Shown here: one piece after another, positions 1 to 64,000 of the stretch
Position numbering within the stretch: the first letter of the stretch is position 1
Layout: each line of letters opens with the position of its first letter
From: Planctomycetota bacterium
GTDB taxonomy: Bacteria > Planctomycetota > JAJSAM01 > JAJVHW01
Assembly: GCA_965248445.1 (NCBI GenBank)
Contig: CBDFJG010000003.1
Span: 704,001 to 768,000 of the forward strand
Length of the DNA: 64,000 bases
Reading direction: 5' to 3'
Translations under genes and position numbers: made by a program
Notes under the pieces: generated by a model
What the model saw: the letters and a program-made list of their open reading frames with translations, nothing else
The model's database searches: none
What the model was told of the DNA's origin: nothing

Positions 1-48
1 GCGCTGGCGGAGCGCCTCGGCGTGGTCGATGCCCACACGGAGGGCTAG
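1..48 (+). CDS. 3' end of a gene truncated by the window edge
   Basis: Open frame ALAERLGVVDAHTEG ending in TAG at 46-48; too short to identify. Confidence 0.3.
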   Translation, partial: ALAERLGVVDAHTEG

Positions 49-57
49 CCGGGCTAG

Positions 58-1726
58 CCGCATCTGTTCACGAGACGTCGCGATGACGGTGCTTTCGGAG
101 TCCACAGGGTCAGATCTTGGCCAGGCGAGGGCGGATGCTGTCGTCGTTGCCACAAGGGCAACGCGAGTGAGCGGCCGAAACGGCGCGGATTCTGCGGTGT
201 GGGCAGACCGTAGGCCGGGCGGTGGTGTGGCGGACGGCGCGGCGGGACGTCAGGTCGGCTTCGGGGATGCCAGCAGTCGTTGCGCGCAGCGCTCGAAGAC
301 GTGCTGCCAGGGCCACGACGAGGACATCGAGACCCAGATCCGGCGCGTCGTGATCCGCACGAGCGCGCCGATCTTGAGCAGCCGCAGGCGGATCGTGCCG
401 GCTTGCGCACGCGCCATCTCGGTGCCGGCGAGACCGATGCGTCGCAGCGCACAGGTCAGGACGTAGGCCATGGCCGACATGGCCATCCGCACGGCGTTGC
501 CCTGCATCGTGTGCACCGACAGACGGGTGCCGAAGAGCTCGAGCTGCTGCTCCTTGATGCGATTCTCCGCCTCGCCCCGGGCGCAGTAGAGCTGCTCGTA
601 GAGACGCTTGCTGCTCCAGCTACGAGGCGGCAGATTGGTCACCACGAAGCGGGGATTGCGCTTGCCGCCCGGCAGGTGCTCGGCCTTGGCGACCACGCGA
701 CGCCTCTGGCTCCAGCTCCCCAGCGTGGTCCAGGCAAAGTCGCGAAAGACCCGGGCTGCTCGGCCGGTCTGCACGGCACGGGCTGCGGCCTCATCGAGCG
801 CGTCTTCGACGTGTCGCTCAAGGCGCTCATTGCGCGCCATGCCCAGCAGGTAGAAGTGGCCGGCGGCCTCGCACCAGGCCATCAGCTCCTCGCGGCAAAA
901 GCCCGAGTCTGCGCGCACGAGCACCTTGGCCCGGGGCCAGCGGCGCCGCAGACGTAAGACCAGCGCACGGAGCTCGTCCACGACTCCGCGCGCGGGATCT
1001 CTGTCAGCGGTCTGGAGCCGAGCGAGCAAGAGGTGCTCGCCGCAGAAGACGTACAGCGGCAGGTAGCAGTAGTGCCCGTAGTAGCCGTGGAAGAAGCGGC
1101 CCTCCTGCCGGCCGTGCAGCCGCACGTCGGAGTGGTCCAGGTCCAGCACGAGCAGGCCCGGATCCTCCGGCCCCATGGCCTCGCAGAAGACGTCGCTGAG
1201 CACGCTGTCCACGCGCTCCTGGTCCATCTCGATCTTGGCGTAGCGCGTCTGTGCCGTGGCGCCGAGCTGCGTGGTCTCGAGCCGCGAGAGCGTCGGGTGC
1301 GTGGCCAGAGCACCCTCGCGCTTGCCGCACGCCGCGGCAAACAGCGGGTCCTTGCCGACATGGTCGTGGTCCACCAGATCCTCGTAGCCCGCGCACAGCC
1401 CGAAGACCCGCTGACGCAGCATCTGGCCGACCGTGTGCTCGACCCGACGCGGGTCCCGGTGGTCCCCGAAGCAGCGCGCAAACCGCGAGAGCAGATCGAT
1501 GCGACGATCGACCCGCTCGAGCAGCAGCACGCCCCCGTCGCTCGTCACGGTACCGGCGTCGAAGCGCGTCACCGCGGTGCGTCCACAGATGCCCGCGAAG
1601 AGGGTCCCCTGCGGGCTACAGTCTGTCGTCATCGGGCCGGCGCTCCTGTCGGTGCAAGTACTAGCGAGTACGAGCACTTAGACAGACGACGGCCCGCTCA
1701 GATTCCCGGCTGGTGAACGATTCGGG
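58..1726 (-). mobile_element. IS1380-family insertion sequence (~1.67 kb)
   Basis: Imperfect terminal IRs (CCGCATCTGTTCACGAGACG vs revcomp CCCGAATCGTTCACCAGCCG, 13/20); CTAG direct repeats at 54-57 and 1727-1730; single transposase. Confidence 0.85.
250..1632 (-). CDS. IS1380-family DDE transposase
   Basis: Motifs TSDGGVLLL, LRQRVFGLCAGYED, LDLDHS..HGRQEG.FFHGYY..YCYLPL, VRADSGF, YCARGEAENRIKEQ; start placed at ATG 1632 (MTTDC). Confidence 0.93.
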   Translation of the reverse strand: MTTDCSPQGTLFAGICGRTAVTRFDAGTVTSDGGVLLLERVDRRIDLLSRFARCFGDHRDPRRVEHTVGQMLRQRVFGLCAGYEDLVDHDHVGKDPLFAAACGKREGALATHPTLSRLETTQLGATAQTRYAKIEMDQERVDSVLSDVFCEAMGPEDPGLLVLDLDHSDVRLHGRQEGRFFHGYYGHYCYLPLYVFCGEHLLLARLQTADRDPARGVVDELRALVLRLRRRWPRAKVLVRADSGFCREELMAWCEAAGHFYLLGMARNERLERHVEDALDEAAARAVQTGRAARVFRDFAWTTLGSWSQRRRVVAKAEHLPGGKRNPRFVVTNLPPRSWSSKRLYEQLYCARGEAENRIKEQQLELFGTRLSVHTMQGNAVRMAMSAMAYVLTCALRRIGLAGTEMARAQAGTIRLRLLKIGALVRITTRRIWVSMSSSWPWQHVFERCAQRLLASPKPT

Positions 1727-1727
1727 C

Positions 1728-1751
1728 TAGCAGCGCGTCGACGCGCTGCTA
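1728..1751. terminator. Perfect 24-bp palindrome, possible bidirectional terminator
   Basis: TAGCAGCGCGTCGACGCGCTGCTA is self-complementary and sits between originally convergent gene ends; no U-tract. Confidence 0.4.
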
Positions 1752-3251
1752 CGAGATGTCGGTGCGCACGTCGGCGTAGGGGTCCGACGAGTACGCCGGC
1801 GCCCCGCGCGGTACGTCCGCCGCCTCGACGTGCCCCAGCCATCCGAGGCTCGGCCGGAGCGGCGTGCTCGGCAACTCGGGCACCACCCGCAGATCGTCAG
1901 GGGTGTGCTCCGTGATCGGCCACTCCCCCACCGTGAACGCCTCGCGAACGCAGGGCAGTCGCTCGGGATCGAATCCGATCATGCGGGCGCAGGCCAGGTC
2001 GACGAGCGCTTGGTCGAAACCCGCGAGCACGACTCCGGAGTGCACGGGATCCGGACGCAGCGGACCCTCGTTCTCGCCCGTCACGATGGCGTCGACGATG
2101 GTCAGCCACTTGCGCCGCTCCCGGCCGAAGGCGCCGTCGCCGCGCGCGTAGATGGCGGCGCGGTTCAGGTCGAGAACCATGCGCCAGACCGTGTCGTTCC
2201 CGTACCAGGAGCCCTCCCGGTAGTGGTCCGGGAACGGCTTCACGCGATTTGAGATGCTGATCGCCTTGCGCGCGGCCCGCAGCGCAATCCGGCGGACTCC
2301 GGGCCCCGCAGCGTCGATCTCGTAGTCGAGCTTCGACAGGAGCGCTTTGCGCGGGGAGGAGATCGGGTACTCGTCCCCACCGCAGTTGACTGCACCTGAG
2401 CGATGGTGCGGAAGCCACGCCTTGTCGCCGTTCAGGCCGACGAGGTTCTTGAGCGCGCACGTCATTCCCGCCTTGCGGTGGGTCTTGAGCTTCGGCACGT
2501 TGATCAGCACGTCGGAGTCGAGAGCGGTGCACGCCATCAGATACTCATGCTTGCCCGGCCGGTGGTGCATCGGGGTCGACTCTGCGTCGTAGCCCGTGAC
2601 GCGATAGCGGTCGTGGCCCTCGTCGAGGGGTGCGAGCACGCTGTTGTCGCCGAGATCCACGGGCTGCAGACCGTTCGGATCACCGGCCAGTTCGTACCGG
2701 GCGCCAGCGAAGCCGGCGTCGCTCTCGGTCCTGCCGGTGCAGCGGAAGTCCAGAAGGTCGATCGGAACGTCCGCGCGATCCTGCACGGCCGCAGCCATCG
2801 CCCCGATCCCCGTGATCGCGAGGAGCTTCTCGAAGTCGCAGCTCTGCAGGGGCGCGTCTCCTAGGGTGACGCGACCCTCACCGCGCAGCGCGAGCAGCAC
2901 GTAATCGAGCACGACGCGTACGACCGAACCGTGCGTCAGCATGCAGTCGACGCCTCCCGGTCCGTGGTTCTCGTGGCGCACCATGTTCGGCTTGACGAGC
3001 ACGTTCATGCCGGGCTCGATCAGGACGCCGAGCGGGTTCCACTCCGGCGTGCCGAAGCGGGCCGCGTCGAGACCCAGGAGCCGCAACGACTCGCGCACGG
3101 CGGCGTACGCCGGGTTCGGTGTCCGCGCGACGGGCACCGCCGCCATCTCCGGGTAGCGCTCCGAGGGATCGAACGGCGCGGACCGCGCGTACCCGGGCGA
3201 GAGGGTGCGCGCGGCGGCGACGACGCGGGTGTCCAGATCGTGGCTGCTCAT
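1749..3251 (-). CDS. DUF362 domain-containing protein
   Basis: VLVKPNMV, INVPKLKTH..AGMTCALKNLVG and DAIVTGENEGP motifs; ATG 3251 overlaps the upstream stop (ATGA). Confidence 0.8.
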   Translation of the reverse strand: MSSHDLDTRVVAAARTLSPGYARSAPFDPSERYPEMAAVPVARTPNPAYAAVRESLRLLGLDAARFGTPEWNPLGVLIEPGMNVLVKPNMVRHENHGPGGVDCMLTHGSVVRVVLDYVLLALRGEGRVTLGDAPLQSCDFEKLLAITGIGAMAAAVQDRADVPIDLLDFRCTGRTESDAGFAGARYELAGDPNGLQPVDLGDNSVLAPLDEGHDRYRVTGYDAESTPMHHRPGKHEYLMACTALDSDVLINVPKLKTHRKAGMTCALKNLVGLNGDKAWLPHHRSGAVNCGGDEYPISSPRKALLSKLDYEIDAAGPGVRRIALRAARKAISISNRVKPFPDHYREGSWYGNDTVWRMVLDLNRAAIYARGDGAFGRERRKWLTIVDAIVTGENEGPLRPDPVHSGVVLAGFDQALVDLACARMIGFDPERLPCVREAFTVGEWPITEHTPDDLRVVPELPSTPLRPSLGWLGHVEAADVPRGAPAYSSDPYADVRTDIS

Positions 3252-4633
3252 CGGGCTCTCTCCGTCGCGGCCGCGGCAACACGGGCCTCCGGCTCGTATC
3301 GGCTCTGCGTGACCCGGACCTTTCCCGACGGCGTTCGTTCGAGTTCCCGGACGCGGGTCACGCGGACCGGAAGACTGCCGAGCATCTCGCGAGCCGGTTC
3401 GATCACGGTCGCGACGTCGTCGGCTCCGGGTTCGTGCGCGGTCACGACGCGCACTTCGACGGCCCCCGCCTCGTCCTGAACGACCTGGAACGCCTCCACC
3501 CAGGAGAACTCCTTCATCAGGTGCGGGAAGAACGCGCCGCTGAGGGCGCCACCGGCCGAGGTCCAGAGCACGTCCATGGAGCGGCCGTCGACGCGGGCGA
3601 TGCGGGGATAGCCGATGCCGCACGGACACGGTGCGTCGCCGGCCGCCGTCGCGAGGTCACCGACTTCGTAGCGAACCATCGGGAACGCGTGGTTGTCGAG
3701 CAACGTGATCAGCAGACGGCCGCTCTCGCCGGGCCTCGCCGGCCGGCCGTCGACATCGATCTCCACGTGGACGTGCGGCGAGACGACGTGCAGCCCGTCG
3801 TGCTCCGAGCACTCCTGCGCGACGATGCCGAGTTCCCGGCTGCCGTATCGATCGAACACCGGGGCACCGAACGCGCGCTCCACGAGTTCGCGGGTCTCGC
3901 GGGTCAGCGGCTCCGCCGTCGAGATGACCCCACGCGGGTGCAGCGGCGGTCTCCCGGACGCGATGATCGCCTCCGAGACAACGCGAAGCAGCGACGCGTA
4001 CGCCGTGACCAAGCGTGGCCGGAACCGATACAGCGCGTCCAGTTTCCGGCTGAGCACCGCAGGCGACAGATCGAAGCCCGCCAGGAACAGCAGGTTGCGT
4101 GCCCGCTCGCCGGCAGTGCGGCGCAGCCGTTGGAACCTGCTCTCCGCGAGCGGAGTGCCCCACACCGAGGCCTCCCGCTCGCCGAGACGGAAGCCCGTCC
4201 ACTCGTCTCCCCGCACCGCGCCGGCCGTCGCCCGGCACCACCATGTCGTGTCGTGGTAGTACGGTGTGGGCACCCCGGTCGATCCGCCTGTCGCGCCGCG
4301 CACCACGTCGCGGAGGTCAGCGTGCTCCGACAAAATCCGGTCCGCGTGCTCCCGCAACATCTGCTTCGTGAGCACGGGCACGCGCAACAGATCGTCGGCG
4401 TGCCGCAGCGACTCGGGGGTGATGCCGTGCGCCTCGTACAGCTCGCGCAGGAACGGCGAGTGCGCGGCGGCGTGCCGCGCCGTCGCCAGCGCGGCTGCAG
4501 TGCCGCGCCGACGCGCTTCCTCCGGCTCCTCGCGCTCTGCTGCGTGGAGCTCAGCGACTGCGTGCCGCACGCGCGGCCAGGTCCTGCGGAGCAGGAGTGG
4601 CAGCACGGCGCGGCGCACGAGCATGGGATGCAT
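3248..4633 (-). CDS. Phenylacetate-CoA ligase family (PaaK/CapK-like) adenylate-forming protein
   Basis: TGGSTGVP, DRYGSRELG, ITLLDNHAFPMVRYEVGDL, DGRSMD and TPSGKVR motifs; polysaccharide-locus context. Confidence 0.85.
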   Translation of the reverse strand: MHPMLVRRAVLPLLLRRTWPRVRHAVAELHAAEREEPEEARRRGTAAALATARHAAAHSPFLRELYEAHGITPESLRHADDLLRVPVLTKQMLREHADRILSEHADLRDVVRGATGGSTGVPTPYYHDTTWWCRATAGAVRGDEWTGFRLGEREASVWGTPLAESRFQRLRRTAGERARNLLFLAGFDLSPAVLSRKLDALYRFRPRLVTAYASLLRVVSEAIIASGRPPLHPRGVISTAEPLTRETRELVERAFGAPVFDRYGSRELGIVAQECSEHDGLHVVSPHVHVEIDVDGRPARPGESGRLLITLLDNHAFPMVRYEVGDLATAAGDAPCPCGIGYPRIARVDGRSMDVLWTSAGGALSGAFFPHLMKEFSWVEAFQVVQDEAGAVEVRVVTAHEPGADDVATVIEPAREMLGSLPVRVTRVRELERTPSGKVRVTQSRYEPEARVAAAATERAR

Positions 4634-5830
4634 GTCGTGGCTCCGTGGTGAGAAGGTCCGTGTCGGCGCGGTGTTTCCGGCCGCGCCCGTGTTCGATCAG
4701 CGACAGATACAGCTCCTCGTAGCGCGCGATCATGCGTGGCAGCGTGAAGTGCGACTCGACCCTTCGGCGCCCGGCCGCTCCGAGACGTGCACGAAGACCC
4801 GCGTCCGCAATCAGCGGCGCGATCGACTCGGCGAGTGCGCCGGGGTCACGCGGCTCGACGAGGAACCCGGTTTCGCCGTGCTCAATGACCTCGCCGTTGC
4901 CGCCGACAGCCGTGCCGATGCAAGGCAGCCCGGCGGCCATCGCCTCGAGGAGTGCGTTGCTCATACCCTCGGTGACCGACGGCAGCACGAAGACGTCGAT
5001 GGCGGCGAATGCGAGCGGCAGGTCGTCGCTCCATCCCGCGAAGTGGGTGCGATCCGAGACGCCCAGTTGCGCAGCCTGAGCCAGCAGCGATTCGTGCTCG
5101 GCACCGGCGCCCACGAGCAGCAAGTGTGCGTCGGAATGGTCGCCGCATAGCTGTGCGAACGCACGTAGCAGGCCCCCATAGTCCTTCGCGGGGTCGTGCC
5201 GCCCCACGGAGCCGATGACCGTCGCGTGTGCGGGGAGGTTGAACGCACGCAGCGCGTCTTCGCGGCACGGCGCGTTCTCGAATAGGTCGAGCCGCACGCC
5301 GTTCGGTACGCAGACGAGCTTCTCACGGCGGACGCGAACGTGGGCGGCCAGCCAGTCGCCGAGTTCCTCGGAGACCGTCGCGACCGTATCGGCCAGCGGG
5401 TACATGAGGTTGCGCAGGAGCGCCCGGCGCTTCTTCATCTGACGGGCTTCGTCGACGTCGCGGCCGTGCTCGCTGTGCAGGATGGCCTTCACCCCGCCGA
5501 GACGCGCACCAAGCACCCCCTCGATGCACGAGAACGCTCGTGTGTGCACCAGGTCGGGCGGTCGGGCTTGGTGCTGCGGAACAGCTTGGCGAGCCGGAGC
5601 GGGAACATCGGGTCGTTACCGACGCGCCGCGGGACGGTCATCACCTCAACTCCGCCTCGCTCGACGCGTGACAGCATTTCTCGCTCACCCGTCCCGTGGT
5701 TCACGGCGAGGACGATCGTGAATCGAAAGCGCTCGGAGTCCAACCCGTTGAGGAGGTTGACGACCCCGTTCTCCGTCCCCCCTCGGCCGAGGGAGTGGAG
5801 CAGGTAGACGACGTGGTACGGCGCGGGCAT
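4551..5830 (-). pseudogene. Glycosyltransferase family 4 (GT-B), frameshifted
   Basis: N-terminal LGRGGTENGVV is in one frame and HSEHG...FVLPSVTEGMSNALLEAMAAGLP in another; an 8-bp tandem duplication at 5552-5567 explains the shift. Confidence 0.8.
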
Positions 5831-5999
5831 GATGGGTGGTGCGGACGGTGGGCCCACATGGTGAGCTCGGACCGTCTCTCATCGGTATGAGGCGAACGGG
5901 CGTTTGAGTGGCCTCGAATCCGCTTTCTCGCGCCGGCGGATTCTCAGATTGAGAAAGCGAACCGGGGCGGCGACCTGTCGTGCCGTGCCCGGAGCGCGT

Positions 6000-7511
6000 T
6001 CAGTCTCGGCGGAACCGCGAACTGACCGCGCCCAGGAGGGTGGTGACGTCGCTCCGCGTGATTGCCCCGGTGAGCGGCGAGGCGCCGAGGAACACCACCG
6101 AGTAGACCGCGGAACCGGCCACGACCCGCGCGAAGCGTCCCCAGCCGTCGACCCAGTCCATCTGCATCGCGAAGTGCGTCGCGAGCCAGGCGGCTCCCGC
6201 GGTGATCAGGAGGCGGAGCAGGGCGCCCCAGTCGAGGAGCGAGCCGATCCCGACGTCGAGGTGCCGGGCAGCCAGCCACGAGCCGAGTAGCCAGTTGGCG
6301 GCCAGCGTTCCGAGCACCATCGCGGGGGCGGCCCCCGCCCAGCCGACGGTCGGCAGCAGAATCGCGAGCAGCGTCCCCGACAGCAGCAGGTTGGATACCG
6401 CGACCCACGTGGTGGCCTTCGCCGCGCCCGTGTTCTCCATCAGGACCTGCGGCAGGAAGATGCGCACGAGCATCCCGGCGGTGAACCACTGGAAGACGGG
6501 CACCGACTCGGCGAACTTCTCGGGGTAGATCAGGAGGAACAGGTCTTCGGCGACCGCTTCGACCGCCCCCACGATCGGCACCGTCAGCACCGCGATCATG
6601 CGGCACGTACGCCGCCACATGCCCAGGAGCGTCTCGCGACGGCCGCCCGCGTGCAGCACCGAGATCTCGGGGGCGGACAGCGACAGCATCGTGAACGCGA
6701 GGGCCCCGACCACCGGCGGCTCCATCGCGCCGCGCAGGTAGCTGCTCTTCGCGGCCTCGCCGAACAGGAGCGGGACTGCGAAGCCGTCCATACGGATCGC
6801 GAGCAAGCTGATGGCTGACGCCGCCATCACCGGGAGGGCGAAGCCGGCCAGATCGCGCAACGACGGCGAGGCGGACGCGGATCCGGACGGCGCAATGGGC
6901 AGCAGCATGCCGCCCGCGACGACGATCGCCTGAACCGTCGTTGCCGCGAGGAGGCCGCGCAGGCACCACACCAGCCTCTCGCTCTCGGGAGCGAACGCCA
7001 GCGCGCCGCCGATCGCGGTGAACATGACGAACGCCACGGCGACGATCACGTATCCCCATCCGCGCCGCACACCGCGAGCGAGCAACACCTGTTCGCCGAT
7101 CGCGTAGGGGAACGACACACCGATGATCGTGGCGATCAGCGCTCGGTGCTCGAGCAGCCGGACGTCGTCCGGATCCAACGATGCCAGCACGGAGGGGACG
7201 AGCGCGATCAACGCGAACGCGAGCAGGCCGGTTCCGAGGATCACCCCTGCGACGCTGCGCATAAGCCACGTCGGCCGCTCCGTCCGCGGCAGGAAGTAGA
7301 CGACGAGCTTCCCGAGCGGCGCAGCCAGAAGCACCGGCACGACGGACGAGAGGAACGTGACGTGCATGTACGTCCCGTAGACTTCGTGCGTCAGGATGCG
7401 CGAGAGCGGCATCGAGAGCAGGAAGACGACGGCCATCTGCACCGTGCGCGCCGCCGTGATGAAGGCGGCTGCCGACGCCAGGCTGGTCCGCTCTTCCCGC
7501 TTGCCGCTCAT
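6000..7511 (-). CDS. Oligosaccharide flippase (Wzx/MOP family)
   Basis: 503 aa with many hydrophobic segments, SRILTHEVYGTY near the N-terminus, adjacent to a glycosyltransferase. Confidence 0.75.
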   Translation of the reverse strand: MSGKREERTSLASAAAFITAARTVQMAVVFLLSMPLSRILTHEVYGTYMHVTFLSSVVPVLLAAPLGKLVVYFLPRTERPTWLMRSVAGVILGTGLLAFALIALVPSVLASLDPDDVRLLEHRALIATIIGVSFPYAIGEQVLLARGVRRGWGYVIVAVAFVMFTAIGGALAFAPESERLVWCLRGLLAATTVQAIVVAGGMLLPIAPSGSASASPSLRDLAGFALPVMAASAISLLAIRMDGFAVPLLFGEAAKSSYLRGAMEPPVVGALAFTMLSLSAPEISVLHAGGRRETLLGMWRRTCRMIAVLTVPIVGAVEAVAEDLFLLIYPEKFAESVPVFQWFTAGMLVRIFLPQVLMENTGAAKATTWVAVSNLLLSGTLLAILLPTVGWAGAAPAMVLGTLAANWLLGSWLAARHLDVGIGSLLDWGALLRLLITAGAAWLATHFAMQMDWVDGWGRFARVVAGSAVYSVVFLGASPLTGAITRSDVTTLLGAVSSRFRRD

Positions 7512-7566
7512 TCCGAGTTCATCGACCTAACCCGCATCGGGCAATGAACCCTGTAGCTATGTGTCG

Positions 7567-8598
7567 CTACTCGGTGGGGACCAGCGGTTCGGGCTGGGCT
7601 GCGTCGGTCCCCACAGCGTCGAGGAAGGCAGCCACCAGGCTCCGGCTGGCCGCAGCGATGGCCTCGGGACCCTCGGCCACGACCTGCCCGCCGGCCATGG
7701 AGGGGTGCCCTCCGCCTGATCCGCGACCGCCGGCCATGAGCTGCTCCATGACCGCGCCCGCGTCGGCTTCCTCGTCACGAGTGCGGAACGAGACGTAGAG
7801 CGTCCCCTTGTGATCGCCGGTGATGCAGGTCCATTTCGCGCAGTCCGCGCGCAGCAGGTAGTCGGCCATCTCCGGGACCATCTCGGGGACGCGCACGGTG
7901 CCGAGTTCCGACGTGATGATGTCGCCCACGAGTTGCGCGCCGTCGACCGCGTGCTTCACGTCCTGGAAGTAGCCCCGCGGGACGCACTCATCCTCGATGC
8001 GTGCGAGGCACTTGCGGTCGATGAGCTTCTCGAGTTCGCGGTACACGGCGACATCGGTCAACGTCGTGTCGCGCACGAGGTCGCGCGTCTCGCTCTTGAT
8101 TCCGTAGAACAGCGCCGTGGCGAGATCGGTGGGTATGGGGATCGCCTTCGCGAGAAGCATCTCCCCCACCAGCGTCGACGTTGCCCCGTAGCCCGGTTCG
8201 ATGATCGCCACCTCGGCCCCGGCGGAGGCCTCTCTGGCCGGGTGGTGGTCAATCACGACGGTCGGCACAAAGCCCGGCGGGAACGATGTGTAGTTCGTGC
8301 CCGGCTGCGTGTCGCACACGGCAGTGAAGTCGTAGTCGTCGTAATCGATGAGCGGTGCCGGCATGAGGGGCACACCCAGTTCGCGCACCATCGCCCGATT
8401 CTCGGAGCGTCCGATGATGCCCCCGAACGCGATGACGGCGTCGTGCCCGGTGTAGCGCTGCACCAGGTGCCGCACCGCAAGGGCGCAGGCGATGGAGTCC
8501 GGGTCCGGGTTGTTGTGGGTCTGGACGAGGAAGCGCTTGCGGCCCTCGAAGGCCGCCACGATCCGATCCAGCCGTTTCGCCGGCTCCTCGACGTCCAT
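7567..8598 (-). CDS. DHH/DHHA1-family phosphoesterase (NrnA-like)
   Basis: HNNPDPDSIA, DTQP, IDHH and GGGHPSMAGG motifs. Confidence 0.88.
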   Translation of the reverse strand: MDVEEPAKRLDRIVAAFEGRKRFLVQTHNNPDPDSIACALAVRHLVQRYTGHDAVIAFGGIIGRSENRAMVRELGVPLMPAPLIDYDDYDFTAVCDTQPGTNYTSFPPGFVPTVVIDHHPAREASAGAEVAIIEPGYGATSTLVGEMLLAKAIPIPTDLATALFYGIKSETRDLVRDTTLTDVAVYRELEKLIDRKCLARIEDECVPRGYFQDVKHAVDGAQLVGDIITSELGTVRVPEMVPEMADYLLRADCAKWTCITGDHKGTLYVSFRTRDEEADAGAVMEQLMAGGRGSGGGHPSMAGGQVVAEGPEAIAAASRSLVAAFLDAVGTDAAQPEPLVPTE

Positions 8599-8981
8599 CA
8601 GGCGTCCCCGGTCGGTCGCTCCGTGCCGGACGCCTGCTTGTAGCCGAGCGCCTTGACGATGTGCAGGACCTCGCTCCAGGTCGGGAACGGGCGGCTGTGC
8701 TTCGTCTTGTACGCGTTGATCGCGTTGACGAACTCGAGCTCGTCGGGTGCCAGGGGGTACTCATTGATCCGGCGCTCGGTGCCGCGGTAGAGGGGCGCGA
8801 CCGTCGTCCGCTTGCGGCGGTCCGAGGACCTCCGGTCTCCCGCCCGGCGCTCCACGCCTGCCGGCGGCTTGGTGCCCGCCCTCCGGTCCGTGCCGTCGCG
8901 GCGCGATCCCTTGCGGCGGTCCCGCGGGTCCGGAATCGCAGATGCCTGCTCGTCTTGCAGCTGCTCGTCGGTCTCGTCCAT
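8598..8981 (-). CDS. Conserved hypothetical protein with Arg-rich DRR/ERR repeats
   Basis: Several DRR/ERR repeats, then a compact domain DELEFVNAINAYK...RPFPTWSEVL.IVKALGY; TGATG overlap with the DHH gene. Confidence 0.7.
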   Translation of the reverse strand: MDETDEQLQDEQASAIPDPRDRRKGSRRDGTDRRAGTKPPAGVERRAGDRRSSDRRKRTTVAPLYRGTERRINEYPLAPDELEFVNAINAYKTKHSRPFPTWSEVLHIVKALGYKQASGTERPTGDA

Positions 8982-9063
8982 CACGCTCGAAGCTATCACG
9001 ACCTGAGGTCACTGTCCCTCCCTCCGGGCGCCGACTTCACCAACACGCTGCTAGGCTGGAGGC

Positions 9064-10086
9064 GTGCCCGACGAAGACTCCCCCACCAGCCCCCTCGGAC
9101 GCGTCCTCAGGTTCTGGTCGCTGGTCCTTCGGGGCCCGGGACCTGGAGAGCGAGCCGGCCTGTACCGGAGTCTCGCCACGTTGCTGGACGCCGGATTCGG
9201 AGCGCGGGAGGCGACGGACCGCGTCAACTCGGGCGGCGCAGTGATGACGGCGCTGCGCGCCGCTGCGGCGGAGGGGCGGCGGCTCGCAGACGGTCTCGCC
9301 GACAGCGGTGACCGTGTGACCCCGGTCGAGGTCGCGCTGGTGGCGGCGGGCGAGCGGGGCGGCCAGGTCGTCCACGAACTGCGTCGCCTCGCGGATCGAA
9401 TGGACGTGGCGGTCGCAGCGCGGCGTCGGCTCTACGCCGCGCTGGCCTATCCGGTACTCGTCCTTCACGTAGCGCTTCTCCTGCCCACGATTCCGCTGGT
9501 CGGCATGTCCCAGGGCATGGGCGCCTGGTTGCGCACCGTCGTGCTCGGGCTGCTCGTGATCTGGGGCGTTCCGTTCCTGGCCGTGTCGTTCTACGCGGCG
9601 TTCCGAGACGATCCGGGCTGGTCCCGCTGGTTCTGCCGTATTCCCGCCGCGGGCCGTGCCATCCACACGTCGGCCGTGGCCCGCTTCGCGTGGACCTTCG
9701 CCTCGCTACACGACGCCGGCATCCTGCACGACGAGGCGGTGGCGATGTCCGGCCGCGCAGCGGGACTCGGATGGATGCGTCAGGAACTCGAGCAAGCGCC
9801 CGCGCGGCTCGCGGCCGGTGAGCCCATGCCTGCGGTGCTTGCGACGGTGCGGTCGCTGCCGGCGGACGTTCGCGACTTCATCTCGACGGGCGACGCGACG
9901 GGCACGTTGACCGAATCGATGACGCGCGCTGGGACCCTGTACGACGAACTGGCCGGCCGCGCCGCGACGGCAGCAGCCGTCGCCGGCGGAGCCGTGACGT
10001 ACATCCTGGCGGTGCTGGCCGTCGTCGGCATGGCGTTCGGCGTTTTCGCCAAGGTCTACGGACCGGTGTTCGAGATGCTCGACTGA
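9064..10086 (+). CDS. Type II secretion F / PilC-like inner-membrane platform protein
   Basis: Two T2SSF-like repeats (LATLLDAG...AAGERGG...ALAYP; FASLHDAG...TGDATG), each followed by TM segments. Confidence 0.8.
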   Translation: MPDEDSPTSPLGRVLRFWSLVLRGPGPGERAGLYRSLATLLDAGFGAREATDRVNSGGAVMTALRAAAAEGRRLADGLADSGDRVTPVEVALVAAGERGGQVVHELRRLADRMDVAVAARRRLYAALAYPVLVLHVALLLPTIPLVGMSQGMGAWLRTVVLGLLVIWGVPFLAVSFYAAFRDDPGWSRWFCRIPAAGRAIHTSAVARFAWTFASLHDAGILHDEAVAMSGRAAGLGWMRQELEQAPARLAAGEPMPAVLATVRSLPADVRDFISTGDATGTLTESMTRAGTLYDELAGRAATAAAVAGGAVTYILAVLAVVGMAFGVFAKVYGPVFEMLD

Positions 10087-10092
10087 CGCGGG

Positions 10093-11145
10093 TTACGCGC
10101 GGGCGATCGCCAGTTCGACCAGGACCTCGCACAGTTCTGCGAACGACATCCCCGCGTTGAGCGCGGATTTCGGGCTCAGGGACTCGGGGGTCATGCCGGG
10201 GATCGTGTTGGTCTCGAGAAACCACGGCACGCCGTCGTCGTCGCAGATGAAGTCGCTGCGCGACAGGCCGTCGCAACGCAGCACCCGATGCGCCGTGACC
10301 GACGCCGCCTGCACGCGCTCGCGGACGTCGTCCGGAATACGCGCCGGACAGATTTCGTCGCTGGCACCCTCGTACTTGGCCTCGAAGTCGAAGAACTCCC
10401 TCCCCCGCGGCACGATCTCAACGACGGGAAGGGCGCGCAGAGTGCCGCCGCTGTTGCCGAGGACGGGACACGAGACCTCGGTCCCCACGATGCGCTGCTC
10501 GATGAGCGCACGCCCGAATCCGTCCCTCGACGCGCCGTCCCCCAGCGCAATCTGCACGGCCGCGGGAAGGTCCACGGCCCGATCCACGAGCGTGATGCCG
10601 AACGAGGACCCGTCCTGGGCGGGCTTGACGACCCACGGACCGGTCACGCCCAGTTCTGTCAGACCGGGCGGCTCTACCAGGCCGGGGTCGGTCAGGTCGG
10701 TCAGCTCGTCGCCTCGCCCGACGCTTCGCCAGGCGGGCGTGCGGATGCCGTGGTGGCAGAGCACCTCTTTCGTGCGTTCCTTGTCCATCGCGAGCGCGCT
10801 GGCAGCGACACCCGAACCCGTGTACGGGATGCCCGCCGTCTCGAGGACACCCTGAACGGTGCCGTCCTCACCCCACGGGCCGTGCAGCGCCACGAAGACG
10901 GCGTCGACGTGGCCGCCGTGCTCGGCCACGCGGCGCAGGCCGGTCTCCGGCGCCTCGCCGGACGTGAGCAGCGGCGCCGCACCTCCGGGAAGGAGCCACC
11001 GGCCGTCCTGCTCGATCGTCACGGGCAGCACGTCGAGCCCCCGAGTTCCGAGTGCTTGCGACACGGCGGCGCCGCTCTTTCGCGAGATGCCGTGTTCGCG
11101 CGACGGCCCGCCCATCAGCACGGCGACGCGGCGCGGGACCTTCAT
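10093..11145 (-). CDS. ddl: D-alanine--D-alanine ligase
   Basis: VAVLMGGPSREH.IS..SG, ALHGPWGEDGTVQG, LAMDK, FDFEAKY and LETNTIPGMT motifs. Confidence 0.95.
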   Translation of the reverse strand: MKVPRRVAVLMGGPSREHGISRKSGAAVSQALGTRGLDVLPVTIEQDGRWLLPGGAAPLLTSGEAPETGLRRVAEHGGHVDAVFVALHGPWGEDGTVQGVLETAGIPYTGSGVAASALAMDKERTKEVLCHHGIRTPAWRSVGRGDELTDLTDPGLVEPPGLTELGVTGPWVVKPAQDGSSFGITLVDRAVDLPAAVQIALGDGASRDGFGRALIEQRIVGTEVSCPVLGNSGGTLRALPVVEIVPRGREFFDFEAKYEGASDEICPARIPDDVRERVQAASVTAHRVLRCDGLSRSDFICDDDGVPWFLETNTIPGMTPESLSPKSALNAGMSFAELCEVLVELAIARA

Positions 11146-12494
11146 GCGCGAGCGGGCAGCCCGTGCAGTGCGCGGAACGCGCGCTCGTCGGGAGCCTCGA
11201 GAGGATTGACCTCGGTCAGCCCTGTCGGCACCGGGAGCTCGGCGCGCGCGTACCAGCCGCGGAATGCCCGTACCAGCGCTTGACGGGCGGTCTCCGGGCT
11301 GTCCGCGCCCGCGGCGTTCTTGATGGGCGCGAACTCGGCGGCGCGATCGGTCTCGACGACCAACGCGCGGTCCGTGAACTGAAGCGCGTCGAACAGGAAC
11401 GTCTCGAGCTTCCAGGCGTTCGGTTGATCCGGCGTCACGGCACGACCTTCATCGTCCACGTACGGGACGATCTTCCGGGCCCGGTGGAGCGGCAGCCCGC
11501 GGCCTGCGATTTCGCGCGCGAATCCGAGATCGATCGCGTGGGCGGCGATGCTCCCCTGGCCGAAAACCAGCCGGTCGCCGTCGCGGCGCTGGGCGTCCTC
11601 CGCCGACAGCTCGCTGTACTCGACCACTTCGACGCGTCCGCCCCGGCGTGCGAACACACCGACGCGCTCCTCCGGCTGCGTTTTGGCGACGCTCTTGCTC
11701 GAGAGATGGCTGCGGCTGCTCGCATGGAGCCCGAGAAAGACCGGGTCGACCGGCTGCACGAGCGGATTGTCGACCTGTACGTAGCTGAGAGTCGTGACGC
11801 CGTGGTCGTCGAGCAGGTCGAGCAACTTCGCGTCCCGGAGTGCGCGGTACACGCCGCCGTGCCCGTTCGGAGCGGTGGCTATCCGGTCCTTCGCGGCGAG
11901 GAGCAGCTTCCCGTCATCGTCCACGCAGGGCAGCGTGCCCTGTACGGCAGTGCGCACCCACGTGGGGTCAAGTCCGAACCCGCCGTGCCAGTGCAGGAGA
12001 CGCTCGGTCTGCGCCGCCGTCGCATCCGACACCATGATGATGACGGGGATGCGGCGGCCGATGCGGCGCGTCCAGTGCGTCACCTTCTCCGAGATCCACT
12101 GCAGCAGGGGTTTCCCGGAAGTCGGCCCGCACGGCCACAGTCCCTTCGGTGCCTCGCTGCCAAGACGCGTGCCCTGCCCGCCTGCTGCGATCACCACGGC
12201 GACGCGCCCTTCGTTCAGCAGTTCGATCCCGTGTTCGTGAGCCTCGCGTCGCGCGGTCCGGCCCTCGTCATCGGACGGCAGGGCAGAGAGCGCGTCGCCC
12301 AGCGGCTCGAGCGCGCCGGTCGCTGTCGGCGTCTCCGGTGTCGCGAGGCAGGACAGATCCAGTGCACCGGCCTGAGCGACCAGTCCTCGCAGCGCGCCCT
12401 CGCCGATCTCGCCGCCGTACCGGAAGGCGTGCGACTGGCCGGCCTTCTCGAGGCGCTCGAGCACGTCGTTCCTCTGCAGGTTCCACTGCGTCAC
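11142..12494 (-). CDS. UDPGP-family (UAP1-like) UDP-N-acetylhexosamine/UDP-glucose pyrophosphorylase
   Basis: AAGGQGTRLG...PKG, PNGHGG, QVDNPL, VVEYSEL, KLETFLFD and EFAPIKN motifs; GTG 12494 preceded by GGGAGG. Confidence 0.88.
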   Translation of the reverse strand: MTQWNLQRNDVLERLEKAGQSHAFRYGGEIGEGALRGLVAQAGALDLSCLATPETPTATGALEPLGDALSALPSDDEGRTARREAHEHGIELLNEGRVAVVIAAGGQGTRLGSEAPKGLWPCGPTSGKPLLQWISEKVTHWTRRIGRRIPVIIMVSDATAAQTERLLHWHGGFGLDPTWVRTAVQGTLPCVDDDGKLLLAAKDRIATAPNGHGGVYRALRDAKLLDLLDDHGVTTLSYVQVDNPLVQPVDPVFLGLHASSRSHLSSKSVAKTQPEERVGVFARRGGRVEVVEYSELSAEDAQRRDGDRLVFGQGSIAAHAIDLGFAREIAGRGLPLHRARKIVPYVDDEGRAVTPDQPNAWKLETFLFDALQFTDRALVVETDRAAEFAPIKNAAGADSPETARQALVRAFRGWYARAELPVPTGLTEVNPLEAPDERAFRALHGLPARA

Positions 12495-12559
12495 CGCGAC
12501 CTCCCGAAAGCCCCGCTGCTCTGACTTGCGACGGGCCTGCGAATCTACCATCCGACGAT

Positions 12560-12605
12560 CTACGACCCGCTCTGGCTACGACCCACTCTGGCTACCACCC
12601 GCTCC
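12560..12605. repeat. Imperfect 16-bp tandem repeat x3
   Basis: CTACGACCCGCTCTGG / CTACGACCCACTCTGG / CTACCACCCGCTCC downstream of fabF. Confidence 0.7.
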
Positions 12606-12620
12606 GAGGCTGCTGTGCGC

Positions 12621-13856
12621 TCAGACGGCCGAGACGAGCAGCACGGCGTTGTGGCCGCCGAAGCCGAGGGAGTTGGACAGCGCATGGCGGACGTGCCGCT
12701 CGCGGGCGCCCTCGGTCACGTAGTCGAGGTCGCACTCCGGATCGGGTGTCTCGAGGTTGATCGTCGCGTGCACGCGGCCGTCCCGGATGGTCTGGGCGGT
12801 CACCACGAGTTCGACGGCGCCGGCGCCGCCCAGGAGGTGTCCCAGCATCGACTTCGTGGACGAGACCCACAGGCGGTCGGCGTGCTCGCCGAAGACCTCG
12901 CGGAGCGCGGCGGTCTCCAGGGGATCGTTCACCGGCGTCGAAGTCCCGTGCGCGTTGATGTAGTCGACCTCGGAGGAATCCACGCGCGCGTCGTCGAGCG
13001 CCATCCGCATCGCGGCCACTGCACCGCGTCCGCCCGGGGCCGGCGCCGTGATGTGGAACGCGTCCGCCGTCATCCCGAAGCCGGTGACCTCCGCGTAGAT
13101 CGTGGCGTCGCGACGCCTCGCGTGCTCGTACTCCTCGAACACGAGAGCCCCCGACCCCTCGCCCATGACGAACCCGTCGCGGTCCTTGTCGAACGGGCGG
13201 CTCGCACCCGCGGGATCGTCGTTGCGCGTGGACATGGCCCGCAGCGAGCAGAACCCGGCGATACCGAGGGGCGTGATGGTCGCCTCGGTGCCGCCGGTCA
13301 CCATGATGTCGGCGTCGCCGTGGCGCACCGAACGGAACGCGAGTCCCATCGCGTGGTTGGACGAAGCGCAGGCCGAGGCGGTCACGAAGTTCGGGCCCTG
13401 CAATCCGTGGCGCATCGAGATGCGGCCGGAGATCGCATTCATCATGATCTTCGGGATGAAGTGCGGGCTGACGCGGCGTGGGCCGCGCTCGATCAGCAGT
13501 TCCTTCGTGGCCTCGATGTCGGTGAGCCCGCCGATGCCGACGCCGAACGTGCAACCGGCGCGGTAGGACTCGAACCCGCTCTCGGTCAAGCCGGAGTCGC
13601 GCAGCGCCTCGTCGGAGGCGACGATCCCGAACACCGTGAAGGGATCGAGCTTGCGCAGATCCTTCTTCTCGATGACCGAGCTCGCGTCGAAGCCCTTGAC
13701 CTCGGCAGCGATGTGGCACGCGTACTCCGACGCATCGAAGTGAGTGATGGGCGCGACCCCGGACTGCCCCTCGAGTAGGCGCGCCCACACGTCCTCGGCG
13801 TTGTGCCCGAGGGCGTTGATGCTCCCGACTCCGGTGATGACGACGCGTCGACTCAT
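12621..13856 (-). CDS. fabF: 3-oxoacyl-ACP synthase II
   Basis: RRVVITG, SACAS, SRPFDKDRDGFVMGEG, INAHGTST, KSMLGHLLG and SNSLGFGGHN motifs. Confidence 0.97.
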   Translation of the reverse strand: MSRRVVITGVGSINALGHNAEDVWARLLEGQSGVAPITHFDASEYACHIAAEVKGFDASSVIEKKDLRKLDPFTVFGIVASDEALRDSGLTESGFESYRAGCTFGVGIGGLTDIEATKELLIERGPRRVSPHFIPKIMMNAISGRISMRHGLQGPNFVTASACASSNHAMGLAFRSVRHGDADIMVTGGTEATITPLGIAGFCSLRAMSTRNDDPAGASRPFDKDRDGFVMGEGSGALVFEEYEHARRRDATIYAEVTGFGMTADAFHITAPAPGGRGAVAAMRMALDDARVDSSEVDYINAHGTSTPVNDPLETAALREVFGEHADRLWVSSTKSMLGHLLGGAGAVELVVTAQTIRDGRVHATINLETPDPECDLDYVTEGARERHVRHALSNSLGFGGHNAVLLVSAV

Positions 13857-13972
13857 CGGCTGTTTCCTGCGCGCGGCGAACCGGATCGCGGCGCGCGGAG
13901 GCTCTCCTCAACGATGAACATTCGCGCGCGGATCGTCTCCCGTCAGAGACGGAGGAAGGCCGCGCCCCACTG

Positions 13973-14218
13973 TCAGGTGTGGGATTCGATGTACGTGATG
14001 GCGTCGCCGACGGTCTGGATCTTCTCCGCGTCCTCGTCCGGGATGTTGAGGTCGAATTCGTCCTCGAACTCCATCACGAGTTCCACGGTGTCCAGGCTGT
14101 CGGCACCGAGGTCGTTGATGAACGACGTCTCGTCGGTGATCTTGTCGCGGGAAGCGCCCATCTGCTCGCAGACGATGTCGGTCACTTTTTCCCGGATGTT
14201 GTTCTTGTCATCCGCCAC
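13973..14218 (-). CDS. acpP: Acyl carrier protein
   Basis: [23 protein letters not shown] 14218 with AGGAG RBS. Confidence 0.97.
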
Positions 14219-14425
14219 GGGCGAATCTCCTGAGTTAATCACGTTCGAGAAGTGGACGGACCCGCGCCGAAAGGCACCACTCGCCCCACTCGCGTCGCAC
14301 TCGCTCGTCGCTCGCAACGGCGCGGTCAGGCCATGTCCTTGTATCGCCCCTCGCTCTCGGCCGCCGAATTCATTGGGAGGGTCTCCCAGGCTCGAATCGA
14401 CGTGTCGTGACGCGACGTCGCGCAG

Positions 14426-15172
14426 TCAGACCATGCCTCCGTCCACCGCGAGCACCTGACCTGTCACATACGCGGCGCGTTGCGAGAGCAGGAAGGTGAC
14501 CGCGGGCGCGATCTCCGCGGCCGTCGCCGGACGCCCTAGCGGGACTCCGGCGAGCATCGCGATCCGTGCGTTCTCCGGCAGTTCCGACGTCATGTCGGTT
14601 TCGACGAAGCCGGGCGCCACGGCGTTGCAGCGCACGCCCCGTCCACCGAGTTCCTTGGCCACGGACTTCGTGAATCCGATGAGCCCGGCCTTGCTGGCGG
14701 CGTAGTTCGCCTGGCCCGCGTTGCCGGTCAGGCCGACGACGCTCGTGATGTTGACGATCGCCCCACCGCGCGCCTTCGTGAACGTCCGCGTGAGTGCACG
14801 CACGAAGTAGAACGCGCCCTTCAGGTTGACGTCGATGACGCGATCGATGTCCTCGTCCTTCATGCGCATGAGGAGTCCGTCCCGCGTGATGCCCGCGTTG
14901 TTGACGAGTCCGTGGCATGCACCGTGTGCGTCCAGCGCAGACTTGACCGCGGTGCTCACAGATTCCGAGTTGCCTGCGTCTACTGCGTGGCGCGTCACAT
15001 TCGGTGCGCCCAGTTCGCGACATGCAGACTCGGTTCCAGACGTGCCGTCTTCGGACGTTGCGAACAGAGCGAGCGACGCGCCCTGACGCGCGCACTCCTC
15101 GGCGATCGCACGACCGATCCCGCGCGAAGCGCCCGTGACGAACACGGTCTTGCCACCCAGTTCACCCGACAT
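14426..15172 (-). CDS. fabG: 3-oxoacyl-ACP reductase
   Basis: TGASRGIG, NNAGITRDGLLMRM, GNAGQANYAASK; fab operon context. Confidence 0.96.
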   Translation of the reverse strand: MSGELGGKTVFVTGASRGIGRAIAEECARQGASLALFATSEDGTSGTESACRELGAPNVTRHAVDAGNSESVSTAVKSALDAHGACHGLVNNAGITRDGLLMRMKDEDIDRVIDVNLKGAFYFVRALTRTFTKARGGAIVNITSVVGLTGNAGQANYAASKAGLIGFTKSVAKELGGRGVRCNAVAPGFVETDMTSELPENARIAMLAGVPLGRPATAAEIAPAVTFLLSQRAAYVTGQVLAVDGGMV

Positions 15173-15198
15173 CAGGTCCTCCTCCATGCGCCGTGGCG

Positions 15199-16140
15199 CT
15201 AGCTCAGATCCGCCGGCTCGCCGTACGTCCGCACCTTGATCGAGCGGTCGATCTTCCGCACGAACGCGGAGAGCGTCTTGCCGGGTCCCGGCTCCACGAA
15301 GTCGATCCCAGTGCCGACGGTCGCGGTGCCGATAGTCTCCATCGCGCCGCGCAGTGAGCGTTCGAACAAGACCGGCGAGACAACCTGCCGCTCGAGAGTT
15401 TCGCGGGCAGTCGCGCCGTCCGTTACCTCTGCGGCCGTGACGTTCGAGACCACGGGCACCGCCGGGTCCGCAAACTCGACCTCCGCGAGGTCGGCGGCGA
15501 GCCTGTCGGCCGCCGGTTGCATGACGGGTGAGTGAAACGCACCGGCCACGTTGAGCTCGACGACGCGACGGGCTCCGGCGTCGGTCAGCCGCTCGCAGGC
15601 CTGCACGAGCGCGCCGTTCTCGCCGCTCACGACCACCTGCCCGGGTGCATTCAGGTTGGCGACGACGACGACGCCGCCGCCAGCGCGCACCTCGCCACAG
15701 ATCTCCTCGACGCGCTCCGGGCTGAGCCCCATCACCGCGGCCATTCCCGACGGAGTCGCGTCCGACGCCTCCTGCATGTACTGGCCCCGCCGAGCGACCA
15801 GCCGGACCGCGTCCTCGAAGGAGAGCGTCCCCGCCAGGTGGTGCGCCGTGTACTCACCCAGACTGAGTCCGAGCAGGAGTCTGATCGCCGACCGGTCGAG
15901 CAAGCCCTCCTCCTCCAGCACGGCGACGATCGCGGCGGTACACGTCAGGATGGCGGGCTGGCAGACGTCCGTGCGGGCTACGTCCTCGTCCGTCCCCTCG
16001 AACACCGTCTTCGTCAGCGGCATCCCGAGGGCGTCGTCGGCGCGCCGGAACGTCTCGCGTGCGACCGGCCAGCGCTCGGCGAACTCGCGGCCCATACCCG
16101 CGAACTGAGCGCCCTGACCCGGGCAGAGGAGAACCGTCAT
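15199..16140 (-). CDS. fabD: Malonyl-CoA:ACP transacylase
   Basis: PGQGAQ, GLSLGEY, ANLNAPGQVVVSG and VAGAFHS motifs. Confidence 0.96.
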   Translation of the reverse strand: MTVLLCPGQGAQFAGMGREFAERWPVARETFRRADDALGMPLTKTVFEGTDEDVARTDVCQPAILTCTAAIVAVLEEEGLLDRSAIRLLLGLSLGEYTAHHLAGTLSFEDAVRLVARRGQYMQEASDATPSGMAAVMGLSPERVEEICGEVRAGGGVVVVANLNAPGQVVVSGENGALVQACERLTDAGARRVVELNVAGAFHSPVMQPAADRLAADLAEVEFADPAVPVVSNVTAAEVTDGATARETLERQVVSPVLFERSLRGAMETIGTATVGTGIDFVEPGPGKTLSAFVRKIDRSIKVRTYGEPADLS

Positions 16141-17171
16141 GCTGCGTCTTCTCCGTCGCCGCTGTCCGAGTCCTCGAGCGCGGCCAGTCCGTGCGCGATC
16201 CGCTCGTTGACTCCGTCCCGCACGTACGTGTCGGCGGCGGCGATCGCGTTTGCTATGGCCGACGCCGGACTGCGGCCGTGGCAGATCACGATGGCTCCTT
16301 CGTGCCCCATGAGCGGTGCTCCGCCGTACCGCGTGTAGTCAGTGCGGTGCCGCAGATCATCCAGGGCCTCGGTGACCGTGGCGTCGTCGCCGTTCCCGGC
16401 CGTCGCGGAGAGTCGGCCGAGCATGTGATGGACGAACGCGTCGAGGAGCCCCTCGGAGGCCTTCAGGATCACATTTCCCACGAACCCCTCGCAGACGATC
16501 ACGTCCAGGTCACCGGCGAAGATCTGCTGGCCCTCGACGTTTCCGACGAAGTCGATGCCCGGCAGCCGGCCGAGCGCGTCGAATGCCTCGCGCATGCGCG
16601 GCTCGCCCTTCGCCTCCTCCTCGCCGATGGCGAGCAGTCCCGCTCGCGGCACGGCCGTACCCACCACGGCCCGCGTGTACTCCGCGCCCATCACGGCGTA
16701 TTGAACAAGGTCGCCGGGGCGCGCCTGCGGGTTGGCGCCTACGTCGATGATGACACAGTGGCCGGTTCGGGTCGGGAACGGGGCTGCGATCCCGGCCCGC
16801 CGGACGCCCGGCAGCCGCGGCAGACCGAACGACGCCGCGGCCACAACGCCGCCGGTGTTTCCCGCGGACACGAGCGCGTCCGCCCGGCCGTCGGCCACCA
16901 GCTGCACGGCCCGGGCGATCGACGTGTCGTCCTTGCGCCGCACCGCCTCGACGGGACTCTCGTGCATCTCGACGACGTCGTCGGCATGGACGACAGAGAG
17001 GCCGGTAGGAAGACCGTCCGGCAGCTCGGCGAGGATCGCCGGCTCGGCGCCGACGAGGATCACACTCAGTCCCGGCGTCCGTTCGAGAGCCGCCAGCGCG
17101 CCGGCTACGCAGACGATCGGCGCGAAGTCGCCCCCCATCGCGTCCACCGCCACACGCGTATTGCTGGGCAT
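16137..17171 (-). CDS. plsX: Phosphate acyltransferase
   Basis: VAVDAMGGDFAP, VSAGNTG, DVGAN, GNVEG and YGGAPLMG motifs. Confidence 0.96.
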   Translation of the reverse strand: MPSNTRVAVDAMGGDFAPIVCVAGALAALERTPGLSVILVGAEPAILAELPDGLPTGLSVVHADDVVEMHESPVEAVRRKDDTSIARAVQLVADGRADALVSAGNTGGVVAAASFGLPRLPGVRRAGIAAPFPTRTGHCVIIDVGANPQARPGDLVQYAVMGAEYTRAVVGTAVPRAGLLAIGEEEAKGEPRMREAFDALGRLPGIDFVGNVEGQQIFAGDLDVIVCEGFVGNVILKASEGLLDAFVHHMLGRLSATAGNGDDATVTEALDDLRHRTDYTRYGGAPLMGHEGAIVICHGRSPASAIANAIAAADTYVRDGVNERIAHGLAALEDSDSGDGEDAA

Positions 17172-17206
17172 ATCGAGCGCGTCTCAGCCGGTCGGCCGGC
17201 GTGGCG

Positions 17207-17416
17207 CTACACCCCGTCGGTGAAGAGGACCTGGCGAGTCGACGAGGACTTGCCCTTGCGACGCACCCGGTAGTGTCCGCACGTCGGGCAGATCGAGTGC
17301 GGCGGCGTGGCCTGGCCGCAGTTGCCGCAGGGCACGAGGTGCGCCGGGGTCAGGTTGTCGTGGGTGCGCCTCTTGCGCTTCTTCGACTTCGACGTCTTGA
17401 ACTTCGGGACGGCCAC
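17207..17416 (-). CDS. rpmF: 50S ribosomal protein L32 (zinc-ribbon type)
   Basis: MAVPK.KTSKSK...CGNCG....PHSICPTCG.Y; AAGGAGG RBS. Confidence 0.95.
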   Translation of the reverse strand: MAVPKFKTSKSKKRKRRTHDNLTPAHLVPCGNCGQATPPHSICPTCGHYRVRRKGKSSSTRQVLFTDGV

Positions 17417-17566
17417 CGGCGCCTCCTTGCCCACTGCGGTGCCCACCCGGTTGCGATCCGGGTGTGCGATCGGGGCGAACCCCGGACTCTAGCGAGGCCC
17501 GGAACTCCCCCGACGTTCTTTCGGGGCTGCCCCCAAGCCCTGGCACAGGGCCGCCTCAGCCTCGGA

Positions 17567-20230
<2,664 letters not shown>

Positions 20231-20416
20231 CGGTGCCTCCTCGCCGGCCGACGGCACGACGAACTCGGCATTCTGTTGCGCCGAGACCCCATCCCGACGG
20301 GAAAGCCGCCGGTCCGGGCGCCGCCCCTCACCCGACCCCTGGAGCGCCGGCTGGCGGTCTCGCCCGATCCACAGAGGGTCCCACCCCCACGCGGCGCCGG
20401 TCCGATCCGAATCGTG

Positions 20417-20436
20417 CCAACAGCGTCAGCTGTTGG
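20417..20436. repeat. REP-like palindrome, variant copy
   Basis: CCAACAGC-GTCA-GCTGTTGG, with the same loop and similar flanks to the CCATCCGC-GTCA-GCGGATGG family. Confidence 0.6.
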
Positions 20437-20452
20437 ACCAGACATAACGAAC

Positions 20453-20479
20453 AACGAGCCGGCTTACGCCGGCTCGTTG
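20453..20479 (-). terminator. Stem-loop, probable terminator downstream of recA
   Basis: AACGAGCCGGC-TTAC-GCCGGCTCGTT; on the minus strand it is followed by GTTCGTT. Confidence 0.5.
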
Positions 20480-20572
20480 AGAGTGAAGGCCGTTCTCACT
20501 GGCACCTGCTGTGGATGCAGCCGGGACCGGAGTGCTGTCAGGCAGACGACCTCCGCCGTCAGGATCTCAATT

Positions 20573-21664
20573 AGGGGCTCCCCCCTTCGCTCAGGTTGAG
20601 CGTCCGATCGGGTGACTAACATCGCACTTACAAGGAGGTGCGATGACCGGTGCCATGATCCCCTTTGCGCGCGACGACTCGCTGCCGGGCACACTCGCCG
20701 AGTTTGTCGTGAGGTTCTCCGACGAAGATCGGTGTGCAGCCCTGCTGCGCCGGTGGAAGTACGGCGAGGGCGGCTTCCGCTGTCCAGCGTGCGGCGGCGA
20801 GGAGGCGTGGTTCCTGCCGTCACGCCGGCTCGACGAGTGTTGTGCCTGCCACAAGCAGGTTTCGCTCACCGCCGGCACCGTCATGCACGGGTCTCGCAAG
20901 CCGCTACGGCTGTGGTTCCTGGCCATGTATCTGTTCGTGTCGAGCAAGCGAGGCATCTCCGCACTCGAGCTGCAGCGCGAGCTTGGACTGGCCAAGTACC
21001 AGACCGCTTGGACATGGCTGCACAAGTTGCGAAACGCCATCGCGATGCGATCCACCGCGCCGCTGCGCGGACACCTCGAGATCGACGAGACCTGGGAAGG
21101 CGGACTGCGACATGGCCGGCCGGGGCGTCCCAAGGTCGGCGACCGCAGCGCGCTGGTCATGGGAGCCGTCGAGATCTCACCGCGTCACGCCCTCATCGGT
21201 CGCATCCGTCTCGAATCCATCGCCGATGGTTCGGCTGACACGGTCAAGGCGTTCCTCGAGCAGCACGTCGCCGCACGCTCAGTGCTGTTCACCGACGACT
21301 GGCGTAGCTATCGAAAGCCGGCTGACGACTTGGAGCACGACCATCGACCGACCAACGTGTCGAAGTCCGACGACGAGGCACACGTTGTGCTACCTGCGAT
21401 CCACCGCGTCTTCTCGCTGCTCCATCGCGTGCTCTTGGGCACGTTCCAGGGCGGCGTGCGACGCAAGTACCTCCCCAGCTACCTGGCGGAGTTCGAGTTC
21501 CGGTTCAACCGACGCACATCGAAGCGACGTGGACTGCTGTTCCAACGACTACTCGCCTGCGCCGTGCGGCGATGCCCTCCCTTCCACTGGGAGATCGTTG
21601 GGCGAACCGATGCGCGCACGCCACTCGCCGCCGCAGCCTGACCTGAGTGAAGAGGGGATCCCCT
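20573..21664 (+). mobile_element. IS1595-family insertion sequence (1092 bp)
   Basis: ~24-bp IRs (AGGGGCTCCCCCCTTCGCTCAGGT / revcomp AGGGGATCCCCTCTTCACTCAGGT); perfect 8-bp target duplication TCTCAATT at 20565-20572 and 21665-21672. Confidence 0.93.
20643..21641 (+). CDS. IS1595-family transposase (possibly ISSod11-like, DDH type)
   Basis: Zn ribbon CPACG...CCAC..QVSLTAGT; GISALELQRELG, EIDET, TDDW, LPAIHRVFS and YLAEFEFRFNRR motifs. Confidence 0.92.
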   Translation: MTGAMIPFARDDSLPGTLAEFVVRFSDEDRCAALLRRWKYGEGGFRCPACGGEEAWFLPSRRLDECCACHKQVSLTAGTVMHGSRKPLRLWFLAMYLFVSSKRGISALELQRELGLAKYQTAWTWLHKLRNAIAMRSTAPLRGHLEIDETWEGGLRHGRPGRPKVGDRSALVMGAVEISPRHALIGRIRLESIADGSADTVKAFLEQHVAARSVLFTDDWRSYRKPADDLEHDHRPTNVSKSDDEAHVVLPAIHRVFSLLHRVLLGTFQGGVRRKYLPSYLAEFEFRFNRRTSKRRGLLFQRLLACAVRRCPPFHWEIVGRTDARTPLAAAA

Positions 21665-21685
21665 TCTCAATTTAGTCTATGTCGT

Positions 21686-22861
21686 CTATGTCGTCTGGGG
21701 CGCGGTCAGGTCAGCGGTCACGCTATCCGCCCCATCCGACACCCCCGATGCTGCCGCGCCGGTCTCGGGCTCCTCGGCTTCGTAGAGATCCGGGAGCTCG
21801 GCCCGGAGTACCTTCTCCTGGACCTCCTCCAGCATCTCCGGGGTCTCCCGGAGCAGCGTGCAGACCCGTTCCCGGCCCTGTCCGAGCCGCTCACCCTGGT
21901 AGCTGAACCAGGAGCCCGCCTTCTCGATGATGCGGTGTGTGACCGCGAGATCGAGCACCTCGGCCTCGCGGTAAATGCCCTGGTTGAAACGGATCTCGAA
22001 CTCCGTGCGGCGGAACGGCGGGGCGATCTTGTTCTTCACCACCGTGGCCTTGACGCGGCTGCCGACGACATCGTCGCGGTCCTTGACCTGACCGATGCGG
22101 CGCAGGTCGATGCGCACCGATGCGTAGAACTTCAACGCCCGGCCGCCGGGCTGCGTCTCGGGGCTGCCGAACATGACGCCGATCTTCTCGCGGATCTGGT
22201 TCGTGAAGACCACGGTCGTCGTGCTCCGGGCGATGGCGCCCGTCAGCTTGCGAAGGGCCTGGGACATCAGGCGCGCCTGCAGGCCCACGTGCGTGTCCCC
22301 CATCTCGCCCTCGAGCTCCGCACGTGGCACCAGTGCCGCCACGGAGTCGATGACCACGATGTCGACGGCGTTCGAACGCACGAGGGTCTCGACGATCTCG
22401 AGCGCCTGTTCGCCGGAGTCCGGCTGGGAGATGAGCAAGTCGTCCACGTTCACGCCGACCCGCGCGGCGTAGTTGGGGTCGAGGGCGTGCTCGGCGTCCA
22501 CGAAGGCGGCGGTGCCGCCCAGCTTCTGCACCTCGGCGACGAGGTGGGACGTGAGGGTCGTCTTGCCCGACGCCTCGGGGCCGTAGATCTCGATGATGCG
22601 TCCGCGGGGGATGCCCCGGCCGCCGAGTGCCAGATCGAGCCCCAGGCTGCCGGTCGAGACGCATTGCACGCTCATGCGTGACGCCTCGTTCATCCGCATG
22701 ATCGCGCCCTTGCCGAACTGCCGTTCGATCTGCGCGATGGCAGCGTCGAGCGCTTGCTTGCGCCGGTCGCCGGAGAGCCGCTGGCCCCCGGAGAGCGCCA
22801 CGCCTCCATCACTGTGGCGCGTCGTCGAGCGCTCGGACGTCTTGTTGTTTCGCCTCACCAT
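21686..22861 (-). CDS. recA: Recombinase A
   Basis: [38 protein letters not shown] and [12 protein letters not shown] motifs; ATG 22861 has GAGGAG RBS, alternative GTG near 22801. Confidence 0.98.
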
Positions 22862-22954
22862 CTGGTCACTCCTCACCTTCGATCAGGTTCTGCCGGTCGT
22901 ATCTGTGAATGTGCTGAAAGGACGCTGCTTGCTGGATCAGCGAGCCAGCCTGAA

Positions 22955-23572
22955 TCAGCGAAAGAGCGGAAATGTGGCCCGAACCGAGTAGTGCGATCCG
23001 TGTGGTGTGAGTTCGCTCTCCACGAGCGCGATCTCGTTCACAAGGAAGGTGCCGGCCACGCCGACATCCTCCACTTCTGATCGTTTCCGTCCGCTCACCA
23101 AGACGTCCGCGACGCTCACCGCGCCGATCTCGGATCGGACGCGGGCCACGGTGATGTGTGGGGTGTAGGCCCGCCCGGACTTGGAAGACTCCGGTGGGAA
23201 GCCGAGTGGCTCGACCGCCGTGCTCACGGCGGACTCGAGGGCCGTTAGCACACCCTCCGGGTCGTGCACCGGCCGGTGGACGATCCGTGGACGCTGCGGA
23301 CGGGGAAATGCGCTGAAGCCCGTGGTCAGCATGACGCGGGCCGGACGCACGGTCGCAGCCGCCTCTGCGATGGCGCGTTCGATCGCCCCGACATCTCCTG
23401 TGTTGATGTCTCCCGTGGTCTTCTCGACCGTGCCCAGAAAGCGCACCGTGATGTGCAGATTCGGTTCGCGTACCCGCCTGAGACCCGGCACACCCGCCAG
23501 CAGAGCTGCGGCCTCTTCCGCGGTGCGGATCCGGAGTGCCTCGGGCAGCAGTGCAGCGGTGAAGAGTCGCAT
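22955..23572 (-). CDS. thpR: RNA 2',3'-cyclic phosphodiesterase (2H family)
   Basis: MRLFTA start and two HxT motifs (NLHITVRFLG, YTPHITVAR); usual position upstream of recA. Confidence 0.9.
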   Translation of the reverse strand: MRLFTAALLPEALRIRTAEEAAALLAGVPGLRRVREPNLHITVRFLGTVEKTTGDINTGDVGAIERAIAEAAATVRPARVMLTTGFSAFPRPQRPRIVHRPVHDPEGVLTALESAVSTAVEPLGFPPESSKSGRAYTPHITVARVRSEIGAVSVADVLVSGRKRSEVEDVGVAGTFLVNEIALVESELTPHGSHYSVRATFPLFR

Positions 23573-23629
23573 GGAAGATGGAGACGTCGTTCGTCAAGGC
23601 GCTCGAGGCGCTCACTCTCAGGCTCACTC

Positions 23630-24559
23630 TCAAGAGATGAAGTGCAGGAACTCCTGCAGGCGCATGTCGAAGTCCTCGCGGGTCGCCGCCGCGAGGGAGC
23701 GGGTGCCGAAACCGGCCACGGTGAACGAGGCCGCCACCGTGCCGTACGCCATCCCGCGCTTGATGCTTCCGATGCTCACGGTCCCCGGCCCAAGACGCTC
23801 GGCGCTGGCGAGGTAGCCCATCAGCCCGCCCGCGAAGGAGTCGCCCGCCCCGGTCGGATCGATGACCTCGGAGACCGGATAGGCGGGGATGGCATGCATC
23901 ACGTAGGTCGAGAACAGGAACGCCCCGTGCTCGCCCTTCTTCACGACGACGAGTTTCGGGCCGAGTTCGAGTGCCTTCTGGCCGGCGCGGATCAGATTGC
24001 GCTCGCCGGTCAGGCTGCGGCACTCCTCGTCGTTCATCACGACGGCGTCGACGTTGCGGAGAACCTCGAGCAGCCCGTCGCGGGCGTGGTCGATCCAGAG
24101 GTTCATCGTGTCGGCCATCGCGAAGCGGCGCCCGGGTGTCTGCGCGAGAACCTCGAGTTGCACCCGCGGGTCGGCGTTGGCCAAGAACACGAACGGTGTG
24201 TCGCGATACGCCGGGGGCAGCTTCGGTTCGAACGTACCGAGGACGTTCAACTGCGTGTCGAGCGTCTCGGCCACGTTCATGTCGCCCTCGTACTTGCCCG
24301 ACCATCGGAACGTCTTCCCGTCCTCCACCACCTCGAGCCCCGCGATGTCGATGTCCCGCCCGGATTTCTGGGAGTCGGTGAAGACGCGCAGCCGGTCCTC
24401 GCCGAAGTCCGGGCCCACCGCCGCCACCAGCCGCACGGGGCTGAACAGCGAGGCCGAGAGCGAGAAGAACGTGGCGCTCCCACCGGTCTCCTCGGTGACC
24501 TCTCCGTGCGGCGTCGCGATGGAATCGAATGCGACGGTTCCAACCACCAACAAGGACAT
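23630..24559 (-). CDS. PfkB-family carbohydrate/nucleoside kinase
   Basis: GGSATF, NDEE, VVKKGEHGA and DPTGAGDSFAGG motifs. Confidence 0.92.
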   Translation of the reverse strand: MSLLVVGTVAFDSIATPHGEVTEETGGSATFFSLSASLFSPVRLVAAVGPDFGEDRLRVFTDSQKSGRDIDIAGLEVVEDGKTFRWSGKYEGDMNVAETLDTQLNVLGTFEPKLPPAYRDTPFVFLANADPRVQLEVLAQTPGRRFAMADTMNLWIDHARDGLLEVLRNVDAVVMNDEECRSLTGERNLIRAGQKALELGPKLVVVKKGEHGAFLFSTYVMHAIPAYPVSEVIDPTGAGDSFAGGLMGYLASAERLGPGTVSIGSIKRGMAYGTVAASFTVAGFGTRSLAAATREDFDMRLQEFLHFIS

Positions 24560-24612
24560 GCGGAAGACCCCTCCGGTTACACGCGACGAGACAGGCCCAA
24601 CCCGTGCGCACC

Positions 24613-24642
24613 AATCGCGCCATCCGCGTCAGCGGATGGGCC
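24613..24642. repeat. REP-like palindrome CCATCCGC-GTCA-GCGGATGG
   Basis: 30 bp identical to 47792-47821. Confidence 0.8.
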
Positions 24643-24771
24643 CAAGAAAACAGCCTAGGAGTCTGGAGGGACAGGCGCTGAGGGGGTGGAGAGAGCGCCA
24701 GACGGGTCATCTAACAAAACACTAACAGAAGGCGCTGACACGTCCCAGGTGATCCTGGGCGGCCGGATACC

Positions 24772-26010
24772 TCAGGCGGTCTCGTCGCCGGAGGCGGGGC
24801 CGGCCGCCTCCTCGCGAGCCTTGCGCAACTCGCCGCGGTCGGTCATCACGTAGAGGCCCCCGAGAAGGCTCCAGAACATCATGAGCATGCCGCCCAGGAC
24901 CGACAGCGCGAGGGCCGGAGCGCGCCCCACTCCGACCTGGTCGAAGAAGTACACGAACGCCGACTCGCGCAGACCCCATCCGCCCGGCAGCAGCGGCACC
25001 GCGGAGACCATCCACCCCGCGGGGAGCACCACCAGATAGTCGGTGAGCGGCACCGGGTCGCCCCCGCGCGTCGTCATGTGCAGCGCGTGCGCGAACAGGA
25101 TGAAGATCCCCTGCACGGCGATCTGGTTGGCGAACGACAACAGCAGCGCGACGACGAGCTCCCTCTTGCGGTATCGGTAGAAGAACATCGCCTGGTCCAG
25201 CCGCTTGAGCAGCCGGCCGCCGGGCAACCGTTCGACGATCTGCTCGTACCGCACCAGCTTCCGCACGAACCTGCTGAAGAACAGCATCGAGCCGACCGCG
25301 AGCGCTCCGAGGAACCCGAAGATGAAGAGAGCGAGCTGGCGGTACTCGGGGTTGTCCAGGCGGGTCAGCAGCACCGCCGCCGCGATCATCGCCAGGGCGA
25401 TGATGCCCGCTATCCGGTCCACGAGGACCGTGAGGAACGCCTCGGCACGCTTCTCGGTGTGGCTGCTGGCGTAGATCGCCTTGATCACGTCGCCACCCGT
25501 GGCCCCGGGGACCACGTTGTTGAAGAAGAAGCCGACGAAGGTCAGCTTGTGCGCCGTTCGGAACGAGATGTCGATCCCCTGCCCGCGGAGCAACAGCCAC
25601 CAACGCACGATCCCGAAGTGGCTACAGAGAAAGAACAGCAGGGAGCCCAGCGCCAGGAGCCCCACGTTGCTGCGCTTCACGATGCGGATCAGGCCCTCGT
25701 TGACGATCGGGACCGGCTGATCGGCCTCCGTGTCGAGAGCGAGCATGTCCCTCGTGAACGTGCACGTCGCGTGGGGATCGTGCAAGTCGTACTCGAACTC
25801 GATCGTGGTCGTCTCGGTCCAGACGCTCGGCAGCACGGCATTGGCGATCGTCCCCCGCCGCACCTCCCCGTTCGCCAGCGTGACCGAGTCGCGCCACGCG
25901 ACCGAGGTCAGGATGTAGACGAGGAGGACCGCGCCCAGAACGCGCGGTATCCACGCGAGAAGACGCCGCATGCCGGACGGGCGCGGCGGCCCGGGAGTCC
26001 CGCTCGTCAC
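24772..26010 (-). CDS. Lysylphosphatidylglycerol synthase TM-domain (UPF0104) flippase-like protein
   Basis: RWWLLL, GFFFNNVVPGATGGDVIK, DRIAG and PGGWGLRE motifs; start is GTG 26010 (GTGA overlap) or ATG 25971. Confidence 0.85.
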   Translation of the reverse strand: MTSGTPGPPRPSGMRRLLAWIPRVLGAVLLVYILTSVAWRDSVTLANGEVRRGTIANAVLPSVWTETTTIEFEYDLHDPHATCTFTRDMLALDTEADQPVPIVNEGLIRIVKRSNVGLLALGSLLFFLCSHFGIVRWWLLLRGQGIDISFRTAHKLTFVGFFFNNVVPGATGGDVIKAIYASSHTEKRAEAFLTVLVDRIAGIIALAMIAAAVLLTRLDNPEYRQLALFIFGFLGALAVGSMLFFSRFVRKLVRYEQIVERLPGGRLLKRLDQAMFFYRYRKRELVVALLLSFANQIAVQGIFILFAHALHMTTRGGDPVPLTDYLVVLPAGWMVSAVPLLPGGWGLRESAFVYFFDQVGVGRAPALALSVLGGMLMMFWSLLGGLYVMTDRGELRKAREEAAGPASGDETA

Positions 26011-27158
26011 TTTCCAGCGGTGTCCGCCGTGGTCGCCGCGGCCGCGGGCTGCGCGTCGGGAACGGGAGCCTCGTCGGCGCTGCGCGACTCCCAGTACTCG
26101 CGCCAGGCGCCCACGTCTGCGCCCAGATCCTGCCCCGTCGTCACCCGCAGTGCGCGCACCGCGGCGCTGCGCACGGCCCCGGCGGAGTCGTTCAGCGCCA
26201 TCAGGAGCGGAGGTACGGCATCGGCTTCGTCGAACGCTCCGAGCGCCATGACGGCGTCCCGGCGGACCGCCGACGACGGGTCCTGCCGGACCACGCGGCC
26301 GAGTGCGTCGGGCGCCATGCGCGGGCGCAGTTCTGCGAGACGGCCGGCAGCGGCGCTGCGCACCGTCTCCGCGTCGTCTCCGAGGACGGCCACAAGAAGC
26401 GTGAGTCGCACGATGGCGCCGCTCAGGCGACCCATCGAGTCGTCCAGCGGAGCCAGCACGGCGGGCTCGCCGCGGTATGGATCGAGTGCGTTGGACGTCA
26501 GCGTCTTCAGCACGGTTCGCGCGGTCCGGAGCTTGCCGCGGTACGCGCGGCGGGCGCGGAGGAGCGGCGCGGTCGCCTTGGGTGCGGTGACGTTCTCGAA
26601 CTCGAAGAGCGACACGATCGTCACGGCGATCTCGACGTCTTCGTACGTCGGGACGGTGTCGTCCGCGCCGTCGGTGACGTCCTTCATCACCTTGAGCGCC
26701 TCGATCATCGACTCTTCGCTGGCCGACTGGCCCTCGGCCGGTTCGAACGAAACGGTCCACTTCGAGATGCCCGCCAGCGTGTCTACCGCCTCGACACGCA
26801 TGAGCGCGAAGTCGTGCTCGGTGGCGACCTCGGAGACGATCTGCGCCACCCGCGCGGCGTCGTCCCACCCCGAGTACTGGACGGCTGCCAGTTCGCGCAG
26901 CGCTGCGGTGGCCTGTTCCAACGGGTCCTCGACATCGCGGCGCAGCGTCCAGGTGCCCTCGACGTGCACGCTCGCGAGCGTCTCGAGGTGCTCGGACGGC
27001 GTCGGGTCGGAGCCGAGCAGGTTCTCGACGCTCCTGGACAGGTCCGCGGCGTAGTCCTCGAGGCCCTTCGTCGACTCGCAGCCGGCCAGCGGGAGCAGGA
27101 ACAAGCCCAGCGGAAGGACCAAGCGATGCAGCAGCCGTCGCATTCCGTTCCCCCTCAT
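26007..27158 (-). CDS. HEAT-repeat lipoprotein
   Basis: Lipobox LAGC; C-terminal repeats D...VR.AA..AL; start is ATG 27158 or 27143. Confidence 0.75.
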   Translation of the reverse strand: MRGNGMRRLLHRLVLPLGLFLLPLAGCESTKGLEDYAADLSRSVENLLGSDPTPSEHLETLASVHVEGTWTLRRDVEDPLEQATAALRELAAVQYSGWDDAARVAQIVSEVATEHDFALMRVEAVDTLAGISKWTVSFEPAEGQSASEESMIEALKVMKDVTDGADDTVPTYEDVEIAVTIVSLFEFENVTAPKATAPLLRARRAYRGKLRTARTVLKTLTSNALDPYRGEPAVLAPLDDSMGRLSGAIVRLTLLVAVLGDDAETVRSAAAGRLAELRPRMAPDALGRVVRQDPSSAVRRDAVMALGAFDEADAVPPLLMALNDSAGAVRSAAVRALRVTTGQDLGADVGAWREYWESRSADEAPVPDAQPAAAATTADTAGK

Positions 27159-27982
27159 GCGTCTGCCTCTTCGGCGTCGGGCACGCCCCGCGCGACACCC
27201 ATGATCGAGTACCCGCAATCGACCGGGATGTGAACGCCGGTGACTCCGGACGCCAGGTCCGAGACGAGGAACGCCACGGCACCACCGACGTCCTCGGCGG
27301 TGACGTTCCGGCGCAACGGGGCCGAGTGCCTCGCGTGGTCGAGCATCTTGCCAAAGTCGCCGATCCCGGATGCACTCAGCGTGCGGATGGGGCCCGGCGC
27401 CGCGCTGTTCACGCGGATGCCGGCAGAACCGAGGTCGTATGCGAGGTAGCGCACCGCGGAATCGAGAGCCGCCTTGGCCACCCCCATCACGTTGTAGTTG
27501 GGGACCACGCGCTCGCCGCCCAGGTATGAGAGTGCCACGATCGATCCGCCCTCGGTCATCAGCGGCGCGAACGCGCGGGACACGGATATGAGTGAGTACG
27601 CGCTGATCTCGAGGGCGGTGCCGAAGCCATCCTTGGTCGTATCGCGGAACAGGCCCTTCAACTCCGCCGGGTTGGCGAATGCGATCGAGTGCACCAGGAA
27701 GTCCAGGCGCCCCCACCGCTCCGACAGGGCCTGTGCAGCCGCAGAGACCGTGTCTTCGTCGGTGACGTCGACGAGGAGCACGGGGACCTCGCGTTCACCT
27801 GGAAGCCCCTCGGTCAACGCCGGGAGCCCCTTGGTCAATGAGCGGGCGGACTCGAGGAATCGGTCACTCTGCACGGTGACCGCGAGTTCTGCGCCGAGCC
27901 CCGCGCAGGTCTTCGCGATGCCCCACGCCAGACTGCGCTTGTTGGCGACGCCGAGCACCACCCCGCGCTTCCCCTGCAGCAT
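27155..27982 (-). CDS. fabI: Enoyl-ACP reductase
   Basis: GVANKRSLAWGIA, LVHSIAFA, YNVMGVAKAAL and GPIRTLSASGI motifs. Confidence 0.96.
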   Translation of the reverse strand: MLQGKRGVVLGVANKRSLAWGIAKTCAGLGAELAVTVQSDRFLESARSLTKGLPALTEGLPGEREVPVLLVDVTDEDTVSAAAQALSERWGRLDFLVHSIAFANPAELKGLFRDTTKDGFGTALEISAYSLISVSRAFAPLMTEGGSIVALSYLGGERVVPNYNVMGVAKAALDSAVRYLAYDLGSAGIRVNSAAPGPIRTLSASGIGDFGKMLDHARHSAPLRRNVTAEDVGGAVAFLVSDLASGVTGVHIPVDCGYSIMGVARGVPDAEEADA

Positions 27983-28109
27983 GCGATCCCTCCGGCTCCG
28001 TGCAGTCGGCGGCGTCCACCGCTCCCGGCGTGGAGACTACGTCACGGCACGGTCGAGCCACTCAGACGGTCCGGCCGGACGAGCGCGGAGCCCGCCGGAG
28101 CCGGGATTG

Positions 28110-28195
28110 TGGTGCGGAGGGGGGGAGTCGAACCCCCACGTCCGTAAGGACACTAGATTCTGAGTCTAGCGCGTCTGCCATTCCGCCACCCCCGC
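28110..28195 (-). tRNA. tRNA-Leu (anticodon CAG)
   Basis: GCGGGGG acceptor strand, anticodon arm CTAGA-CTCAGAA-TCTAG, long variable arm, GTTCGA T-loop, encoded CCA. Confidence 0.96.
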
Positions 28196-28319
28196 ACGGG
28201 CACAGAGGAAGAGAGGATGCCGTCGCGTCCGGCGGTGTCAACTTAACGAACCCCAGGCAGGGGAATCCGTGCCCGCGATCGGGCGCGCGCTGATCCTGCC
28301 CGGTTCGAGACACACCACG

Positions 28320-28799
28320 ATGGCGAAGCGGCGAACAGAGGACGAGAGCCGGCCCGGGCGGCCGGTGATCCGCAACCCGCGGGCGCGCCACCGGTACGAG
28401 TTCATCGAGAACATCGAGTGCGGCATCGCGCTCGAGGGTCCCGAGGTGAAGAGCCTGCGGGCCGGGCTGGGGAGCCTCGAAGAGGGCTACTGCCGCATCA
28501 AGCGCAACGAACTCTGGCTGGTCGGCGTGCACATCGCCGAGTACGACGCCAAGGGGTACGCGACAGTGGATCCGGTGCGTCCTCGCAAGCTGCTGCTGCG
28601 ACGCCGTGAACTCGTCAATCTGCGCAAGGCCGTGGAACGCAAGGGGCTCACGCTCGTCCCGCTGCGGATCTACTGGAGCGAGCGCAACCTCGCGAAGGTC
28701 GAGATCGCGCTCGCGAAGGGAAAGCGGACGCATGACAAGCGCGCGTCGGAGAAGGCACGCCAGGCATCGCGGGAGATCAGTCGCTACAAGCGCCGCTGA
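28320..28799 (+). CDS. smpB: SsrA-binding protein
   Basis: NPRARHRY, GIALEGPEVKSLR, RKLLL and GKRTHDKR motifs. Confidence 0.96.
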   Translation: MAKRRTEDESRPGRPVIRNPRARHRYEFIENIECGIALEGPEVKSLRAGLGSLEEGYCRIKRNELWLVGVHIAEYDAKGYATVDPVRPRKLLLRRRELVNLRKAVERKGLTLVPLRIYWSERNLAKVEIALAKGKRTHDKRASEKARQASREISRYKRR

Positions 28800-28849
28800 G
28801 CGGCCGGGCTTCTAGCTGAGCGGCAAGGCCTCTTAGCGGAAGCCTCCGC

Positions 28850-30130
28850 TCAGAGTGACTTGCCCCACTTGCGGAACGCCTCGAGCATGTCGCCGAAGTC
28901 GACGTCGTTCCAGAGGGCGTCGGCCTGCATGGGATCGCCGGTGTCGCGCAGCGTCTGGATGTACTTGTTGTACGTATTGCGGAACTTCGAGCTGTTCTTC
29001 GCGTGGCGCATGAACAGGTGCCAGCACCAGAGGATGTCGACGTCCTCCCCTTCCGGATAGTCGGCCGCCGTCTTGGTGAAGTGGCTGTCGAGGGACGCGT
29101 TGGCACTCTGGATGCGTCCCTTCATCTTCTTCATACGGTCCTTGTCCCACTTCTGGGGCTTGCCCCCGTCGGTGGCGCCGTATGCGCCGTAGCGGGACAG
29201 GCCGGCGCTCAGCCAGTGCGGGACGTCGCCCCCGAAGTAGAACTTCACGTACTGCGACGCGGAGCTGAACCGGACTGGGAGCTCCGACGTGTTCATAGAG
29301 AGCGAGGACGTGCTGGTGCAGAACGCCCAGTCGCGCGGATCGATGTACCCGTCGTTCGGATCGCCCATTTCCAGCGACTCCGCCGCGCGCCGCAGGCCGA
29401 GTGGAAGCTTGTAGACGCGGACGACCGGCGTGGCCTCGAGGTACGGCTTGCCGGGGAGTCCCTTGCGGAGGATGTCGCGGGCATCCGTCATGAGGTCGTC
29501 CGTCCGGCCCATGACGTCGCCGACCTCTTTCTTCCCGACGTTCGTCCAGACCACCATCCCCTTCGCCTTCTTGACGGTCCAGTCGTCGCTCGAGACCGAG
29601 AGGTCGAACGCCTTCTTCTGCTCGTACTTGTCGAGGATCGACTGCGCGAAGTCGCCCAGCTCCTCGCCGGCCTTCGGGTGGGAGATCACCTCGGCGAGCG
29701 TGATCACGCCGTCCATCTCGACCAAGCGCCGCCACGACACGCGGCGCCCGTCAACGACGGTGCCCTGCATCCAGCCTTCGCCCGTCTTCAGCGAGTCCTT
29801 CTCGAATCCGCTCTTGGACGCCACGTACTCGTGGAAGGCCATCGTCAGGCGTTTCGCGCTGCGCATCACCTGCGCATGGAAGGCGGCGTTGAACTTCTTG
29901 CTGGCGGGACCGGTCCAGAAGCCGAGGTCGCCCTTGGACGAGTCCACCCGCTCTGTCTTCCAGTTGCGCGGCAGGTCCACCGAGAACAGGTTCTCATTCT
30001 GGTGGAAGGTCATCGGTTCGCCGGGCTCCCGGTCCGCCTCGTCCTGGCCCACCGCGGACGGCGCGAGGAGGCAGACGGCCAGGGCTGTCGGCAGCCACAG
30101 ATTCCGGAAGGCGGTCGGGTGTGTGCGCAT
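28850..30130 (-). CDS. Secreted hypothetical protein with a degenerate gluzincin/DUF1570-like region
   Basis: Signal peptide LWLPTALAVCLLAPSAVG; PHWLSAGLSRY resembles PxWxxEGxAxY; strong third-position GC bias. Confidence 0.7.
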   Translation of the reverse strand: MRTHPTAFRNLWLPTALAVCLLAPSAVGQDEADREPGEPMTFHQNENLFSVDLPRNWKTERVDSSKGDLGFWTGPASKKFNAAFHAQVMRSAKRLTMAFHEYVASKSGFEKDSLKTGEGWMQGTVVDGRRVSWRRLVEMDGVITLAEVISHPKAGEELGDFAQSILDKYEQKKAFDLSVSSDDWTVKKAKGMVVWTNVGKKEVGDVMGRTDDLMTDARDILRKGLPGKPYLEATPVVRVYKLPLGLRRAAESLEMGDPNDGYIDPRDWAFCTSTSSLSMNTSELPVRFSSASQYVKFYFGGDVPHWLSAGLSRYGAYGATDGGKPQKWDKDRMKKMKGRIQSANASLDSHFTKTAADYPEGEDVDILWCWHLFMRHAKNSSKFRNTYNKYIQTLRDTGDPMQADALWNDVDFGDMLEAFRKWGKSL

Positions 30131-30206
30131 CGGCTCTCTCCAGTGCATTTCCAAGGGCGATGATACGCCCCGCCCGCCTCTCTCCGGACGCCTCGAACGA
30201 CCTTGA

Positions 30207-30250
30207 CGTTCCCCGGGCCTCTGTCTTCCGTTCCCCAGGCCTCTGTCTTC
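30207..30250. repeat. 22-bp tandem duplication
   Basis: CGTTCCCC(G/A)GGCCTCTGTCTTC x2, one mismatch. Confidence 0.75.
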
Positions 30251-30386
30251 GTGGGTCCGAGCCCCCCGCCCGCCTACGATTCACGCAGGTGGACCTCGAG
30301 TCCCACCGCCTCCGCGGCGCGCCTCGCCGCGGGTGACAGAGTGACCACGGGGTGGACGCATCACCGCCCGCGTGGAGCCGCGCATC

Positions 30387-30494
30387 CCTCCTCCCTTGAG
30401 GGGCCTCCTCCCTTGAGGGGCCTCCTCCCTTGAGGGGCCTGCTCCCTCTGAGGGGCCTGCCCTCCTTCTCGGGGGTCCGCCCTCTTTCTTAGGG
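30387..30494. repeat. 17-bp tandem array upstream of ssrA
   Basis: CCTCCTCCCTTGAGGGG x3 perfect (30387-30437), then about 3 decaying copies. Confidence 0.85.
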
Positions 30495-30516
30495 TCTAGG
30501 GCAGCGGGCGCTTCAC

Positions 30517-30879
30517 GGGGGCGACCGGAATCGACCGGGCGATTCGTCTTCTCGGGTGGCGCGTCGAGGTTCCAGGTGGCCTCGTTAAACCCTGGACCAC
30601 CTTTAGGTGCCAATCACACCTATTCTCTCGCTGCCTAGTTGAACTAGATCCAGCGACGCCCTCAGCCGGCATGCCCGTGGTCGGCGGATGGGCGCCGATT
30701 TACGGGCTGGTCCTCCGTGGTGCCGATCTGCGGAGGGCGAGATCAAACGGTCGGCTGGTCCCCCTGTGAGCGTGTCGCTCTGCGTGCAAGGGGACGAGAC
30801 CCAAATCGAGCGACTACACGCGTAGAAGCCCGAGAAGCAGCGCCACGGGACGGGGGTTCGAATCCCCCCGCCTCCACCA
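30517..30879 (+). ncRNA. ssrA: tmRNA
   Basis: 5' GGGGGCG pairs with 3' CGCCTCC-A-CCA (G3:U); T-arm GGGGGTTCGAATCCCCC; tag reading frame ANHTYSLAA* at 30609-30638; smpB nearby. Confidence 0.95.
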
Positions 30880-30889
30880 TTTTTCGAAT

Positions 30890-30930
30890 CGGCGAGGACG
30901 GATCGCATCAAGACCCGTTCTCGCCGTTTT
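30890..30930 (+). terminator. Probable intrinsic terminator of ssrA
   Basis: CGGCGAGGACGG ... CCGTTCTCGCCG followed by TTTT. Confidence 0.6.
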
Positions 30931-31002
30931 CGATTCAGCCTCGCCGGCGGGGGATACGAACGGCCGGGGCGGGAGGTCACGAAGTGACCGAGCGCGAAGG
31001 AG

Positions 31003-31238
31003 CCATAAACAATGGCTCCTGTCCCGGCACGGGAGAGCCCATGTTCGAGAGGCGTTCGCGAGCGGCGATTGCAACGATCGTCCTCCGCGCGCACCGCGAG
31101 CCAGCCCGCGAAGTCTTCCACTCCGCTCCGGCCCACGGCCTCCGCTCCCGTTCGCTCGTGATGGATCGTCCACCGGACCATCCATCTCCGCCTACAGCGC
31201 ACCCTCGCTCACCCATGAACAATGGCTCCTGTCCCGGC
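31003..31238. repeat. Direct repeat CCAT(A/G)AACAATGGCTCCTGTCCCGGC x2
   Basis: Copies near 31003-31028 and 31213-31238; the first also folds as AGGAGCCAT-AAACA-ATGGCTCCT. Confidence 0.7.
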
Positions 31239-31247
31239 GCGTCGCGC

Positions 31248-32747
31248 GTAACCGTTCACCCCTTCGTCGCGAGCCAGGATCCAGATCGTTCGGCCATCGG
31301 TCGATCAAGAGGTTGTGGGCGAGCGGCAGGACGAGGATCTGCGGGCGATGGTCGAGGGCCTTCTGGCCTGGATCGAGGAGCTGGAGCGTCGCGAAGCGAA
31401 GCATCTGCGCCGCATCGACGAGCTCGAGTCGCGTCTGAAGCGTGACTCCCGCAACAGCTCGAGGCCTCCGTCGTCGGACCCGGCGTGGTCCAAGCGCCGT
31501 CGCGGCCGAAGGCCGCGTAGCGGTCGCCAGCAGGGCGGACAGCCGGGCCATGAGGGCACGGCGCGCGAGCTGGTGGATCCGTCCAACGTCGATGAGACCA
31601 AGGAGCACCGTCCCGACCTCTGCGACGCGTGCGGACACGACGATCTCGAGCAGGGCATCGGCGATCCGTACCGGCACCAGGTGACGGTGCTCCCGCGCGT
31701 GCTCGTCACGGTGCGGGAGCACCGGCTGCACAAGGCGCGGTGCCGGCGCTGTCGTGCGGTCACGACGGCGGTCCTGCCCGATGGCGTGCCGACCGGGGCC
31801 TTCGGTCCGCGGCTGACCACACTTGCCGGCGCGCTGCGCGGCGTGTACCGCGTGAGCGTGCGGGAGACGCAGCGGCTGCTCGGTGAGATCTTCGGTGTGA
31901 AGATGTCGCTGGGCAAGATCAGCGACTGTGAGCGTCGGCTCAGTGACGCTCTGCACTCGTCGTACCTCGAAGCCCTCGGGGCAGTCCGCACGTCGCTGCG
32001 AGCCAACGTGGACGAGACGTCGTGGAAGGAACGGGGCCGGGTGTGCTGGCTGTGGGCGGCGGAGAGCGAGCACGCCACAGCCTTCGGGATCGATCGCCGC
32101 CGCAGTGCCAAGGCGAAAGGGCGGCTGATCGGGCGGCGCTTCGGTGGCACGGTGATCAGCGACCGGATGGGTGCCTACGAGTCACACCCACTTGCCCGCC
32201 GCCAGCTCTGCTGGGCGCACATCGAGCGCGCCTTCCGTGCGCTGGCCGAAGGCCCGCGAGAACATCGCCGCTTCGGCAACAAGGGCGTCATGATCGCGCA
32301 GTCGGTCATGCGCAGCTACCGGCTCTTCGGTGAGCACGGCGACCGTGACCGGCTGCAAGGCGAAGCCGCTGTGCTGCGCGGACGGCTCGAGCGACTGATC
32401 GCGAACGACGACTCGGCTCTGGCCAACCATCTGCGCCCCCGCGTGGTCGCCCTCTTCACCTATGCGCGGACCCAGGACGTGAGTCCGACGAACAACGCCG
32501 CCGAGCGCGCGGTCCGCAAAGCGGTGCTCTGGCGCAAGGGCTCCTTCGGAAGCCAGTCCGCTCGCGGACTCCGCTTCGCCGAGCGCGTGTTGACCGCCGC
32601 GGCCACGCTGCGACGCCGTGGCGACCAAGTCTTCGACTTCCTCGCCGACTCGGTCGCCGCGCACCTCACCGGCGCCGACCCGCCCGTCATGGTCCCGCTG
32701 CCCCTCGCACGCTGAGGCTCACACGCTGTCAAGGGGTGAACGGTTAC
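31248..32747 (+). mobile_element. IS66-family element, single-ORF (ISBst12-like), 1500 bp
   Basis: Perfect 17-bp IRs GTAACCGTTCACCCCTT; no accessory tnpA/tnpB ORFs; no target duplication visible. Confidence 0.92.
31315..32715 (+). CDS. IS66-family transposase
   Basis: DSRNSSRPPSSD, GGQPGHEG, CxxC pairs, VDETSW, ISDR, QLCWAHI and PTNNAAERAVR motifs. Confidence 0.93.
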   Translation: MGERQDEDLRAMVEGLLAWIEELERREAKHLRRIDELESRLKRDSRNSSRPPSSDPAWSKRRRGRRPRSGRQQGGQPGHEGTARELVDPSNVDETKEHRPDLCDACGHDDLEQGIGDPYRHQVTVLPRVLVTVREHRLHKARCRRCRAVTTAVLPDGVPTGAFGPRLTTLAGALRGVYRVSVRETQRLLGEIFGVKMSLGKISDCERRLSDALHSSYLEALGAVRTSLRANVDETSWKERGRVCWLWAAESEHATAFGIDRRRSAKAKGRLIGRRFGGTVISDRMGAYESHPLARRQLCWAHIERAFRALAEGPREHRRFGNKGVMIAQSVMRSYRLFGEHGDRDRLQGEAAVLRGRLERLIANDDSALANHLRPRVVALFTYARTQDVSPTNNAAERAVRKAVLWRKGSFGSQSARGLRFAERVLTAAATLRRRGDQVFDFLADSVAAHLTGADPPVMVPLPLAR

Positions 32748-32926
32748 GAATCGCGGAGGGCGCGGCCGTTGCCGAGAAGCCGCCGTGCCCGCAGTTCCTC
32801 CGTCGCGGTCGAGTACCGCGACGGAGGAGGAGTCCGACCGCGCATGGCAGGAGGGCCCGGCGATCGGAGCGACACACACGCGGGCGGGGCGGCGGGGCAG
32901 CGCCCCGCCCCTGCCAGCGGGCCCGC

Positions 32927-33062
32927 ACTGGTTGCGTGAATGCGGAGGGCGCGGGGGTTGCGCAGCAAGCGCCGTGACCACAGCGTCCGGAGGACGCGTA
33001 GGAGGGAGACACTGATGTGTCGATTGGTCCGTCGATCGCTCCGCGATCGACGGACCAATCGC

Positions 33063-33070
<8 letters not shown>
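32927..33070. repeat. Dispersed structured non-coding element, copy A, with 58-nt terminal hairpin
   Basis: Homologous to 42727-42880; scaffold ACTGGTTGCGTGA...GCGGAGGGCG...CGTGACC.CAG...GGAGGGAGACAC; perfect 19-bp stem 33021-33039/33043-33061. Confidence 0.8.
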
Positions 33071-34730
<1,660 letters not shown>

Positions 34731-34732
34731 CG

Positions 34733-35893
34733 CTACCCCTTCTCCTTCTTCCCGAAGAACCCGCTGCTGCCGGGGTCGGCATCACCGCCACCGGACCCGC
34801 CGCCCGATCCGCCGCCCAGTCCACCGAGTTGATCGAAGTCGAGCTTCTGCTGCATCTCCTTCGGCTCCTGTGACTTCTGAACCAGTTCCTCCTTCGAGAT
34901 CGTGCCGGACTTGTAGAGGTCCCAGAGGAAGTCGTCGAGCAGCGTCATTCCGAGGTTCTTCGACGTCTGCAGCGTGCTCTTGATCTTGAACGTCTCGTTC
35001 TTGCGGATGTGGTTCTCGACCGCCGGCGTCATGATCATGACCTCGAAGCCGGCCACGACGCCGTCGTTGCTCGCCTTCGGCATCAGCACCTGTGAGATGA
35101 CGGCGATGAGCGACACGGAGAGCTGAGCGCGGATCTGCTCCTGCTGATCCCCGGGGAACGAGTCGATCACGCGATCGATAGTGCGCGCCGCACCGGTCGT
35201 GTGCAGGGTCCCAAGCACGAGGTGGCCGGTCTCCGCCGCCGTGATGGCCGTCGAGATCGTCTCGAGGTCGCGCATCTCACCCAGCAGGATCACGTCCGGG
35301 TCCATGCGGAGCACGCGGCGCATCGCCTCCTGGAACGTGCCGACGTCGGACCCCAGCTCGCGCTGCGTCAGGATCGACTTCTTGTGCTCATGGTAGTACT
35401 CGATCGGATCCTCGATCGTCACGATGTGGTGATCGAAGTTGTCGTTGAGGTAATTCACCATCGTGGCGAGTGTCGTCGTCTTGCCGCAACCGGTCGGTCC
35501 GGTGACGAGGAGCAGCCCGCGCGGCCGGTGCAGCAGGTCGCGGACCTGCAGCGGCAGCCCGATCTGCTCGAACGTGAGGATCGTTGTCGGCAGCAGGCGC
35601 AGCGCGAGCCCGACACTGTTCTTCTGGCGGTAGATCGAACAGCGGAAACGGCACAGGTCTTTGTGCGCGTAGCCGAAGTCGGCGCCGCCCTTCTCGCGGA
35701 ACTCGAGTTTCATGCGCGACGGCATCAGCTGATTCGCGAGATGCGTCGTGTCGTCACTCGTCAGCACAGCGCTCTGGAGCGAACGCATGCGCCCGTTCAG
35801 GCGGATCGTGGGCGGACGGCCGACGGTCAGGTGCAAGTCCGAACCGTTCTGCTTGTGGACGAAGTCCATCAACTGGAATATGTCGTATGCCAT
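34733..35893 (-). CDS. pilT: Type IV pilus retraction ATPase
   Basis: SDLHLTVGRPP, GPTGCGKTTT, EDPIEY, GEMRDLETI and AETGHLVLGTLHT motifs. Confidence 0.9.
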   Translation of the reverse strand: MAYDIFQLMDFVHKQNGSDLHLTVGRPPTIRLNGRMRSLQSAVLTSDDTTHLANQLMPSRMKLEFREKGGADFGYAHKDLCRFRCSIYRQKNSVGLALRLLPTTILTFEQIGLPLQVRDLLHRPRGLLLVTGPTGCGKTTTLATMVNYLNDNFDHHIVTIEDPIEYYHEHKKSILTQRELGSDVGTFQEAMRRVLRMDPDVILLGEMRDLETISTAITAAETGHLVLGTLHTTGAARTIDRVIDSFPGDQQEQIRAQLSVSLIAVISQVLMPKASNDGVVAGFEVMIMTPAVENHIRKNETFKIKSTLQTSKNLGMTLLDDFLWDLYKSGTISKEELVQKSQEPKEMQQKLDFDQLGGLGGGSGGGSGGGDADPGSSGFFGKKEKG

Positions 35894-35981
35894 CGTGATC
35901 GGTTGTCCGTTCGGGCTCCGCTTGGTCTCGTGTCGTCGTCCTGGCCGGAGGTCTCTGTGACCGTCAGGTCGGCACCGTGTC

Positions 35982-37646
35982 TCAGGTCGGCACCGTCTCC
36001 CCGGCGACAGCGACGGTCAGGACCTCGTCGATCGTGATGTCGCCGCCGAGGAACTTCTTCACGCCATCTTCCATGAGGGAGACGAGGCCGCCGGAGATCT
36101 TCGCCTGCTCGCGCAGCTTCACCGTGCTGGCTCCGCGGAAGCACATCTCGCGCGTCGTCGAGTCCATCTGGAACAGTTCGAAGACGCCGATGCGGCCGTG
36201 GTACCCGGTCTCCGAGCAGTCGTCGCACCCGACCGGCCGGTAGACCTGGCGTCCCTCCAGCGCGTCCGTCGTGAGGTTGATGCTGCGCAACTCCACGTCG
36301 GTCGGTGTGTAGGGCTCCTTGCACTTCTCGCAGAGCTTGCGCACGAGCCGCTGCGCCATGATCGCCATCACGGCGGTCGATACGAGGAACGGCTTCACGC
36401 CCATGTCGATGAGGCGAGTCAGCGCGGACGGCGCGTCGTTGGTGTGGAGGGTCGAGAAAACGAGGTGTCCCGTGAGCGACGCCTGAATCGCGATCTCGGC
36501 CGTCTCCTTGTCTCGGATTTCGCCGACGAGGATGATGTTCGGCGCCTGGCGCAGCATGGCCCGCAGGATGCGCTGGAAGTCCAGGCCGATGTTGTGCCTC
36601 ACCTGGCACTGGTTGATGCCGGACAGGTTGTATTCGACAGGATCCTCGGCGGTGATGATCTTGACGTCGGGTCGGTTCAACTCGCGTAGCGCCGCGTAGA
36701 GGCTCGTCGTCTTGCCGGACCCCGTCGGGCCGGTGACGAGGAACAGACCGTTCGGCCGCTTGATGATCTTCTGGAAGCGGGCGTAATCCTCGCTGGCGAA
36801 GCCGAGGGCAGGCAGCGAGATGAGGCCGTACTCGCGATCGAGGATGCGGCAGACGACGCTCTCGCCGTGGTACGCGGGCAGCGAGGACACACGCAGGTCG
36901 ATCTCGCGTCCAAGCAGCTTGATGTTGATGCGACCGTCCTGCGCCTTGCGCTTCTCGGAGATGTCCATCCCCGCCATCAGCTTGATGCGGGACAGGATCG
37001 CGGGCGTCAGGTGGAGCGGTGGGCTCTCCTGCAGCCGGCAGCGACCGTCGATGCGGTAACGCACACGCAAGTGCTCCGCGAACGGCTCGATGTGAATGTC
37101 CGACGCGCGGTCGCGCAGCGCGTCCTCGAGGATCTTGTTGACGAGACGGATGATCGGGGCGTCGTCGTCCTCGTCCTCGACGTCTTCCGCGGCGGTGGCC
37201 ACCGTCGCGTCGGAGTCGATGCCGTAGTACTCGCCCATCGCCTCGCGGAACGCCGTGGGCGTCGTCAGTGCGCAGCGAAACTCGTGACCGGTCGAGAACC
37301 GGAGGTCGTCGAGCATCATCACCTGCTCGGGGTCCTCCACCGCGACGATCATGCCGTCGGCCTCCTTCTTCACCGGGATGCAGCGGTACGTCTGCACCTG
37401 ATCGGCCGTGAGGAGCGCCGTGACCTGCGGCGTGAGGCGAGCCTTCGAGAGGTTCACGAACGGCATGCGGAACTGTGTGCAAAGCGCGCGCGCGAGTTGC
37501 TCCTCGTTGACGACACCGGCCACGAGGAGCGCCTGGCCGATCTTGATGCGCTGCTGCTGACAGACCCGGAGGGCGCGCTGGACGTCCTCCTCCGAGATCC
37601 CGGCCTTCTCCTTGAGGATGTCCCCCAGGCGCTTGCGCTCGGCCAT
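35982..37646 (-). CDS. GspE/PilB-family assembly ATPase with MshEN-like N-terminus
   Basis: RLGDIL...KIGQALL..G..EEQLARAL; ASDIHIEP, GPTGSGKTT, LRQAPN and GRIGVFEL motifs. Confidence 0.94.
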   Translation of the reverse strand: MAERKRLGDILKEKAGISEEDVQRALRVCQQQRIKIGQALLVAGVVNEEQLARALCTQFRMPFVNLSKARLTPQVTALLTADQVQTYRCIPVKKEADGMIVAVEDPEQVMMLDDLRFSTGHEFRCALTTPTAFREAMGEYYGIDSDATVATAAEDVEDEDDDAPIIRLVNKILEDALRDRASDIHIEPFAEHLRVRYRIDGRCRLQESPPLHLTPAILSRIKLMAGMDISEKRKAQDGRINIKLLGREIDLRVSSLPAYHGESVVCRILDREYGLISLPALGFASEDYARFQKIIKRPNGLFLVTGPTGSGKTTSLYAALRELNRPDVKIITAEDPVEYNLSGINQCQVRHNIGLDFQRILRAMLRQAPNIILVGEIRDKETAEIAIQASLTGHLVFSTLHTNDAPSALTRLIDMGVKPFLVSTAVMAIMAQRLVRKLCEKCKEPYTPTDVELRSINLTTDALEGRQVYRPVGCDDCSETGYHGRIGVFELFQMDSTTREMCFRGASTVKLREQAKISGGLVSLMEDGVKKFLGGDITIDEVLTVAVAGETVPT

Positions 37647-37910
37647 GCCCGTCTTGCCTCCCTGACCGTCCGCGCGACGGAGAACCCGCCGCCACGCACC
37701 GTCTCGCGTGTCCCCGCTCTCCGGCGGGCCGCCCAACGTAGCCCTCCGGCGTGCCCAAGGCAACAGTGGCGGCGACGCCGGCTGCGACTCAGTACGACGC
37801 CCGAATCCGGCCGGCGGGAAGCGGTCCCGGCCTCGCGGCTAAACACGCCGGGCCCATGGCAGCGACCGCTATCCTCTGCGGCCCGACCGCCAGGAGGTGA
37901 CGCCTTGTCC

Positions 37911-38573
37911 ATGCTCGCGAGAACCCTCTCCGCCCTGCTCCTGGCAGTGCTGGGCGCCGGCCTGAGCGGCTGCTGCACGCTGAGCCGTGGGTTCTGCCCG
38001 TGCCCCAAGTGCCCCCCGGCGGGCCGTGAGATCCGGCGTGGCACGCCGAACACGGCGCTCGACTTCATGACGAACGCGATCCTGACCCGGCGGGTGGCCG
38101 ACGTCTACAACAGCCTCCATCCCGAGTTCCGCGCCCGTTTCGGCGGCTTCTCGCAGTCCGACTTCACCACGGCATTCGAGTACTACGAGGACGACTTCAC
38201 CACGGATGCGCGGCGGTTCGCCCGCGCGCGGCGCGAGGTCCTCGGTATGACGGCGGACGGCTCGACCGTCGGGATACGGATCGAGGACGGCGAGATGTCC
38301 GCGGTGCTCTATTTCAGGAACCAGCCGATGGCTCGCATCCGGCTGGACGACGATTTCGTGCCCGAGAGCAACGCTGTCATTCCGTCCCTCGGGGAGATCA
38401 TCATGATCGACGGCGACAACGTTGCACCGCTTCCGGTGCCCTTCCCGGGCGTCACGGGCGCCGACCCCTGGACGGTCGAGAGCCTGGAGTACCGGAACGA
38501 CTGGCGGCTTTTCGACATGAAGGAAGCGCGCAACATCCGCTTCCTCGACCGCCTCATCGAACAGACGCGGTAG
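37911..38573 (+). CDS. Putative lipoprotein
   Basis: Signal peptide with lipobox LSGC, then Cys-rich CCTLSRGFCPCPKCP; AGGAGG upstream. Confidence 0.7.
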   Translation: MLARTLSALLLAVLGAGLSGCCTLSRGFCPCPKCPPAGREIRRGTPNTALDFMTNAILTRRVADVYNSLHPEFRARFGGFSQSDFTTAFEYYEDDFTTDARRFARARREVLGMTADGSTVGIRIEDGEMSAVLYFRNQPMARIRLDDDFVPESNAVIPSLGEIIMIDGDNVAPLPVPFPGVTGADPWTVESLEYRNDWRLFDMKEARNIRFLDRLIEQTR

Positions 38574-38612
38574 CGACATGCGGCGTACACGATTCGATCG
38601 GGCCAGTTCACG

Positions 38613-41399
38613 ATGACTGCGAAGCGGAAGCGCAGAAAGCGGCGCATCTGGTCGTTCGGCGGTGGCAAGGCCGAAGGCAACGCCCGGATGAACGACGAAC
38701 TCGGCGGCAAGGGCGCCAACCTCTGCGAGATGGCGCGGCTCGGCCTGCCGGTGCCGCCGGGCTTCACGATCGGCACCGGCGTCTGCCGCGCGTACTGGGA
38801 GGGCAACGAGACCCTGCCGAGCGACCTCTGGCCCGAGGTGCGCCGGGCGATGCGGCGCGTCGAACGGAGTCTCGGCCGGTCATTCGGCGCCGGCCCGAAG
38901 CCGCTCCTGGTTTCGATCCGCTCCGGCGCCGCGGTCTCGATGCCCGGGATGATGGAGACGGTCCTGAACGTCGGCCTGAACGACGCGACCCGCGAGGCGC
39001 TGGCCGCCGAGACGGGTCACCCGCGCATGGCGCTCGACAGCCACCGGCGCCTGATCCAGATGTTCGCGCGCGTGGTGCTCGGACTCGAGATCCGCGAGTA
39101 CGAGAACGCGCTGGACTCGCTGAAGCGGCGGCGCGGCGTCGACGACGACACCGAGCTGTCCGCCCTCGACCTGGCCGAGCTGCTCGAGACCTATCGCGAG
39201 ATCTTCGAGGACGGAGCCGGCCGCCCGTTCCCCGAGGACCCGTGGGAGCAACTGCAGCTCACAGTGGAGGCCGTGTTCCGCTCGTGGAACACGGCGCGCG
39301 CGATCCGCTATCGCGAGATCAACGCAATCCGCGGCCTCGTCGGCACGGCGGTGAACGTGCAGGCGATGGTGTTCGGGAACATGGGCAACGACTCCGCGAC
39401 GGGCGTGTGCTTCACGCGGGATCCGTCCACCGGACGGAACGTGTTCTACGGCGAGTTCCTCCGCAACGCGCAAGGCGAGGACGTCGTGGCGGGGATCCGG
39501 ACGCCGCTGCCGATCGCCCGCATGAAGCGCATGCTGCCGGAACCGTACGAAGAGCTCGTGCGCGCCAAGGACCTGCTGGAGCGCCACTACGGCGACGTGC
39601 AGGACATTGAATTCACCGTCCAGCAGGGCGAGCTCTTCATGTTGCAGACGCGCACCGGGAAGCGGACGGCACGGGCCGCGGTGCGAATCGCGGTGGAGAT
39701 GGTCGGAGAAGGCGGCCTCGACGAAGACGAAGCCGTCCTGCGCGTGGACCCCTCGTCGCTCGACCAGTTGCTCCATCCCACCTTCGACTCCAAGGCGGCG
39801 CGTCGCGTCCTGGCACGCGGGCTGCCCGCGTCACCCGGCGCAGCGACCGGTCGGGCGGTGTTCAACGCCGACGACGCGGAGGAATGGACGGCCCGCGGGG
39901 AGACCGTGATCCTGTGCCGTGACGAGACGAGCCCTGAGGACATCCACGGCATGCACGCCGCCGTCGGCATCCTGACCTCGCGCGGTGGGATGACCTCGCA
40001 CGCCGCGGTCGTGGCGCGGGGAATGGGGACGTGCTGCGTCGCGGGTTGCGGCTCCGCCGAGATCGACGTCCACGCCCAAGTGATGCACGTGGGCGGCGAG
40101 ACAATCGCTGCCGGTGACTGGCTCTCGCTCGACGGCTCGACGGGCGAGGTGATGCTCGGACGCGTCGCGACGAAGAGTCCACAGCTCTCGAAACACTTCC
40201 GGATTCTGATGAGCTGGGCGGACGAGAGACGACGCCTGGGCGTGCGCGCGAACGCGGAGACGCCCCACGACGCGAAGGTGGCCCGCGGCTTCGGCGCTGA
40301 GGGCATCGGGCTCTGCCGCACCGAGCACATGTTCTTCGACGACGAACGCATCGCCACGGTGCGCGAGATGATCCTGGCCGAGGACGCGGACGGCAGGGCT
40401 GCCGCGCTGGCCAAGCTCCTGCCCGTGCAGCGGCAGGACTTCACCGAGATCTTCCAGGCCATGAAGGGCCTACCTGTGACGGTGCGCCTGCTGGACCCTC
40501 CGCTCCACGAGTTCGTGCCGCTGAGCGAGGAAGCGCAGCGCGTGACCGCCAAGGCGCTCGGCCTGCCGGTCGCCGCAGTGCGCCGGCGCGTCGAGGCGCT
40601 CCGCGAAGTGAACCCGATGATGGGCCACCGTGGCTGCCGCCTCGGCATCAGTTATCCCGAGATCTACGACATGCAGGTGCGCGCGATCGCGCAGGCCGCC
40701 GTGCGGTGCCGGAAGCGTCGGATCAAGGTGCACCCCGAGGTGATGATCCCGCTGGTGGGCCACGTGAACGAACTGCGCGTCTTGGCCGGCCGCGCCCGCC
40801 GGATCATGGAACAGGAATTCGCCGCCGAGGGCGTCGACGTGCCGTTCCTCGTCGGGACCATGATCGAGATTCCACGCGCGGCGCTCACGGCGGACGAGAT
40901 CGCGCCTCACGCGGAGTTCTTCTCGTTCGGCACGAACGACCTGACGCAGATGACGTTCGGGTTCAGCCGCGACGACGTGAACGCGTTCCTGCCCGACTAC
41001 CTGCGTCAACAGGTGCTGCCGGTCGATCCGTTCCAGTCGCTCGATCAGCGCGGCGTCGGCCAGCTCGTTTCACTCGCGATCGAGCGCGGCCGCGGCGCGA
41101 GCCCGAAGCTCAAGATCGGCCTCTGCGGCGAGCACGGCGGCGACCCGGACTCGATCGCGTTCTGTCACGCGGCGGACATGGACTACGTGAGTTGCTCGCC
41201 CTTCCGCGTCCCGATCGCGCGGCTCGCCGCCGCTCAGGCCGCGATCCGCGACGACGGTGGAGGGAAGGCGAAGAAGCGCGCGAAGAAGTCCGCTCCGAGA
41301 CGTAAGAGGCGCACGAAGCGTCGTGCGCGCACGGTCGCCGGGACGAAGCGAAAGACTGCCCCTCGGCCAGCGCCGCGCCGACGGCGCCGAACGACCTGA
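38613..41399 (+). CDS. ppdK: Pyruvate, phosphate dikinase
   Basis: LGGKGANL, SMPGMMETVLN, GEDVVAGIRTP, GGMTSHAAVVAR, GIGLCRTEHMF, FSFGTNDLTQ and CGEHGG motifs. Confidence 0.97.
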   Translation: MTAKRKRRKRRIWSFGGGKAEGNARMNDELGGKGANLCEMARLGLPVPPGFTIGTGVCRAYWEGNETLPSDLWPEVRRAMRRVERSLGRSFGAGPKPLLVSIRSGAAVSMPGMMETVLNVGLNDATREALAAETGHPRMALDSHRRLIQMFARVVLGLEIREYENALDSLKRRRGVDDDTELSALDLAELLETYREIFEDGAGRPFPEDPWEQLQLTVEAVFRSWNTARAIRYREINAIRGLVGTAVNVQAMVFGNMGNDSATGVCFTRDPSTGRNVFYGEFLRNAQGEDVVAGIRTPLPIARMKRMLPEPYEELVRAKDLLERHYGDVQDIEFTVQQGELFMLQTRTGKRTARAAVRIAVEMVGEGGLDEDEAVLRVDPSSLDQLLHPTFDSKAARRVLARGLPASPGAATGRAVFNADDAEEWTARGETVILCRDETSPEDIHGMHAAVGILTSRGGMTSHAAVVARGMGTCCVAGCGSAEIDVHAQVMHVGGETIAAGDWLSLDGSTGEVMLGRVATKSPQLSKHFRILMSWADERRRLGVRANAETPHDAKVARGFGAEGIGLCRTEHMFFDDERIATVREMILAEDADGRAAALAKLLPVQRQDFTEIFQAMKGLPVTVRLLDPPLHEFVPLSEEAQRVTAKALGLPVAAVRRRVEALREVNPMMGHRGCRLGISYPEIYDMQVRAIAQAAVRCRKRRIKVHPEVMIPLVGHVNELRVLAGRARRIMEQEFAAEGVDVPFLVGTMIEIPRAALTADEIAPHAEFFSFGTNDLTQMTFGFSRDDVNAFLPDYLRQQVLPVDPFQSLDQRGVGQLVSLAIERGRGASPKLKIGLCGEHGGDPDSIAFCHAADMDYVSCSPFRVPIARLAAAQAAIRDDGGGKAKKRAKKSAPRRKRRTKRRARTVAGTKRKTAPRPAPRRRRRTT

Positions 41400-41415
41400 C
41401 GACCGAGGTAGTCGG

Positions 41416-41811
41416 CTACTCGTCGTCGTCCTCGTCCCGGCTAGCGTTGCTGCCGCCGTTCCCTTCACGGGCCAGGTTCTCGAGCGAATCCATGGCGCGC
41501 CGCAGGTGCATGTCGAGCACGGAGAGGTTCTCCCACAGCCCCATCGCGAAGCGTCGCGGGTGGCGATCCCCGGCTCCGGGGAAGCGGGCCAGTCGGATGG
41601 CCTTCTTCGTCATGGGCTGCTTCGCTTCGAGCGAGGCGAGGTGGTAGACGAGCGTCTCGACATCCCGCGCGCGCTCGGGGAAGTGCTTCCCGAAGACCCT
41701 GCGGAGGCCCTTCGAGCTGATCTTGAAGCGCTCGACCATCCGCTCGTCCCGCTCTTCGCGGCGCCGGCGCCGGTGTTCCTCGTTTCCGTTCCCGTTGTTG
41801 CCGTCTGCCAT
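41416..41811 (-). CDS. Hypothetical protein
   Basis: 131-aa ORF with GGAG RBS directly after yebC. Confidence 0.65.
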   Translation of the reverse strand: MADGNNGNGNEEHRRRRREERDERMVERFKISSKGLRRVFGKHFPERARDVETLVYHLASLEAKQPMTKKAIRLARFPGAGDRHPRRFAMGLWENLSVLDMHLRRAMDSLENLAREGNGGSNASRDEDDDE

Positions 41812-41819
41812 GGGATCTC

Positions 41820-42560
41820 CTAGCCGTCGAAGCCTTCGGGGAACTCTGCGTTGCAATAGACGTTCTCGACGTCGTCGTGCTCCTCGATCGCCTCGAGGAG
41901 GCCGGCCACCGACCGCGCGCCGTCCGCGTCGAGCGGGACGAGGTCCTTCGGGATGTACAAGGTCTCGGCCGAGCTGTACGTGAGATCGGCGGCCTCGACA
42001 GCGGCCTGCAAGGCCTCGAGCGTGTCGGGCGCGCCGCGCACCTCGACGTGGTCGCCGACGCTCTCGACGTCCTCCGCACCCGCGTCCAGCACCGCCTCCA
42101 TGACGGTGTCCTCATCCGTTCCCGCCGCCACGACGCGAACCACCGCCATGCGCTGGAACTGCCAGGCGACCGACCCGGACGATCCGAGATTTCCGCCGCG
42201 CTTGGTCAGGATCGAGCGGATGTCGCCACCGGTCCGGTTGCGGTTGTCGGTGAGCGCCTCGATCAGGACGGCGGCGCCGCCGGGCGCGTACGCCTCATAG
42301 ACGAGTTCCTCGAGCGAGTCAGCGCCCTCGCCCCCGCCGACCGCTCGCTTGATCGCGCGGGCGATCTGGTCATTCGACATGTTCGCCGCGCGCGCGGCCT
42401 TGACGGCGTACTTGAGCTTGAGGTTGGTGTCGGGGTCACCGCCACCGGACTTCGCGGCCGCGATGATCTTGCGCGAGATCTGGCTGAAGATCTTGCCGCG
42501 CTTCTTGTCGATCGCGGCCTTCTTGTGGGCGATGTTCGCCCAGTGGGAGTGTCCTGCCAT
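41820..42560 (-). CDS. yebC: YebC/PmpR-family protein
   Basis: MAGHSHWANI, YEAYAPGG, LTDNRNRT and DDVENVYCN motifs. Confidence 0.94.
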   Translation of the reverse strand: MAGHSHWANIAHKKAAIDKKRGKIFSQISRKIIAAAKSGGGDPDTNLKLKYAVKAARAANMSNDQIARAIKRAVGGGEGADSLEELVYEAYAPGGAAVLIEALTDNRNRTGGDIRSILTKRGGNLGSSGSVAWQFQRMAVVRVVAAGTDEDTVMEAVLDAGAEDVESVGDHVEVRGAPDTLEALQAAVEAADLTYSSAETLYIPKDLVPLDADGARSVAGLLEAIEEHDDVENVYCNAEFPEGFDG

Positions 42561-42726
42561 GACCGGAAAGCTCTACCCTCGAAGCCTGTTCGCGAAACCC
42601 GCGTAAGTCGCGTGCTCATCGTCGGATGAGTCTCGCGGAGCATAGGACCGCCCACTCGCCCCCGTGAGGAAACCACGAGCAGCGAGGCACACGGGCGGGC
42701 GCAGCCCGGCCCTAAAGCGCGCACGA

Positions 42727-42880
42727 ACTGGTTGCGTGAGAGCGGAGGGCGGGACGCTTGCAGCGCAAGCGTCGTGACCGCAGCCCTCCGTAGCGGTCGG
42801 AGACCGCGTGGGAGGGAAACACCAGCAAGGCTGATTTCACGCGGATCGTTACGCGATCCGCGTGAAGTCAGCGCTTGCTG
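42727..42880. repeat. Dispersed structured non-coding element, copy B, with 58-nt terminal hairpin
   Basis: Homologous to 32927-33070; scaffold ends GGAGGGAAACAC; hairpin 42823-42880 overlaps the rpsI stop. Confidence 0.8.
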
Positions 42881-43485
42881 AACTGGAAGCCGCGACGGGC
42901 GCCGCGACGACCGTACTTCTTGCGCTCCTTGATCCGCGCATCGCGCGAGAGGAGCCCGTTGTCGCGCAGGGCGCGCTCGGTCTCTGGAGCCAGCACGATC
43001 ACGGCACGCGCGACGCCGAGCGCGACGGCGCCGGCCTGTCCGGACGTGCCGCCGCCGTGCACGTTCACCCAGATGTCGTACTCACGGCGAACGCCGGCCT
43101 GGTCGAGCGCGGCGGTCGCGGTGTGACGGTCCGCGACGTGCGAGAAGTACTCGTCGAGCGGCTTGCCGTTGATCATGAAGTTGCCGCCACCGGGGAAGGT
43201 GCGAACGCGGGCGGACGACGACTTGCGGCGGCCCAGAGTCCAGAGCGGGTTGCGCGCCGAGTAGTCCGTCGGACGGACGAAGACCTCGGCTACCGGCTCT
43301 GCGGCAACGGGTTCTGCGGCAACGGGTTCTGCGGCAACGGGCTCTACCGCGACGGGCGCGGTCTCGGCCGCGGTCGCTTCCGCCGGCGCTTCCGCGGGCG
43401 CCTCGACGGCCGGCTCCGTGGCCTGATCTGCGGACTCTGCGTTCGCGGCGGGGGCGGTCTCGGGTGTGACGGCGTCGTCGGTCAT
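42868..43485 (-). CDS. rpsI: 30S ribosomal protein S9 with acidic N-terminal extension
   Basis: GRRKSSSARV, GGGTSGQAGA and RDARIKERKKYG..GARRGFQFSKR motifs. Confidence 0.96.
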   Translation of the reverse strand: MTDDAVTPETAPAANAESADQATEPAVEAPAEAPAEATAAETAPVAVEPVAAEPVAAEPVAAEPVAEVFVRPTDYSARNPLWTLGRRKSSSARVRTFPGGGNFMINGKPLDEYFSHVADRHTATAALDQAGVRREYDIWVNVHGGGTSGQAGAVALGVARAVIVLAPETERALRDNGLLSRDARIKERKKYGRRGARRGFQFSKR

Positions 43486-43489
43486 GGCT

Positions 43490-43921
43490 CTAGGAAAGCT
43501 CCAACGGCTGTGGCTGCTGCGCGGCGTGCGGGTGGTCCGGGCCTGCATAGACCTTCAACTTGCGGATCATCTGGCGGCCCAGTCGCGTCTTCGGGAGCAT
43601 GCGACGGATCGCAAGCGTGATGACGTCCTCGGGCTTCTTGGCGAGCACGTCGGCGACGCTCCGCTCCTTGAGCCCGCCCGGGTAGCCAGAGTAGCGGTAG
43701 TACTTCTTGTCCGCCGCCTTGCGGCCGGACAGACGCACCTTCTCGGCGTTCACGATCACGACGAAGTCCCCGGTGTCGAGGTGCGGCGTATACGTCGCCC
43801 GGTGCTTCCCCATGAGGACGCGCGCGATGCGGGACGCGAGGCGGCCGACGACGCGGTCGTCCGCATCGATCACCCACCACCGGCGCTCCAGTTCGCCCTT
43901 CTTCGGCATGTACGTGCGCAT
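43490..43921 (-). CDS. rplM: 50S ribosomal protein L13
   Basis: [29 protein letters not shown] and HPHAAQQP motifs. Confidence 0.97.
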
Positions 43922-44046
43922 GGGGTCACCCCGCCGTGAGCGGCACCGGCATAGCCGGTCCGCAGGAACCTCTCCCCGGATTCGGGGAGGAAGCGGGCGA
44001 TGGTCCGCGCGAGCCCCCTCACGGTCCACCATTTTTGAGGGGTCCT

Positions 44047-45216
44047 CTACTTTGGAGCCGGCTCGACGCTCCAGGCCGCGGCGGGCACGATCCGCAGCCC
44101 GCGCGCCGCGACGGCGGCGCGCTGAAGCGGCAGAGGTCCGGAGGCCCGCAGCCCGAGGCGGCGCAGCCACGCCTGGAGGTCCGCTCCGGCAGCCCGTCGC
44201 CCGCCGGTCGCTCCCTCGCGTGCGGGCCCGGTCGCGCGCTCTCCGGGGAACGCCAGGATGCGAGAGCGCCCCCTCTCGAGGGTCAGTCGGACTCCCCGTC
44301 CGGTGAGCAACTCGACCCCCTCCTCGCTGCCGTCCCCCGCCTCGACGTGCAGCACAGTAGGTCGGCCGGCTCCAGCGGACGGCAGGATCGTGCCGGAGCC
44401 GTCGCGCACGGCCTCGACCCGCACGAGGGTCACGGAGTCGCGCCCGTCGTCGAGGACCAGCGACGCGCCGCGCAGAGCGCCGGGGAGACGGTCGCCTGCG
44501 AGCAGCCAGGCCAGGGCGACGATGCACGGAGCCGTGAGCCAGAGCGAGACGAGTCCCGGCCGTTCGCGACGGGTCCGCAGGAGCAACGCGAGCAAAGCGG
44601 TCGCGGCGGCGAGCAGCACCAGCGCCAGCGACACGTCGCGGGTCAGCACAGGCGCGCCGTCCGCCGCGCTCGCAAGGGCCCGGAACGCGTCGATGCCGCC
44701 GCCGGTCCGGTCTGCGCGCCACGGATCGAGGAAGCGGCGTCGCACGCCCTCCTCCGCCGCGGTCCGTACTGCAGCGGGGAGGGCAGGAGCGGCACGCAGA
44801 TCGATCCGCCACCAGAGCCGCCATGCCTCGGGTACCGTCGGTAGACCCTCGACCGACAGTCGCACGTCGCTGCTCTCGAACGACCTACTGCCCGGCGCTG
44901 CCGTGCCCTGGAACATGAGGAGTGGACGGACCTCCTTCGTGTGCATCGATGACGCGCCGTCGCGATGCACCTCGAACGTCACCGTGCTGCCCCGAATCGC
45001 GACGCCCGGCAGCACGAATTCGTCGCCATTGACGCCCGCCGGCTCGACCCACGGCGCCCCCTCGGCGCGCACACGATCGGGCACAGGCCGCACGCGAACG
45101 CTCACGGGATACCCGGCGCGCACGTGGCCGTCGAACAGCACCTCGACGCGCATGTCGTCGGCGAGCGCCGGCACGGCGAGGAGCAGAAGGACGGCGAGGA
45201 TGAACGCGTTTCTCAT
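44047..45216 (-). CDS. Hypothetical membrane protein with signal peptide
   Basis: [19 protein letters not shown] signal, two central TM segments, ATGA overlap with the upstream gene. Confidence 0.65.
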
Positions 45217-45842
45217 CGCACCCGCCCTCGCCATACGCCCCGCGACGCCAGCACGAGCAGAACACAGCCCACGACCGCCGGGAGCGCGTCGATCGCCATG
45301 GCCTGCGGTGCCGATTGCGCGAGCAGCACTGGGAACATGACCGGCGACACACCGAGTGTGCCGAGTGCGTCCACACGCAGGAACTCGGCCAGCACGTAGG
45401 CGATCACCGGCCAGCCGAACGTCAGGAACGCGAGCACCGTCATGTGGCGTCGGCGGTTCCCTCCCGCGCCGAGCGCTCCGCTGACGCCCCACGCGACCGC
45501 TGCGGCTGCGACGGCCACCGCGTGCCCGCTCCCCGCCCCCGTCGCGGCCGCCAGGGTCGCGTGGAACGGAAGCGCCACGACGAGCAACACGAGCGCACGC
45601 AACCACGCCCGTCGTCCGCTCACTCGTCCCGGCCACACGAGCGAGAGCAGGAGGACTGCGTCGAACGCGGACAGGAGCACGTCCGGTGAGAGAGCGCGTG
45701 CCGCTCCGGGCGCGACCGGCGCCGGACGGCCGAGCGCGTAGGCGGCCAACCCTCCCGCAAGTGCGAGCAGGGGCGCGACGACGCCGGCCGGCACGCGCCC
45801 TGGTCCCATGGCGTATTGCCGTTCCGTCGCAGCCACCGTCAT
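45213..45842 (-). CDS. Hypothetical multi-pass membrane protein
   Basis: About 6 hydrophobic segments; loosely ABC-2 permease-like. Confidence 0.6.
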   Translation of the reverse strand: MTVAATERQYAMGPGRVPAGVVAPLLALAGGLAAYALGRPAPVAPGAARALSPDVLLSAFDAVLLLSLVWPGRVSGRRAWLRALVLLVVALPFHATLAAATGAGSGHAVAVAAAAVAWGVSGALGAGGNRRRHMTVLAFLTFGWPVIAYVLAEFLRVDALGTLGVSPVMFPVLLAQSAPQAMAIDALPAVVGCVLLVLASRGVWRGRVR

Positions 45843-45873
45843 CGCGTCACCGTAGCGCGCGGACGGCGACGCG

Positions 45874-45893
45874 CCATCTGCGTCAGCAGATGG
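45874..45893. repeat. REP-like palindrome
   Basis: CCATCTGC-GTCA-GCAGATGG (compensatory T:A pair) just after the ftsQ stop. Confidence 0.75.
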
Positions 45894-45902
45894 GCCAGGA
45901 CA

Positions 45903-46922
45903 CTACGGGCGCCGTGCGACGACGCGAAGAGGGGGCTCCCACACCGGTGCCGGCCGCAACGGCACGACGCGTAGGTCCGCGAACGCGACCAGCACGCGCT
46001 CCAGCGTGGCGAGGGCCGGATCCGCGACGAGCGCACGGAGCACGTGGTTGGTCTTCTGCGCGAACGAGGGTTCGCCGCGCCGTTCACCGCAGCGCCCCCA
46101 CTCGACCGCGCAATCCGTCGGTCGTGCGCCGGCGGCGGTGCGCGGTGCCGCGCGCAACACGACCTCCGGCAAGCTGGGATCGATGCGTCCCGTGAAGTTC
46201 GTGACGTCCACCTCGTCGAGGAGGGCGAGATGCTGCCGTTCCGTGGTGACGGGCCACATGGCCAGACCGTCCAGCAGAGCGAGTGCTGCCTGCACGTCGT
46301 CTGCGCAGGTGGCGCCTGGCTTCGGCAGCGCACCGCCTGCTCCGGTCACGATGGGCAGCAAGCGGCCCTCGACCACCGGACGCAACGCGTGGCCTGTGGA
46401 GACCACGACGCCCTCGCCGTCGACGACCGAGAAGCCCGGCATCTCCCCGGCGCCGGCGACGGCCGCGCGGGGGCGACGGAACTCCACGTGGATGTCGAGT
46501 TCGTTGGGGAACCGGCGCCGCACCGAGCGCACCGAGCGGACTTCGGGCTCCGCCTCGATCCTTGCGACGAGCCAGTCGATGGCCTCGCGGTCGTGCAGAC
46601 GCACGGTTCGGCCCGAGAGTCCCGCGCGACGCGGGAGGTCCCGCAGGGACGGGCTGTCGCAGAACGCCGGAACGTCGGACCACTGCCAGTTCGCGACGTG
46701 GACCTCGTGCCGCGGGTCGGCCCGCCGCCGCAACTCGGCGGCGTGGACGACCAGGCAGGCCGCCGCCACGAACGAGCAGACGATCAGCGACCTCAGCGCG
46801 AACAGGAGTCGCGGCCGCACGACCTCCCAGCCGGAGATGGCGGGCGGATCGAGGGCGGCCTCGGCGCGCGTGGCTCGGGTGAGGTTCACCCCGTCGGTGC
46901 CTCGCGCGCGAAACGGCTCCAT
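45903..46922 (-). CDS. ftsQ: Cell division protein FtsQ/DivIB-like
   Basis: One N-terminal TM, POTRA-like IEAEPEVRSVRSVRRRFPNELDIHVEFRRPRAAV, VVDGEGVV; end of the dcw cluster. Confidence 0.75.
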   Translation of the reverse strand: MEPFRARGTDGVNLTRATRAEAALDPPAISGWEVVRPRLLFALRSLIVCSFVAAACLVVHAAELRRRADPRHEVHVANWQWSDVPAFCDSPSLRDLPRRAGLSGRTVRLHDREAIDWLVARIEAEPEVRSVRSVRRRFPNELDIHVEFRRPRAAVAGAGEMPGFSVVDGEGVVVSTGHALRPVVEGRLLPIVTGAGGALPKPGATCADDVQAALALLDGLAMWPVTTERQHLALLDEVDVTNFTGRIDPSLPEVVLRAAPRTAAGARPTDCAVEWGRCGERRGEPSFAQKTNHVLRALVADPALATLERVLVAFADLRVVPLRPAPVWEPPLRVVARRP

Positions 46923-47249
46923 CCAGACCGACCTCCCACCGCCACCGCCGGTGCGGCTGTCCAGAGCCGCACGTGTCTCCGAGTCCGTTCATCGTCCACG
47001 ACGAACGTGCCCTGCGGCGGCCCGTTCGGAATCCTCCCCGGGAGCCGCGTTCCCAAGGCTGACAGTCCGCAGACTCGGACGGAATCCGCCGCGCCCGACG
47101 CGGCGCGAGAATCGTTCACCGCCGAGACGCCCGAAGACGTTCCGGCCGGTGAGCGAGGGTGCGACGGAGCGGCATCCCAACCGTCCGGTGGACGGTTGGG
47201 AACGAGCGAACGCGAGGCAGCGGCCAGCGGCCGATGCCGAGTGGACGAG

Positions 47250-47391
47250 CCATCCGCACCATCGGCGTCAGCGGATGGGCAGACAAACATGCCGCGTCAT
47301 CCGTGTCAGCGGATGGGCAGACAAGCACTGCCGCGTCCGCAAGCGGCGCAACCGGCATCGCTCCAACTGCGTCATCCGCGTGAGCGGATGA
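47250..47391. repeat. Cluster of three REP-like palindromes
   Basis: Copies at 47259-47278, 47298-47315 and 47372-47391; GTCAGCGGATGGGCAGACAA occurs twice. Confidence 0.75.
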
Positions 47392-47399
47392 GCCAGGTA

Positions 47400-47675
47400 T
47401 CAGCTGCCGAGCAGCGAGGGCTTGGCGTCCTCGACGAACTTCCGGTCGCCGGCCGACGCGGACGCCTTGGTCGTGCTGCCGATCAGCTTCTCGTAGTCCT
47501 CGACGAACAACTCGAGCGTCGAGAGTGCGGAGAAGAGGAGATGCCGGTTGATCTCGGCGTTCTCGCCCTTGCCGCTGTGGGCGACCTCGTGGCGCAGCAG
47601 GCTGATGGTCACCTTCACCGGGTGCAGGCGCCGCGTGACGAAGTCGCTGAGGCTCATCTTCTCGGGAACGATCAT
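47400..47675 (-). CDS. Small hypothetical protein (91 aa) inside the dcw cluster
   Basis: ATG with GGAG RBS, strong third-position GC bias, balanced amino-acid composition. Confidence 0.7.
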   Translation of the reverse strand: MIVPEKMSLSDFVTRRLHPVKVTISLLRHEVAHSGKGENAEINRHLLFSALSTLELFVEDYEKLIGSTTKASASAGDRKFVEDAKPSLLGS

Positions 47676-47762
47676 GTTGGCTCCGTGTGTCGACCGGATC
47701 TCTCCGGCCCCTCCGTACCGAGGACCGCGGTGCGTGCGGCCTCTCTTGTCCTCGAACTCCCC

Positions 47763-47821
47763 CCACCCGCGTCAGCAGATGGGCCGATCCAAATCGCGCC
47801 ATCCGCGTCAGCGGATGGGCC
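47763..47821. repeat. Two REP-like palindromes
   Basis: CCACCCGCGTCAGCAGATGG and CCATCCGCGTCAGCGGATGG. Confidence 0.75.
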
Positions 47822-47912
47822 AAACATCTCTTTCTGTCCGCGTGGACGGACAGGTCGGAAGACGCACGGAGGGTAGAGACAGCCGGGGACACGCAGGCGC
47901 GGTCCGTCCATC

Positions 47913-48836
47913 TCATCCGCCGCCGCGTCTCCAGACCTCGACTTCCAGTTCCAGTTCGATGCCGGTCTGCCGCGCGACCTCCCCGCGCACGAGGTCGATC
48001 AGGCGCAGGACGTCATCGCCCTCCGCATCCCCGCCGGTGACGAGGAAGTTCCCGTGGACCGCGCTGACGGCGACCCCGCCGACGGACGCTCCGAGGAGCC
48101 CGGCGCGGTCCACGAGCCGCCCGGCACTCTCGCCGGGCGGGTTCTTGAAGATGCAGCCTGCGCTCGGCTCGGAGAGCGGCTGCGCGGCTCCCTTGCTCCG
48201 GTGGATCTCTGCGACTTCGAGGCGGTACGCCTCGGGGTCGCAGGGCGGCAGCCTCAGGCGGGCCTCCACGATCACGAGTCCAGCCAGACGGCTCGCTCGG
48301 TAGGCGAACCCGCACTCGTCCGCGGCCAACTCCCGCAAGCGTGCACTCTCGTCGACGACGACGACGGACTCGATGCACGGCCCGAACTCGCCCCAGCGGC
48401 CGCCGGCGTTCATGCGGGCGGCGCCACCGACCGTGGCGGGATACCCCACCAGGCACTGCAATCCGCCCAGCCCCCGCTCGCGGGTCGTGGCGAGCAACCG
48501 GGCCGTCGAGAGACCCGCCCCGGCGGTCACCGCCCCGTCGTCGCCGATGCGCAGGTGATCGAGACCGTTGGTGCGCAGGACGTAGCCGTCCACGCCATCA
48601 CTGCCCACCACGAGGTTGGAGCCCTTGCCGAGCACCCGGAGGGGGACGCCTTCATCGCGCGCGGCACGCACCACCGCGGCGACTCCCTCGACGGTCTCCG
48701 GCTCCACGAGGTGATCGGCCGCGCCGCCGACCCGGAGCGTCGTATAGGGGCGCAACGTGTTCGGACTGGCCCGTCGAATCCCGCTACGGGGAGATGATCT
48801 GGCTGTCGTACGTGCGAAGCCGTTCGGCCAGGTCAC
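47913..48836 (-). CDS. murB: UDP-N-acetylenolpyruvoylglucosamine reductase
   Basis: TTLRVGG, LGKGSNL, TVGGAARMNAG, FAYRAS, SAGCIFKNP and HGNFLV motifs; start is GTG 48836 (GGAGG RBS) or TTG 48755. Confidence 0.94.
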   Translation of the reverse strand: MTWPNGFARTTARSSPRSGIRRASPNTLRPYTTLRVGGAADHLVEPETVEGVAAVVRAARDEGVPLRVLGKGSNLVVGSDGVDGYVLRTNGLDHLRIGDDGAVTAGAGLSTARLLATTRERGLGGLQCLVGYPATVGGAARMNAGGRWGEFGPCIESVVVVDESARLRELAADECGFAYRASRLAGLVIVEARLRLPPCDPEAYRLEVAEIHRSKGAAQPLSEPSAGCIFKNPPGESAGRLVDRAGLLGASVGGVAVSAVHGNFLVTGGDAEGDDVLRLIDLVRGEVARQTGIELELEVEVWRRGGG

Positions 48837-50205
48837 GTGACACCTCCCCCACGCTTCCGGCGCCCATCGTCACGACGAGATCGCCCAACCGGATCTCGGA
48901 CAAGATCGCGTCGGCCACGTCGGCCAGACGCTCGCAATACGTCACATCGACCCCGCGGTTCGCCGCGGTGCGGACGAGGTCCAGCGCGTGCACGGCGCGC
49001 CGGGCCTCCTCGGAGTCGCGGGACAGGAAGATGTCCGGCACGAACACGCGGTCGGCGCGCTTGAGCGACTCCGCGAACTCGCGCATGTGACGTCGCGTCC
49101 GGCTCGCCTGGTGCGGCTGGAACACCGCGACGATGCGGCGGCCGGGGTGCTCCTCGCGGAGGGTCGTCAGGACGGCCGCCAGCTCCTGCGGGTGGTGCGC
49201 GTAATCGTCGAGCACGACGACGCCGTGTCCCTCGTAATGGAGCTGCATGCGGCGATCGACGCCGTTGTACTGGAGCAGGGACGGCCCCACGACCTCGTCG
49301 AGGTCGACGCCCAGCCGGTGCGCGACCGCGATCACGCCGAGCGAGTTACAGAGGTTGTGTAGGCCCGCCAGCCGCAGCCCGAACGTCCCGACGTACTCGC
49401 CGTGGTGACGGACCCGAAACTGCGTGACGCCGTCGGTGCGGCGCCAGTCCGATGCGATCCAGTCTGCGTTGTCGCGCAGGCCGAATGTTTCGACCTCGCA
49501 GACGACATCATCGCAGCGGAACACGCGCTCGTGTTCGTTCAGCGTCGCCAGGTAGCCGTCGGCCGGCAAGAGGCGCGCGAAGTCGTGGAACGCGTCCTCG
49601 ATCTCATCCAGATCGCGGTAGTAGTCGAAGTGGTCCCCGTCGATGTTGGTGACCACGGCCGTTGTCGGAGCCAGCGAGAGGAACGAGCGATCGAACTCGC
49701 ACGCCTCGGCCACGAAGTAACGACCGCAACCCGGCCGGTAGTTACCGCCGAGCGGCGCTGCCTCGCCGCCGAGGACCATCGTCGGATCCATTCCCGCGTC
49801 GACGAGGACGGTCGCCATCAGACCGGTGGTAGTCGTCTTGCCGTGTGTGCCGGCGACCGCGACACCATGTTCCAGTCGCATCAACTCCCCGAGTGCCTGC
49901 GCGTACTTCACGACGCGTATCCCCCGTGCGGTCGCGACGGCGACCTCCGGGTTGCCCGCGCCGACTGCCGCGGTAGCGACCAGCACGTCCACGTCGCCGG
50001 CGACGTTCTCCGTCGTGTGTCCAAGCGTGATGCGGGCGCCGAGGCTGCGCAGCTTCGCAACACGTTCGCCTTCGCGTGAATCACTCCCGGTGACCTCGTG
50101 TCCGAGGTGCAGGAGCGCTTGCGCCAGAGCAGATACACCGACGCCGCCGACGCCGACGAGGTGCACCTTGCGCTTTTCGGAGAACAGCCCCGGAGATCGG
50201 ATCAT
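48784..50205 (-). CDS. murC: UDP-N-acetylmuramate--L-alanine ligase
   Basis: HLVGVGGVGVSALA, AGTHGKTTT, EACEFDRSF, DDYAHHP and FQPHQASRT motifs. Confidence 0.96.
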   Translation of the reverse strand: MIRSPGLFSEKRKVHLVGVGGVGVSALAQALLHLGHEVTGSDSREGERVAKLRSLGARITLGHTTENVAGDVDVLVATAAVGAGNPEVAVATARGIRVVKYAQALGELMRLEHGVAVAGTHGKTTTTGLMATVLVDAGMDPTMVLGGEAAPLGGNYRPGCGRYFVAEACEFDRSFLSLAPTTAVVTNIDGDHFDYYRDLDEIEDAFHDFARLLPADGYLATLNEHERVFRCDDVVCEVETFGLRDNADWIASDWRRTDGVTQFRVRHHGEYVGTFGLRLAGLHNLCNSLGVIAVAHRLGVDLDEVVGPSLLQYNGVDRRMQLHYEGHGVVVLDDYAHHPQELAAVLTTLREEHPGRRIVAVFQPHQASRTRRHMREFAESLKRADRVFVPDIFLSRDSEEARRAVHALDLVRTAANRGVDVTYCERLADVADAILSEIRLGDLVVTMGAGSVGEVSRDLAERLRTYDSQIISP

Positions 50206-51383
50206 GCGGTCGTCGCCTCCAACTTGCGGCCTGACAGACTCGGCGGCGGCGGGGACACTGTGTTCCGCGCGCACTCCAGGACGATGTCGGCGACACAGCC
50301 GGCGGCGCGCGGTCGCGCGACGCTCCGAGCGCCGGCGCTCTTCTCGAGACGCGATTCGCGGTCGCCGAGCATGGAGCGGAGTTCGTCCGCGATGCGGGCC
50401 GCCGTGAGATCCGTCTCCGGGACGAGCACCGCAGCGCCGGCCGCGACGAGCGCGCTCGCGTTCTTCGCCTGGTGGTCGTCGCGGTGGTGCGGGTACGGAA
50501 CGAGAAGCGAAGGCAGCCCCGCCGCCGCGATCTCTGCGACGGCCGTGCCGCCGGCGCGGGACACCAGCGCGTCGCAGGTGCCGTAGAACGCGCCCATGTC
50601 CTCGAAGAACGGGCGCACGAGCGCACGTACACCGTGCGTCGCGTAGAGCTCGGCCAGCGCCGTGGCCGCCTCGATGGACCCCGTCGCGTGCAGGATCTGG
50701 AGCCGGCGTTCCCGGGGTCCGCCGAGCTTGGCCACGATGGCGGGAAGTGCCTCGGCGAAGCGCAGGTTGACCATGCGGGCGCCGAGGCTGCCGCCGAGCA
50801 CCCCGATGACCGGCTTGCGGGGCGAGAGTCCGTATCGCTCGTGCGCCGGCGCCGCGTCGAGAATCTGACGCCGTACCGGATTGCCAGTCGTCACGACGCG
50901 TGCTCCCCCGGTCGGCGGCAGCGATTCGGGGAACGACGTAGCCACCACGTCCGCGAACCGGGCCAACGCGCGAGTCGCGCGGCCGGGCACGGCGTTCTGC
51001 TCGAGCAGCACCACCGGGACGCGTGCGAGCCGAGCTGCGATGACCGGTGCAACGCTGCCGTACCCGCCCAGCCCGACGACCACGTCGGCCCGTTCGCGGC
51101 GGATCGCACGCAGGGCACGCGCCACCGCGCCGACCAGGCGCGCCCCGAACGCCGGCGCGCTGCGCAGACCCGCAGGGCGCCGCGGCGACGCGACGCGCAC
51201 GGTGTCCATTCGCAGGCCGCGGCCGTGCAGCGCCGTCTGCTCGCGCTCGGTGGCCGCGAGGAGCACGCGAGCGCCCGGAGCGCGAAGCTGCACCTCCTCC
51301 GCAACTGCGAGACCCGGGAAGAGGTGTCCGCCGGTTCCGCCCCCGGCGAGCAGCACCGTCGGCATGCCGGCCGCGCGGATCAC
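50202..51383 (-). CDS. murG: Lipid II GlcNAc transferase
   Basis: GGGTGGHLFPG, GLGGY, EQNAVPG, GNPVR, GGSLGA and RAGG motifs; start is 51383 or 51365. Confidence 0.95.
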   Translation of the reverse strand: MIRAAGMPTVLLAGGGTGGHLFPGLAVAEEVQLRAPGARVLLAATEREQTALHGRGLRMDTVRVASPRRPAGLRSAPAFGARLVGAVARALRAIRRERADVVVGLGGYGSVAPVIAARLARVPVVLLEQNAVPGRATRALARFADVVATSFPESLPPTGGARVVTTGNPVRRQILDAAPAHERYGLSPRKPVIGVLGGSLGARMVNLRFAEALPAIVAKLGGPRERRLQILHATGSIEAATALAELYATHGVRALVRPFFEDMGAFYGTCDALVSRAGGTAVAEIAAAGLPSLLVPYPHHRDDHQAKNASALVAAGAAVLVPETDLTAARIADELRSMLGDRESRLEKSAGARSVARPRAAGCVADIVLECARNTVSPPPPSLSGRKLEATTA

Positions 51384-52639
51384 GAGGCGGCTCCCATCGC
51401 GTGAGTGGACGGGACCCTGTTCGGTGGCGTGCCCCAGACGGGACTCTGCTCCCCGCGGGCGAGCGCGTCGACGCGCCGGGCGACGGCGTACACGAGACCC
51501 ACCGCGAAGCAGAGGACCAGGAGCGACGAGCCGCCGAACGAGACGAATGGAAGCGCGATGCCCTTGGTCGGCACGCTCGCCGTGACGACCGCGATGTTCC
51601 CTGCGGCCTGCAATCCGATCCAGAACACGAGTCCGAACGCGAGCAGGAAGCCGAAGCGATAGCGTCTCGCCGCCGCCATCGCGACGCGCAGTCCGGCGAG
51701 CACGAGCACGATGAACAGCAGCACCACGAGACCCGTGCCGACGAAGCCGAGCTCCTCGCCGATGATCGGCAGGATGAAGTCCGTGCGGCCCTCCGGGACG
51801 AACAACTTCTGCCATCCCGCACCGAGGCCCCGCCCGAACAGGCCACCGGAGCCGAGCCCGATCAGGCCCTGATCCACCTGGTACGTCGCGGGATCGGAGG
51901 CGATCCGCTCGCCGCCGACCGCCGCGAAGCGCCGCATGAACAGTTCCCAGCGTGCGGCGGCCTGCCAAGCGAGCACCGGCGACGCGAGGCATGCGAGATA
52001 CGCCAGTCGCGGAACGGGCACGCCGCCGACGAGCATGACGGCCACGCCGACTGCGCCCAGGAACACCGCCGTGCCGAAGTCCGGTTCCACGAGGACGAGG
52101 AAGCAGATGACGGCCACCGGCACGACGGCGGGAATCGTGCTGCGCAACCAGTCGCGCGCGCGGCCGGCCCGCGCCGTGAGCAGGTGCGCCAGATAGAGCA
52201 CGAGCGCGAGTTTTGCCGGCTCGCTGGGCTGGAACGACAGCGGCCCAACCCGGAGCCAGCGGTAGGCACCGTTCACCTTCTCCCGGATCCCCGGCAGCAG
52301 AACGAGCACCAGCATGCACGTCACGACGATCAGCAGGGGACGTGCGAGACGACGGAGGCGCGACAGGTCCATGCGCATGCCGAGCCCCATGACGACGGCG
52401 CCGAGCACCACGTGGAACACGTGCTTGCGCAGGAACGCCGAGCGGTCGAACGCGTCTCCGTCGGGACCGAACGCCGAGGCGCTGAATACCGCGATCGTCC
52501 CGATCAGGGTCAGCGCGAGAGCAGCCAGCACGAGCACGCGCGCGGACGGCTCCACCGGTCCGAGCGGCCGGGTCCACGCGGCCGGACCGGCGTCCTCGCG
52601 CACGGTGACGGAGTGGGCGGGGTGGAGGACCGCCGTCAC
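51380..52639 (-). CDS. ftsW: SEDS peptidoglycan polymerase FtsW
   Basis: NGAYRWL, FQPSE.AK, EPDFGT, TDFILPIIGEELG and PTKGIALPFVSFGGSS motifs. Confidence 0.94.
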   Translation of the reverse strand: MTAVLHPAHSVTVREDAGPAAWTRPLGPVEPSARVLVLAALALTLIGTIAVFSASAFGPDGDAFDRSAFLRKHVFHVVLGAVVMGLGMRMDLSRLRRLARPLLIVVTCMLVLVLLPGIREKVNGAYRWLRVGPLSFQPSEPAKLALVLYLAHLLTARAGRARDWLRSTIPAVVPVAVICFLVLVEPDFGTAVFLGAVGVAVMLVGGVPVPRLAYLACLASPVLAWQAAARWELFMRRFAAVGGERIASDPATYQVDQGLIGLGSGGLFGRGLGAGWQKLFVPEGRTDFILPIIGEELGFVGTGLVVLLFIVLVLAGLRVAMAAARRYRFGFLLAFGLVFWIGLQAAGNIAVVTASVPTKGIALPFVSFGGSSLLVLCFAVGLVYAVARRVDALARGEQSPVWGTPPNRVPSTHAMGAAS

Positions 52640-52643
52640 CTAG

Positions 52644-52927
52644 GAGCCTGTTTGAGTAACCCGCGCGGCCACGACGCTGCGCCGGTGGCCCGGATGCAAG
52701 GCGGACCGATGAAGGCACCCCCGGTGGGTTGTCGAAGAGGTCCAACGCCGCAGACGGCCACCGTCGCAGCGCCCCGAGTGTCGTACTGATCTTCACGAGG
52801 GGTCGGCAGAGGCCGGCCCCCGCCGCGTCGGACCGCGTCAGCAGATCGATGGATCTTCATCCTTCGCCCTCCTTGCGGGCATCCGGCCTCTGCCGATCGT
52901 GACTCGCCTGGTTACTCAAGCAGGCTC
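52644..52927. mobile_element. MITE (284 bp, non-autonomous)
   Basis: 18-bp IRs GAGCCTG(T/C)TTGAGTAACC; CTAG duplicated at 52640-52643 and 52928-52931; no transposase; internal stems. Confidence 0.88.
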
Positions 52928-54052
52928 CTAGAGCACTCTCTGCAGGCCGAGGGCGACGACGCCGCAAACCGCGGTCGAGATCCAGAAGCTCATCACGACC
53001 CGCGACTCTGGCCAGCCCTTGAACTGCAGGTGGTGGTGGAACGGTGCGATCAAGAAGATCCGCTTGCCGCCGCGGGTGCGGAACGACCAGACCTGCAGGA
53101 TCACGGAGACGGCTTCCCACACGAACACCGCGCCGGCTACGGCGAGTAGGATCTCCTGGCGCATGGCGACCGCGGAGATCGCGAGCGCGCCGCCGAGCGC
53201 CATGCTGCCCGTGTTGCCCATGAACACCCGGGCGGGATGGCAGTTCCACCACAGGAACCCGCCGGTGCCGCCGGCGAGTGCACATAGGAACACCGAGAGT
53301 TCGCCGCCAGACGGAACGAAGACCTGACCGATGTGCGGCGCAACGCGCGCGTGACCCACCAGGTACGCGGCCACGGCGAGCACCAGCGTGACGATCACGC
53401 CGCACCCGGCCGCCAGCCCGTCCAGCCCGTCGGTCAGATTGACCGCGTTGCTGGTGGCGACGAGCACGAACACACCCAGCGCGACCACGGCCGGGCCCAG
53501 TGGCACCGCCGCGTCGACGAACGGGATGCGCAGGTCGCTCCATCCCGGCACACCCTGCATCGCCCGCCAGATCCAGAACATGGCCACGGCGCCGATCAGG
53601 ACCTGGCCCCAGATCTTGGGCCAGGCGTCCATGCCCTTGCGGAGTTTGGCCGGGTTCTTCGGGTCGGCGACACCCATGAGCTTGATGCGGTCGTCCATGC
53701 CGCCGAGCACGCCCATCGCGGTCATCGTCCAGAGGGCCGCGACGACCAGCGGTTGATCCAGTCGCGCGAACAACAGCGTCGCGAGCGCTGTCGAGAGCAC
53801 GAGGATCATCCCGCCCATCGTGGGCGTACCGCCCTTGCCGGCGGCGGCGCTGCGTCGGTTCAACTCGTCGCAGTCCGATGCGATTCGCTCGCGCCAACTC
53901 AGCTGCCCGAGCCGCTGGATGATCCCCGGGCCGATGATCAGCCCGATCAGGAACGCCATGAGTCCGGCGCAGAGTGCGCGGAAGTGGATCGACTCGAACG
54001 CGCGGAAGCTCTCCACGTGATCGGCGAGCGGAACGAGCAGGTGGTAGATCAC
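52928..54052 (-). CDS. mraY: Phospho-N-acetylmuramoyl-pentapeptide transferase
   Basis: TPTMGG, DD, SNAVNLTDGLDGL, PARVFMG.TGS and APFHHHL motifs. Confidence 0.96.
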   Translation of the reverse strand: MIYHLLVPLADHVESFRAFESIHFRALCAGLMAFLIGLIIGPGIIQRLGQLSWRERIASDCDELNRRSAAAGKGGTPTMGGMILVLSTALATLLFARLDQPLVVAALWTMTAMGVLGGMDDRIKLMGVADPKNPAKLRKGMDAWPKIWGQVLIGAVAMFWIWRAMQGVPGWSDLRIPFVDAAVPLGPAVVALGVFVLVATSNAVNLTDGLDGLAAGCGVIVTLVLAVAAYLVGHARVAPHIGQVFVPSGGELSVFLCALAGGTGGFLWWNCHPARVFMGNTGSMALGGALAISAVAMRQEILLAVAGAVFVWEAVSVILQVWSFRTRGGKRIFLIAPFHHHLQFKGWPESRVVMSFWISTAVCGVVALGLQRVL

Positions 54053-54089
54053 CTCGCGCCCTCACGCGTCAGCTGGCTCCAACAGTCGT

Positions 54090-55523
54090 TCAAGAAACCC
54101 GCTCCGCGGCGCGAGCACGGCGCCTCTCGTTCCGGGTGGCGTTTCGGCGCGCGCGGGCGAGCCCCGTCGCGAGATTCTCGAGACGCAGGCTGCGGGACGC
54201 CTTGAACAGCGCCAGGTCGCCTTCGCCGAGCTGCACCAGTGGATCGCGCAACGCCGTGTCGACGTCGGGCGACCAGAAGACTTGCTCGGGGTGCAGTCCT
54301 GCCGACAACGCGCCCTCGTACGTGGCGCGAGATTCCGGCCCGACGCACCAGAGCACGTCCACACTCGCGGCGATCTCGCGCCCGCAGCCGTGGTGCATGC
54401 TCTCGGACTTGGGCCCGAGCTCTCGCATGTCACCCATCACCAGCACCCGGCGGCGCTCATCCGCTCTGGCAACCAGTTCCGACAGCGCGACGCGGAGGGA
54501 GTGCGGATTCGCGTTGTAGCAGTCGAGCAGCATCGGCACGCCCGCCATGCGGCGGCGTTCGAGACGCAACGGCGGGAGCTTGAGACGCCGCATCCCCGCT
54601 CGCGCCTCGTGCGGCGAGACCCCGAGCGACAACGCCACCGCCATGGCAGCCATCGCGTGCCGTGTGTTGTGCAGACCCATGACTGGAAGGAACAGACGCA
54701 TCTTCCCGTAAAGCCACACAGTCACGCCGCGGCGGGTGCGCTCGGCCTTCGAGCCCCACACGGTCGCGCGGCCCTCGCCCAGTCCGTACGTGACGACACG
54801 CGCGGACGTGCGCCGCACCATCGACACGCACCGATCGTCCTCACCGTTCAGGATGACGAGTCCGTCCTCGCCGATGGCGGCGGCGAGAGCACCCTTCTCC
54901 CAGGCCACACCGTCGACGCTGCCCAACCCCTCGAGGTGGGCGGGGGCGACGTTCGTGATGATGCCGACGTCCGGCCGGGCGATGTCGCAGAGATGGCGGA
55001 TCTCGCCCCGGCCGCTCGTGCCCATCTCCAGCACGAGCGCCGCTGTGTCCGCGTCGGCGGAGAGTACGGTGAGCGGCAGCCCGAGGTCGTTGTTGTACGA
55101 CCGCGGCGACTCCACGATCTTGCCGAGGGGCGCGATCGCCGCGGCGATGATCTCGCGCGCGGAACTCTTGCCGTTACTGCCGGTGATGGCGATGACCGGA
55201 CACTTGAGCGTGCGACGGTGCGCCGCCGCGAGATCGGCGAGGGCCTTCCGCGGGTACTTCACGCGCACGAGAGCACGATCGGCATACTCCTCGGGCAGAG
55301 GCGCCGCCCCCGGCTCGACGATCGCAGCGGCGGCGCCGCGACGGAGGGCGTCCGCCACGTGCGCGTGTCCGTGGGTCCGGGTCCCAGGCAGTGCGACGAA
55401 CAGGTCGCCCTCACCCACCTCGCGTGAATCGATCACCACACGGCGGATGCGGACGGAGTCACCCCGTCCTTCCAGAGCGCCCTGACAGAGGCGCGCCACC
55501 CGAGCCACGTCGAACTCGTACAT
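54090..55523 (-). CDS. murF: UDP-MurNAc-tripeptide--D-Ala-D-Ala ligase
   Basis: ITGSNGKS, SYNNDLGLPLT, DCYNANP.S and GDMRELG motifs. Confidence 0.94.
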   Translation of the reverse strand: MYEFDVARVARLCQGALEGRGDSVRIRRVVIDSREVGEGDLFVALPGTRTHGHAHVADALRRGAAAAIVEPGAAPLPEEYADRALVRVKYPRKALADLAAAHRRTLKCPVIAITGSNGKSSAREIIAAAIAPLGKIVESPRSYNNDLGLPLTVLSADADTAALVLEMGTSGRGEIRHLCDIARPDVGIITNVAPAHLEGLGSVDGVAWEKGALAAAIGEDGLVILNGEDDRCVSMVRRTSARVVTYGLGEGRATVWGSKAERTRRGVTVWLYGKMRLFLPVMGLHNTRHAMAAMAVALSLGVSPHEARAGMRRLKLPPLRLERRRMAGVPMLLDCYNANPHSLRVALSELVARADERRRVLVMGDMRELGPKSESMHHGCGREIAASVDVLWCVGPESRATYEGALSAGLHPEQVFWSPDVDTALRDPLVQLGEGDLALFKASRSLRLENLATGLARARRNATRNERRRARAAERVS

Positions 55524-55596
55524 ATCCGGACCCTCCAGCCGGCGGTCGATCGTGCCCTAACCACTATTCTTGGTGGTTACCGGGACTTAGACCACC

Positions 55597-57108
55597 TTAT
55601 CTCGTGCCCAGGGCACTCCCCTGGGCTTGCATGACACCCGCCAATTCGGCCGCCGCGACGCGGCGGTCGTCGAAGGGCACGCGATCCGTGCCGAGCACTT
55701 GGTAGTCCTCGTGCCCCTTGCCGAGGATGGCGACGCAGTCGCCGACCTGGGCCCCGCGGACGGCCAGGCCGATGGCGGCCCGCCGATCCGGCTCGACACG
55801 CACGTTCCGCGCCCCGTAGACGCCGCCGAGCATGTCTTCGATGATCCCGGCCGGGTCCTCGGTCCGCGGGTTGTCCGACGTGAACCAGCACACGTCGGAC
55901 AGCTCCGCGGCGGCCCGCGCCATGCGCGGCCGCTTCGTCTTGTCGCGGTCACCGCCGCAGCCCACCACGGTCAGGAGCCGCCCGGGGACGACCTGCCGCA
56001 GGTTGCGCAGCACGTTCGCGACCGCGTCGTCCGTGTGGGCGTAGTCGACCACGACCGTGAACGGCTGGCCGACATCCACGGCCTCGAGCCGGCCGGGCAC
56101 GCCCCTGACGGCGCTCAACCCGTCGGCCACCGCCTGTACCGGTAAGCCCATCCCCGTGAGCACCGCGGCGGCCCCGAGCAGGTTCATGACGTTGTACCGA
56201 CCGAGCAGCGGGCTGCTGAGCGGGGCGGAACCGTGCGGCGTGACGAGTTCGAAACGCACGCCTTCGGCGCCGAACACCAGGTCGCGCGCGGTCACGTGCG
56301 GGCTCGACGGGGCGTCGAGCCCGTAGCGCACCACAGTGGCCTGCACTCCGCGGGACATCGTCGCGGCGTACGGATCCTCCGAGTTCACCGCCATGACGGC
56401 GTCGGCGCCGAGACTGCGGAAGAGCTGCGCCTTCGACTCGGCGTACTCCTCCATGGACCCGTGGTAGTCGAGGTGGTCACCGGAGAGGTTCGTGAACACT
56501 GCGCCGGCGAACTCCAGGTCCGCGGTGCGGCGCTGGTTGAGCGCGTGGCTCGAGACCTCCAACGCGGCGGCGGCGCAGCCGGCCGCGCGCGCGGCCGACA
56601 GCAGGCGGTGCAACTCGTCCGCGCCCGGTGTCGTGTTCGGCGCCGGCCGCGTCTCGCCCGGCCACTCGTACGCAATCGTCCCGAGGAGTGCGCACGGTCC
56701 GCGGCCGGCGTGCTCGAGCGCGGCGCGCAACAGGTACGTCGTGGTGGTCTTGCCGTTCGTGCCGGTGACGCCGACCAGGTTGAGCTCCCGCGACGGGTGG
56801 CCGTGGAACGCAGCGGCGAGGCGCGCGAGCGCTCCGCGCGTGTCGTCCACCCGCAGGACGGGGACGGGGAGCTCACCCAGCACGGCCCCGCGCGGCGCGA
56901 CGACGACCACGGCGCCCCGGGCGGCGGCTTCGGCCGCGTAGCGGGCACCGTCCTCGTGCGTGCCGCGCAGCACGACGAAGACGTGGCCGGTCTCCACGCG
57001 CCGGCTGTCGCAGACGACGCCGGTGACAGCAGACGGGACTGGCGGCGGCACAACCCCGGGCAGGGCGTCAGCCGCGAGGTCCTCGAACAGGATCGAGCGC
57101 GAGATCAT
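55597..57108 (-). CDS. murE: UDP-MurNAc-dipeptide--meso-DAP ligase
   Basis: VTGTNGKTTT, EVSSHAL, DHLDYH, DYAHT, DNPR (DAP-type motif) and GKGHE. Confidence 0.96.
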   Translation of the reverse strand: MISRSILFEDLAADALPGVVPPPVPSAVTGVVCDSRRVETGHVFVVLRGTHEDGARYAAEAAARGAVVVVAPRGAVLGELPVPVLRVDDTRGALARLAAAFHGHPSRELNLVGVTGTNGKTTTTYLLRAALEHAGRGPCALLGTIAYEWPGETRPAPNTTPGADELHRLLSAARAAGCAAAALEVSSHALNQRRTADLEFAGAVFTNLSGDHLDYHGSMEEYAESKAQLFRSLGADAVMAVNSEDPYAATMSRGVQATVVRYGLDAPSSPHVTARDLVFGAEGVRFELVTPHGSAPLSSPLLGRYNVMNLLGAAAVLTGMGLPVQAVADGLSAVRGVPGRLEAVDVGQPFTVVVDYAHTDDAVANVLRNLRQVVPGRLLTVVGCGGDRDKTKRPRMARAAAELSDVCWFTSDNPRTEDPAGIIEDMLGGVYGARNVRVEPDRRAAIGLAVRGAQVGDCVAILGKGHEDYQVLGTDRVPFDDRRVAAAELAGVMQAQGSALGTR

Positions 57109-58901
57109 CGGTGTTGCACCTCACGGGACGGATTCGCGTGGAAGTACGCGGGTGCGGCGTCGCCGGCCCGGAGCTCCCGGGGCTTGTCCGGCGCGACGTC
57201 GTAGCGGCGCAGGGCGATGTGCAGGGCCTCCATCGCGGCGGGCGCGGCGATGTCGCCGCCGTAGTGCTTCTTGCCGGTCGGGCGGTCGGCCAGGACCAGC
57301 ACGGCGAAGCGGGGCTCCGAAACAGGGCCGAAGCACGCAAAGGACGCAATGTGCCCGACGACGCCCTCGCCCTTTCGCAGAACCTCGGCCGTGCCGGTCT
57401 TGCCGGCGACGCGGTAGCCGCGTGTATCGATGCGACGCGCGGTCCCCTCGGTCAGGACCGCCTCCATCATCGGGACGATGTCGCGGATGGCGCGCGGGGA
57501 CGCGACCCGCACCGGCGGCATCGGCGGGGCGTCCGCGAACAGCCGCGGGCGATGCAGCAAGCCGCCGTTCGCGATCGCGCCGTACGCCATGAGCATCTGC
57601 ACCGGAGTGACGGAGATCTCCTGGCCGAACGCCACGGAGCAGAGCGTGTAGACCTCGGACCACTTGCGGTCGGCCGTCATCAGGCCTGCCGACTCACCGG
57701 GCCAGCGCGCGCCGGTCTTGCGACCGAATCCGAACCGCTTCACACCGGCGCGCATCTGCTCGATGCCGGTCCGCAGCGCGATCTGGGCCATCCCGACGTT
57801 CGATGAGAGGGCGATGACACCGGCCGGAGTGAGCCGCCCGAGGTCCTTGTGCTTGTCCTCGCGGATCGTCCGGGTGGACAACTCGAGACGCCCCCCCGTG
57901 CAGTCGATCGTCTCGCCGGGCCGCACGGCGTCTGCGTCCAGCGCGATCGTCATCGCGATCGGCTTGAACACGCTGCCCAGCGCGTAGGTGTCCGTGAAGA
58001 AGGCGCTCTTTTGGGCTGCGATGTCTGACTGGGCGATGTCGTTCGGGTCGAACGTGGGTCGGGACGTGACCGCGAGCAGCTCCCCGTTCCGCACGTCGAG
58101 CACTGCCGCCACCACGGAGTGCGGTCCGTGCTCCGCGACGATCGCATCCGCGAGGCGCTCGATGTCTTGCTGCAGGACCGCGTCGATCGTGAGACGCACG
58201 TCTTCGCCGGGTACCGCGGGCTCCGTCTCGTGGTCTCCCAGCCGCACCGTCCGGCGGCGGACGTCGCGGCGGGTCTGGAGGCTCCCGCGCTTGCCGCGCA
58301 GCCGGCCGTCGGCGAGTCGCTCGGCGCCGGCCACGCCGCGCGGTCCGTCCTGCTCCTCGAGTGTGAAGCCGATGGTCTGCGCGGCCAAGCTGCCGCAGGG
58401 GTAGACGCGCACTGGTTCGTGCACGATCGAGACGCCGCGGACCGACTCCTCGCTCAGACGGCGCCGCAACTCGGTCACCTTGGAGTGGTCCTTGATCTTG
58501 CGTTGCACGTACGCGAACTGGCGTTCTGTGCGCTTGCCGGTACGGGTACTACGTCGCCACCGGTCGTCGAGCTGTTCGCTCGCATCGCAGTCCAGGACGT
58601 CGCGCAGGATTCGCACGATTTTCTCGCGCTCACCCGGCTTCCCCGCGACGTACTTCGGATCCACGCCCACCGACGCGCGGTAGACGTTCTTGGCGAGAAG
58701 CCGCCCTCGGCGATCTGTAAGTGCGCCCCGCGGCGCGTGCACGTCCTCGCGAACGAGTCGGTGCTGGCGCTCCGCGGTGAGTGCGTGCTTCTCACAATCA
58801 CGAAGCTGGATGGCAGCGAGGCGCACAAGGAGGGCCAGCAACGCGACGACCAGGACTCCGAGTCCCAGTGCCGCCCGTAGCTGGAAGCGCGCAGACGTCA
58901 T
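57105..58901 (-). CDS. ftsI: Class B penicillin-binding protein FtsI
   Basis: N-terminal TM, RG.LTDRRG, SVFK (SxxK), SSN and KTGT motifs. Confidence 0.9.
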   Translation of the reverse strand: MTSARFQLRAALGLGVLVVALLALLVRLAAIQLRDCEKHALTAERQHRLVREDVHAPRGALTDRRGRLLAKNVYRASVGVDPKYVAGKPGEREKIVRILRDVLDCDASEQLDDRWRRSTRTGKRTERQFAYVQRKIKDHSKVTELRRRLSEESVRGVSIVHEPVRVYPCGSLAAQTIGFTLEEQDGPRGVAGAERLADGRLRGKRGSLQTRRDVRRRTVRLGDHETEPAVPGEDVRLTIDAVLQQDIERLADAIVAEHGPHSVVAAVLDVRNGELLAVTSRPTFDPNDIAQSDIAAQKSAFFTDTYALGSVFKPIAMTIALDADAVRPGETIDCTGGRLELSTRTIREDKHKDLGRLTPAGVIALSSNVGMAQIALRTGIEQMRAGVKRFGFGRKTGARWPGESAGLMTADRKWSEVYTLCSVAFGQEISVTPVQMLMAYGAIANGGLLHRPRLFADAPPMPPVRVASPRAIRDIVPMMEAVLTEGTARRIDTRGYRVAGKTGTAEVLRKGEGVVGHIASFACFGPVSEPRFAVLVLADRPTGKKHYGGDIAAPAAMEALHIALRRYDVAPDKPRELRAGDAAPAYFHANPSREVQHR

Positions 58902-59278
58902 CGCGCACCTCCAGGCCGCTGAACTGCCTCGTGGCCCCGACGCCGGTCGTCGTAGCGCGTCTCTTCGGACGGGGCGCCGCGACGAAGGCGCGCGTCCAGG
59001 TCGATCGTGGCGTCGCGCCCATCCCCGGGCACGGCGAGCTGAAGGTCGAGTTGCTCGGCGCGTTCGAGCACGCGTCCGGGCGCCGACGCCTCGGCGCACT
59101 CGGACATCAGGCGGTCGTACTCGCGCTGCAGGCGCTCGGTGCGGCGCACCTCGCGGTCGAGTTCGTAACCGGCGCCCACATGCTGCGCGTGCGTCGCGAC
59201 CGTGGCGATCGCCGTCAGCCCGAGCGCAATGGCTGCGATGGGAAGCAGTCCACGGCGGGCGGGGCCGCTCCCGCTCAT
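58898..59278 (-). CDS. ftsL: FtsL-like cell division protein
   Basis: One TM followed by a coiled-coil and P.RVLERAEQLDL; lies between rsmH and ftsI with ATGA overlaps. Confidence 0.7.
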   Translation of the reverse strand: MSGSGPARRGLLPIAAIALGLTAIATVATHAQHVGAGYELDREVRRTERLQREYDRLMSECAEASAPGRVLERAEQLDLQLAVPGDGRDATIDLDARLRRGAPSEETRYDDRRRGHEAVQRPGGAR

Positions 59279-60177
59279 GCCGCGAGCACCTCGGCCGCGC
59301 GCAGGCGCGCTGACCGGCTGCGGGGGTTGGCGCTCAGCTCGGGCTTGCCCGGCGTCGCGTCGGGCAGGACCCGCACGCGTCCGGCGGCCCGTCCCCGCTG
59401 GAAGAACCGCTTCACCAACCGGTCCTCGAGTCGGTGGAACGTGAGCACAGCCATGCGACCGCCCTCGCGCACGCACCCGAGCACGGCCGGAAGACCGCGC
59501 TCGAGCCGGCCGAGTTCGTCGTTGACCACGATGCGGAGCGCCTGGAAGACCCGCGTCGCGGGGTGCAGGCGCCCGCGGCGGCCGCCCACGGCCTGCGCTA
59601 CGCACTCGGCCAGTCGCAGGGTGTCGCGGAACGGGGCGCGCCGCCGCTCGTTCACGATCGCTCGGGCGACGGTGCGGGCGCGCGGCTCCTCGCCGAAGCG
59701 CGAGAACACGTCGGCGAGCGCGTCCTCGTCGCGGGTGTTCACGACGTCGGCGGCACTCAGCTTCGCTGCCGCGTCCATGCGCATGTCAAGGGGCCCGGGG
59801 GCTTGGAAGCTGAACCCGCGCGCGGCCGTGTCAAGCTGCAGGCTGGACGCGCCGAGGTCGAGCAGGGCGCCGTCGACCGCGGACAGTCCTGCGGCCGCGA
59901 CCGCCGCCGCGGCGTCCTCGTAGCTTCCGTGGTGCAGCAGGTCCGCACGTCCCGGGAACGCCTCGTCGAGACGTGCACGCGCCGCGTCGAGTGCGTACCG
60001 GTCACGGTCGATTCCCACGACGCGACCGACCGCACCCGCGTCCCGCGTCCGTGCGAGCCAGCCGGACGCATGCCCTCCCAGGCCGAGCGTTCCGTCGAGG
60101 AGCGTGGCTCCCGCTCCCGGCGCGAGGACGGCGAGCGTCTCCTCGAGCAGCACGGGAACGTGGGCCACGGACGTCAC
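59275..60177 (-). CDS. rsmH: 16S rRNA m4C1402 methyltransferase
   Basis: HVPVLLEE, DGTLGLGGH, DLGASS.QLD, PLDMRMD, FQALRI and NPRSRSARLR motifs. Confidence 0.96.
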   Translation of the reverse strand: MTSVAHVPVLLEETLAVLAPGAGATLLDGTLGLGGHASGWLARTRDAGAVGRVVGIDRDRYALDAARARLDEAFPGRADLLHHGSYEDAAAAVAAAGLSAVDGALLDLGASSLQLDTAARGFSFQAPGPLDMRMDAAAKLSAADVVNTRDEDALADVFSRFGEEPRARTVARAIVNERRRAPFRDTLRLAECVAQAVGGRRGRLHPATRVFQALRIVVNDELGRLERGLPAVLGCVREGGRMAVLTFHRLEDRLVKRFFQRGRAAGRVRVLPDATPGKPELSANPRSRSARLRAAEVLAA

Positions 60178-60659
60178 TCAGCCGCACTCCCGCCGGCCGC
60201 GGCGTACGACGCATCGGCCAGACGCCGCGCGAATTCTTCGTCGGTGAGTGCGGTGTCGCCGTAGCGGTCCGCGGCCCAGATCTGGATGTAGCGTCCGGTA
60301 CCGCACACGGTCACCTGGATGCTGTTCTCTGCCTGTCCCTTCCTCTTCGTCTGCTTCGGATCCGGAATGCCCGCCAGCCGGCGCGCGTGCTCGTCGAGCA
60401 GAACGCGGCCCGCCTGGTCCAGCGGGCGCGCCTGGCAGTGGTGATAGAATTCGCCGGGCACGGGCGACGGATACGACGCCGCGAGCCGATCGCACACCGT
60501 GTCCCAGTAGCTCTTCGGGAGGAGCCAGATGCATCCCCGCTGTCCGGGCGCGAGCACGACCTCCCGCCGGTCCACGTCCGCGAGCCGAGCCACGAACTCG
60601 GCCGGGAGGGACACACGCCCCTTCGGATCGAGTCGACGGTCGTACCGGCCCACGAACAC
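60174..60659 (-). CDS. mraZ: Transcriptional regulator MraZ
   Basis: FVGRY...LDPKGRVSLP and LDQAGRVLL (two DxxGR motifs); first gene of the dcw cluster. Confidence 0.9.
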   Translation of the reverse strand: MFVGRYDRRLDPKGRVSLPAEFVARLADVDRREVVLAPGQRGCIWLLPKSYWDTVCDRLAASYPSPVPGEFYHHCQARPLDQAGRVLLDEHARRLAGIPDPKQTKRKGQAENSIQVTVCGTGRYIQIWAADRYGDTALTDEEFARRLADASYAAAGGSAAE

Positions 60660-60742
60660 CCGAGTGCACCTCCGTCGGGTACCCCGCGACCCCACCGGCC
60701 GACGACCACCCCCGCGGGCCGGCCCCTCCCCCGAGGAGGAGC

Positions 60743-60777
60743 ACCACTATCTCCCACGCCGTCCCACTTTACTCCAC
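60743..60777 (-). promoter_or_regulatory. MraZ operator (four GTGGN boxes, 10-bp period)
   Basis: Minus strand GTGGA-gtaaa-GTGGG-acggc-GTGGG-agata-GTGGT upstream of mraZ, matching known MraZ direct-repeat boxes. Confidence 0.85.
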
Positions 60778-60865
60778 CAGGTCGGCGGGCGCAACGGTCC
60801 GAATCGGGCGAAATCTGCTGATCCCCGGCCTCAGCTTGTCGTAAATCGCTGACAGGTAACGACTC

Positions 60866-62521
60866 GTGGCGTCCGAGCATCCCGAGCCGCCGAATTCCCA
60901 CCCGCCTCCGCGATCTCCTCGGCACGGCGCGTCGGATGCCGCCGGCGACCCCGTTGCGGCGAGCGCCAGCCGCCTGCGGGCTCTCGTCCCCCATCTGGCA
61001 GTCCTGGCCGGCGCCCTCCTCGTCCACGGGTGGCTGCAGGCCTCCACGGACGGTTTCCCCGACCGGGACGCCCGTCTGCACGGACGGCTCGCGGCGCTCA
61101 TCGCCGCCGGAGACGCACCGTGGCACGGACTCGAGTTTCCGTGGCTCACCACCAGCGCGTACGCGGACCGGCCGCTCGACTGGAGTCTCGGGTGGCACCT
61201 GCTCCTCGTTCCGTTCGTGGCTGCATTCGGCGCACTCACCGGACTGAAGATCGCCGTCGCTTTGCAGGCGTCGCTGCTCACCGCGGCGTTCCACGCCGTG
61301 CTGCGCGGTCTGCGGGTGCGCGGTGCCGTCCTCTGGACAGTCGCGTTCGTGATGGTCTTTCCCGTCTGGCTGCATCGCATTCACATGGGCCGCCCGACAC
61401 CGCTCGTGATCGTCGCGCTGCTCGCGCTCGCGTACGCCCTCCTGCAACGGCGCGCGCTGCTCGCGGCGGCGATGGCGGCGGCATCGATGCTCCTGTACCA
61501 CGTGCCCGCACCGCCGCTGCTCGTGGCCGGTGCAATCCTCGGTGCGACGTGGTGGACGGACCGGCGTGCGCCAGTCCGACTCGCCGGCGCCGTGCTGGCG
61601 GGACTGTTCCTGGGCCTCGTCCTGCACCCCGGGTTCCACGACGTGCGGGGCGGTGCGCCATGGCTCGACCGGGGCAGCTTCGCGCTGTGGAACCTGATGG
61701 CGGACTCGCTCGAGTTCGGGCGGCGGGGCGGGCACGTGGTGATGTCCGACGGCGACCGATTCGGGCTGCCGGTGCCGTTGGAGCTCGGCACGCCGTCGCT
61801 GGGAGTGTTGTGGCGGGAGATGCACGGCGCTCTTCTCGCGACGGCGTGCGCCCTGCTGTTGCTGCTGCGGCGCCGCGGACGAACGGCGCTCGCGACGGCC
61901 GCCCTCGCAGCGGCGCTGCTGGCGGTGACGACGCGCTCGGGACGCCTGTTCGAGTACTGGCACCCGTTCGCGATGCTCGCGGCCGCGGTCGCCATCAGCG
62001 GACCGGAGGGATTCGTCGATCGTGTGTCACGCCGCGTCGTGTGGACGGTAGCAATCGCAGCGGCGCTGCTGAACGTCCGTGCACTCCCCGGCCTGCTCGA
62101 GAAGTACAATCCGGACGACACCGCCGACTGCCGCGCCGCGCTGCGGGTGATCGATTCCATCGCGAGTCCCGGCGACGTCTGCTGGATCGGGAACTTCGCG
62201 GACTTCGCGCCGGCGTTCTTCCACGCGCCGCGCCTGCGCTACCCGGTGGGGATGGACTCGTACTACCTCCTCGCGCACGACGCGGAGAAAGCGCGCGAAT
62301 TCGTGCGGATCGGCACGGCCCACGCGCGGGGTGACGAACTACGCTTCCTGCTCACGCGGCGCTTCGACGCGCGATTCGTGCTGCTCTGGAACCCGCGCAC
62401 GAAGGGGGAGCGCGAGGCGCCGTATCTCGAGCTCTACACCGAACTGCGCGAGGCGCCGTGGGCGACCGAACTGCACGCCGATGAAGCATGCGCCGCGTTC
62501 GAGCTGTCACCGTGGGAGTGA
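60866..62521 (+). CDS. Polytopic membrane protein, possibly a GT-C fold glycosyltransferase
   Basis: Many TM segments, acidic DGFPDRD loop after TM1, soluble C-terminal domain. Confidence 0.6.
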   Translation: MASEHPEPPNSHPPPRSPRHGASDAAGDPVAASASRLRALVPHLAVLAGALLVHGWLQASTDGFPDRDARLHGRLAALIAAGDAPWHGLEFPWLTTSAYADRPLDWSLGWHLLLVPFVAAFGALTGLKIAVALQASLLTAAFHAVLRGLRVRGAVLWTVAFVMVFPVWLHRIHMGRPTPLVIVALLALAYALLQRRALLAAAMAAASMLLYHVPAPPLLVAGAILGATWWTDRRAPVRLAGAVLAGLFLGLVLHPGFHDVRGGAPWLDRGSFALWNLMADSLEFGRRGGHVVMSDGDRFGLPVPLELGTPSLGVLWREMHGALLATACALLLLLRRRGRTALATAALAAALLAVTTRSGRLFEYWHPFAMLAAAVAISGPEGFVDRVSRRVVWTVAIAAALLNVRALPGLLEKYNPDDTADCRAALRVIDSIASPGDVCWIGNFADFAPAFFHAPRLRYPVGMDSYYLLAHDAEKAREFVRIGTAHARGDELRFLLTRRFDARFVLLWNPRTKGEREAPYLELYTELREAPWATELHADEACAAFELSPWE

Positions 62522-62658
62522 ACGAGCGGCGCGAGCGAACGCCCGCGACCGCAGCGTGCGTGCCAGCACGCGCGGGGCGAACGACATGAACAATGTCGTT
62601 TGCAGCGGGAGCGCGAACAGTCCAAGCGGATCGCGGGAACCGCGCCCCCACGCACGGA

Positions 62659-63240
62659 TCACTGCTCGTCCTCATCCCCGTCATCCCCTAGATCAAACAG
62701 CCGCCCGAGGTCGGCGCGCAGCGACTCCGTGACGCTCTCGTCGAGTTCCGGGCACTCGATCTCGTGGGGGGTCTCGTCGGGCGGCAGGCGCACGAGCATC
62801 ATCTCTCCCCGTTCGTCGCTGAACTGCTCGATGACCTTCACGAGCCGTTTGCGCATGAGCAGCAGCGCGAGTAGGTAGCGCAGCGGCGCCCGCTCGGGCG
62901 CCCGCTCGTCGAGCAGCCGAACCAGGAACTCGCGCGCGACCTGCAGGTCGAGCGTGGCGCGCTTCTTCTCCGGTTCGGGAACCTCGATGCGCCACCAGCA
63001 GAACGGCGCCGGCGCGGTCGCAGCCTCGAAGCAGCCGGAACACAGGTCGGCTCGCTCGAACGGCGGCGCGCCATCCTCGGCCAGAGTGTCCTGGTCCGCG
63101 AGAGCGTCCGCGCCCGACGGATGGATCGGCGGGCCCTCGAACAGCGCGGAGACGACGACGTCCCGCGGCGCAAACTCGGTCGCGCAGCGCGCGCACGCCC
63201 CGCTGCGTCTTCCGGTCTTCCAGTCCGTGCGCGCCGTCAC
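62659..63240 (-). CDS. Conserved hypothetical protein with putative Zn site
   Basis: CARC...RADLCSGC...LRYLLALLLMRKR; GTGA overlap with the upstream gene. Confidence 0.7.
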   Translation of the reverse strand: MTARTDWKTGRRSGACARCATEFAPRDVVVSALFEGPPIHPSGADALADQDTLAEDGAPPFERADLCSGCFEAATAPAPFCWWRIEVPEPEKKRATLDLQVAREFLVRLLDERAPERAPLRYLLALLLMRKRLVKVIEQFSDERGEMMLVRLPPDETPHEIECPELDESVTESLRADLGRLFDLGDDGDEDEQ

Positions 63241-64000
63241 CGTGCGCCGCCGAGCGACGCGATCGCGTCCTGCAGCCGGCCCGCCTCGACGATCCGTCCC
63301 GCGCCGCGGGCCGCAGACTCGGCATCTCGCAGCGCGGGAAGCGCACCCGTGTCGCCGCGTGTGACGATCGACTGCGCCGCCTTCTGACGCACGAGATCGT
63401 CGGCATCGCGCAGCGCCGCCGCGAGCGCCTGCCCGGAAGCGGCGTCGTCGAAGTTGCGCAGTCCGTGCACCGCCTCCACACGCAGCACCCAGTCCGAGTC
63501 ACTCGTGTAGCGCGCGAGCGCATTCGCGGCGGCGGGGCCACCGCGCACCCCCATCTCGCCGAGCGTGCTCAGCGCGAATCGGCGGCCGCTCTTGGACTGG
63601 GCGCGGTCGAGCGCGGCGACGGTGGGACCGGCGGCCGGACCGCCGATCTTGGCCAGGATCGTGGCCGCCTCCCGGCGCGTGTCGTCGTCCACACTGAGCG
63701 GCACGTCCTTCTCCTGGACCTCGTCGTAGACGGTCTTGACGGTGCCCACTGCCAGAACGTCGGTCAGGAACGGCACCGCCGGCGGGCCAATCGCGATGAG
63801 TTCGTCCCGGGCCCGCTCGACGAGCTGCGGCGCGTTGGGGGCCGTGAGACGCTGCGCGCGAAGGAGCGCGGCGAACAGCCCGGTGATCAGGAACTGCGAC
63901 TCGCTGTGCCCCATGGCGAGCCACCGCTTGCGTGTGGCGGGCCATTCCGGCGCATCTTTCGAGAACTGGCGCAGACCGTTCGCCATGAACGCCTGCGTGT
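63237..64000 (-). CDS. HEAT-repeat protein (5' end probably outside the window)
   Basis: Repeated IG.PA, D...VR..AA.L helical pairs; frame is open to the window edge. Confidence 0.7.
   Translation of the reverse strand, partial: TQAFMANGLRQFSKDAPEWPATRKRWLAMGHSESQFLITGLFAALLRAQRLTAPNAPQLVERARDELIAIGPPAVPFLTDVLAVGTVKTVYDEVQEKDVPLSVDDDTRREAATILAKIGGPAAGPTVAALDRAQSKSGRRFALSTLGEMGVRGGPAAANALARYTSDSDWVLRVEAVHGLRNFDDAASGQALAAALRDADDLVRQKAAQSIVTRGDTGALPALRDAESAARGAGRIVEAGRLQDAIASLGGAR

Follow-up and report, generated by a model that had tools for sequence, protein, structure and literature searches.

Two loci of the 64,000-nt window analysed here (positions 704,001 to 768,000 of contig CBDFJG010000003.1, from a Planctomycetota bacterium) raise the question of how a non-coding repeat comes to carry, in one arm of its terminal hairpin, an inverted copy of the 3′ end of the gene next to it. 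The loci (32927-33070 and 42727-42880) have a common scaffold and a terminal hairpin, which on re-examination agreed base for base with the original prediction (Table 1). In copy 1 the stem runs for 7 bp, passes a 1x2 internal loop and continues with 19 perfect bp, 7 of the paired nucleotides lying inside the coding sequence of a pilB-like gene (T2SSE); in copy 2 the 7 bp are followed by a 1-nt bulge, the stem holds one T.G wobble, and 12 of the last 13 nt of rpsI (Ribosomal_S9) are paired. Both hairpins are spanned by short-read contigs with 0 differing letters and are thus not assembly fold-backs, these contigs coming from the same sample and hence not being independent biological support. 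No joint across copy 1 or copy 2 (marking excision or insertion) was found among the listed contigs of one sample.

Table 1. Parts of the two studied copies, their host genes and the RAYT-type loci discussed in the text (window positions, unless a locus is named).
Feature	Position	Strand	Remarks
Partial second scaffold: modules 1 and 2, without anchor or terminal hairpin; abuts an IS66 right end	32748..32827	+	nhmmer match C3:736748-736827, IS66 end
REP palindrome of the GTAG type (GCAG variant), lying upstream of copy 1 in the opposite orientation to the scaffold	32887..32914	-	REP scan: 48 in genome, reversed-pattern control 7
Copy 1 leader, conserved	32927..32947	+	alignments
Copy 1 module 1: 31-nt hairpin unit, conserved mismatches, GC-GNA-GC tip	32948..32978	+	
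Copy 1 module 2 hairpin, shortened by loss of the 5′ outer arm	32983..32997	+	
Copy 1 anchor, conserved; the variable arm abuts it	33001..33012	+	
Copy 1 far arm (21 nt), inverted flank copy; first 7 nt copy the pilB-like coding end	33013..33033	+	
Copy 1 apex of terminal hairpin (module 3); loop is GNA on the gene-sense strand	33034..33048	+	
Copy 1 gene-side arm (22 nt); 33063-33070 are the stop and last codons of the pilB-like gene	33049..33070	+	
Host gene of copy 1, PilB/GspE-type ATPase; C-terminus position same in 5/5 relatives	33063..34730	-	
Copy 2 leader, conserved	42727..42747	+	
Copy 2 module 1 hairpin unit	42748..42778	+	
Copy 2 module 2 hairpin: two stacked stems, GGA triloop	42784..42816	+	
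Copy 2 anchor	42811..42822	+	
Copy 2 far arm; paired to 12 of the 13 final nt of rpsI and to 9 nt of the unit	42823..42843	+	
Copy 2 apex, terminal hairpin	42844..42858	+	
Copy 2 gene-side arm (22 nt); 42868-42880 are the rpsI stop and last codons	42859..42880	+	
rpsI (ribosomal protein S9), host gene of copy 2; C-terminus conserved across phylum sample	42868..43548	-	
RAYT-like gene with C-terminal extension and perfect 36-nt flanking inverted repeats	L001:789-1942 (G000:C4:497022-498175)		
REPtron of another genome of the order; RAYT motifs NHIH, WQ, YIRDNP	L123 (G014:C365:1-2009)		

Two copies of the scaffold had been seen in the window; genome-wide (5.4 Mb) the search instead gave 75 matches by nhmmer (partial ones included) and 70 by a covariance model, that is, about 70-75 copies of an element of the dispersed, mobile type that had been proposed. 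What had been missed is its REP/BIME context. The modules keep a fixed order (inverted GTAG-type REP, leader, 31-nt unit or module 1, module 2, anchor, terminal hairpin), back-to-back and partial arrangements also occurring, and the terminal hairpin is built around another copy of the 31-nt unit, oriented like module 1. The apex, formerly read simply as conserved sequence, is conserved and is at the same time the tip of this unit, homologous to the first hairpin. Likewise, the 58-nt hairpin with its 21-nt arm and the net 1-nt bulge after 7 bp are both true of the two studied copies, but across the family the bulge is common rather than universal and most copies lack a clean 21-nt arm. Matches to the 31-nt unit were intergenic in 76/76 cases. 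A GTAG-type REP lies upstream of 30/70 copies (48 such REPs in the genome against 7 in the reversed-pattern control), and this module alone has a GTAG/GTGG head placed 0-2 nt before a paired stem of at least 7 nt, since module 2 forms only a 5-6 bp stem after its GTAG and the 31-nt unit lacks a GTAG/GTGG head. Neither terminal inverted repeats nor a direct target duplication were apparent among the scaffold matches. The Rfam check yielded only tRNA and tmRNA in the window, leaving the scaffold without a family, and eight loci searched at E values up to 1 returned a single chance match to an miRNA model, far below threshold. These RNA genes (tRNA, 28113-28195; tmRNA, 30517-30879) lie just upstream of an IS66 element (31315-32749) that abuts a partial copy of the repeat; a preference of IS66 for the repeat was nevertheless rejected, as only a few of the 49 IS66 right ends found genome-wide lie beside copies.

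The copies are strongly biased towards gene ends: 64/70 end facing a 3′ end, which in 45 of these lies 47-68 nt away from the anchor, and the host spacers are convergent in 44/64 cases (14% background). Two of the 3′-end-facing copies sit at tRNA CCA ends (tRNA-Tyr and tRNA-Leu; G000:C2:297371 and C3:324614), at the same anchor distance as at stop codons. The stop context is skewed as well (TAG at 29/48 versus 33%; AC before the stop at 12/48 versus 11%, p 0.004), with CTAG enriched at stops beside copies, which suggests a target preference. The genes were called with our own codon model, in which single calls may err. Anchor and apex are separated by 27-29 nt in 47/67 copies. GC skew was too weak to orient the contigs for a replication-strand bias. 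In an alignment of 22 copies the scaffold stems covary (double changes in 11/24 pairs versus 0/500 shuffles), a pattern that fits RNA and single-stranded DNA alike and does not separate them. The loops of module 1 read GNA in 31/36 copies, and the terminal ones read GNR on the other strand in 12/23 and GNA in 5/23. GNA triloops are stable in DNA, and GC-GNA-GC folds into a stable mini-hairpin as DNA, pointing to single strands of DNA rather than to RNA.

By this anatomy the element behaves like a BIME mosaic with true GTAG REPs, and its locus-specific arm sets it apart from those described. As with the GTAG REPs and BIMEs described in excerpts of PMC3733652 and PMC2817692, we are dealing with high-copy, extragenic, GC-rich imperfect palindromes in modular mosaics; such REPs often supply the TAG stop and are known from Planctomycetes. 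In contrast to these, a single module here counts as a canonical GTAG REP, the REP rule excluding both module 2 and the 31-nt unit, and the terminal arm differs from locus to locus and reproduces coding sequence, a property absent from the same excerpts. Also close are the 'double foot' REPs of TnpA-Y1 subclass 2.4 (PMC6006769, in extract), in which a 5′ GTAG is closed by its own 3′ reverse complement, exactly as in some terminal hairpins here and in the related genome G005; the double feet have been explained by deletion inside a REP dimer, whereas the closing foot here varies by site and can run 7-15 nt into the gene. The RAYT-linked REPINs of Pseudomonas (partial texts of PMC3337134 and PMC3116915) also keep a hairpin while the arm sequence differs from copy to copy, yet their variability resides in the spacer between two conserved REPs, whereas here it lies outside the conserved tip and stems from the host flank. 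Membership of the REPINs was rejected, the two homologous units having the same orientation instead of an inverted one, and so was that of the CGTC REPs (unpaired CGTC head, 8-9 bp stem, CCA tail), since the GTCAC end of the unit is paired in a 14-bp imperfect stem with 3-nt loops. The anatomy of integron attC sites (7-bp outer stem, 5/6-nt loop) was considered too and discarded, as the copies show none of the conserved core triplets and have housekeeping genes as neighbours. A Rho-independent terminator was set aside as well, at least 6 T in the 11 nt after the hairpin (gene sense) being found in only 4/70 copies. A literature search (main texts, few subscription papers) found no description of flank-copied arms in a bacterial repeat family.

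Flank-complementary arms had been expected in other copies, and they exist, in part of the family. The longest match between an arm and its own gene end averaged 4.86 nt, against 3.71 nt after permutation (0/2000; n=50, gene end 30-70 nt away), and the outer 7 nt were paired at 6 or more positions in 23/59 canonically spaced copies (2.4 in permutations, maximum 9), the other 36/59 falling short of a matched outer stem. The 23 matched copies carry 17 distinct heptamers, with a net asymmetry of +1 in 10, +2 in 9, 0 in 2 and +3 in 2; where a feature was called (20 copies), all 7 nt were genic in 5, 5 nt in 6 and none in 4. A scan independent of the scaffold recovered inverted copies of at least 11 nt within 70 nt at 9/3,890 gene ends (1.3 expected), 4 of them among the 53 element-proximal genes and 2 more being element copies by inspection. 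Inverted copies of 6-8 nt showed no genome-wide excess (1150 vs 1116; 106 vs 101), so that gene ends in general are not selected for them. The copies of coding sequence reach 15 nt, some of the longest being situated in an extra hairpin between gene and unit. One group of copies shares a nearly identical short arm together with the same ancestral AC-stop flank.

The direction of copying was read from relatives. In nine genes picked for long matches the position of the stop is kept, and in 8/9 (the SurA-like gene excepted) so are the last residues, or nearly so (SSB, DDIPF-stop; Rho, LNLA/S; rpsI, FSKR-stop), while an inverted copy of at least 10 nt occurs at only 1/87 orthologous ends. Two more Tyr-stop ends are ancestral (6/6 and 3/3 relatives), and two other ends were too poorly conserved to judge the direction. 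C-termini that are unchanged in relatives mean that the arm was copied from the gene, as the protein constraint on rpsI had led the original prediction to propose; where the comparison of sequences permits a test, the gene is thus the template of the arm, and over the whole family a sizeable minority of copies have an arm copied from the flank.

As for how the copying comes about, we favour, with moderate confidence, a roughly 70-copy REP/BIME-like mosaic at stop codons whose terminal arm is an inverted copy of the flank, rewritten at each site separately after arrival by template switching during replication (quasi-palindrome correction). A RAYT-type HUH enzyme, no longer present in the assembly, would have spread the modules in the form of single-stranded DNA hairpins. 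The GC-rich GC-GNA-GC tip would then fold in the nascent strand, allowing the polymerase to copy one arm off the other and to return roughly in register, by which the length of the arm would be kept and its sequence replaced. Copying would proceed both ways, but where the stem enters a gene only gene-to-arm events would survive selection, and events that overwrite the anchor would be lost; the two filters together would create the look of a target-derived guide. As RNA, the hairpins probably have the role that other REPs play where 3′ ends converge.

Template switching, as presented in parts of PMC7202029 and PMC8794818, makes and perfects hairpins and generates reverse-complement arms in one step. 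Here too the copies are reverse-complement ones and the stems are perfected either way: judged by two diagnostic mismatches of the 31-nt unit, terminal units were rewritten left from right in 3 cases, right from left in 3 and in mixed fashion in 4, and at least 13/14 positions were paired in 17/67 terminal units versus 3/60 module-1 units. Furthermore, arm sequence was independent of scaffold similarity (Mantel rho 0.07, p 0.10), the most similar scaffolds having unrelated arms. Hairpins perfected both ways and arms independent of the scaffold favour local template switching over guide-directed insertion; of the origins entertained in the original prediction, a template switch thus fits best. 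The guide-like function it proposed, on the other hand, was not supported, in view of the both-way perfection, the flat Mantel correlation, the 36/59 unmatched copies, a relative's copy that lacks the terminal hairpin and the DNA-type loops. Other observations run against template switching. In the Rho copy and two Tyr-stop genes a matched outer stem within ancestral coding sequence accompanies retained mismatches of the inner unit, although one fold-back from the tip would have erased these; the internal module-1 unit is seldom perfected; and the flank copies stop at the anchor or no more than ~2 nt from it, often with a 1-2 nt asymmetry, where random switching predicts less regularity. The excerpted sources treat the process as a mutational one, not as something that recurs throughout a repeat family and keeps its junction constant. 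The unperfected inner units, the fixed junction, the narrow anchor-to-apex length and the stop bias would be compatible with copying that starts from a RAYT nick at insertion or, with less likelihood, with guide-directed insertion.

Such priming would mean that the arm is made as the element inserts: single-stranded DNA would be nicked by a RAYT-type HUH enzyme, either at the stop-codon site or beside the anchor, and the freed 3′ end, bent back on itself at the GNA mini-hairpin, would be extended with the flank as template, which gives an inverted target duplication with a fixed junction. We consider this possible, though on the whole unlikely. It would account for the junction at the anchor with the narrow anchor-to-apex length, for an equally narrow variable slot in two other genera, and for the enrichment of CTAG/TAG at stops, given that E. 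coli TnpA-REP cuts at CT and leaves a free 3′-OH (PMC3479197, partial text). Against it stand the outer stems left unmatched in most canonically spaced copies, the gene-side arms that were rewritten from the far arm too, and the results for the enzyme itself: no cognate RAYT was found in the genome (assembly 92% complete), and 0/30 RAYT-like loci of the order are flanked by the unit itself.

The original prediction had seen no cognate enzyme in the window, and searches of the whole genome found none either, with no cognate RAYT and with no IS110 or RT at copies. The only Y1 match (in an assembly 92% complete), a RAYT-like protein of 337 aa that falls short of the family cut-off, is flanked by 36-nt inverted repeats unrelated to the REPs of the element; another repeat resembling these was seen next to an isolated hairpin unit at C4:721758. 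A RAYT gene flanked by its own inverted repeats is the TIR-associated arrangement in Di Nocera's terms. At the family cut-off no RAYT was found in any genome of the family or order, no TnpA was found linked to copies in this genome, and a regex search for class-3 or other HUH motifs in this genome returned none. Within the same order, G014 has a complete REPtron, in which a pair of inverted GTAG REPs encloses a short RAYT; the head of these REPs is the GTAGGGGCG also found in the REP module studied here. This RAYT, a candidate enzyme, had no tblastn match in the present, 92% complete assembly. A GxxExxY nuclease was rejected as mobiliser (0/8 family genomes), and so were IS110 (7 matches) and RT (1 match) as partners, none being at copies. 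The sole RT match (open frame of 457 aa; L355, G000:C3:1186907-1187569) is not beside a copy.

A combination of these ideas, which we regard as rather improbable, has a non-autonomous, HUH-mobilised family capture an inverted target copy at a fixed slot during insertion and afterwards use that slot as a self-rewriting DNA guide, as a natural counterpart of engineered IS608 that recurs across genera.

We are yet more doubtful of an explanation in which selection acts on the hairpin as RNA, at the 3′ ends of mRNAs (as an exonuclease block, an aid to termination or a self-masking of antisense read-through where genes converge), with the arm match arising via stepwise compensatory point changes. 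The convergent spacers, the stems that close over the stop codon in many copies and the covarying scaffold all agree with it, but the triloops are of the DNA-stable GNA type, a stepwise route hardly leads to exact 11-15 nt copies at six loci, gene ends have no general excess of 6-8 nt inverted copies, and a U-tract is lacking (mostly 3-5 T in 11 nt). REPs near stops are known to alter mRNA stability and translation (PMC12306157, in extract), as an RNA role would have it.

The arm could instead be a pre-existing DNA guide, the element inserting where the target matches it, in a natural form of the 3′-extension targeting engineered in IS608; to this we give little credence. The geometry fits, as in IS608 (excerpts of PMC5934647) the sequence 3′ of the hairpin foot is complementary to the 5′ flank of the target, over 8-13 nt, although there the pairing is engineered and set before insertion. 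The copy group with a shared short arm and AC-stop flank, and a matched slot of only 4-6 nt in G005, look guide-like too. Yet so many distinct heptamers among the matched copies, together with unique matches of 11-15 nt, need a source of new guides, and the most similar scaffolds bear unrelated arms. Lastly, that the scaffold is a guide-RNA gene (of the bridge-RNA or omega-RNA kind) whose variable segment targets the adjacent gene is very improbable, for although a conserved, covarying scaffold stands beside a variable segment of ~20 nt and the genome contains seven matches to IS110, pairing with its own complement would keep the segment locked in cis, Rfam has no match, the IS110 and RT loci are not at element copies, and the arm is missing from the copy of a relative.

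If template switching is all there is to it, stop-codon repeats would be strong template-switch hot spots; if the copying is driven by an enzyme and fixed by the anchor, it would amount to an undescribed insertion chemistry with a programmable slot. Either way, one genome offers dozens of natural, datable cases in which an arm was copied from a protein-constrained template, so that the copies themselves show which way the inverted copying went and how long its tracts were. This makes it testable how REP/BIME-type repeats keep their hairpins while the arms diverge, and whether RAYT nicks prime the copying of flanking DNA.

Related units were found in other genomes of the set (the class-level set comprising the same 17 genomes as the order), with matches above control in G005 (277 vs 24), G007 (49 vs 13) and G006 (41 vs 15), and not above control in G001 and G010. 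Regions examined numbered 58 from G005 and 22 from G007. In G005 the bases between unit and scaffold matched the local stop context over 3.14 nt versus 2.29 nt (p 0.0006; 21 stop-adjacent units of 96), with no match of 7 nt in the tested set and a separate 11-nt case at L278; in G007 matches of 12-14 nt occur at L290 and L291, the permutation (p 0.16) resting on 3 usable units only. Related units in two sister genera have such a flank-matching segment too. A metagenome contig of a 77%-identical relative has the REP and modules 1-2 but no terminal hairpin; the corresponding site of the genome studied here carries the REP alone, so that modules come and go, as in BIMEs. A scan of GTDB species contigs with exact patterns found nothing outside this genome, such patterns being too strict because G005 and G007 hold variants, and the covariance model gave 0 matches in 16 relatives among the 150 scored of 6,500-17,800 candidates per genome, which is not evidence of absence. 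The element sequence had no match in plasmid or phage collections, and four pattern matches in viral contigs were rejected, looking like chance or lone units.

Some arrangements in these genomes deserve mention on their own account. G005 has ~250 related units in tandem arrays with a spacing of 165-195 nt, mixed with GTAG REPs (e.g. L260, L315, L336), and units lie right behind the stops of six genes that also carry the element in the genome studied here. In G001 (L124, G001:C35:360200-360900) one matching hairpin unit is enclosed in a long tandem array of unrelated repeat units. In G010, which belongs to another family, the rpsI coding end recurs at L017 (G010:C5) as a 15-nt inverted copy tipped by a GAA mini-hairpin, and a pair of GTAG REPs comes directly after it.
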